Counted from the whole stretch's first letter, positions 1-63,411 are shown. The stretch: 63,411 nucleotides of DNA, filler included, from Octopus bimaculoides (GCF_001194135.2; 4 parts of 4 records of this genome joined end to end with filler, not necessarily neighbours in it); one strand, 5' to 3'. The notes: generated by a model from the letters alone, not told the origin. Translations and numbers: made by a program.

Positions 1-974
1 TATATATATATATATATATTCGTGTACACTCGGATGCAGGGAAACCTTTCGCTCCGTAAATAATCTCGGGGAAAAAAATATCCTCACAGACAAATGTGTG
101 AAAACCCGTTGAACTATGGCGATAATGTCATGAGATCGTGGGACGCCTACATTTCTGAGTGCACAAGAACGTGTTCAATATGAACGTGTACAAATATATT
201 TTATTTAACCCTACTTTGGGTACCACTTGTTAATAAATTCCAGTTTGGCCAAGCTTTGCACACATCAGCGAATGTATTATTTGCTGTTCGTCGCTATATT
301 CGTCGCTGATGAAGTGCAATGACGCGGGAACGCATGCGTCCTACATCTGATGACGTCAGTCGTAGCCCAGCGTGTTTGTAAATTTATCGTCTATGGTAAT
401 AATTTTTTCTCGAGACTACTTCCGCAGTGAAAACTCTTCCCGCGTCCGAGTACATATGAACATGCTAAATATTATTTACATGCTGTTATTTATTCAATGT
501 TTATTTGTACGATTCTAATATATTCTTTATTTGTGGCTTAACAATGCGACCAATGGTTTCGTGCAGAAATTCCCAATTTTCAAGCATTCCACTGAAGAAT
601 ATTGTCTCACATAGCCTCATTCAAGTTTAGACCAGACGAATACCAGACACTACTGGCTGTATGAATTCAAAAAGGCCTTTTACTAATGGATGCAGCAAGA
701 AAAAACTCCTTCTCTCTACGGAAATAAGGCTTTAAGTGTCCAGGTCCCTCAACATTGATGTGGCCAGTTTCGCTCGGGAAATTTTTCTATCGCAGATCTC
801 TTTCCATCCGGACAACTAACTTCTTTCAGTATGGAGTTTCTGAAGACCGCAGATGACGAAGATCCAAAGAAAATATTCGAAAGTTAGCAACGTCGTGGTC
901 GAATACTCTTTTAAATGGCGGTGCCCCAGCATGGCCACAGCTCATGAGCTGAAACTAGATAAAATGAAAATGAA

Positions 975-1680
975 AAATGAACATAGATCAGTTTTAAGTC
1001 AAACTTCGATCATAAAACTCCTTCTTGAACTAAATGTCCAAAATTGACCAGTGGGTGCCTCATCATCTGATTGCTTCTCAGTTTAATCAAAGAGTTGCCC
1101 TCTACTCGTCATTGCTGCTGTCTCGGTTGAATCATCACAAGGGATGGAATGTGGTTTTCTTACAGTCGTAACCGATAGCGGTTATCATCCAGGAAAAAAA
1201 GGGAATCAATCCCCAAACCCCACAAAAAAAAGACTAAAGCCGAAAAAAAGTTATGCTCTGTGTTTGGTGAGATAAGAAGGGCGTCGTCCATCTTGAAATA
1301 TTAAACCAACGCGAAATAGTTATCGTGGAGAAGTGTTGTCGTCAATCGGAAGCATTGTGCAAAAATTAGCAGCAAAAGTACTCTTCATTTGTCAATCGCA
1401 AGCAAGTGTTGCTCTGACATGATAAAGCAGAATCACATGTTGCCCAAATTCCTCAGGAAAACATTAAGACACAAAATATGGAGATTTTTCCTCATTCTCT
1501 TTACTCGCTTGGTTTATCCCATCTATCATCGTTTCAAATAATTGTGAAGAGCTTAAAAATAACGTTGAGTGTTTCTTTCCGTCGAAATCTGAATAATTTT
1601 AAGCCCAAGGGATCAAATTTACCAAATAGATGGGATTATATTATCAACAATGAGAGGAAATACAATCTTGATTAAGTATA
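975..1680 (+). pseudogene. Degenerate mariner transposase
   Basis: WVPHHL at 1052-1069, KKVMLCVW*DKKGVVHLE, LL*HDKAESHVA, EIFPHSLYS and RWDYII..ERKY match mariner WVPHEL, HDNARPH and HPPYSPDL motifs; many stops and frameshifts. Confidence 0.8.
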
Positions 1681-1880
1681 TTAATTAAGACTAAAGAAAT
1701 ATGCGTTCGTTTCCCATCGTGAACTTTCTTACAAGACTTTCTTACCAACCAAATATTTAGCATTACGGAGTCTGCTACGTTTTGTGCCGACGATGCAAGA
1801 AAATAGACATGGAAATTGGTTTCCATTGTAGAGTTATTAGTACTTTTACTTACTTAAAAGCTTGTAAGATACAACTTACC

Positions 1881-1979
1881 AGTTCTTAAGTAACTATAAA
1901 TATAAGTTATATAATATCGTTAATTACATATATGTGTATATACGCGTATGTGTGTGTGTGTGTGCATATATATATATGC

Positions 1980-2018
<39 letters not shown>

Positions 2019-2170
2019 CATATACATATACATACATACATACATACATATATACATATATATATATATACATATATATATATACATATATATATATGCA
2101 CACACACGTATATACGCATATATGTAATTAATGATATTATATAACTTATATCTAGAGTTACTTAAGAACT
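1881..2170. repeat. Foldback inverted repeat with a TA/CA microsatellite core
   Basis: agttcttaagtaact..ataagttatataatatcgttaattacatatatg at 1881 onward is the near-perfect reverse complement of 2085-2170. Confidence 0.8.
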
Positions 2171-2183
2171 TTAAAGCTGAGCT

Positions 2184-2238
<55 letters not shown>

Positions 2239-2497
2239 NNNNNNNNNNNNNNNNNNNNNNNNNNNNNNNNNNNNNNNNNNNNNNNNNNNNNNNNNNNNNN
2301 NNNNNNNNNNNNNNNNNNNNNNNNNNNNNNNNNNNNNNNNNNNNNNNNNNNNNNNNNNNNNNNNNNNNNNNNNNNNNNNNNNNNNNNNNNNNNNNNNNNN
2401 NNNNNNNNNNNNNNNNNNNNNNNNNNNNNNNNNNNNNNNNNNNNNNNNNNNNNNNNNNNNNNNNNNNNNNNNNNNNNNNNNNNNNNNNNNNNNNNNN

Positions 2498-2890
2498 TAC
2501 CAACCATATGGTTCCGGGTTCAGTCCCACTGCGTGGCACCTTGCGCAAATGTCTTCTATTATAGCCTCGGGCTGACCAAAGCCTTGTGAGTGGATTTGGT
2601 AGACGGGAACTGAAAGAAGCCCATCCTGTATATGTGTGTGTGCGTGTATGTGTATGTGTTTGTGTGTCTGTGTTTGTCTCTCCACCATCGCTTGACAACC
2701 GATGTTGGTGTCTTTACGTCCCCATAACCTAGCGGTTCGGCAAAAGTGACTGATAGAAATAAGTGCTAGGCTTGCAAAGAATAAGTCCTGGGGTCGATTT
2801 ATTCGACTAAAGGCGGTGTTCCAGCATGGCCGCAGTCAAATGACTGAAACAAGTAAAAGAATAAAAGAATTAAAGAATAAAAGAATATAC
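2498..2890 (+). mobile_element. tRNA-like SINE family A (internal TA/GT microsatellite)
   Basis: B-box-like ggttcagtccc, shared body cttgtgagtggatttggtagac and tail ggcggtgttccagcatggccgcagtcaaatgactgaaacaagtaaaag; 5' end lies in a gap. Partial copies at about 890-960(+), 3010-3145(+), 27965-28170(-), 29715-29870(-), 31140-31235(-), 44270-44410(+), 49690-49875(-), 58110-58160(-). Confidence 0.85.
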
Positions 2891-3204
2891 ACAATTACAT
2901 AGTAATGTTGATTACATTTCGTGATAATTGTAGAATCGGTAAACTTTCGCTATTCTGTTATTTTTTTATCCTTTATTCTTTTACTTCTTTCATTCTTTGG
3001 ACTGCGACCATGCTGGGGTTCGGCAAAAGAGACCGATAAAATAAGTACTAGGCTTACAAAGAATAAGTCCTGGGGTCGATTTGTTCGACTAAAGGCTGTG
3101 CTCCAGCATGGCCGCGGTCAAATGACTGAAACCAATAACAGGAAGCAAAAGAAATGTTTATCATTTTGGAAATGGTGAATAGCTTTTCTTTTAATAGTAT
3201 TTAG

Positions 3205-3570
3205 TTCTTTCTTTTCTACTCTAGGCACAAGTCCCGAAATCTGGGGGGAGGGGGGGCCAATCGATTAGATCGACCCCAGTACGCAACTGGTACTTAATTT
3301 ATCGAGCCCTAAAGGATGAAAGGTAAAGTTGATATTATTAAAAATGCTAAGACGGCAAGCTGACAGAATCGCTCGAACGCCGAGGGAAGAGCTTAGCGGT
3401 ATTTCGTCTGCCGCCACGTTCTGAGTTCAAATTCCGCCGAGATCGACTTTACTTTTTATCCTTTTGGGAGTCGATAAATTAAGTACCAGTGAAACACTGG
3501 GGTCGATGTAATCGACTAGTCCCCTCCCCCACAAATTTCAGGCTTTGTGCCTTTGGTAGAAAGGATGTTA
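3205..3570. mobile_element. Two partial SINE family B copies in inverted orientation
   Basis: 3205-3330 (-) and 3385-3570 (+) both carry ctttcatcctt..gtcgataaattaagtaccagt..ctggggtcgat..aatcgac. Confidence 0.75.
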
Positions 3571-4539
3571 TTAAAAACATTTTATCTCGCAGAACTCCCA
3601 GAATTATTTCAAGGAACATATTTTGTAAAATATTTACATAGGAGATGTTGAATGGTGAAGAGTCTAGTAGAACATGCGAGGGTAGGGTGCTGCTATAATG
3701 TTCTGAGGAGTAGAGACTTGGGAAATAACGATAAAAAAAGACCGAGAAAGAGAGGGGAAATAAAGTCGAACAATTGTGGACGATTTTTAAAGAATTTTGG
3801 TCAATGGTGGTTTTAAATTTCATGTAGGGTTAGGTCATTAGTACCTTTAATGTAGAGCTGGAGGAGCGACTAATCTGTGACATATTAAATGTCTTATCCA
3901 GAAGATGACATCACTATCTCTTGTTTTACGCCGTGTCAAACGCTGATAAGCCGCAAACTCAGTTATTTTAGCTTAGCCTGAAAAAAATTTAGTTTATATT
4001 TCAAATATTTATCTCGTTAAGATTTGAAAAGTGCAGCATATGCTTATCACAAAATATACACTGCATAATAACGATAGCAATTATAAAATCAGAAATAGAA
4101 ATTAAATCCCAGTGGAAACTGTGACCCGATGATCAGTATAACATGTGAAAGAAATAAGGAAAGACGAACCTTAAATAATTATTTCAATGGATACATACAT
4201 AAAATACATACATACATGCATGCATACATATATACACAAATGTATGTATGTACGCATATGTGTATGTATAGTGATTACTTCAGCGCTCTAACAAACTGTT
4301 GCTGGAATTCAATTAAAAGGGCTCTGGATAAAAATGTTTGAAATATAAAACCTCAGAGAGAAATAGCAACAGTTTGATATATATAAAATGGTGAGTCACA
4401 GAATGTTCCAGAGGTTAACAGGAAGTTAAAACATGTACAGAATGAAAGAAGGGTAAATTAAGCTGCTAAGTGGATAAGAAAGAAAATTGAGAGAAAATGG
4501 CGGAGGGAAAAAGAGATGGGACAAAATGCAATAGAGAGT

Positions 4540-5070
4540 ATATATAGATATATTGAAAACAAAACAGAATATATATGGTTATCTAGAACAGTGCTTCTCA
4601 AACTATCTGATGTGGCATACCGGCAGTTTTTTTTCCAGTGTGCCAGGGACTGGTAACATTTCTTAGTAATATTAATTTATACTGGAAACAATATATATAA
4701 TGAATATAATAAAAGTTGACAATTTTTTTATCTTATATCTATTTTGTAAACAAATAATACAATATTGCACAAGCATTTTATAATGTTTCTTTCTTTTCTG
4801 GAAACTTGCTGCGTATCGGCAGTTGATGGCTCGCGAACCGGCACCGGTCCGCCGACCGCCACTGTGAGTAGCACTGATCTAGAAGACAAATGCCGTGTAA
4901 ATAGTTTCCTAGAAGACAAAAGACTGTGCATAGCTAGCTAGGAAACAAAAGTTGTGTGTATAATTATCTAAATGATAAAAAAAACTGCGTATATAGTTAT
5001 CTAGAAGACAAATGATTATGTATACAGTTATCTAGAAAACAAGAACTGCGTATACAGCTATCTAGAAAAC
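4540..5070. repeat. Degenerate ~31-bp minisatellite interrupted by the hAT MITE
   Basis: Repeated unit like tatctagaagacaaatgactgtgtatatagt on both sides of the MITE. Confidence 0.75.
4589..4876. mobile_element. hAT (Charlie-like) MITE, 288 bp
   Basis: Termini CAGTGCTTCTCA and TGAGTAGCACTG; exact 8-bp TSD ATCTAGAA at 4581-4588 and 4877-4884. Confidence 0.9.
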
Positions 5071-5195
5071 GGGTCTATAGTAATGCTGGCGCAATATATA
5101 AACTAAACAGATTAAGAGTGTCAGGTTTGGAGAATAGCAGAATAAACTGTAAATAAACGAGGAGAAGGTAACAAGAAACCATTGCAGTATGTCTC

Positions 5196-5266
5196 CTAAG
5201 AAAAATCATGACTCTTCAGTCTTTCGCGTGAAGATTCGTGATTGACGATGGCTGTAGGAACGGCAC
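5196..5266 (-). CDS. Possible downstream or alternative terminal exon of the membrane-protein gene
   Basis: Strong acceptor aattctttctcttcag|GT. A phase-1 reading gives (S)AVPTAIVNHESSRERLKSHDFS*, but it needs the weak donor GAAA|GTTGAA at 8838. Confidence 0.3.
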
Positions 5267-5463
5267 CTGAAGAGAAAGAATTTCATATACAAACTGAAAA
5301 TCATGGCTTTGTAAGAAATGGCTGTGAAGGGAATCTGCTCCGACTGAGAAACGAAACCGTTGACTTGCTTCTTTCTTATTCAGTACATGCCTAGAGTGAT
5401 TCAATTCCGAATCACTCGTTGCAGCACGGAGTCATGGTTTGTCAAGTTGGCTAATCCAGAAAG

Positions 5464-5545
5464 TGTGGCTTCAACCCTCCAGCCCTCATCCGGTGTCTTG
5501 GGGAAATTTCGAACCTGAGTTCTATTCCTTAGGTATTTTTCGATG
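5464..5545 (-). mobile_element. Inverted, degenerate copy of the hammerhead-bearing repeat
   Basis: Reverse complement reads atcgaaaaatacctaaggaat..ggttcgaaatttccccaagacac-CGGATGA-GGGCTGGAGGGTTGAAGCC-ACAC, matching 5784-5863 but with a broken core and no GAAA. Confidence 0.75.
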
Positions 5546-5556
5546 TTATTATTATT

Positions 5557-5591
<35 letters not shown>

Positions 5592-5613
5592 TAATAATAA
5601 TAATAATAATAAT

Positions 5614-5673
5614 AAAGAGTTAGAACCAGCGGAGAGCTACAAATACCTAGGGGTAATTGAAGGGGACAATATC
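5614..5673 (+). mobile_element. Short R4/Dong RT fragment abutting (AAT)n
   Basis: aaagagttagaaccagcggagagctacaaatacctaggggtaattgaaggggacaat is identical to 13086-13142 (KELEPAESYKYLGVIEGDN); runs into a gap. Confidence 0.85.
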
Positions 5674-5718
5674 NNNNNNNNNNNNNNNNNNNNNNNNNNN
5701 NNNNNNNNNNNNNNNNNN

Positions 5719-5784
<66 letters not shown>

Positions 5785-5831
5785 TCGAAAAATACCTTAG
5801 GAATGAGAACCCAGGTTCGAAATTTCCCCAA

Positions 5832-5876
5832 GACATCTGATGAAGGCTGGAGGGTTATCAGCCGAAACGTTGTGTT
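5832..5876 (+). ncRNA. Minimal type I hammerhead ribozyme motif (Penelope-type) within a repeat at about 5780-5930
   Basis: Stem I GACAU 5832-36 / GUGUU 5872-76; CUGAUGA 5837-43; extra A; stem II GGCUG 5845-49 / CAGCC 5859-63; GAAA 5864-67; palindromic stem III ACGU; GUU cleavage triplet 5869-71. Confidence 0.75.
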
Positions 5877-7492
5877 AACAACAAACAAGATGAGGACAAA
5901 TATCCGTCAAATGTAAATAATGTAGATAATGAAGAAACTTTTATTTGAATAAAAAAAAAGGCCGTTAATGACTCAACCTCGATATATTGCACGTCTTGCC
6001 ATTGTAATATTATTCCAAGAATGAGAACTCTCTCAAATTATGAAAAAGTTGATAAGTACTTCATGAGAATCAAACCTCCAATCCAAATATTAACATCAAA
6101 GCCACAGCGGAGCTAATAGCTGTGAGAATGACCTTATGACTTGTCGTTGTGTAATACACACAGTTGAGCATCTGAGTGAAATAAGAGAATATGGAGAACG
6201 AAGTACACTGAGGAACATTTTAAAGATACAAAGGACCACATGATTTTGTCTGAGAAAATAAAACAGGAATTCGCCTACACTAAAAACTAATTATAAGATT
6301 TTCGAAATAATAAAAAAAATATGCTATCGTCGTTGATGATTCAACAGAACCGTTTGTGCATTTTAGTCCATGATTTTAAGCAATCAGAAAAATTTAATTT
6401 TTACTGAACTTCCAGGTTTACTTTCTGTGCAAAGTTTAACGGGTGAAAACTGTTTTCAGTTTGATTGACGAAGTTAAAATGTGTGGCTAGACTCTTATAA
6501 ATTGCTCTGATTTTGCATCAAGTTGTGTATTGGACATACATGCGGTCTAAGTTAAAAGCATACGCCATTCTCTTCGTGTGTTTGTTATCGATTGACAATA
6601 TATATTCAATAGGTTATATTGAAACTATAAGTAAATAATGAGTTTCTAAAGAACTCCTAAAAAGCCAGAATGAAATAAAGAGAAATACACAGAAATATCA
6701 TAGGCCACAGAAGTCTATTTTACTTCACTCTTATTCTGTAGGCTACGAAAATAAAGACAGTAACACCATATGAAGAAGTACAAGAATTTTATCAGAAAAA
6801 ATACAATGTTCTTTCTGGTTTTGGATTTGGTTTTTTTTAGTCTTTTTTTTCTTTTTTTTTTTTTGTAAATATCAGTAAAATTATTTCTCAAATCATATCA
6901 GCATCGGTTTCATATGAAGTTCTTCCAGAAAGTCAGTGAAACGCTGTAATTTTTCCAAAGATATTTTAATTCAAAACGAAAACTGCATATAATGTATCAC
7001 AAATTTCTTTGTATTACATTGTGAGGTTGTAANNNNNNNNNNNNNNNNNNNNNNNNNNNNNNNNNNNNNNNNNNNNNNNNNNNNNNNNNNNNNNNNNNNN
7101 NNNNNNNNNNNNNNNNNNNNNNNNNNNNNNNNNNNNNNNNNNNNNNNNNNNNNNNNNNNNNNNNNNNNNNNNNNNNNNNNNNNNNNNNNNNNNNNNNNNN
7201 NNNNNNNNNNNNNNNNNNNNNNNNNNNNNNNNNNNNNNNNNNNNNNNNNNNNNNNNNNNNNNNNNNNNNNNNNNNNNNNNNNNNNNNNNNNNNNNNNNNN
7301 NNNNNNNNNNNNNNNNNNNNNNNNNNNNNNNNNNNNNNNNNNNNNNNNNNNNNNNNNNNNNNNNNNNNNNNNNNNNNNNNNNNNNNNNNNNNNNNNNNNN
7401 NNNNNGTGTGAGGTTCAAAATGGTGGAAAGGAAAACAAAAACATAACGCAGAGACAGGTGAAAGAACAAAAAACAGGGTGTTGACGAAAGTG

Positions 7493-7530
7493 TCTTTGAC
7501 GTTTCGAGCCTATGCTCTTCTGCAGAAAGA
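7493..7530 (-). ncRNA. Second hammerhead-like motif with a non-canonical core (CUGCAGA)
   Basis: Minus: UCUUU-CUGCAGA-A-GAGC-AUAG-GCUC-GAAA-CG-UC-AAAGA. All three stems pair and the triplet is GUC, but position 6 is C instead of A. Confidence 0.55.
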
Positions 7531-7706
7531 AAAGATGAGAGAAATCAGTGAGAGGGAGAGAGGGAGAAATGATGAACTCTGTGTGTATGTGTGTGTGTGT
7601 GTGTGCGCGCGTGCGCGCGCGTATGCGTGTGTGTGTGTGTGTGTGTGTGTATGTGAGGGTATGCGCGCGTTTGTATACATGTGTGTACACATCGATGGCA
7701 GTGTTT

Positions 7707-7749
<43 letters not shown>

Positions 7750-7922
7750 CAGTAGTAAGTTTTTAGATTTGTGTTTCAATTCTAAGCGAATCTGCTAACT
7801 CTGTCAAATTAACCAAGAAAATATAACATATTCCACTTCCTGTCAGGCTTATTCTTACGAACACAAAGGCATACATACTGACACGCATTCACACACATAC
7901 ACACACACATTTAAGCGTGTTC

Positions 7923-7965
<43 letters not shown>

Positions 7966-8019
7966 AGTGTATACATGTGTATAAGTCAGTGAATATATAT
8001 ATATATATATATGTAAATC

Positions 8020-8225
8020 CGTCCAAGGTTGGGGCTACGTGCCATTTGCCACCTACACAGTTCAGGCTCACAACGCATAAATTCACTGCAACACAATTTC
8101 TTTTCTTCAACAGGCCGTGTTCATTATCCGAAAACGAATCAAAGAAAAAGATCCCATCAACTTGGAACGAAACCTAGACAAATTTCTTCAAGGGATACCA
8201 GATAAGCCATCTATACCTGGATTTA
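8020..8225 (+). mobile_element. CR1/L2-type LINE ORF2 C-terminal fragment
   Basis: KRIKEKDPINLERNLDKFLQGIPDKPSIPG resembles the FK..LD.FL..IPD.P end of CR1-like ORF2. Confidence 0.6.
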
Positions 8226-8833
8226 NNNNNNNNNNNNNNNNNNNNNNNNNNNNNNNNNNNNNNNNNNNNNNNNNNNNNNNNNNNNNNNNNNNNNNNNNNN
8301 NNNNNNNNNNNNNNNNNNNNNNNNNNNNNNNNNNNNNNNNNNNNNNNNNNNNNNNNNNNNNNNNNNNNNNNNNNNNNNNNNNNNNNNNNNNNNNNNNNNN
8401 NNNNNNNNNNNNNNNNNNNNNNNNNNNNNNNNNNNNNNNNNNNNNNNNNNNNNNNNNNNNNNNNNNNNNNNNNNNNNNNNNNNNNNNNNNNNNNNNNNNN
8501 NNNNNNNNNNNNNNNNNNNNNNNNNNNNNNNNNNNNNNNNNNNNNNNNNNNNNNNNNNNNNNNNNNNNNNNNNNNAACCTATTAGTGTTTAGTGTTCAAT
8601 CACTTTTCTGTCTGGGATGGGTGTACTAAAACAGTCAGTTGATAGAAATGACAAATAACATTTTTATGTACGACATATGTGTACGTGTGTATGTGTGAGT
8701 GTATGTGTGTATGAAAGAGAGAGAGAGAGAAGAATAAAGTGAGAGAGAGAAAAAAGAGAGAGAGAGAGCTTGTGTGTGTATGTATACGCGAATGTATTAA
8801 CGCGAATTTCTTTTATTTATATATAAATACATT

Positions 8834-9167
8834 TCAACTTTCCGTTCGCGATTCAACTGTAATAGCGGCGTCTCCACTTCCTGTATCATTCGCTGATTCA
8901 AAAGCTTTATTAACACACCCATTATCTGACGTTGATAATTCTGTTGATTTATTCATGTCTGCCTCATTATTAGCAGAAGAGGGCGTCTTTTTGTCGATCT
9001 CAGACAGTGAGTCAAAATCCGTTTGGCAAGTCTTGGAGCAGAATTGTGTCGTATCGTTCACCGATTCCACGTCATCTGGCACTTGTTTGGCGTTATCGTA
9101 AATATTCTCGTCTGAGCTGTGCGCCTTAGGAGCAACTTTTTTGATGTTGTGTTTCCTTTTTCGTTTC
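8834..9167 (-). CDS. Cytoplasmic-tail exon of the same membrane protein
   Basis: Acceptor ttcaatatttcag|G. The first G completes TG|G (Trp) from the TM exon, giving ...YRW-KRKRKHNIKKVAPKAHSSDENIYDNAKQVPDDVES...GCVNKAFES...VESRTES*. 334 nt = 1 + 111 codons, stop-free until TGA at 8834-8836. Confidence 0.8.
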
Positions 9168-9334
9168 CTGAAATATTGAATATATTATAAATATTATAAA
9201 TATATTATAAATGGTAGAATAATGTGATTATTTTAAAGCGGATTTAGGAACAGCAGCTGAGTACATTTACCGTTGGTGTAAATAATGATTTTAAGGATCA
9301 AGTTGTCTGGGACTTCACAATCTATATATGCATA

Positions 9335-9780
9335 CAAGACACTAATTGTCCTCCGTACATTGTTTCTCATGAGCGCGGACACGGCTGACAAGACCAACAC
9401 GGGACAGCCAGATCTTGTGACCCCGAGAGCACTGAAAGGGATCCCGAACGACTTCTGCAAGGGGTTGATGCCGATGTCTCCTTCTTTCTTTATGCAATCT
9501 CCTGCGTTCGATTTCAAAGCGTTCTACGCCAGTGTAACACACGGACATTCATGCCTTCTGATTTACAGCCAGGGGCTCCGACCCATTGGGAAGGACGCCG
9601 CATAAAATGAGAGACTGCTTGAGAGAATCATGAAAACGAAACTTTGGACGTCCATGGGGCCTACTTTTCAGTCTCGATCTCCTTGAAGGGGACCCTCTTT
9701 GGGAGCCAGTTGCCCGGCATCCGAATCACATGGTAAACCCAATGAAGACGGCAAAGGATGCAGGCCTCAACGCTGGATAT
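9335..9780 (-). mobile_element. RTE (BovB-like) LINE 3' fragment
   Basis: LHWVYHVIRMPGNWLPKRVPFKEI..RPHGRPKFRFHDSLKQSL..FEIERRRLHKERRR..FQCSRGHKIWLSRVGLVSRVRAH. Confidence 0.8.
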
Positions 9781-9939
9781 ACACACATACATACACAGAC
9801 ACGCGCATACACATACATATACACATACATCAATACATACATATAAATACATACACACATATATATTCATACATGCATACATATATACATGCATACAAAC
9901 GTACATACATACATACATACATACATACATACATACATA

Positions 9940-10130
9940 CAAGTTCAGGTTTATACCTGTAATTATTGGGGCCCTGGGATATGTAACACGCTGCCTAAAT
10001 ACCAATCTTGAGAAATTAAGCTTCTCAAAACCAGNNNNNNNNNNAGCTAATTCGAAGACTACAGATCCAATCCATCACTGGAACTGTAAAAATCTGTAAA
10101 ACTTTCCAGAAGTTTATCATTTAAATATAT
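9940..10130 (+). mobile_element. R4/Dong-clade C-terminal fragment
   Basis: FIPVIIGALGYV..NLEKL..LQIQSITGTVKICKTF matches the end of the restriction-like endonuclease ORF. Confidence 0.7.
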
Positions 10131-10572
10131 ATGAGCATGTCTAGATATGCAACTATATGCATGAGAATACATCCATAAAACAAAACATACAAATGTGCTC
10201 ATATACATACATACATACATACATACATACATACACACAAGACTTTTCTCAAGTTCCTAATGTGAATTTGTCTGTGTTAACTAAATCTCAAAGATGGAGC
10301 CTTGTATCTTTGCCGGAAACCGGATCCCTCTTCAGTGGAACATTTATAATAATCAAAAAATAGAAGAGACATGCATACATACAAAAATACCCAGCTGTTG
10401 ATGTTGAAATTCCAACGAAGGAGCCTTGGATCTAGGTTAGAAACCAGCTCTTTCTCTATTGGCAAGAAATTTTAAAATAAGACTAAACAATGACATGCAC
10501 ACCCACATAAGACAGACAGACAGACTGATAGAGAGACAGATACACGTAAATATTAATAAAAAAGCTACTTAC

Positions 10573-10648
10573 CATCGATAAACGATAAGTATGATGATCA
10601 TTACAGCAATGAGAAGCAGCACTAGTATGGGAACAAGGATTTTGACGA
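10573..10648 (-). CDS. Transmembrane-helix exon of an unidentified single-pass membrane protein
   Basis: Minus strand: polypyrimidine acceptor ctcttctacttttgcttttcag|TC, 76-nt exon reading (x)-VKILVPILVLLLIAVMIIILIVYR-TG, then consensus donor |GTAAGT. Phase 1 in, phase 2 out. Confidence 0.85.
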
Positions 10649-11243
10649 CTGAAAAGCAAAAGTAGAAGAGATCGAAAGAGAGTTGACCAGAAGAAAAACT
10701 AACGTTTTGGCATTATTTCTCTCTCATACTAGCACATACACACACACACTCACACACACATGAATCTGCTAACTGAATATCTAAAACAGAGACGTCATCT
10801 TCATGAAAAACAACAGTCATGTTAGTGTTAATTAAATGCGGGGAGCATTTAAAAGCTAATGATGAGGTCATGCCACAATAATATTGAAGCATGTTCGAAA
10901 TTATCTTCTCCTTATTCATTCGCCAACAGTCCGCAAAAGTATACCTCCATTGTAACATATATATATATATATATATATATATANNNNNNNNNNNNNNNNN
11001 NNNNNNNNNNNNNNNNNNNNNNNNNNNNNNNNNNNNNNNNNNNNNNNNNNNNNNNNNNNNNNNNNNNNNNNNNNNNNNNNNNNNNNNNNNNNNNNNNNNN
11101 NNNNNNNNNNNNNNNNNNNNNNNNNNNNNNNNNNNNNNNNNNNNNNNNNNNNNNNNNNNNNNNNNNNNNNNNNNNNNNNNNNNNNNNNNNNNNNNNNNNN
11201 NNNNNNNNNNNNNNNNNNNNNNNNNNNNNNNNNNNNNNNNNNN

Positions 11244-11550
11244 GGTTAGAGCATTCGATTCACGATAGTAAGGTCGTGAGTTCAATTCTCGGCGACGCGT
11301 TGTGTCCTTGAAAAGACACTTTATTTCACGTTGCTCCCGTCCACTCAGCTGGCAAAAATGAGTTGTACCTGTATTTCAAAGGGGCCAGCCTTGTCACACT
11401 CTGTGTCACGTTGAATCTCCCCGAGAACTACCTTACGGGTACACGTATCTGTGGAGTGCTCAGCCACTTGTACGTTAATTTCACGAGCAAGCTGTTCCGT
11501 TGATCGGATCAGCTGGGACCCTCGTCGTTGTAACCGACGGAGTGCTCCTA
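11244..11550 (+). mobile_element. tRNA-like SINE family C
   Basis: ggttagagcattcg..gagttcaattctcggc (A/B-box-like), gtccttgaaaagacactttatttcacgttgct..ccactcagctggcaaaaatgag; second copy at 61815-62040. Confidence 0.8.
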
Positions 11551-11733
11551 TTATTTAAGATATTTTAAAGTGATTTTGTATTATTCTGTGTATGTAATAC
11601 GACAATATTGTGGCAGTATATTGAAAAAAAAAAGAATGAAATCATAAATTTATCATAAATAAACTACTTTATCGGAGTGTCATATTTCGATTAACGGTAT
11701 AATTGTTAATGTTTTGGTCAAGACAATTGTCAC

Positions 11734-11906
11734 TGTTGTGTCGACGCTCCCAGGCGAAGAAGTAGGACTCCCAAGACATAAATAGAGGTAGTCTGGCCGA
11801 AGTAGGAGTGTTAAGTAGCAATTGAGTAGCAGTCTAGTAGCAGTTGTGTAGCGGTTGAGTAGAGATCATCCGAAGGTGCTAGATAGCAGTAGCTTGAGAC
11901 ATAACA
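11734..11906. mobile_element. Solo LTR, 173 bp
   Basis: TGTTGTGTC...GACATAACA inverted termini (8/9 match) flanked by an exact 5-bp TSD GTCAC (11729-33 and 11907-11). Confidence 0.8.
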
Positions 11907-12264
11907 GTCACATAGGATGTAAAACTTGTATTTCTAACTATAGTTATATATTTATCCGCGATCAGCCTCCAGGGGGACGCACCACAGCTATAGTTTCGGA
12001 AATCATCCACTCATTGCAAATAGCCTAGAGGCGGATAAAATTGAACATACCATTAATCTTTCTTGGAGTATTTTTTCCTTTAGAGAATAAATAAATAAAT
12101 GTGTCTTAAAGGTAACACAGTCGTGAAATAATGTAAATCATGTGTCAGGCGTGGGTTATGTAAGCTGGAGGGGAGGACGTGCAATGAGATGATGTCACCT
12201 TCCAACATAATGCTGACGAATTGAAACCAATTTTAGTTTATACTAACATTTTGTCAATATATGA

Positions 12265-12550
12265 AGGCACAGGCGTGACCGTGCAGTAAGAAGCTTCCTT
12301 CCCAACCACATGGTTCCGGGTTCAGTCCCACTGCGTGGCACCTTGGCCAATTGTCTTCTGCTATAGCCTTGGGCCAACCAAAGCCTTGTGAGCCTAAAAG
12401 AAGCCCATCGTATACGTACGTGCGCGGTGTGGTGTGTTTGTGCCCCCGTAAGCCCGATAGAATAAGCACCAGGTTTTTTAAAATAAATACTGGGGTCGAT
12501 TCATTTTGCTAAGAATTCTTCGAATCTGTGCCCCAGCATGGTCGCAGTCT
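12265..12550 (+). mobile_element. SINE family A copy (internally deleted)
   Basis: aggcacaggcgtgaccgtgcagtaagaagc..ggttcagtcccactgcgtggcacc..ccccagcatggtcgcagtc. Confidence 0.8.
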
Positions 12551-12658
12551 TTTTACAGTAAATTATTTCTAATAACAATTATTGTGTCTAACGGATTTAT
12601 GTCCACTCGGCTCCCTAACCTAAGACACTCGGTCTCCCATTCGAAATAGGGATATAAT

Positions 12659-12758
12659 NNNNNNNNNNNNNNNNNNNNNNNNNNNNNNNNNNNNNNNNNN
12701 NNTTAATTAATTAANNNNNNNNNNNNNNNNNNNNNNNNNNNNNNNNNNNNNNNNNNNN
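12659..12758. other. Artificial 100-bp scaffold spacer
   Basis: 44 N + TTAATTAATTAA (stops in all six frames) + 44 N. Confidence 0.95.
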
Positions 12759-13310
12759 GTAAGAATTTCATGTGGCATTTTCCAGGGTGACTCACTATCA
12801 CCACTCCTCTTCTGTCTAGCCCTAATACCGCTCTCAAAATTGCTCAATGATGCACAGTATGGTTATAAAATATTTGATAAAAATATAAATCATCTCATTT
12901 ACATGGATGATTTAAAGCTCTTTGCAAAGAATGTCCATCAACTCAAAGTCCTACTAGCGATTGTTAAACAATTCAGTGATGACATCAGGATGCAATTTGG
13001 CCTTGATAAATGTGCAAAAGCTACCTTTATCAAAGGAAAAATGACAAAAACATCTAATGTGAACCTTGACCAGCAAAATGTCATAAAAGAGTTAGAACCA
13101 GCGGAGAGCTACAAATACCTAGGGGTAATTGAAGGGGACAATGTCAAGCATTCAGTGATGAGGGAAAGGATCAGAAAAGTATATTATCGCAGGGTGAGAG
13201 CAATACTGAAGACAGAGCTAAACGCAAGAAACAGGATCGAAGCCATACCAGTCGTGACTTACAGTCGTGACTTACAGTTTCAATATCGTTAACTGGTCAA
13301 TTACTGAAAT
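12759..13310 (+). mobile_element. R4/Dong-clade RT, later domains
   Basis: ISCGIFQGDSLSPLLFCLALIPLSK..HLIYMDDLKLFAK..FGLDKC..SYKYLGV..ELNARNRIEAI. Confidence 0.9.
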
Positions 13311-13559
13311 NNNNNNNNNNNNNNNNNNNNNNNNNNNNNNNNNNNNNNNNNNNNNNNNNNNNNNNNNNNNNNNNNNNNNNNNNNNNNNNNNNNNNNNNNN
13401 NNNNNNNNNNCTGGTGAACGATATTTCGACATCTCGTGTGTCTTCAACTGGTTAAAAAAAGAATGAGAAATGGTCTAGAGAAGATAATAAAGAAGTTCTT
13501 AAGGTCTTCTATCATGCCATGTATTTCCCCCAAAATAAATCTAATACTGTACAAACCTA

Positions 13560-15545
13560 TTTAAACTGGAGGCAGAAACACCTTGAAGTAAGACTTACAT
13601 AGTAACAAACTTGCCAACGTCAGAAGAAACATTATGAAAAAGAAATTACTAACTGAATTATAGATTGACCCAATTAAACAATTAGTAAGGGATAAAAGGA
13701 ACGAAGCTGCAGCTAAAGAAGATACTACAGAGGAAATAATTATAGACCAACCCAGGTCTGATGAAAATGCAATAATGATTGAATGAGTCAATGTAATTGA
13801 TAAGCAAAGTGAAATACTCTCTGAACCAACCATAAACACTAAGGCAGATGAAAATCAAATAGATGAAGAATGTTACACAGATATTGACCCAACAGAACTA
13901 CATGATCTAAAAAATCAAATCATGATTGAATGGCTGAAAATTAAAGAAACCAGTATGAATGAACGCGACAGTCTCCCAAATGTTCGCAATTTAATCAAAA
14001 CCTGAAAGTAATTAGTAAAATCCGCCTTGCACTTAAGGATATAATTTCAGCTAATGATGTAGACATTACAGATCTCAATCATCTGTACTATGCATCTGTG
14101 GTGAAAAGATAAGAAAACGATAACATTCCCACAAAAAGCCTACTTGGCAAGAGCGTATTCAACACCAAATTCAGCTATTTAGGTCTGACATAGAATGTTT
14201 TAAAAAACCTTAAGTTTGACAAGATCATCAAACCTACAAAAATCCGAAAATAAAAGAAAAATATAATATGAAAACCATACTTGACATCGATACCATCATA
14301 GAAACTATCAAGAAAAATTTATGTACTAAAGCTGCCCACATAGCAAGGTATGAAAAGCACGTTAGATTCTCCAAGGACAACAACATGTTCAAAAATAGCC
14401 CCAAAACTTTTTACAGGAAGATAGGGAAAATACCAGTTACAGTAAAATCTGTCCCATCAAAAGAAGTGCAGGAATTTTGGAATAAAATTGGGATAGAAAA
14501 AAACACAATGAAAAGGCCCCTTGGATATCTACAAATTTAGAATATCTACAAATTTATACTCCTTAGAAGAGCAAAAGTGGAATGGTATCAAGGTAGAGGA
14601 TGTAATATCTGCTCTCAGGAAGTCAAGCAAATGGAAGTCACCAGGAAAGGATAAAATTTCTAACTTCTGGGTGGATGCCTTCTCAGACGCCATGAACTGC
14701 TAACAAAATTTTACAACAATGTTTAGCAACAACCTAGTATGATTCCCTCTTGGCTTGTTAATGGTGTAGCATTCCTACTTCCAATGAAGAAACAAACGAA
14801 CCAAAAAATTATAGACCCATAACCTGCTTAACCACAACGAAATGCAATAATGATCGAATGAGTTAATGTGATTGATAAGCAAAGTGAAATACTCTCTGAA
14901 CCCACCATAAACACTAAGGCAGATGAAAATCAAATACATGAAGAATGTCACACAGATATTGACCCAACAGAACTACACAGATATTGACCAAACAGAACTA
15001 CACAGATATTGACCCAACAGAAGTACTAACATCTGTTTTGACTGAATATACCTATAGTTTTTTTAATAGAAAGTGGCATATTTCCTAATGAGCAAAAAGG
15101 ATGTAAACGTGGGTCCTATGGTTGTAAAGATCAGCTACTCATCAATAAGATGATCTTGGAAGATTGTCACAAACGACACAAAACTTGCCGATAGCCTGGA
15201 TAGACTATAGAAAAGCTTTTGATAGTCTACCATATAGCTGGATTAAGAAATGTCTGGAAATATATAAAATAACACCTACTCTGTGAAACTTCTTGTCTGT
15301 AAGTATGAGTTCATGGAGAATCACACTGACTTTGAACAGTGACAATGAATCTCTCAATGCTGGAGATGTAAGGACTGGCCAAATATTTTGAAACGTCAAA
15401 CGACTGGATGCTAAAAGTCGTTGAAAACCGCAAAAGACTTAAGAAGCTTCATTCTGTTATGAAGGAGAGTACAAAATTTGCATCTCAAGACGGTTACAAT
15501 ACTAGTGATTGTTGGAGCACTTGGAATGATCAGCAAAGGACCTGA
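13560..15545 (+). mobile_element. R4/Dong-clade element, N-terminal part to early RT, internally deleted
   Basis: [81 protein letters not shown], then jumps to LAKYF.. and IVGALGMI; many stops. Confidence 0.9.
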
Positions 15546-15746
15546 AAATTATTATGTGTTTTGTCTTCCCCTTTTCTCTATCAAATGACTTTGTAAATGA
15601 ACAATCTGGTATGTTTATTTTAATGGCCTACCCAATGTATATAGTTAGTTTCTCTGCTCTAGGTGTCAGGAAGACACTCGGCAAGAAATGGAAGCAGAAT
15701 TGAAAGATGATGATGATGATAATGATAATGATGATGATGATGATGA

Positions 15747-17260
15747 TTCTTTTTTTATTGGCCACAAGGGCCGCACACAAAAACAAAGACAATACAAAAC
15801 AAGGGAAGTGTAAACGATAAAAAGCAACAATTTGATAATGAAATTATAAAATAGTCACAAGAAGGGAGCATCATCCAAAGGCGACTAACGAATCCTGCAG
15901 CTCCCAAGTCACTGTGCTCACTAGGTACACAAATATCAAATGTTCCTCTCTGTTTTCTGTAAACTCCAGCATGTTTGGAGCAGGTTCATTTACTCATGCC
16001 ATTCTCGCTACATTCACCTACCTTTCAACAAATATACTGAGAGACAGTAACTCCCTCTGCACCCTCACTTTCCTTTCCAAGTGGAACCTGAAAAAGTTTA
16101 TGACGTTTTGGCCGAAGAGGAAAGTGCCTGTCTTCATCCCTCTCAGTCGTGTCCTCTACACCACTTCTTTCGCCAAGGCCACCAAACAGAAAAAAAATGT
16201 TCGTCCATCTCGGCCAAAAGAAGGTGGTGATGCGATCTTCACAGTAGAGTCGGTCGATAGCCAAATACGTACTACACGAAACAGCAGGTGTTCTACACAA
16301 CTCCACAAGTCAACAGTGCTCGATCACTGTACGAGTGCGTACAGAATGATTTCGTCGTTCTGCGCATATCAGGTGCAGTTGACGACACTATGATGTCGAG
16401 TTTATCTCGAACCGGCAATGCCACCTGGTAACACTACCAGGCCAGGGATTTCTGGAAGTTATGTACAGGGCCTGGCCCTAAAGTTCTTCGGAAAAGACCT
16501 GCATATTGATTTCCAGTGACGCTCAGAGCTTCCTCGAGAATCCTCTTTAGAACGCAGTGGTCGAACACCCACCGACCGCACAGCCTAACTGGCAGAGGGC
16601 TGTGAGTGCCTAGTGGCACTCTAGGTGCCAGGGTCTTTGTTTCAATCATCGTTTGATTCATGACTGACACTTAGTCAAGAAGATCAGCTGCGGAAAGGCG
16701 CGTGTCACAAACGGCAACCACACATGTTCACTGTCAAGTAAACGCTGGAAATGTCGCTCGCATCCTCAGCACATGTCTTCACATTATAATCCATGGTATG
16801 CCTACTCCTCTTCTTAGCGGATGTTGACAACAAATGGACCGTCTGACTGACAGAATACATCCCCTTCACAGAAAGCGGAAGAGCAAGTACTCACTCCAAT
16901 GTGGTCGACCATGAAGCAGAACAAGGCTCGACGGTCAGGCAGTAATAGATGACGGATACAATATAAGCATTCTCCACCTCCGCTCGGCCCTTTGGGGATA
17001 GTTTCCTCTCAGCCCGTTTCTGGGTGGGACTAGCCACTTCATAGTTCCTCAGATTTGAACCGATCAACTCGATGTGTTTCGTGTCCGATACAATTACGGT
17101 GACGTCGTCAGCATGTGCAAACATGGATCTTCCACATCCTAGTTCTCACGGGATGCCCATTGAAACATGTAACTTCTGCAGTAGTGTCTCTAGAGTCAAT
17201 ACGTACAGAAGAGGAGAGAGGGGGCATCTTTGTCGGACCGAATGCATGATACTAAGCGGT
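15747..17260 (-). mobile_element. Tx1/L1-clade LINE ORF2 (RT to Cys/His domain) with 3' UTR
   Basis: RSVRQRCPLSPLLYVLTLE, AHADDVTVIV, AW..ALPVRDKL.RH..C..ND E.I.YALV motifs; 3' end ggcccttgtggccaataaaaaaagaa followed by (TCA)n. Confidence 0.8.
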
Positions 17261-17338
17261 TAAGAGAAGTAGTCATTTACACTGACCACCGAGCAAATGT
17301 CGTTGTACACGGCAAAGATCCAACTCCTCAAAACAAGA

Positions 17339-17473
17339 TCAAAACAGCCGTCAAGAGGACAGTCACCAAAAGGTCAACCGCCAAGAGGACAGCCGCCTAG
17401 AGGACAGCCGCCTAGAGGACAGCCGCCTAGAGGACAGCCGCCTAGAGGAAAGCCGCCAAGAATACAACCACCA
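17339..17473 (+). repeat. 15-bp tandem repeat (about 9 units), translating as RGQPP in one frame
   Basis: agaggacagccgcct x4 exact plus variant units such as aaaggtcaaccgcca and agaggaaagccgcca. Confidence 0.9.
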
Positions 17474-18369
17474 AGTATTGATGGTCGACTCTATCAAGCA
17501 CTTTAGACTGATGTAAATTGATCGTAGAGCCTCACTCTTGGTGTATCACGTGAGATGGAGGTTGTCATGGATAAAACTGTTTGATATAGCACATATCTGA
17601 GCCTCACGTACCAGAGGCACATATCTGTATCTCACCTATCGACGACAAGCGTCAACCTTTTAGCTAACACCTTAGGTCAACATCTTCAACTCTGTACTTA
17701 ACAAGGTTATGGCCAGAAGTTGTTAAAATCATCCCACCCCCGTATTCGGAACTTTCTTCAGCAGTACCACCATACCTCTTTTTGCGGGGCAGGGAATTCT
17801 CCCGTTTTGCTGCTAGTTGCGGCAGGCATCCCTCAAGAGTCCTCCGAACGAATGTAGCACATCTATACTATAATGGAGAACGCTGCTTATTAATTAGGTA
17901 TGTAACAATTACTAAAAGTACTAAACGAAAGCAATTATTTAAGGGTTGACCGTCTGGAAATATTTTTATAAATTCATGTTCTAAGAAATTTCCTATAATT
18001 TCGATTTCTCAAGTTTACTGAATTTTTTTAACTCCAATTTCTCGCAAATTTATATATTCACTGCGTCCAATTCTTCTCAAATTTAAATATTCATTGCATT
18101 CACTGCGGAGTATTCCATTTTCATTTGCAGAGTCTCTCACTTTCTCTTTTAAATTTTAATTCGATATTAATGTATACGTAATGTAAAAACATTAGTTATT
18201 GAATGAAATTTTTTTTTAAATACCCGTATAATTTTTGAACGCGGGATAGCTGTGAGAAGAGCCGAGAAAGTTGAATAATTAGAAGACGAGGAGAGAAAAA
18301 CAAGTTACCGACAAGTACTCGAAAGTTGCACCTTATTCACAGTTTCCAAACACAACTTCAACACTGACG

Positions 18370-18409
<40 letters not shown>

Positions 18410-18468
18410 AATACACACTCGCGCGAACACAGATACACATACTCACAAATGAAAGGCAATGAATGTGC

Positions 18469-18509
<41 letters not shown>

Positions 18510-18567
18510 CTGTTCACTGACAAAACTTCGTGCTGCATCACTTTTCTGAAGTTTTGTCAGTGAACAG
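18510..18567. other. Perfect 20-bp hairpin with an 18-nt loop
   Basis: ctgttcactgacaaaacttc (18510-29) / gaagttttgtcagtgaacag (18548-67). Confidence 0.9.
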
Positions 18568-19044
18568 GTCGCGGTTTCAAAGCGACGAAAATGTCTTGAC
18601 ATAAATGAAGTTTTAATGTTGAAATGAAACTAATGGTATTTGTGTTCTTGAATGGTTTACAAATATCTTCCACTCTGCAATTGCTTTTGTTTCAGCACAT
18701 GATCTCAGATTAAGTCACTTGCTATGCAAGTACATCTCCGTAATTTTTTTAAAATCACTGGATAAATACCAGCAATGACTTTCGCAGGCTCTCCAATCGG
18801 GGCAGGGAGTGGGGTTGCAAAAAGTTTCTCAAATTTTCAGTTTTGTAGCATATAAATGTATTTATGGGGGGAAATATTGAAAAACATCAATATATGCGTC
18901 ATAAAGAAATGAGGTGGGTTGTTTTTGGATATGCTAGAAACAACAGCCAAATCGCGCTTAAATCACTTTTCCCTTTGAAAATATTAACAATTAAAAAAAA
19001 AAATTACCGAAAATGCTCTTCCCATGGTTTTGAAGTGCAAAGAG

Positions 19045-19733
19045 GGATCTAGTTCAAAACGGGGGCACCAGTATTTTCTTAACGAAACACTTTGAAACTT
19101 GGGACACTGGTAGAATGTGTCATATAAAACATCTTTTTCTCTTAGTCTTCTAAACAAAAAAACGTACATCGCAAGTTATTTCATGTTAAAGTTGTCGTAT
19201 TTCTGTAATTTCAACCAATGACTGACGTCCATTCAGCCGAATACAGTAAGTGCTGACTACGTAAACAAACGATTCTCAAACGATTTTGGCGGTGATAAAA
19301 TTATTATTTCCTTGTCAAAAAATGGCTGAAGCATATTGGCAGTAGGGTTAGGGTTAGGCAGTAGCTAATAAACCTTTCATACAGTTCAGGCAGATGTTAA
19401 CGAAATAAACACGCGTGAAAGAAAGTGAAAAAAGCAAATGTTATACACATACAGTTCAGGCAGATGTTAACGAAATTATAAATGGAGATTAAATACGCTT
19501 TACACCGCTTAAACTGCCAAAGGAGTAAGTGTAAACAGCTGAATACTTGTCAGTGATTGGTTGAAATTATCAAAATAAGACAATTTTTTACATGAAATAA
19601 CTCCGAATACAAAAATTTTTCTCTGTTCTATAACACAAAATAGATAAGTATACGAAGTTTGAAAGTCTTTCGGTACCAAAAACACTACATAAAACATAAA
19701 TGAAAACTGGTGCCCCCGTTTTGAACTAGATCC
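19045..19733. mobile_element. MITE, 689 bp, with long terminal inverted repeats; superfamily unresolved
   Basis: Perfect 27-bp TIR ggatctagttcaaaacgggggcaccag (19045-71) / 19707-33; about 200 bp of imperfect subterminal IR; flanks gcaaagag / gcaaaaag (7/8, possible TSD). Confidence 0.85.
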
Positions 19734-19924
19734 GCAAAAAGAAATTGGCCCAAATAGGTCGGGACTGGGATGATGAGAGAGGGGGTGTAAAAAAAGAGTT
19801 TTCAAAACTTTTTTCATACAAATGTGCCCCCACTCCCGCCAACTCCATTTCGAAGGTTGTGGTTCGAAGAGGCCATGAGAAAACCACTCGGAGGGTGGTC
19901 TTTCTGCTATTTATGATAAAACTC

Positions 19925-20580
19925 AAAGGTTAAACCATCCATCTCCGGCGACTTCGCCATCATGCAGTCCGTTATAGCTTCCTGTATTTTGTCAGCTGTT
20001 ATCGGCTTTTCGTAGAACTCCGCATCCCCAGCCGAGAGCTGCGGTAGACCATAAAGTTAGGAGGTAATGTCCACGACCCCGTCACCGGTCCACCGTCTAA
20101 CGCAAATAGTTGAGCCAAGTGCCACTGAAAAGCGCACACTGAAGAACTGAGTGGTACACAACCCTTCCGATTTGTTAAAAAGTCATCTCATATATCACGT
20201 GAGTTTCAAAACAGAGCCGGACGCTGTCCGTTGGCTGTTTTGCGTTGATGGGGCACTGGTTCAGGCAGCATTGTGTCCTGTATATTGTTATTGTGGGAGA
20301 GGTAGTGTCTGAGGGTGTAGCCTCGTCTCGTGATTCTGACAGGGAGGTCAGTCCTTTTGACGTCGTTCCTTATCTTGCTCCCTTGTATAGAAAGTTGATA
20401 TATATCCATTTATTACCTCTCTGTTTCTCCTTTTTCTGTTTGTCTACTTTCCTCTTTCCTTCTGTCGTTGTTGAAGTTGAAGTTATTTGTTGTTGGAGGC
20501 GGTGTTGCTAATGCCGCTGTTGTTGTCGCAGTGACTGTTGTTACCGTTGTTCGTGTTGTTGTGATGGTGATTGTTATTGT
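19925..20580 (-). mobile_element. Internally deleted Tx1/L1-like LINE (ORF1-like Thr-rich part plus RT-proximal part)
   Basis: GLPQLSAGDAEFYEKPITADKIQEAITDCMMAKSPEMDG matches the PIT..EI..AI..KSPG.DG motif; upstream Thr-rich tract resembles 26100-26460. Confidence 0.6.
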
Positions 20581-20584
20581 TAAA

Positions 20585-20659
20585 CTAAAAAAATCTAAAA
20601 TAAGTTTTCATTGGGTGTACCATTCAGAAAGTCATGCAGCCGCAGGTTCCCCATGACTG
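20585..20659. mobile_element. Single hAT (Charlie-like) terminus
   Basis: gccgcaggttccccatgactg (reverse complement CAGTCATGGGGAACCTGCGGC) followed by gtatagaa, resembling an nTCTAGAn target; partner end not found. Confidence 0.5.
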
Positions 20660-20681
20660 GTATAGAAGGTACATTGAAAAC

Positions 20682-20717
<36 letters not shown>

Positions 20718-21511
20718 ATCTGATGAAAACAGTCACATTTATTGGAAAGCAACTCTTAACTTCATTCGCCACGCATGCTCATGCAGACATAAGTAAATCA
20801 GCACCAGCCCCTCGTTGACGCTTAAGTTTCTTCTTGGAGAGCATCCATTGCCCATCTGAAGTCTGTGTATGAACACTGTCATCGTTTGGATCAACAACAT
20901 TGAGTAAATAATTGACAACTTCATGAGCATAGAAGTTATCTTGACCCACATAGAAAGGCCACATATCAGATATCAAATGTGTTTTATGAAGTTTTGGGAT
21001 GTCGTTATCGTCACTTTTAGTTTCCATCGCAATTTACTTTCATTTTTGTAGGACAATTTCCCCCCACTTTTTTATAATCGTAACCTGCGTGTTAACCAAG
21101 CAATGCACTGAGGTCCCTACAAACACAAACACCACAAAACTTGAAATTTATATAAATAGAATTATAGAAAAAAAATTTGAAGTTCTAAAATAACCAAAAA
21201 CATAAAATTTTAAAAATGTAGTCTTATTCGACTTCATTTAAAAGACCATACCTCTATAGGATGGTTGCAAATGTTATGACTNNNNNNNNNNNNNNNNNNN
21301 NNNNNNNNNNNNNNNNNNNNNNNNNNNNNNNNNNNNNNNNNNNNNNNNNNNNNNNNNNNNNNNNNNNNNNNNNNNNNNNNNNNNNNNNNNNNNNNNNNNN
21401 NNNNNNNNNNNNNNNNNNNNNNNNNNNNNNNNNNNNNNNNNNNNNNNNNNNNNNNNNNNNNNNNNNNNNNNNNNNNNNNNNNNNNNNNNNNNNNNNNNNN
21501 NNNNNNNNNNN

Positions 21512-23770
21512 GGGGATTCCAGCCTTTTGAACAGATTCATCAACATACGGGAACGGTGACATATTTACAGAATAACAGGTATATTGATGAATCTGTTCAA
21601 AAGGCCGGAATCCCCGGGATCCCTGGATGCGTTGAACACTGTTTTTCGATTTGGAAAGCGATCCAGGATGCCAAACAGAAGAAGAGAAGTCTGAACGTGG
21701 TATAGCTTGACCTAACTAATGCATATCGGTCAGTGCCACACGAATTACTGATGAGAGCCATGGACCACTTCCACATTCCAGACAAAGTGATTAAAATAAT
21801 GAGGATGTACTATGACAGTTTCGAAATGAGGTTTACAGCTGGAGATTTTACAACAGATTGGCACCGATTGGAGATTGGCATTGCTGCTGGCTGTACAATA
21901 TCTGTCATGTGGTTTGTCTTAGCCATGGAGATGATTTTGAAAGCGATGGATTTTTCGGAACAAATCGCCCATGTACAATCGCCTAAGAAAGCCTTCATGG
22001 ATGACGTGACACTTCTAGCTACAGATAAATAAGTCATGCAGAATGCCCTCTTGAGACTAGACGAACTTGTGAGGCGGTCAAGGATGCGGTTTAGAGCAAA
22101 AAAGTCGCGTAGTCTGACATTTGTTAAGGGAGTGCAGAAAGAGTTTAAGTTTCGAATAGCTGAAGAAAGTATTCCAACAGTCAAAGAAGAACCTGTCAAG
22201 ATTTTGGGGCGAGTATACGCCGGAACATTGTCAGATAGAAGTCGCAGAATGAAACAAGCTGAGGCTGGATTATCAGCGATTGATAACTCGAAGTTACCAG
22301 ATAACTATAAAATTTGCTGCTTGCAGTTCGGCTTGTACCCGCGACTTTCGTGACCACTTTTAATATACGAGGTAGCCTTGTCACGAGTTCAGATCATTGA
22401 ACAAAAATGTAATGTGTTCATTAGAAGGTGGCTAGGCCTACCTCGGATGTTGAACAGTTCAGCTCTTTATCGTAAAAGAGGTTCGTTGCAGTTACCACTA
22501 GCGTCAATAGTCGAAATATATAAACTAGGGAAGATACGGACGGTGACGATACTGAGAGAATCGAAGGACATGGAAATCAGGCGTAACCCACCAGAGGTGA
22601 AAACAGCCAGGAAGTGGAATGCAGAAGCAGAGACTGATGACATCTTGTCTTCTCTTATACACAGAGATATGGTGGGTGCAACACAGAACCATCGGAGAGG
22701 ACTTGGTTTTGGCGCAGATCAGTTCAGACCGTTTGCGAGTATGATGCGGAGCAAACGCAAATCTGTTGTTAGCAAGAGAAACAATAGAAGCAGAGAGAAG
22801 AGAGCTTCATTTGATCCGAAGTAGTCAACAAGGACAGATGAAGAGATGGGAAGAACATGTTGAGAGGAAAATATGTTAGGATGGGATATGGAAGTGGACG
22901 ACATCTTGGCTAAGTTTTCTGATTCGTTCATCCTATGATGTTTTGCCGTCACCTATGAATCTAGTAAGATGAAACGTCTCAGAGGATGACATATGCAAAT
23001 GCGGAAAGGCCGGAACACTGAAACATATTATTTCACACTGTTCCAAGCATTGAATAGGTATACATGGAGACACAACCTGGTCCTGAAGGTTATCTTCAAT
23101 GCTATGAAGAACCAAATTCATCTCAACAACACTGAGAAAAAACTGTTGAAAGTACCATCTAGAGATGTTATTACCTTCGTGCGCTCAGGTCAGCGGATCC
23201 GTTTCAAGAAGAACAAGAAACTTCCTGTGAGAGAAGAAAAGTGGAAAGGCTATTGGGAAGTGACTGCAGATTTACCTGGGTGCCAGGGATTCTTTCCCAT
23301 CCCAGTTACGGAAAAACCGGACATTTTAATGTGGTGTGAAAGAAGGAAAGTTGTAAATCTAGTCGAGTTAACGGTTCCTCATGAAGATAACATGGACGCC
23401 GCGCCGGCTCGAAAGATTGATCGTTACGTAAACCACCTCGAGAAATGTGGAGATGCAGGGTGGAAAGCTGAGCATTTTCCAATCGAAGTTGGATGTAGAG
23501 GGTTTGTTGGACACAGTGTGAGACGACTGCTGTTATCGTTAGGCCTAACTCATCGTAAGGTAAATACCACCATGAGTGATATCTAAACTACAGTGGAGAA
23601 GGCTAAGCCACTGGATTTGGTTAAAAAGAGACGATGAGCGATGGCTAGAGAAATATTGAGCTTTATTTAATAACCAGTTGATCTGGCAAGCGGGGCCTCA
23701 TATCAGTAAGGGGATCGGTGCGCAATGATGCCATCTCCTGATGACCCCATACACTTGCTGGCTTCCAGTA
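21512..23770 (+). mobile_element. RLE-type non-LTR retrotransposon, Hero-like clade, decayed
   Basis: QKAGIPGIPGCVEH, LDLTNAYRSVPH, GIAAGCTISVMWF, AFMDDVTL, KKSRSL, RYTWRHNLVL, KPDILMWCERRKVVNLVELTVPHE..PIEVGCRGF, WIWLKR; several stops and frameshifts. Confidence 0.85.
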
Positions 23771-24215
23771 TACGGAGTTCTCGACTGGTAGCACTTGCAT
23801 GTGCAAGTTGTTTGCAAGACATATAGTTATATATAAGGTATATCACTTCCAATTGTGACCTTCATTTTCAGATGAAAAGTTGTGTAATTTAAGGGAGATT
23901 TAGCTGTTATTTCTAGCACATCTCACGGTCACTAGTCACCTTCGATATTTTTCTCCCCATAAACACATTTTATCGAATGATGACGCCGAAGTAACTCAAG
24001 GATTTTGTTTAGCCCAAGGGTAAGAAATTTAATTTTTTAACACCTCACTGCACCAAGCCAATTCGCGCGCGCGCGCACGCGTGTAAGAAAAAAGATATTT
24101 ACAAACAGATAATTANNNNNNNNNNNNNNNNNNNNNNNNNNNNNNNNNNNNNNNNNNNNNNNNNNNNNNNNNNNNNNNNNNNNNNNNNNNNNNNNNNNNN
24201 NNNNNNNNNNNNNNN

Positions 24216-24248
<33 letters not shown>

Positions 24249-25149
24249 TGCGTGCATGCGTGCGTACGCGCGCCTTTATTTGCAAGTGGTCATTCCAAGG
24301 TCTTTACTCAGTTGTGCGTTGAAAGAAGAAATTTGAACTCTATCACGCACACACACACACACACAACACACACAGATGCATACATACATGCATACATACA
24401 TACATACATACGTACATTTCCACTGAAATGACGGGATTGCTAATATGGACTGGTGTCGCTAAAGTGGAAAATTCTGTAGCTACTTTTGGGACTGGTAGCA
24501 AATTGCTTTTCTTAAATAAATTGGTATCGCTATGGTTATTCATCATTAAAGAGAATCCATTACAAGTCAAGATGTTTGTAACTTGAAAGACAACCTCTTT
24601 ATGCAAGATTGCTGGAAAGGGAGGCCCCCCCCCCTGCATTGAGTGCTCCATATCCTTCATAGAAAGGCGTCCCGATGTCAAGAGTGACCTAGGGAAATTA
24701 CTCCCGTGGCACCCACACAAATTCCGGCTCTGCACATGTGTACAGTCGGACGCATACATCACAGAACATGCTCATTCACGTGCTCTTTAATTTATAATAT
24801 TTATTCACTCCCTTGGGTGTAGTGACCGACATGTCAAAACCCTCACCAGCAACGACTACTCAAATGGGTTGAAGGATTGTCATCTGAGTGGTGTAAAGGG
24901 GTCTTCCATCAGGAGTAGGGAATACCGACAAACAGTGAATGCAGCGACGCGCTGGGACAGCGCATGCCCTCACGAAAAATTCATTGAGGCATCGAAAGCC
25001 GGTTTCGTTTAAGTATTTCAGTTCAATTAAATATTTCAGTAAATGAAGAATTTATGTTGTATGGTATTAGTATACCTTTTTTCGTCTTTTCCTGTGACCA
25101 ATGTGAATTATTTCTCCTGGATCTATTCCATCTCAATCACAGATTTTTT

Positions 25150-26080
25150 TTTTGATTTTTTTAAACTAAGCAGCTTGAAACTTCGAATACTGGTAGAATT
25201 TCTCACGTAGAACACGGTTTACTCTGAACGTTTTTGACATAATTTCCTATTTTAGAAGTTATTTCGTGTTAAAGTTGTATTTGGATAATTTCAACCAATC
25301 AACGACGTGTATTCGGTTGAAGAAGCTAATCGAAGAGGAACAACTTCTGGGTCATCTCTACTAAATCTCACCACTCTGTTCGAAGAATTAACCCCATAGA
25401 GCAACGAGTTCGCAGCTAGCTTTTTTGTTGTTGACGTATATGTAGTTTCAAAATGCCTTATTTTACCACTATTGTTATTGTCATGATTTATCTCACTATA
25501 ATTAACAACAAACACATTTCGTCAATATAAAAGTCTTTATTAAGGCGGCGAACTGGCAGAAACGTTAGCACGCCGGGCGAAATGCTTAGCGGTATTTTGT
25601 TTGCTGTTACGTTCTGAGTTCAAATTCCGCCGAGGTCGACTTTGCCTTTCATCCTTTCGGGGTCGATTAAATAAGTACCAGTTACGCACTGGGGTCGATG
25701 TAATCTTGTTTGTCCCCTCTATGTTTAGCCCCCTGTGGGCAATAAAGAAATAATTATAAAAGTCTTTATTAGATTAGAAATAACATTATCGAAACATGAA
25801 GGTAAAACAAAACAAATAGCGGCTTATACACCGGAAAATACGGTCATTGTAGTGGCAGTGACAAGTTCGCTCACTGATTGCTAGTTGATAGTGTATAAGG
25901 GAGGGAAAGGGTAAGGAATAGACGGTGCTGACTAGAAATGAAGGAAGGATAAAAGTGACGAATGGAACAGAGTGGTGACATTTAGTAGAGATGACCCAGA
26001 AGTTGTTCTTCTTAGATTACTATCGCAAACAGCAGTAGCTTTCATCAACCGAATACACGTCGTTGATTGGTTGGAATTAC
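25150..26080. mobile_element. Second, truncated copy of the 19045-19733 MITE family, with a SINE B inside
   Basis: aagttatttcgtgttaaagttgt..taatttcaaccaatcaacgacg matches the 19180-19240 region; 25285-25380 is inverted relative to 25965-26078. Confidence 0.7.
25540..25755 (+). mobile_element. tRNA-like SINE family B
   Basis: taaggcggcgaactggcagaaacgttagcacgccggg..gagttcaaattccgcc..ccctgtgggcaataaagaaa; other copies at 51775-51995(+) and 58160-58410(-). Confidence 0.85.
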
Positions 26081-26089
26081 CTAAAAATA

Positions 26090-27960
26090 CGACACCACCA
26101 TCACCAACAACAACAGCAACAACAACAATGACTCACGTACCACAAGTTTTGACCATCTCGCACCGATTCCTAAGAGAATGACATAATGAAAGAAAAACGG
26201 GCCGAAAATGGCGAATAGTCTCCGATGGAGGAAAGTGAAAGAGAAGAGTACAGAGCATCACTGCAAGGATACCACAAAAACAATAACAAACACAGAAACC
26301 ACAATTACAGCCCATTTCACAATCACTCCAATAACAACATCAACAACAGTAATATCAACATCATCATCATCATCAACAAGAAGAAAATACACAAACACAA
26401 TGACAACCAAAACTGAAACTCAAAAAGTACAACAAAGCAAACTACACAAAAAGTATCCATCAACTTCATTGTTGTAAATACTCAAATCATAAAAACGAAA
26501 CTAAGAAAGATTTTGAAGATTTAATCCTCAAAAAAAAACAAAAAAAACGACGGACAGATTACTAATAAAAACGTCATCAGACGTATACCAAACAATTTGG
26601 GAAAAATTCTCGGCTACTGTGGGAATTTTAAAAAAGACTATGCAAAACACTTTTATGAGAGCCTTTTAGAAAACATTCGCCCCAAGAGAGGTCAGGAACA
26701 TTAGGACTTCGCGAAAATTAAAGTTAGTGATCTCTCCTTTCTCTCTCCAACAAACATGGTTGTGCTGTGTGTGGGGTGTGTGAATGTGTGTCACCTGGGC
26801 TTAGCTTAGAAACATGGTCACTTGTTCAACGACCTCAGTTCGCTTGACATACGTATAGTGGTACCCAGCGCTGGACTAACCATTTAGCAAAATAAGCACT
26901 TCTTAGGTCATCAGGGGAAGGAGAGGGCACCACAGAAATGGTAAATTGTTTACGGCACAAAAGAAATCACTTTAAATTGGCTGAAATAATATTCGGGATG
27001 CCTTTACCTCTACTAAATATAGATGCAGATGTGTTACCTAAGACTAATTTTGAGGATCTAATCAAAGACTTTGCAATTCAAAAAAGTAGGAGGAAACTTT
27101 TCAAATATAAATAAAGTGGAGGTATACAAAAATAAACATTATTTTTCCTCTTACTGTTTTGTCTCGTTTTGAAAAATAAAAATTTATTTTATGGTTTATT
27201 ATTGTTTATATTTTGAATTACATGATATTTTATGGGGGCACCAAAATCTTTTAAGTGCTTAGGGCCTCGATAGGTCTTAATCCAAGCGCTGGTGGTACCC
27301 ATCAGCGAGACAAGGATTTCTGATGCGCAAGCATTGGCGCTTATTTTTGATGATCGGGCGGCAGGGTAGCAGTGCTATTACAGAAATTCTTAGAGCTTAA
27401 AGTACGGGCAATCTTTATGGTTCTTGGCGGTAAGTTGGTGTTCCAGGACGTGAACGGCAACGGTCCCCATAGAGGCTATGAAATATTCCTGGGAAAATCT
27501 CGCTCTTTAGTACTAGGGGTGGTGGTGCTGGAATTGTATTTTGGATGCACGGAACGATTTGTGACATTGCAGAAGGGAACGCAAAAGCCCGAAAATCTGC
27601 TCAGGAACTTCCAGTTGCCTAACAGGTACTAACTAGATTTTCCTGATGTGACAGAGTAGACATGTAGCAACCACAGTGGGTCATCCAGATCGTATCTAGA
27701 TGGAGTATTTATTAAGTCAGCGGATAGAGATAGTGTAGGATGTTTATATTTCGAACTGGTCGGGTACACAGACCGCAAATTTGTGATCTGCTCGGTCAAT
27801 TTAGACAGTGGCCCGATTGCTAGAGGCTGAACGCGTTCTTACCGGCACACAAAGACTACAGAGACCGGATTAATGAACTAATTAGGTAGCAGTTGACGGG
27901 TGGAGGCAATCCCCAACAACCAATGATGGGTCATCCTGAAGAGGGCGATTCGAGTAGAAT
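26090..27960 (+). mobile_element. Tx1/L1-like LINE: ORF1 remnant plus ORF2 APE endonuclease, decayed
   Basis: MVVLCVGCVNV..HLFNDLSSLDIRIVV(P)ISETRIS, later SRSYLDGVFI..YTDRKFV (APE termini); split by a hAT insertion. Confidence 0.7.
26866..27291 (+). mobile_element. Non-autonomous hAT element, 426 bp, with a transposase C-terminal remnant
   Basis: TIR cagcgctggactaa / ttaatccaagcgctg; exact 8-bp TSD GTGGTACC (26858-65 and 27292-99); internal LPLLNIDADVLPKTNFEDLIKDFAIQKSRRKLF resembles the hAT dimerisation-domain end. Confidence 0.9.
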
Positions 27961-28170
27961 CGATAGCATTTCTTTTATCTTTTACTCGTTTCAGTCATTA
28001 GATTGCGGCCATGCTGGGGCACCGCCTTGAAGAATTTTAGTTGAACGAATAGACCCAAATATTTAGTTTCATTTTAAAGCCTGGTACATAGTCTATTTAT
28101 CTCTTTTACCGAACCACTAAGTTATGGGCTCGTAAACAAACCGACCTCGGTTGTCAAGTAGTGGTGTGGG

Positions 28171-28284
<114 letters not shown>

Positions 28285-28379
28285 TGCGTCGACAAAAATG
28301 GAGATGAAAAATCCGAGATGGTACTGCTTTGTTTGAAGATAATAAACAGAAACATGCACTGATAAACAGAGAGACAAGA

Positions 28380-28590
28380 AAGGGTTTGCTAGCGGCCAAC
28401 GATCCTCTTCTCTCCTAACTTGCAATACTTGCAACCGTATCTGTCTCTCCCAAGTTGGACTAGTCAGTCATAAGCGTAAGTATTTATTTAGGTCCCCTAC
28501 AGACTTTTCATAGTTACAATCTGTTGAATTATCTTTCACTGTTTGCTATAGGAACTGCAGAAGTAAATCTGGGTTGAGAAGGCTCATGAA
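28380..28590 (+). mobile_element. Two RTE-like C-terminal zinc-finger remnants
   Basis: TCNTCNRICLSQVGLVSHKRK and VCYRNCRSKSGLRRLMKYH. Confidence 0.45.
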
Positions 28591-29856
28591 ATATCACAAT
28601 AACAATTTGCAGCAGTCTTCACTACAAAATCAAGCTTTTCCATTTTGTCTAGGTGGGAAAATTTCTAAATCCTTTGCTGAACAAAAGAATCATTTTCAGT
28701 CACATAACACATAGACTATCTTGACCATCTTCTAGTAATTTTAAACTGTAAATATTTTACTCTATATTACTGAAATGTGCGTGTACTGTCAGTGGTGATG
28801 TTGAGAAAAGTCATACTCGATTAATGAGTCGATAGTCATCATCATCCATCGGTATGTACATACATATATGACGAGCTATTTTTCAATTCCACCAAATCCA
28901 CTTAAAAGGCTATAATTGAAGACACTGGCCAAAATTGTCACACAATGGGACCCAACCCGGAACTATGTCGTCAGAAAGCAAACTTCTTACCACACAGCTA
29001 CGCGGGTACCTATGTATACGTCTCTTATTTTCACTGTATACCGTGTATATTTCATTCAATTTAAACCCAACCACCACCACACTTTATTTCTGTCTTTGTG
29101 TTGTCCACCTTATCCGTCGGCAAATAAAAGAAATCATCATCTTCGTCGTCGTCGTCGTTGTTGTTATTGTTATTACTATTATTATTATTAAAATGGCCAT
29201 TAATAATGATTGCATTAGTATCATTAGTTTCCAGTCAATCTCAGATTCATTTTTACCTGCTCAAGAACGTACTTTCAAAGTAATAATACTTATTTGAGTT
29301 AGCCATTGTTCATTTTGCTACCAGTTCAAACAAGTCAGAGAACAGGCAGTGTTATGCTTTCGTTAACAATATCTTTCGCTTTGGCTTAACAATGGCTACC
29401 AGTAGATACAGTTAATGTCCTATAAACACAAACGAGTGCGGTCGGTACAGATACCGGCCGACGAATCCAGTTTGTCGAAATGTTTTCAAGGTCAACATTT
29501 AAGTTTATGTGTGTTCGTAGTGGACAACAATAAGTGCTTGAAGATACTATGGTTCTGCAAGAAAGAAGGAGAAAGAAATGATGTCTGAAATTTTTTGAAT
29601 ATTGATGTTAACAAAACTAGTTCTTTTTTAGTGCAATGATTCTTAAGGAGGGGAGTGTTGTGAGGTTTGAATAAAGGACGAACAAACTGCGGTGTTTAAT
29701 AACATTAACTTGGTCCTTTTATCTTTTACTTGTTTCAATCATTAGATGCTAGGTCACCGCTTTGAAGAATTTTTAGTCGAATGAATCGACCCCAGTACTT
29801 TTTAAAGCCTGACACTTATTCTATCGTTCTCTTTTGCCAAACCGGTTGTCAAGCGG

Positions 29857-29965
<109 letters not shown>

Positions 29966-30686
29966 NNNNNNNNNNNNNNNNNNNNNNNNNNNNNNNNNNN
30001 NNNNNNNNNNNNNNNNNNNNNNNNNNNNNNNNNNNNNNNNNNNNNNNNNNNNNNNNNNNNNNNNNNNNNNNNNNNNNNNNNNNNNNNNNNNNNNNNNNNN
30101 NNNNNNNNNNNNNNNNNNNNNNNNNNNNNNNNNNNNNNNNNNNNNNNNNNNNNNNNNNNNNNNNNNNNNNNNNNNNNNNNNNNNNNNNNNNNNNNNNNNN
30201 NNNNNNNNNNNNNNNNNNNNNNNNNNNNNNNNNNNNNNNNNNNNNNNNNNNNNNNNNNNNNNNNNNNNNNNNNNNNNNNNNNNNNNNNNNNNNNNNNNNN
30301 NNNNNNNNNNNNNNNNNNNNNNNNNNNNNNNNNNNNNNNNNNNNNNNNNNNNNNNNNNNNNNNNNNNNNNNNNNNNNNNNNNNNNNNNNNNNNNNNNNNN
30401 NNNNNNNNNNNNNNNNNNNNNNNNNNNNNNNNNNNNNNNNNNNNNNNNNNNNNNNNNNNNNNNNNNNNNNNNNNNNNNNNNNNNNNNNNNNNNNNNNNNN
30501 NNNNNNNNNNNNNNNNNNNNNNNNNNNNNNNNNNNNNNNNNNNNNNNNNNNNNNNNNNNNNNNNNNNNNNNNNNNNNNNNNNNNNNNNNNNNNNNNNNNN
30601 NNNNNNNNNNNNNNNNNNNNNNNNNNNNNNNNNNNNNNNNNNNNNNNNNNNNNNNNNNNNNNNNNNNNNNNNNNNNNNNNNNCACC

Positions 30687-30720
<34 letters not shown>

Positions 30721-31379
30721 TCATCAATCATCATCATCATCATCTATAACCTTTCTGATCCCACCCTTCATATAGATTAACACAAACATGAGTGCACAGC
30801 GCAGAAGTCTTTATATCAGTGTTTCTCAACTATGTTTTACCTATGGAGCCCTTAGATTCCTATTTTACTCGTATGGACCTTCCTAGCCATTCGATGTTTA
30901 AAAGGATGTACCTCACACAGAGTGGACCAAATAGAACAGGAGGAAACACATAGAATGAAGAGTCACTGAAGAATTCACAGATGTGTGACGAAAAATTTCC
31001 AGACAATGGACATAAGACAAAATAGGAACAATTATAAATGAGTGAAGAACGAATATATAGCGCGTGTATTTATTTGGCAAGAAAAATAAAGAAAAAAATG
31101 ACCATCCCGAAATATAACAATATGCATATATATGTGTGTGTATGTTCTTTTATGTTCTTTTACTTGTTTCAGTCATTTGACTGCGGCCATGCTGGAGCAC
31201 CGCCTTTAAAAGGTTTTAGTCGAAGAAATCGTAGCTGTTAATGAGTTGTGTTTGCTTTCGTGTTTAAGTGCCTTAAAGCTAAACTGCATAGGGTTTCAAT
31301 TCAACATAAAGGATTAAATTCTGATCTGCCTGCCTTTATACTGGCTAAAATTTGCACACATATATTGACTTTTTCAGAT

Positions 31380-33090
31380 ACCTCGGAAATATGTTCAAAC
31401 GACTAATCGTGGGGCTGCAGAGGACGATTTAAGTAGGGCCAGAGATCGTGTCAGGGAAGGATGCAGTATCCGTGCTGCTGCTAAAGATTTCAATACATTA
31501 AGAATGACACTAAAAAGATAAATAGACAAATGCAATCAACAAAATGAAGAGCAAAACGAAGTGCTTGAGTACAAAAATTGCAGGAAAATATGACATTTTC
31601 ATCAGAGATAGAAGCTGAGTTATCGATTCACATAATGATATTAGCCGAGCAGTTCCAAGAAACTCACACGAAATAAATGCCATGAGTTGATAGTGGAATA
31701 TGCATTAAGAAACAATGTTACGGTCCCTGATTCTTGGTAACAAAACGGAATAACTGGCGAGTATTTTAGATGTCTTTTAAAGAAAGAAACCATCTAGCAA
31801 TTCGAATACCAGAGGATACATCTCTTGCTAGAGCAACTGCGTTCAATTGCTATAACATTGACAAGTTTTACGACAACTTAAAGAGTGTTATGGACCTGCA
31901 CAAATTTGAATGCCACAATTATAACGCAGATGAAACTGGGTGTACAACTATGCAGCAACCTGAAAATGTCGTTGCTGCATAGGGAGTGAAACAAGTAGGG
32001 TCTATAACTTCCGGTGAGAGAGGACAACTTGTAGCAGTTGTGTATGCAGTTATTGCAGCAGGAAGTATTGTTCCACCACTGCTGATCTTCCTATGAAAAA
32101 ACTATAGAGATTATTTTATCAAAGGTGGGCCTGCAGGATGTATCGGAGGAGCCAATTCCAGTGAAGGGATTAATGTTTGTGACTTATTTAAAACACTTTA
32201 TAACCTACACCAGGTGCAGCAAAGAGAAGAAAGTGTTGTTAATTTTGGACAATCACAAAACTCATGTGTCTCTTGCAGCTATTGACTTGGCCGAGAAAAA
32301 TAGGGTGATATCATTAACAATCTCACCTCACACAAGCTACAAGCTCCAACCATTGGATGTGAGCTGCTATAAGTTATTCAAGACGGCATATAGTCGAGTG
32401 GTTGATAACGGGATGCGTTTCCACCCCGGAAAGTCGATTACAATATATGACATTCCTGAGTTTGTTTCACATGCTCAGATACATGGTCTTACTGCTCAAA
32501 ACATTATCTATGGGTTTCAACGAACGAGAATTTATCCCTTTAATCAAGATGAGTTCTGTAAAACAGAGTTAACACCTGCAGTAGTAACAGATGGAGATCT
32601 TCCAACATCATTTTATGAAAACCAAGCAGATATTCTCAAATCAAGTCTTAAAGAAACACCAATTTCTAATTCAATGCCAGAGTCACCCAACATTTCATAG
32701 AAACCATCAGCTTCCACCGAAACTGCTACTTCGAATGTTGAACGAAGTGGAGTTCTCAACGTTTTAAAATAAAACACAAATCATTTATATGTAGTTATGT
32801 GTTTCATCTTTGCGTACAATCAATTATAATATCACTTATCCCAAGTTCTCCCGTATCCAACTCTCCCCTATACATGTCCCAACTCTCCCCACCCCCTGCG
32901 AGGGTTGGGTCAAACCACCACCCTTTAAAAAGCATGCTTTTGTTGCTTCAGTTTACACCCATTTGAAACTATATCCCTGCGTTACAAGTCTATGAATATT
33001 ACAAGTTGGTAAAGAATTCTTTCTTATGCACAGAAAGTCTGTATCATATTGAAATGTAAGAAATGACCCAGCTCTCCCAAGCTTGCCCTA
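31380..33090 (+). pseudogene. pogo/Fot1-like (DDE_1) transposase relic with 3' terminal region
   Basis: PRKYVQTTNR, SLARATAFN, YNADETG, KQVGSITSGERG, LLILDNHKTH, PHTSYKLQPLDV; gtcccaactctccccacc terminal motifs at about 32860-32895 and 33070-33090. Confidence 0.85.
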
Positions 33091-33330
33091 AATGTAAGGA
33101 TAAACAAGTTAGGCAAGTCGATATACAAAGAATATTAAATACATTTAATACAAAATATGCATATATGTTTACATAGTAAAAGGTCCGACTTACACAGACT
33201 AGACATGGTATCAAGAATTACTCTGTGTAAGTCGGACCTTTTCTATGTAAGCATACATACATATTTTGTATTAAGTGTATTTAATACTCTTTGTATATCG
33301 ACTTGCCTAACTTGCTTATCCTTACATTTA
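33089..33330. mobile_element. Palindromic (foldback) MITE, TA-flanked
   Basis: Arms 33089-33198 and 33222-33330 (about 110 bp, a few mismatches), 23-bp spacer, TA at both ends. Confidence 0.85.
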
Positions 33331-33403
33331 CTCCTATACACACATACGCACACGGACGCACGCACGCACGCACACACAGACACACAGACACACACACACA
33401 CAG

Positions 33404-33467
<64 letters not shown>

Positions 33468-33499
33468 ATATATAACAAATAGTGAGGGATTATCAATCC

Positions 33500-34560
33500 G
33501 GGCAAAACACTGGTACTTTTTGGTTATCTCACCCCATTGAAAAATTGGGTTATGTCTCCCGGTTTTACGAGAAATATCAGTACTTTTGGTTATCTCCTTC
33601 AACTAAAAAAAATGGTTTAACCCTCAATAAAACAAAGGAAAAGTGAAAAAATTAATAAACATGAAAAGTGAAGAGATGAAACATCGTTTTGAATCTGATA
33701 ATATTTTTAGAACAAATCCTACAAATCTGAAAAAAAGTGATAAACATGAAAACTGAAAAAAATTAAACATCTTACTGAATCTGACAACATTTTTATAACA
33801 AATTATACCATTCCTATTGAGGAGGCCAAACGTCGACAGTGTGTTGAAGTATTGAATCAAAAGGATCTAACTTTTTTAATCCAATCTCTTGTCGCCACAT
33901 TAACTCGATTGTTTAGTGGGGAGATAACCCAAATTTTTAATAGCAATTTTTTAATGGGGGTGAGATAACTAAAAAGTACCAAAACACTTCATAAGCTCTC
34001 TGTCAGCACACCAAGATAACAATATTACTTTTGGTAGGGTCCCAGTTTATGGTTCATCACAATTCTATATTGTAAATCCGTGGATGGGCCACAAATAAAC
34101 TAATCTGGTACATTTTGGTTATCTCACCATTAAAAAATTGGGCTATCTCTCCCAAGTAAAAAAAAAGTTGTTTAACCCTCAATAAAACCAAAAGAAAAAA
34201 AATGAAAAATTTAATAAACATGGAAAGCGAAAAGATCAAACATCGTATTGAATTTTGATAACATTTTTATAATGGTTCCAGGTTATGGTTCATCACAATT
34301 CTATATTATAAATCCGTGGATGGGCTCCAGATAAACTGGCTTGGTATTTTTTGGTTATCCCACCCCATTCAAAAATTGGGTTATCTCCCCTAACTAAAAA
34401 AATTATTTAACCCTCAATAAAACCAAAAAGTAAAATAAAAACATTAATAAACATGAAAAACGAAAAGATTAAACATCTTATTGAATTTAATAATATTTTT
34501 GTAACAAATCATACAAAACTGAAAAAAATTAAACATCTTATTGAATCTAATATATATGCA
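33500..34560. repeat. Complex satellite-like repeat with ~237-bp period and one inverted sub-unit
   Basis: ccag.ttatggttcatcacaattctatatt.taaatccgtggatgggc at about 34042 and 34278; ttaaccctcaataaaac.. at about 33617, 34171 and 34407; inverted ggttatctcaccc motif at 33915-33980. Confidence 0.8.
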
Positions 34561-34577
34561 CACGGTAAAAGGTACAC

Positions 34578-34640
<63 letters not shown>

Positions 34641-35469
34641 NNNNNNNNNNNNNNNNNNNNNNNNNNNNNNNNNNNNNNNNNNNNNNNNNNNNNNNNNNNN
34701 NNNNNNNNNNNNNNNNNNNNNNNNNNNNNNNNNNNNNNNNNNNNNNNNNNNNNNNNNNNNNNNNNNNNNNNNNNNNNNNNNNNNNNNNNNNNNNNNNNNN
34801 NNNNNNNNNNNNNNNNNNNNNNNNNNNNNNNNNNNNNNNNNNNNNNNNNNNNNNNNNNNNNNNNNNNNNNNNNNNNNNNNNNNNNNNNNNNNNNNNNNNN
34901 NNNNNNNNNNNNNNNNNNNNNNNNNNNNNNNNNNNNNNNNNNNNNNNNNNNNNNNNNNNNNNNNNNNNNNNNNNNNNNNNNNNNNNNNNNNNNNNNNNNN
35001 NNNNNNNNNNNNNNNNNNNNNNNNNNNNNNNNNNNNNNNNNNNNNNNNNNNNNNNNNNNNNNNNNNNNNNNNNNNNNNNNNNNNNNNNNNNNNNNNNNNN
35101 NNNNNNNNNNNNNNNNNNNNNNNNNNNNNNNNNNNNNNNNNNNNNNNNNNNNNNNNNNNNNNNNNNNNNNNNNNNNNNNNNNNNNNNNNNNNNNNNNNNN
35201 NNNNNNNNNNNNNNNNNNNNNNNNNNNNNNNNNNNNNNNNNNNNNNNNNNNNNNNNNNNNNNNNNNNNNNNNNNNNNNNNNNNNNNNNNNNNNNNNNNNN
35301 NNNNNNNNNNNNNNNNNNNNNNNNNNNNNNNNNNNNNGGGGGAGTGGAGGTTTTGAGAGTCTTGCAAACACAGAACGCTAAGCTATATCCATGTAAAAAT
35401 TTCCTTTCACCTGAACAACAATTGGTAAAGGGATGAAGATATGAAAACAAAAGCAAGTGAATGCAGCAT

Positions 35470-35950
35470 TATAATAGTGCATCCTTCACCACCATCACCA
35501 CCACCACCACCACCACCACCACCAACACCACCTTCATCACCAACACCACTACCACTTTCACTACAATCACCATTACTACCAACGCCACTACTACCACTGC
35601 CATCATCACCACCACCACCATTACTACCACTAGCAACCACCATCAGCAAGCATTACTACCACCGCTCCTACCACTACAACCACAATCATAACCACCATCA
35701 TTACCGCCACCAACACATCCACCACCACCACCACCGCCACCACCACCATAAGATCCATAATTACAAACACCATCACCGATTATTATCATTATCACCGACA
35801 CTGTCATCATTGTCGTCATCTTAGTCATCGTGATCAGAATCATCGAGATTATGAAGATCATCAATATTAACGGCAGTTCTAACAACACTAGCTGCAACAA
35901 TAGCAGTCGCAACAACAATGGCAACAGCAATGGGCCAATTAAAGAGCGGC
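35470..35950. repeat. Low-complexity CAC/CAT/AAC trinucleotide tract
   Basis: Runs of accaccacc, catcatcac and aacaacaat. Confidence 0.85.
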
Positions 35951-36069
35951 ACCACTTCAAGTCGATGAGATTTATGTTAGAGGAGCGGCTTAATGACCGT
36001 CATTGTACTACTTTGCATCATGACCGACACCATACACAATGGAGATAACTAGTTCAGATAACTAGTGCT

Positions 36070-38720
36070 ATGAGAACCAGGCAACGAGAAGATGTTGATG
36101 AGCGAACTCGTCGCTCAAGCCCGTGTGTCGACGTAAAAACAGTGACAATGGCAGCTACAGAAGCTCACGGTGTCATGCGACGATCGACGAAGAATGAGAG
36201 AAAAGTTACCGTGGAGCGGCCGCGACTGTTTATGGACCGGTATTTTAAGTGCTAGGGCCCGCACATGGCAAGGAACTGCAAGGAGTCAAGCTCAGACCCA
36301 TTTTGCTACCGGTGCAAGCGGACAAAGCATATAGCTAGAAATTGCAGCCAGGGAAAAGATCAGTGTTGAAATTGCTACCTCTCAAACGTCTCTCGTGAGC
36401 AAATAGAGGCTCTCGTACAGTTGCTCCCTATAGTTGAAATCTTGTTTGGAGGAAGGGCGTTCAAAGCCCTCGTGTGACCCCAAAGGTGACTAAAAAGTGG
36501 AAAGAGACGAGTAGTGTTAGGGCGGTCGACAACAGCGAAATTAGAAATAAAGGATGGTGGTACGGGGCACAACACCAAGGCTGCGAGTAATTGTCCTCGA
36601 CCATGTGGTAGAGAAAATTGATGTGGAGATCAACCGTCTAAGAGGTGTCATCGTTAGTGAAGACATGGTTTCATTTGGTGGTGCAGGACCATCATGCATT
36701 GTGCGTCTGCAACAAGAGAGTGGACTGAGCCACGGGTAGAATTGTTCTGCTTATACCATTGATGATAAAGATTTTCAGGTGGTGTTCGACGGTCAGTGGT
36801 GGATGGTTGAGTGGCGTTGAAAAAGAGAGCCCTGCCCCCGAGGAACAAGTTAAGCTGTTATCAGCATAACTTGAAAGGAGATGCCAGGAGTGAGTTTGGA
36901 GGAGAGGTGGAGATGGATCAAGGAGGGTATTCTAATCCCGTGGAAGGAGAAAGTGAAGAGCAGAGTGCTACCGCTAATGGCAGTGGTGCAGCCAGCGAAG
37001 GGCAAGGTCTGACGGGTACTAGACTTTGAAGAGTCGAATGACTATGTATCGTACCACACAGGTAGCGAGGTTACTAATGACTACGGGGAGACGTTGCGAG
37101 AATGGAAGCGGATAACGAATGTCGACTTGAAGTCGGCATATCTGCAGCTACGAGTGAGTGAGAAATTATGGAAGTATCATCTAGTGAGGTATAAGGGCCA
37201 GACATACTGCTTCACTAGGCTGGATTTTGGGCCGACTAGTGGGTCACTATCCAATCGCGGGGTGACTTCGAACAGCATGCAGCTACGTCAAGAGACGAGC
37301 GGACGGGGCAAGCTGGAAAGATAGAGTGGGAGAGAGGACGGTGGAGATGACTCAAGAGATCCTAGAGAGGGTAAGAGCAGAAGACCCAGTAAGAAGAAGC
37401 TGGCATGTGCCCAAATTGGAGAACGGGACGATACGGGGCGATGCTAGCAGCATAGCGACAGGTGTTGTCCTGGAAATCGGGGGTGTCGAAGTGGAAGACG
37501 CAGCCTGGCTTAGAAAAGCAGATGATTACAACCACATCAACGTGCCTGAATTAGACGCTGTGCTGAAGGGGGTGAATCTGGCCCTGAGATGGGGGTTGTG
37601 TTCTATCGAAATCCGAAGTGATTCGGCTACTGTGCTTGGGTGAGTAGGATCAGTGATCATCGATGAAATGAGAGTTCGAACAAAAGGGGCTGCAGAGATG
37701 TCAGTAAAGCACTTCCTAGGGATTCTGGGAGAGCTAGCTGCCGAATTTAATTTGAAGCTGGGTGTGGTCTTTGTGCCCTCAGAAAGGAATAAAGCGGACG
37801 TTTTAACCAGGGTGAAAAAGGCCTGGTTGGCAGTGCCGGAAGATTCTGTGCGGGAGATATGTCAGCTAGGGGACTTGGAGCTAAGGAGACTGCATACCAA
37901 GTATCATATGGGCATGGTTAGAACCTGTATCTTGCTAGGAAGGTTGACTCCGATGTTACTAAGCAGAGCATTCAAAAAGTGGTCGAGAGCTGCGGCAGGT
38001 GTCAATCCCTCGACCCTGCTCTGGATGTGCACGAGTGGGGAAACATCTCAGTGGAGCACAGCTGGAGATGATTGGCAGTGGATGTGACACACTACCGGCA
38101 GGAGATATATCTCTCGATGGTCGACTGCAGCCGGGTGGGATGGCAGTACTGAGGAAAATTAAGACCAGTACTGCGGATGAGGTTGCATGAATCCTGAACG
38201 TCATATTCCTGGAGTGGGGCCTGGTGGACGAATTGCTGATGGTCAACAACACTGCATTTCGTTCGGAGATGCTGAAGAAGATGCTTGATAAGTGAAATGT
38301 GCACCGCTTCTCGAGAGCAGCATACAGGCTGAGTGGAATGGCATCGTGGAAAGACACCATCGCAACATCAAGGCGACACATTTCACCACTGGAAGCGGCA
38401 TTTTGGTACAATGTCACCCCGATCAGGACAGGCCGAGGGGTCAGTGCCGCACAGAGCAATATTCAGGTATGAATGATCACACTCGTTTACAGTATCACAG
38501 CGCCTTGTGGAAGAGAGAGAAGGCGGGCGGAGATGAAGTGTGGGTCAAGCCTCCAAAAGCACACTGCACATCTCAGCGAAATAGAGGAACAGCGACGGCT
38601 GTTAATTCAAAAAAATGTCGCAGTGGATGGAATGCCGTGCCATGTCTCGGATATTCGCGAATATCTGGGCAGATGGATGGCAGATGTCAACATGGAGTGA
38701 AGTGAAGAAATGACTTTTGA
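36070..38720 (+). mobile_element. Ty3/Gypsy-like LTR retrotransposon relic (gag-PR-RT-RH-IN)
   Basis: Two CCHC knuckles (C*GPHMARNC; CYRCKRTKHIARNC), VDLKSAYLQL..YCFTRLDFG, DASSIATGVVLE..HINVPELDAVLKG..SDS, HMG..C..C and AVDVTHYR integrase motifs; YxDD segment missing; no LTR pair recognised. Confidence 0.85.
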
Positions 38721-39019
38721 GATCAGGGGAGCATGTGGGGATGAGGTTAATCGGACGTAAAGGGTCAGTGGCATCAATAGCCGAGGGACCCTACCGGAAG
38801 AAGAGTGAGGAAGGTCACGTAGGCGGACGGACGCACGTGGAGGTACAAGTTAGAAGGATTTTGCTGTTAGGTTCTGGCCAAAGGTTAGGCGGGTAAGGCG
38901 CCTTTCGGATGTAACCCAGCTGGAAAGTTGATGCTGCAAGAGAACCTCAGAGGTAGGTGTATTGCACTTCGTTCCTCATACATACATACAGAGAACATTT
39001 ATGGCGAATTAAATGCAGA

Positions 39020-39416
39020 ACTTATAGCTCTTGTACCCTTACAATGAATTCTCATTTGTACCTATTATCATAGGTGCATTAGGTTAGGTACCAAAAGATT
39101 TGCGCAAAATATTCGGTTTTTCGGGAAAATAGCGGAAGAAACTGACGCAGATTTTCCAAATCCAATCTACTAGTGACACAGTGAAAATTTGTATGATATT
39201 CCAAAATTTCTCCATGTGAAATTTTTATGTAAATAGATGCACACACTTTGGTGTGTACATCGACAACTCATCCAACACATCAACTAAACCACATATTTAC
39301 AAATACCGGGAACTTCCTTAACTCAAAAGGTCTTTTGCTTTGTTAGCAACGGGCTTGACCTCTCTGAAGAACATAAATAAACTCAAAGAAATATCATAAA
39401 AACATACATACATACA

Positions 39417-39447
<31 letters not shown>

Positions 39448-40260
39448 GTGTAAGCATTTCAAAGGGAATATTCCAGGGAGATAGTCTTTCTGTACTTCTT
39501 TTCATTTTAGCACTGAATCCATTATCTACTGCAGAAAATAAATGGTTAAATGCTAGGATTTTCAACTGCTAGAAATATCAATGTAACTCATGATTTTTTT
39601 GTTGACGACCTGAAGATTTATGCTAAAAGTGTTAACAATGCGAAAAACAACTGGAATTAATGGCATTTTCAGCTGATACGGGCATGGAATTTTGTCAAAA
39701 GGAATGTTTATATTTGGTTATAGAATGAGGAAAGTCAGTCCCCCAAACCTCAAACCTGTGCATCAACGGTCTCTCTATCTCCTCCATTCCGCACAAAGAA
39801 TGTTACAAGTACCTAGGTATAGACAAAAATGTATCATGAAGGCACTGTGAATAAAGATAGAGTGACTCGAGAATATTACACCAGACTTAAGAAAATATGG
39901 CAGTCGGAACTCTCCTCTTACAACAAAACAATATCCTATGATGCATTTGCAGTACCAGCGCTGATCCCAACATTTGGGATACTTGATTGGTCTGTAGAGG
40001 AAATCCACTCCATAGATATCAAAACCCGCAAAATCCTGACAACAACTGGGAACTTCGACAGTAACCGTGATGACAGGCTCTACCTAAGAAAAAAATGAGG
40101 GTGGTAGAGGTCTGAGATCAGTGCAAACGGCCTTCAAATGCCGTACGGTATCACTCAGACAGCACCTGCTAAACAACAGCAGCAAAAATAAATATATAAA
40201 TGCAGTGCTGAAAAATGAAGTGAGCAACATTGTACGAGTTGGCAGTGAACTCAAGAAACG
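39020..40260 (+). mobile_element. R4/Dong-clade fragments (C-terminal piece, then RT)
   Basis: VPIIIGALG at about 39058; FFVDDLKIYAK, YKYLGID, EYYTRLKKIWQSELSSYNK..FAVPALIPTFGILDW, RLYL..GGRGL. Confidence 0.8.
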
Positions 40261-40395
40261 CTCTCTTCCTGGTGATCTCCTATACAGCCCCAAAACAGCT
40301 GGGCTCTCTTACCTCAGATAAGACCTGGATGGAAAGCACTCAACATACATAAAAAAGCCCGGAAGCTTGAAGAGGACAGTAGAATTGACACGAAG

Positions 40396-40664
40396 CGCAG
40401 CCTCTCTTGCACACACGACCACTACATCACACCACACTTTGAAGGCTTCTTCCCTTGCTCCCGCCCACGCTGTCGCACTTGCCCTTACCTCTCCAACACC
40501 ACCCTCCTCACCAGCACCCCTCACCGACCCTATCGCATCACCGACTCCTTCACCTGCACTTCTACCAACATCATCTATTGGATCTCCTGCTCTCTCTGCC
40601 ATTCTCTGTACATTGGACAAACGGGGCGCCGCCTGGCCGACCGATTCACGGAACACCTCCGAGA
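40396..40664 (+). mobile_element. Penelope-like element GIY-YIG endonuclease fragment
   Basis: The frame absent from the ORF track reads GFFPCSRPRCRTCPYLSN..SFTCTSTNIIYWISCSLCHSLYIGQTGRRLADRFTEHLR up to the spacer. Confidence 0.9.
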
Positions 40665-40764
40665 NNNNNNNNNNNNNNNNNNNNNNNNNNNNNNNNNNNN
40701 NNNNNNNNTTAATTAATTAANNNNNNNNNNNNNNNNNNNNNNNNNNNNNNNNNNNNNNNNNNNN
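40665..40764. other. Artificial 100-bp scaffold spacer
   Basis: 44 N + TTAATTAATTAA + 44 N. Confidence 0.95.
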
Positions 40765-40817
<53 letters not shown>

Positions 40818-41189
40818 TACTTACATTCCTACATATAGTTATATATTTTGGCGATATACTTCATACGTATAATATATATATGTAACGTATATAAATCAAA
40901 TTCATATATATATATATATAATGTATGTATTCATGTGTGTGTGTATGTATGTATATATGCAAATATGTGTCTGTGACTAATATAAATGTATATAATTTTT
41001 CGAAACCACACAAACACAAAGAATACAAAACTTAGAAAAAGTTGTTGGAACTCGTAGAAAGATATTTCCGTTTTGAAATATAATTGCTGCTGCAAACAAA
41101 ATAGATATTTATTGCAAATCTAGCATGATAGCAGAGGAAATAGTGTTATTGCTTGGGGGTTATATAGAGAAATAATAATAATAATAGTG

Positions 41190-41258
<69 letters not shown>

Positions 41259-41499
41259 TGGATGGTCCACCTTAGGAATGAGCAAGTATTTCCACTGTGC
41301 CGCATCTCTAATAATGTGCACGAAAGCTTACTCTATATTGTGAACGAATGCTCATGACTTACCCCAAACCATCATAAGATGTGCTTATAGGATGAGGGTG
41401 CGAAAGTGTTACATGCGAAAAGTGGGATCTTGAGAGAAGGCTAAACGTGATACGACCAGCCCCAACATTTATTATTATTGTTATTATTCCTTGTAACTC

Positions 41500-41760
41500 A
41501 AGTTTTGCATGAAAGAAAGAGAAAAGATTGATTAATATGGAGACCTGAGAATTGAGATCGCCAAGATATGACAACTACGTGAGTCGAACATAAAGTTTGT
41601 CCCTGTTGTCATCGGAGCATTGGTTTCAATACCACCCAACCTGAAGAAACATCTGGAAACTTTAGAAATGCTCTACAATCTAAGTGTATTGTAAAAATCA
41701 GTATTACTTGAAACTGCACGCATATTGCGTAAAGTATTGTCTGCCTCAGGTGAGGTCCTT
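41500..41760 (+). mobile_element. R4/Dong-clade C-terminal fragment
   Basis: YGDLRIEIAKI*QLRESNIKFVPVVIGALVSIP..KSVLLETARILRKVL. Confidence 0.8.
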
Positions 41761-43209
41761 GTTGAGAGTTCATTTAACGAGATAGTTCTTATTACATCAT
41801 CTGACGAAACGCCTCTGCAAGAGACATGTACCACGACTAGTTGTATAGGTTCCCATCGGTGAGCGACCGACGCAGGATGTGTCGAAACGATCGTTGTGAG
41901 CAATAAGGTTTCACTTGTATTTCCTTTCTCCGTCTCTGTCATTTGTTTTATACTCCACGTAACTGAAGAATTCATGATGTAGATCCAGCGACAATTGTAT
42001 AATTTCAGTGGATGACGCCAGGTAGCCATAGGCAGTGAACGTGCTTTATCGGCATGCTACGTATATATGTATGTATAAAAATTAAATTGGTATTCAATAC
42101 GGACCAGATATTGTATGTGGATTAGAACTTTATTCAAAGTATGCACACACCGGCGTATATGAAATCGATCAATCTCATAATCCTCTCAATCTCAGGCACA
42201 TAATGACACCAAAATTCACACTTCCAATACACCTATATTCATCAAAGGTAGAATATCATATCGAATGCAAAATAAACATGCATANNNNNNNNNNNNNNNN
42301 NNNNNNNNNNNNNNNNNNNNNNNNNNNNNNNNNNNNNNNNNNNNNNNNNNNNNNNNNNNNNNNNNNNNNNNNNNNNNNNNNNNNNNNNNNNNNNNNNNNN
42401 NNNNNNNNNNNNNNNNNNNNNNNNNNNNNNNNNNNNNNNNNNNNNNNNNNNNNNNNNNNNNNNNNNNNNNNNNNNNNNNNNNNNNNNNNNNNNNNNNNNN
42501 NNNNNNNNNNNNNNNNNNNNNNNNNNNNNNNNNNNNNNNNNNNNNNNNNNNNNNNNNNNNNNNNNNNNNNNNNNNNNNNNNNNNNNNNNNNNNNNNNNNN
42601 NNNNNNNNNNNNNNNNNNNNNNNNNNCTGCGTTTATTTTTTTTATTTTTCATTTCTTTACTTTAATTTCAAAATTATTTTCTGACGTCTCAAGGAAAAAT
42701 ATGAAGAATATGAATATTAAATGTATAAATATATATACAAAACTTCTGCACATCGGAAAAAAAATAACATATGTGTGCATGTGTACATATTTGTACATAT
42801 ATATATATATAACATTTTGGAAATTGCAAGAAAATTTATGTATATGGTATTGCGTGAATTATTTAGAGTTAGAAATAAATAGAGAATGATGGAATCGCGG
42901 CAGAAAAAAAAAGAAAATACCGAAGAATATAAAATAAATTGCTGAAAATCATTTAAAATTAAATTGAAAATATTAATTCATAAATCTATATCAGCAACGA
43001 TACGTAAATATAAAAATACACCACATTTCCTTGCCCTAGCTCTATTCAATGGAATGTTTAGCAAATACAGACATATCGATATATATGTGTGTGCGTGTGT
43101 GTGTATATACACATGTGTTTGTATGTGTGTATGTATGTATGTACGTATGCATATGTATGTACAGATGAGAAACAGAGAGATGCTTACATCTACGTATATG
43201 CAGATAAGA

Positions 43210-43269
<60 letters not shown>

Positions 43270-43651
43270 TATGTAATATATTATATATATTTGTGTGTAT
43301 AAATGTGTGTATGTGTATTAACATACTGGTTTTATTCATGGAGATGATAGATATTTAAAAACATAGGTATATGAATATAGCAATGTAAAACGGAAACGCA
43401 TAAACAGAAATGTCGACATGTTGATATATTGCCCTATAGAAATATATACATATCGATGTATCGAACCATTGGAATATATATATAAAATCATCTGCATCTG
43501 TATGTGCGTGTGTGCAGATGTGTATGTATGTGTATATACATACATATATACATACATACATGCATACATGCATACATACATACATACATACAAAGATATG
43601 TATTTATATATGCATAAATACATATCTATAAATAGATAGACAGACAGATAG

Positions 43652-43718
<67 letters not shown>

Positions 43719-44417
43719 TGAATATCTGAGTGCAGATAATTTGAAATATATTTATATCGAAATATATAGCCATTCTCAAATATGGAGATATAATAGACAA
43801 ATATCCAATACATGTATAGACGTACATATGTTTATTTCCACACACACACACAGATATACACACACACAGATATACACACAAACAGATATACACACACACA
43901 GTTCAATCCTTCGGTATCATTTATTGTGTACGTGTATACATGTTTCACAATAAACAATACCGAAGAATAGCTATAAACAAATAAGTGAATAAATGTATAA
44001 AACAATAACGAAATAATATGAGAAGGAAGTTATACAGGATGATTCAAAACTCTCCATGTATCAATAACAGGTTTCACCAGATGTGCTATTACGAGTTCAC
44101 AATGAGTGTGGTAAACGTATTGCAAGGTGTATTCAAAACAATGGTAACCATATAGAGTTTGTTAAATAAAAACTGTTTTTATAAACTGTTTCTTATGAAA
44201 AAAAAATAAATTGTTCCTATGTATGGCGACTTTTGAATGACCCTGTAGGTATTTTCTGTACAGTGCAGTAAGTAGCTTGCTTACAAACCACATGGTTCCG
44301 GGTTCAGTTTCACTGCATAGTACCTTGGGCAAGTGTCTTCTACTATAGCCTCGGGCCGACCAAAGCCTTGTGAGTGGATTTGGTAGACGGAAACTGAAAG
44401 TCCGTGGTACATGTATA

Positions 44418-44452
<35 letters not shown>

Positions 44453-45130
44453 NNNNNNNNNNNNNNNNNNNNNNNNNNNNNNNNNNNNNNNNNNNNNNNN
44501 NNNNNNNNNNNNNNNNNNNNNNNNNNNNNNNNNNNNNNNNNNNNNNNNNNNNNNNNNNNNNNNNNNNNNNNNNNNNNNNNNNNNNNNNNNNNNNNNNNNN
44601 NNNNNNNNNNNNNNNNNNNNNNNNNNNNNNNNNNNNNNNNNNNNNNNNNNNNNNNNNNNNNNNNNNNNNNNNNNNNNNTATATATATATATATATATATA
44701 TATGATACATATAGATATTAACTTATAAAATATTATGAATATATATTTTATATACTCATACGAAATTTCCAAATTGTGAATCTGGGTTTCACATTTTACC
44801 AATTTTTCAAGTATTAAATGAAATTAATCAACTGAACTTGTGTGTGTTTTAGTGAGCATGTATATTGTGTATGTATGTATGTATGTATGTATGTATGTAT
44901 GTATGTATGTATCAGCTCACAGACGGATTGCGTGACTGATGGCATTAGAGCTAAGCTTTTCAATGATTACCTTTTTTTTTTCATCCGTTCGCAGTGAGAA
45001 AAAAATGCAAGTAAGGAAAGAAATTATTGCAAAATATACGAGAAGAAAGGATATCACTTATTAAATATAGGTAAATGAAAATAAACCCAATTGAAACAAG
45101 ATTTGCTTATATGGTTCTTTTACCGTATCG

Positions 45131-45206
<76 letters not shown>

Positions 45207-46810
45207 GATTAAATCAATGTTAACACATTTAATACTTGGTATGATAAATACATATATTTTGTGAAAACAAAATATCAATACTCAGCGACATTTATTTATT
45301 TACTGGCAAGTGTATAAACCAATGGAAGACAGGTTTTGATATTATTATGACCTCATCAGGAAGCATTTCTCCCTGTCGTATGTAATTAAATTTGCTTAGC
45401 AAATAATTAATCTATAAATGAAATTCGCATGAACTAAATTAAAATGATATACTAATACGTTATTAACTAAACAATGTTAGTGAAATATTTTGTGAGGAAT
45501 TACAAACTCTTTAACTTAGATCGTAGATTAACTTTAATGAAGGTTGGAATTAAATCATTACCAAACAAACAATCAAGGCAGTATAATAACTACACGAAGA
45601 TTATAAATTGTTTAACGACTTAATAATTCTGCGAAGCCATGGATATGAAAGAATGTAGACAAGTTGATGAGACCAAGCATCATTAACCATGCTTTAAAGA
45701 AATAACTCGAAGAAAATATGTATTTTTTAAATGAAAACGATATTAATCGATAATTAATACTTTATATTTTATGTAGGGAGAAACCTTGGTCCATGTTGCA
45801 ACATTTTGAGCAACACACTCTCTACCCATACTTTACAAGTTGAACTTAGACAAAAACTATCAGCCGAAAAAGAAAGGTCAACCTATACACTAAGAACACC
45901 TTGGAACACTAAACATTTCATGTGAAATGAAACGGGATCTGCAAAAGATGGTAACGATTCTTAATGCTCCAGTTACATGTGCACAGTATATACTACGCCG
46001 AATTGTATGCGGGAAAATATAGCATATTGGATGCCTTTGTTATGCTATTAAAGCCAAATGAGACGATGAAAGAGATGTCCTAGTCTTTACTATATCATTT
46101 TGGAGATTCCTAATCCCATATATACACTAAAATTCAATGTAAAAATTTTAGTATTATAGAAATGCTATAGTTTGGCAGGTATCACACACACACACACACA
46201 TAAGTGTGTGTTGCTGAAGAATATTCAAATATCAAATTTATAATTATAAAGAACGATCATTTATAATGTTATATGGTTATAGACTCAGCAACTCAAGCCT
46301 GGTGTGAGGTGCAGAAACAAATGCTGTGATCTACTATAGAAACCTATTATCATCCATACCCATGTTATATATTATATTATCCCCATCCATCCATATATAT
46401 ATATATATATATATATATANNNNNNNNNNNNNNNNNNNNNNNNNNNNNNNNNNNNNNNNNNNNNNNNNNNNNNNNNNNNNNNNNNNNNNNNNNNNNNNNN
46501 NNNNNNNNNNNNNNNNNNNNNNNNNNNNNNNNNNNNNNNNNNNNNNNNNNNNNNNNNNNNNNNNNNNNNNNNNNNNNNNNNNNNNNNNNNNNNNNNNNNN
46601 NNNNNNNNNNNNNNNNNNNNNNNNNNNNNNNNNNNNNNNNNNNNNNNNNNNNNNNNNNNNNNNNNNNNNNNNNNNNNNNNNNNNNNNNNNNNNNNNNNNN
46701 NNNNNNNNNNNNNNNNNNNNNNNNNNNNNNNNNNNNNNNNNNNNNNNNNNNNNNNNNNNNNNNNNNNNNNNNNNNNNNNNNNNNNNNNNNNNNNNNNNNN
46801 NNNNNNNNNN

Positions 46811-46851
<41 letters not shown>

Positions 46852-47700
46852 CCCAGTAAGTTCTTAATAATGATACACTAAATTATTTTGCACACTAGTT
46901 AGATCAAGCCTGGCTGGAAGCGAACCGGAATCCACACCACTCACATATAAAACATTAGTTGACAGCTCGAGATAAAACAAAGAGCGCTGTTGACGGCGTT
47001 GTGTTGAATAGAGAAAGTGATTGAGACATATCTTCACGTAATAACTGCCAGCTAGTCTTGCAAACTTCCCACTTTCCATTCGTTTTCAGTTCCCAACCTA
47101 AATTCATCTTCATCCATCGCCATCACAATCACCCACCACCACCTTTCATTCATTCGATCAGACGGTTAATCGATATAGCTCTCTTAGACAGCTATCATAT
47201 TTGATGATGTACGGTATATATATTTATGGAATATAATTTTACCTCCTTATGTGTGAATTATTACTGCATATTCAAATGCTTTATTATGACAGATACATAT
47301 ATGTGATGTTATATTGCTGCTGCATGTCTCTATCTTTCTACCTTTCTGCCAGTCGGAGTATCAGTCTGCCTACCTGCTTGTCTGTTTGTCTGCCTTTCTG
47401 TCATTCTAGTTATCTGTTTGTATGAACGACATCTTGACGTACATGCGTGTGTATATACATTCAGACATACATATGTATGTTCCATACTGTAACACTGCTA
47501 TAAGAGGTTTTAATCGAACGAATCGACTCCGCTACATATATTTGCATGTCGAGTAGATATTATATCAGCCGCTTTTGCCAAAGTGCTAAGTTACAGGAAC
47601 GTGGACTGACCAAAACCGATTGCCAGGTGGTATTGGGAGAAAAAAAAAAAAACACAAAAATATATACAAACATTCAAACATGTGTGTGTTTGTGTGGTAC

Positions 47701-47739
<39 letters not shown>

Positions 47740-48316
47740 GTATGAATTTCAACAAATATTTTAGCACTCAATGAGATAAGAGTGTAAAGATATTATAATT
47801 CTTAAAATGCCTTAAACGATTTGGGAAACAAAGCTACCCATGGTTTCATGGCCGAAATATTAATTTATTTCGCCATTTACCAAGCTGGTAAAATCCATAA
47901 AAGTCTTAATAATGATGTAATGTTTGAATAAGCAGAATTCTGAAAAAACAAGGAGAAAGCTTGGGAAGAGAATTGACTGCACAGGAAATAACCAATGGTT
48001 TACGAATGTGGAAATCTGCACAAACCAACACTGAAATGGAGTATGGTGTGTCCCGCTATGTTGTATTTTGTAACATGCGGACATGTAGAAAATATCTCAC
48101 TACCAGTATTTATATCTGTATTTATTCTTTATTCTTCAAAACGACTTCTAACAAAAGACAAAGACAGGTGTATAAACGACACCAGGTGTATTTTTTTTTA
48201 ATCTCAGGAAGGTGAGAAAGTCTTTTACGTTTCCAGCCTACGCTCTTCAACGAAAGGAACACGTGGAAAGAAACAGACAGAGAATAAAAACTCGACAATT
48301 TAGCGATCAGTCATTT

Positions 48317-48368
<52 letters not shown>

Positions 48369-48756
48369 CGTGCATTATATTACTAATGCTACAATTCCTA
48401 CAATTATTATTATTTATTATTCGTTTTATTATTGTGAATGTTATTACTGTTTTTGTTGTTACTGTTGCTGCTACTGCCGTTGTTGTTCTTACAGGTACGC
48501 AAACAGTGCCAACCAAAATACTGGCGTGTAGATTCATTCTAGCCACGTTACTGTACGCTCGGACGTCAACATACGTTGGATGTCACATCGGAGAACGTCT
48601 TCTTCTTATGGACGATGTGTGTATGCAACACACTTTCTGCAAAGGACATAAATTGACTATTAATATGATGTTACGTACATGCAAGCTTTGATACACAAAT
48701 AGATAAAAACACAATTATATACATACTTATATACATATGAGAAGGAATACTCTGTG

Positions 48757-48758
48757 AC

Positions 48759-48835
<77 letters not shown>

Positions 48836-48842
48836 CAGTATG

Positions 48843-48902
<60 letters not shown>
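48757..48902. repeat. (GATA)n tetranucleotide microsatellite
   Basis: Long gatagata runs with one interruption. Confidence 0.95.
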
Positions 48903-48903
<1 letters not shown>

Positions 48904-63106: not shown

Positions 63107-63411
63107 AGAAGAAGATAGAAAATGGAAGTCTGAGTGACCGAGTGCAACAGAGAGAACGTAGTTGTATAAAAGTGTATTAGAATATCTTTGTAACATTAAG
63201 AACATAAGAGATGCCCAGAAACATAGGTGTTATGCAACAACAACAACAGCAACAACAATACTACTACTACTACTACTACTACTAATAATAATAATAATAT
63301 TAATAACGATAATAATAACAATAATAAGCGTTTAATCATACGGAGAAGATAAAGGTTTTTGTGAAGAAACCGTCTGTGGAAATGCCTGGAGACATCGTGG
63401 TAGATGGGGTG

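What the first reader, a model, noticed from the sequence alone, without database searches (positions are those of the whole stretch)
8834..10648. Hidden host gene: orphan single-pass membrane protein recovered by splicing two exons
Seen: a 76-nt exon with textbook splice sites encodes an uninterrupted hydrophobic run (ILVPILVLLLIAVMIIILIV). Its split TG|G codon joins in frame to a 334-nt exon 1.4 kb away that begins KRKRKH. Established: hydrophobic helix plus basic cluster is the type I stop-transfer signature, and a phase-1/phase-2 TM exon is a common receptor gene architecture. Inference: the acidic Ser/Thr tail carries ENIYDN (possible phosphotyrosine docking site) and GCVNKAF (NxxF-like sorting motif), suggesting a signalling or adhesion receptor. 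I cannot name the family because the ectodomain exons were not identified.
Basis: partly seen in the sequence, partly recalled or inferred. Interest (0 to 1): 0.7.

Follow-up and report, generated by a model that had tools for sequence, protein, structure and literature searches.

The report
Last two exons, annotated octopus gene
The two spliced exons are real, but they are simply the membrane-anchor and tail exons of an already annotated, uncharacterised Octopus bimaculoides gene (LOC106873288), so the finding is correct but ordinary.

Summary
On the minus strand, a 76-nt exon (10648-10573, cag|...|gtaagt) joins in frame through a split TG|G codon to a 334-nt terminal exon (9167-8834, TGA). 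The 135-aa product is 100% identical to residues 322-456 of RefSeq XP_014776080 (Octopus bimaculoides LOC106873288, "uncharacterized protein"; UniProt A0A0L8H3C5, "CUB domain-containing protein"). The window is that chromosome's sequence, and the annotated CDS ends at window base 8834.

Orthologues in Octopus sinensis and Argonauta hians keep the same 76-nt TM exon, the same splice positions and phases, and the same stop. Changes are mostly synonymous: pN 0.24 against pS 0.76.

The assembly gap (10035-10044) lies inside the intron. The gap-free O. sinensis intron has 9 nt there with colinear flanks, so the gap does not affect the frame.

The full protein (453-461 aa) is a type I membrane glycoprotein. 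It has a signal peptide in the orthologues, a 10-Cys N-terminal domain, a beta-sandwich (CUB-like, unproven), a helical stalk, the TM helix, a KRKRKH cluster and a disordered tail. The tail contains conserved islands E[NT]IYDN and DNGCVNKAF.

The gene is not hidden and not a transposon, and its function remains untested. It is already known, so interest is low.

The parts
10573..10648 (-). Penultimate coding exon (76 nt) of LOC106873288. It starts in phase 1 (T|TC = Phe321 of XP_014776080.1) and ends in phase 2 (TG|G = Trp). It encodes the transmembrane helix VKILVPILVLLLIAVMIIILIVYRW.
   Evidence: sequence. (KD 3.63, reached by 0/300 simulations). (100% identity to P0002 residues 322-346). 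(76-nt exon with the same borders in A. hians and O. sinensis). (AF2 helix 320-353, the best pLDDT of the model).
10649..10670 (-). 3' splice site of the upstream intron: polypyrimidine tract ctcttctacttttgcttttc followed by ag.
   Evidence: The same AG position is found in A. hians (tatttcag|TC) and O. sinensis (ttttttttag|TC).
10567..10572 (-). 5' splice site gtaagt of the last intron.
   Evidence: O. sinensis has GTAAGT and A. hians has GTAAGC at the same position.
9168..10572 (-). Last intron, 1405 nt as assembled. It contains the 10-N assembly gap (10035-10044), (ATAC)n microsatellites (9779-9941, 10203-10239), and a stop-interrupted retroelement-like ORF remnant (about 9345-9780).
   Evidence: It is colinear with the gap-free O. 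sinensis intron (1951 nt), which has 9 nt at the gap position. The A. hians intron is 1293 nt with no N.
8834..9167 (-). Last coding exon (334 nt including stop TGA 8836-8834). It encodes the juxtamembrane basic cluster KRKRKHNIKKV and a 111-aa acidic, Ser/Thr-rich, predicted disordered cytoplasmic tail with conserved islands ENIYDN, QFCSK..QTDF and DNGCVNKAF.
   Evidence: (100% identity to P0002 residues 347-456). (the annotated CDS of XP_014776080.2 ends at L002 20462 = window 8834). (conservation). (pN 0.285 against pS 0.723 versus A. hians). (pLDDT <50 for residues 355-456).

Best explanation
Window 8834-10648 (minus strand) holds the last two coding exons of the annotated Octopus bimaculoides gene LOC106873288 (XP_014776080; UniProt A0A0L8H3C5).

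Shown:
- The 76-nt exon encodes the single transmembrane helix.
- The terminal exon encodes the stop-transfer cluster KRKRKH and a disordered cytoplasmic tail.
- The four upstream coding exons lie outside the piece.
- The gene is conserved, under purifying selection, in O. sinensis and Argonauta hians.

Inferred architecture: signal peptide, a 10-Cys N-terminal domain, a 4-Cys beta-sandwich domain, a helical stalk, the TM helix and the tail. This makes a type I membrane glycoprotein of about 430 mature residues. Three N-glycosylation sequons are positionally conserved, and all three lie N-terminal to the TM.

Inferred mechanism (not tested):
- It acts as a cell-surface receptor or adhesion molecule.
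- The disulfide-rich ectodomain binds an extracellular ligand, possibly a glycan or protein, as lectin-like and CUB-like modules do.
- The tail works through short linear motifs. The conserved Tyr in IYDN fits the pY-x-N consensus of Grb2/Drk-type SH2 domains (established knowledge, not tested here).
- The invariant DNGCVNKAF is a second docking or sorting site.
For: Identity:
- The only hit of the 135-aa peptide among 1.84 billion representatives is P0001 (A. hians). E is 5.5e-31, and the match is contiguous across the junction and ends at the same residue.
- P0002 = XP_014776080.1 is 100% identical over residues 322-456.
- The window is 100% identical to GCA_001194135.2 CM046602.1, and the CDS end coincides with window 8834.

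Real gene, not a prediction artefact:
- Exon length (76 nt), splice positions, phases and the TGA are conserved in three species.
- Against A. hians, pN is 0.243 and pS 0.763.
- Octopus-Octopus differences by codon position are 5/3/11.
- Both exons are single copy, while the neighbouring SINE-like repeats are multicopy.

Topology:
- KD 3.63 for the TM, and the AF2 helix.
- Hydrophobic N-termini in the O. sinensis and A. hians proteins.
- 14 invariant ectodomain Cys.
- Three conserved sequons, all before the TM; tail sequons are not conserved.

Motifs: conserved islands in a tail that is otherwise only about 50% identical.
Against: - No transcript or junction-read evidence could be examined. 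All the full-length proteins are computational gene models.
- None of the three O. bimaculoides models has a convincing signal peptide, and their N-termini disagree. No match to the O. sinensis signal-peptide exon exists within 10 kb upstream in L002. The 5' end of the gene in this species is therefore unresolved.
- Domain assignment is weak. Pfam finds neither CUB nor Gal_lectin at E<=10. The AF2 models are poor, with mean pLDDT 44.6 and 55.2. Foldseek returns only generic jelly-roll/beta-sandwich matches, none at E<=0.001.
- The signalling role of the tail motifs rests on conservation plus textbook consensus only.
Confidence: 0.9

Rival explanations
1. The gene is real, but the protein is not a signalling receptor. 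It would be a structural, adhesive or trafficking membrane protein (for example a lectin-like cargo or matrix receptor). On this reading the conserved tail islands are endocytic or sorting signals, or protein-protein contacts unrelated to phosphotyrosine.
For: The tail is acidic, Ser/Thr-rich and predicted disordered. The beta-sandwich also resembles GOLD and other non-signalling jelly rolls in Foldseek.
Against: Nothing distinguishes this reading from the signalling one with the available tools. IYDN does fit pY-x-N. No canonical YxxPhi or dileucine endocytic motif is conserved in the tail (inspection).
Confidence: 0.35
2. The two 'exons' are a chance hydrophobic run and a chance open frame. 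On this reading, automated pipelines stitched them into a false gene model that was then propagated between octopod annotations.
For: A 116-codon open frame is not unusual in this AT-rich, microsatellite-rich sequence. All supporting proteins are predictions. No Pfam domain is found.
Against: - The TM hydrophobicity was never reached in 300 simulations.
- Identical splice positions, exon length, phases and stop are found in three independently assembled genomes, including Argonauta.
- pN is far below pS, with synonymous sites saturated.
- The ectodomain is 74-97% identical between species, with 14 invariant Cys.
Confidence: 0.02
3. The peptide belongs to, or derives from, a transposable element.
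For: The intron carries a retroelement-like ORF remnant on the same strand (9345-9780), and the window is full of interspersed repeats.
Against: Both exons are single copy in about 100 kb of three loci, whereas the SINE-like repeats recur many times. No TE domain is found in Pfam. The peptide's only relatives are the orthologous single-copy genes.
Confidence: 0.01

Closest known systems
XP_014776080.1/.2, uncharacterized protein LOC106873288 (Octopus bimaculoides); UniProt A0A0L8H3C5 'CUB domain-containing protein'
   Same: This is the same gene. The spliced peptide is 100% identical to residues 322-456. The window is 100% identical to the chromosome record, and the CDS ends at the same base.
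   Different: Nothing differs in the region of the finding. The three public models differ from each other only in their N-terminal exon, which lies outside the window.
Orthologues: XP_036369800.1 LOC118768096 (Octopus sinensis) and Ahia01_000168000 (Argonauta hians)
   Same: They share the six-coding-exon layout (mapped exon by exon in A. hians), the 76-nt TM exon, the splice phases and the stop position. YRWKRKRKHNIKKV, IYDN, QFCSK, QTDF and DNGCVNKAF are conserved.
   Different: Over the 135 residues, 9 differ in O. sinensis and identity is 53-56% in A. hians. Both have a clear hydrophobic signal-peptide exon, 16 kb and 9.7 kb upstream of exon 2, which the O. bimaculoides models lack.
CUB-domain type I receptors with tyrosine-motif tails (e.g. 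neuropilins, DCBLD2/ESDN, CDCP1)
   Same: The overall plan is the same: signal peptide, disulfide-bonded beta-sandwich ectodomain, single TM, basic juxtamembrane cluster, and a disordered tail with a conserved Tyr motif. The segment C..G..IYLKSPGYPY..C.C.I resembles the N-terminal CUB signature (my reading). UniProt's automatic name says CUB. CUB structures (TSG-6, neuropilin-1, spermadhesin, meteorin) appear among the Foldseek matches.
   Different: Pfam CUB (PF00431) does not match at E<=10. The Foldseek matches are weak (best E 1.6e-3) and mixed with GOLD domains, viral capsids and other jelly rolls. The second CUB disulfide is absent. No sequence homology to any of these receptors was detected.
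SUEL / rhamnose-binding lectin (Gal_lectin, PF02140) domains, as in latrophilin/LAT-1 and EVA-1
   Same: The N-terminal Cys-rich domain ends with KCHGKSQCWFIVDW..NIDKCPTS...YMTAEYLC. This resembles the C-terminal half of RBL domains. The best PDB sequence hit of this domain is the C. elegans LAT-1 lectin domain 8suf_E.
   Different: That hit has E = 0.34 and covers only 27 residues. It is not reproduced with a three-species profile. Pfam Gal_lectin does not match. The domain has 10 Cys rather than the usual 8 (my recollection). AF2 did not fold it. This is a lead only.

Membership tests
LOC106873288 orthogroup (octopod uncharacterised type I membrane protein) | Sequence identity of the spliced product to the annotated protein | tested here: met
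   135/135 identical to P0002 residues 322-456.
LOC106873288 orthogroup (octopod uncharacterised type I membrane protein) | Same genomic locus and same CDS coordinates as the annotated gene | tested here: met
   The window is 100% identical to CM046602.1 (reversed). L002 position = 29296 minus window position. The exons fall at L002 18648-18723 and 20129-20462, and the gene call ends at 20462.
LOC106873288 orthogroup (octopod uncharacterised type I membrane protein) | Exon-intron structure conserved in orthologues | tested here: met
   76-nt TM exon, AG/GT positions, phases 1 and 2, and TGA are conserved in A. hians and O. sinensis.
Type I single-pass membrane proteins | One hydrophobic TM helix followed by a cytoplasmic basic cluster (positive-inside) | tested here: met
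   KD 3.63 over 19 residues, reached by 0/300 simulations. KRKRKH follows directly. AF2 helix 320-353.
Type I single-pass membrane proteins | Cleavable N-terminal signal peptide | tested here: inconclusive
   The O. sinensis and A. hians proteins have hydrophobic N-termini, judged by inspection. The O. bimaculoides models lack one, and no matching exon lies within 10 kb upstream. No signal-peptide predictor was available.
Type I single-pass membrane proteins | Extracellular hallmarks confined to the N-terminal side (conserved Cys, conserved N-glycosylation sequons) | tested here: met
   14 invariant Cys lie before the TM. The 3 positionally conserved sequons all lie before the TM, and tail sequons are not conserved.
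CUB domain (Pfam PF00431) | Match to the family profile at or above the curated threshold | tested here: not met
   No CUB hit at E<=10 in any of 5 members.
CUB domain (Pfam PF00431) | CUB beta-sandwich fold | tested here: inconclusive
   AF2 gives a beta-sandwich at pLDDT 55-76. Foldseek lists CUB structures among many unrelated jelly rolls, none at E<=0.001.
SUEL/RBL lectin domain (Pfam PF02140 Gal_lectin) | Match to the family profile or to a solved member | tested here: not met
   No Pfam hit. The LAT-1 RBL domain is the top PDB hit, but at E 0.34, and it is lost with the profile.
Transmembrane adaptor / syndecan-type families (SIT, SCIMP, Syndecan, TMEM154) | Pfam score at or above the curated cut-off | tested here: not met
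   All hits score 13-20 bits against cut-offs of 25-32, and they cover only the TM plus the basic cluster.
Transposable-element protein | TE protein domain or multicopy dispersion | tested here: not met
   No TE domain is found. The exons are single copy in L001-L003. A whole-genome copy count was not possible.

The most novel reading that the evidence does not exclude
LOC106873288 and its orthologues could be a taxonomically restricted (octopod-only) receptor family. Its Cys-rich ectodomain would belong to no described domain family, and its tail would signal through a conserved pY-x-N site. That would make it a lineage-specific cell-surface receptor invented in cephalopods.

The evidence does not exclude this:
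- The tail has a single cluster of relatives among 1.84 billion representatives.
- No Pfam or PDB relative of the ectodomain was found.

Caveat: the ectodomain was only searched with the word-indexed tool, which demonstrably missed an exact match once. Relatives in squids or other molluscs may therefore exist.
Probability: 0.25. Interest if true: 0.35.

Novelty: already known. Interest (0 to 1): 0.12.

Why it matters
The finding matters little beyond quality control. It shows that a tool-free reader recovered a correct two-exon splice, to the base, from raw cephalopod sequence.

Two things are mildly useful:
1. The gene is an uncharacterised, apparently octopod-restricted type I membrane protein with conserved tail motifs. 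It is a candidate for anyone studying lineage-specific receptors in cephalopods.
2. The O. bimaculoides gene models appear to lack the true signal-peptide first exon that the O. sinensis and A. hians models have.

Tried and rejected
1. The search for homologous proteins with the 135-aa peptide found nothing. This was a false negative of the word index: the identical protein P0002 is in that database. The 'no homologue' reading was dropped after the exhaustive HMMER search.
2. Six-frame Pfam scans of the 2 kb upstream of the TM exon (10649-12658) and of long ORFs elsewhere found no domains. tblastn of the A. hians protein against the window matched only the two exons. The ectodomain exons are therefore not in the piece.
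3. Exon B's ORF length was tested as evidence and rejected as not significant.
4. The Rfam hits (mir-297, mir-466 and others) all lie on (ATAC)n/(TG)n microsatellites and score far below gathering thresholds, so they were rejected. No tRNAs were found.
5. Profile and single-sequence searches of PDB sequences with the whole protein and with each ectodomain segment gave nothing significant.
6. Two AF2 predictions had mean pLDDT 44.6 and 55.2. Two Foldseek searches returned generic jelly-roll matches only.
7. A profile search with the two-species alignment added no further relatives.
8. An exact look-up of P0002 on contigs found nothing on record.
9. A literature search for the four accessions found no papers.
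10. An AATAAA 17 nt after the stop (8817-8812) was considered as a poly(A) signal. It is not conserved in O. sinensis, so it is not claimed.

Full report
**1. What is in the sequence**

- A 76-nt segment, 10648-10573, is preceded by a pyrimidine tract and cag, and followed by gtaagt.
- A 334-nt segment, 9167-8834, is preceded by ...atatttcag and ends in TGA (8836-8834).
- Skipping the first two bases of the first segment (intron phase 1) and joining TG|G (phase 2) gives a 135-residue product: VKILVPILVLLLIAVMIIILIVYRW|KRKRKHNIKKVAPKAHSSDENIYDNAK...DNGCVNKAFESANDTGSGDAAITVESRTES*.
- The intervening 1405 nt contain (ATAC)n microsatellites, a stop-riddled retroelement-like ORF remnant, and the 10-N assembly gap.

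**2. Is it more than chance?**

- The hydrophobic 19-mer scores Kyte-Doolittle 3.63. This is the highest value in all six frames once trinucleotide and dinucleotide microsatellites are set aside.
- None of 300 order-2 Markov simulations of the window reached it (mean 2.56, sd 0.20).
- By contrast, the 116-codon open frame containing the second exon is unremarkable. 90% of simulations have an open frame at least that long, and another 116-codon frame exists at 3829-3482.
- The sequence alone therefore made the TM exon convincing and the tail exon only plausible. Homology settled the matter.

**3. Identity**

- A first word-indexed protein search found nothing. This later proved to be a false negative.
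- An exhaustive HMMER scan of 1.84 billion cluster representatives returned one hit, P0001, a 453-aa protein. E is 5.5e-31, and query residues 1-134 align to its residues 317-452.
- The BLASTP alignment runs straight across the proposed junction (VVYRWKRKRKHNIKKV) and stops at the same C-terminus.
- Searching with P0001 identified it as Argonauta hians Ahia01_000168000. It also brought in P0002 = XP_014776080.1, 'uncharacterized protein LOC106873288 [Octopus bimaculoides]'.
- The spliced peptide is 135/135 identical to P0002 residues 322-456.
- The 90% cluster also holds three other entries:
  - XP_014776080.2
  - UniProt A0A0L8H3C5, automatically named 'CUB domain-containing protein'
  - XP_036369800.1, LOC118768096 of Octopus sinensis
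- The contig look-up for XP_014776080.2 returned GCA_001194135.2 CM046602.1. The window is 100% identical to it (reverse strand; L002 position = 29296 minus window position).
- The finding is therefore the last two coding exons of an already annotated gene.

**4. The assembly gap**

- The gap at 10035-10044 lies in the intron between the two exons.
- The chromosome-level record keeps the same Ns.
- The gap-free O. sinensis locus aligns colinearly through it. It has 9 nt (TTCTCCTCT) where O. bimaculoides has 10 N, and the flanks are nearly identical.
- The A. hians intron (1293 nt) has no N either.
- All five protein sequences read ...YRWKRKRKH... with nothing inserted.
- The two sides are continuous, no exon hides in the gap, and the reading frame does not depend on it.

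**5. Independent support that the gene is real**

In A. hians (L001) the gene has six coding exons:
- a signal-peptide exon
- a 122-residue Cys-rich exon
- a roughly 119-residue exon
- a 51-residue exon
- a 76-nt TM exon (24628-24703)
- a 340-nt last exon (25997-26336)

In O. sinensis (L003) the TM exon is 29042-29117 (76 nt, AG...GTAAGT) and the last exon is 31069-31402 (334 nt). The acceptor AG, the donor GT, both intron phases and the TGA fall at homologous positions in all three species.

Selection signature:
- Between O. bimaculoides and A. hians, synonymous sites are saturated (pS 0.76) while pN is 0.24. For the TM plus juxtamembrane part, pN is 0.14 and pS 0.84.
- Between the two Octopus species, the 19 differences fall 5/3/11 by codon position.

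Copy number: both exons occur once in the roughly 100 kb of the three loci, whereas the SINE-like repeats of the window recur many times. This excludes the chance-ORF and transposon readings for practical purposes.

**6. What the protein is**

- *N-terminus.* The O. sinensis and A. hians N-termini are hydrophobic and signal-peptide-like.
- *Ectodomain.* It is about 290 residues, 74-97% identical between species, with 14 invariant cysteines. Ten are in the first domain and four in the second.
- *Stalk and TM.* A predicted helical stalk is followed by the TM helix, which is the most confident part of the AF2 model.
- *Tail.* The basic cluster is followed by a tail with pLDDT <50.
- *Glycosylation sequons.* Three N-x-S/T sequons are positionally conserved, all before the TM. 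The sequons in the tail are not conserved. This fits an extracellular N-terminus and a cytoplasmic tail.
- *Domain naming could not be settled.*
  - Pfam finds only sub-threshold TM-plus-basic-cluster matches (Syndecan, SCIMP, SIT, TMEM154). It finds no CUB or Gal_lectin.
  - PDB sequence searches are empty apart from an E = 0.34 match of KCHGKSQCWFIVDW..DKCP to the rhamnose-binding lectin domain of C. elegans LAT-1. That match is not reproduced with a profile.
  - The AF2 models are poor, with mean pLDDT 44.6 and 55.2. The second domain is a beta-sandwich at pLDDT 55-76.
  - Foldseek returns CUB domains (TSG-6, neuropilin-1, spermadhesin, meteorin) mixed with GOLD domains, viral capsids and other jelly rolls. 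None has E <= 0.001.
  - 'CUB-like beta-sandwich preceded by a possibly lectin-like Cys-rich domain' is therefore a lead, not a result.

**7. How it probably works**

Shown: it is a conserved single-pass type I membrane protein gene. Inferred: it is a cell-surface receptor or adhesion molecule.
- The tail is only about 50% identical between Octopus and Argonauta.
- It nevertheless contains sharply conserved islands: YRWKRKRKHNIKKV, SS[DN]E[NT]IYDN, QFCSK, QTDF and DNGCVNKAF. This is the pattern expected of short linear motifs in a disordered tail.
- IYDN fits the pY-x-N preference of Grb2-type SH2 domains (textbook knowledge, not tested).
- A non-signalling role (adhesion, sorting) is an equally open rival.

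**8. Comparison with the known, and novelty**

- The locus is a member of, in fact identical to, an annotated gene, so the novelty class is 'already known'.
- No paper mentions any of its accessions, and no described family claims it.
- Relatives were found only in octopods. However, the ectodomain was searched only with the word-indexed tool that missed an exact match once. Lineage restriction is therefore not demonstrated.

**9. Verdict**

- The 'hidden' label is wrong, because the gene is annotated.
- The functional suggestions are plausible but untested.
- Interest is low.

Noticed in passing
window 2500-2590 and 12302-12392 (wider element about 12254-12510): There are two 90%-identical copies of a SINE-like interspersed repeat (CCAACCA[TC]ATGGTTCCGGGTTCAGTCCCACTGCGTGGCACCTTG...). 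Many diverged copies occur in the O. bimaculoides and O. sinensis loci and weaker ones in A. hians. ARAGORN finds no intact tRNA.
   Followed up: partly
window 2757-2859, 3039-3141, with a shorter relative at 914-955: A second short interspersed repeat family (...GGCGGTG.CCCAGCATGGCC.CAG...) is partly arranged as an inverted pair (2821-2868 / 2969-3016). More than ten copies occur in L002 and L003.
   Followed up: partly
window about 9345-9780, minus strand (inside the last intron): Stop-interrupted ORF pieces (…CRLHWVYHVIRMPGNWLPKRV…, …HGRPKFRFHDSLKQSL…, …FQCSRGHKIWLSRVGLVSRVRAHEKQ) resemble, from my memory, the C-terminal tail of non-LTR retrotransposon ORF2 proteins. Pfam finds nothing. The remnant is present at the orthologous site in O. 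sinensis (88% identity), so the insertion predates the split of the two Octopus species.
   Followed up: partly
L002 10001-10468 (outside the window); L003 3001-3078; L001 10001-10072: The three public O. bimaculoides protein models of this gene have three different N-termini, and none is signal-peptide-like. O. sinensis and A. hians have a separate signal-peptide exon 16 kb and 9.7 kb upstream of exon 2. No match to it lies within 10 kb upstream in O. bimaculoides, so the first exon is probably mis-annotated there.
   Followed up: partly
window 1924-2125, 4188-4276, 7871-7970, 9849-9938, 10154-10228: All Rfam 'microRNA precursor' matches (mir-297, mir-466, mir-3149, mir-1277 and others) sit on (ATAC)n/(TG)n/(AT)n microsatellites and score about half of their gathering thresholds. 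They are artefacts of low-complexity palindromic repeats.
   Followed up: yes
window 2239-2497, 5674-5718, 7033-7405, 8226-8575, 10984-11243: There are five further assembly gaps in the piece, 45-373 N each. The chromosome-level record GCA_001194135.2 carries the same gaps, so it was scaffolded from the same contigs rather than re-sequenced here.
   Followed up: partly
tool behaviour: The word-indexed protein search returned no hit for a 135-aa query that is 100% identical to the C-terminus of a protein in its own database. 'No hit' from that tool on a partial (C-terminal) query is not evidence of absence.
   Followed up: yes
L001 1-2974 (Argonauta hians): The upstream neighbour of the orthologue in A. 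hians is an RNA polymerase II second-largest-subunit (Rpb2) gene. No neighbouring gene is called within 10 kb of the O. bimaculoides gene.
   Followed up: no
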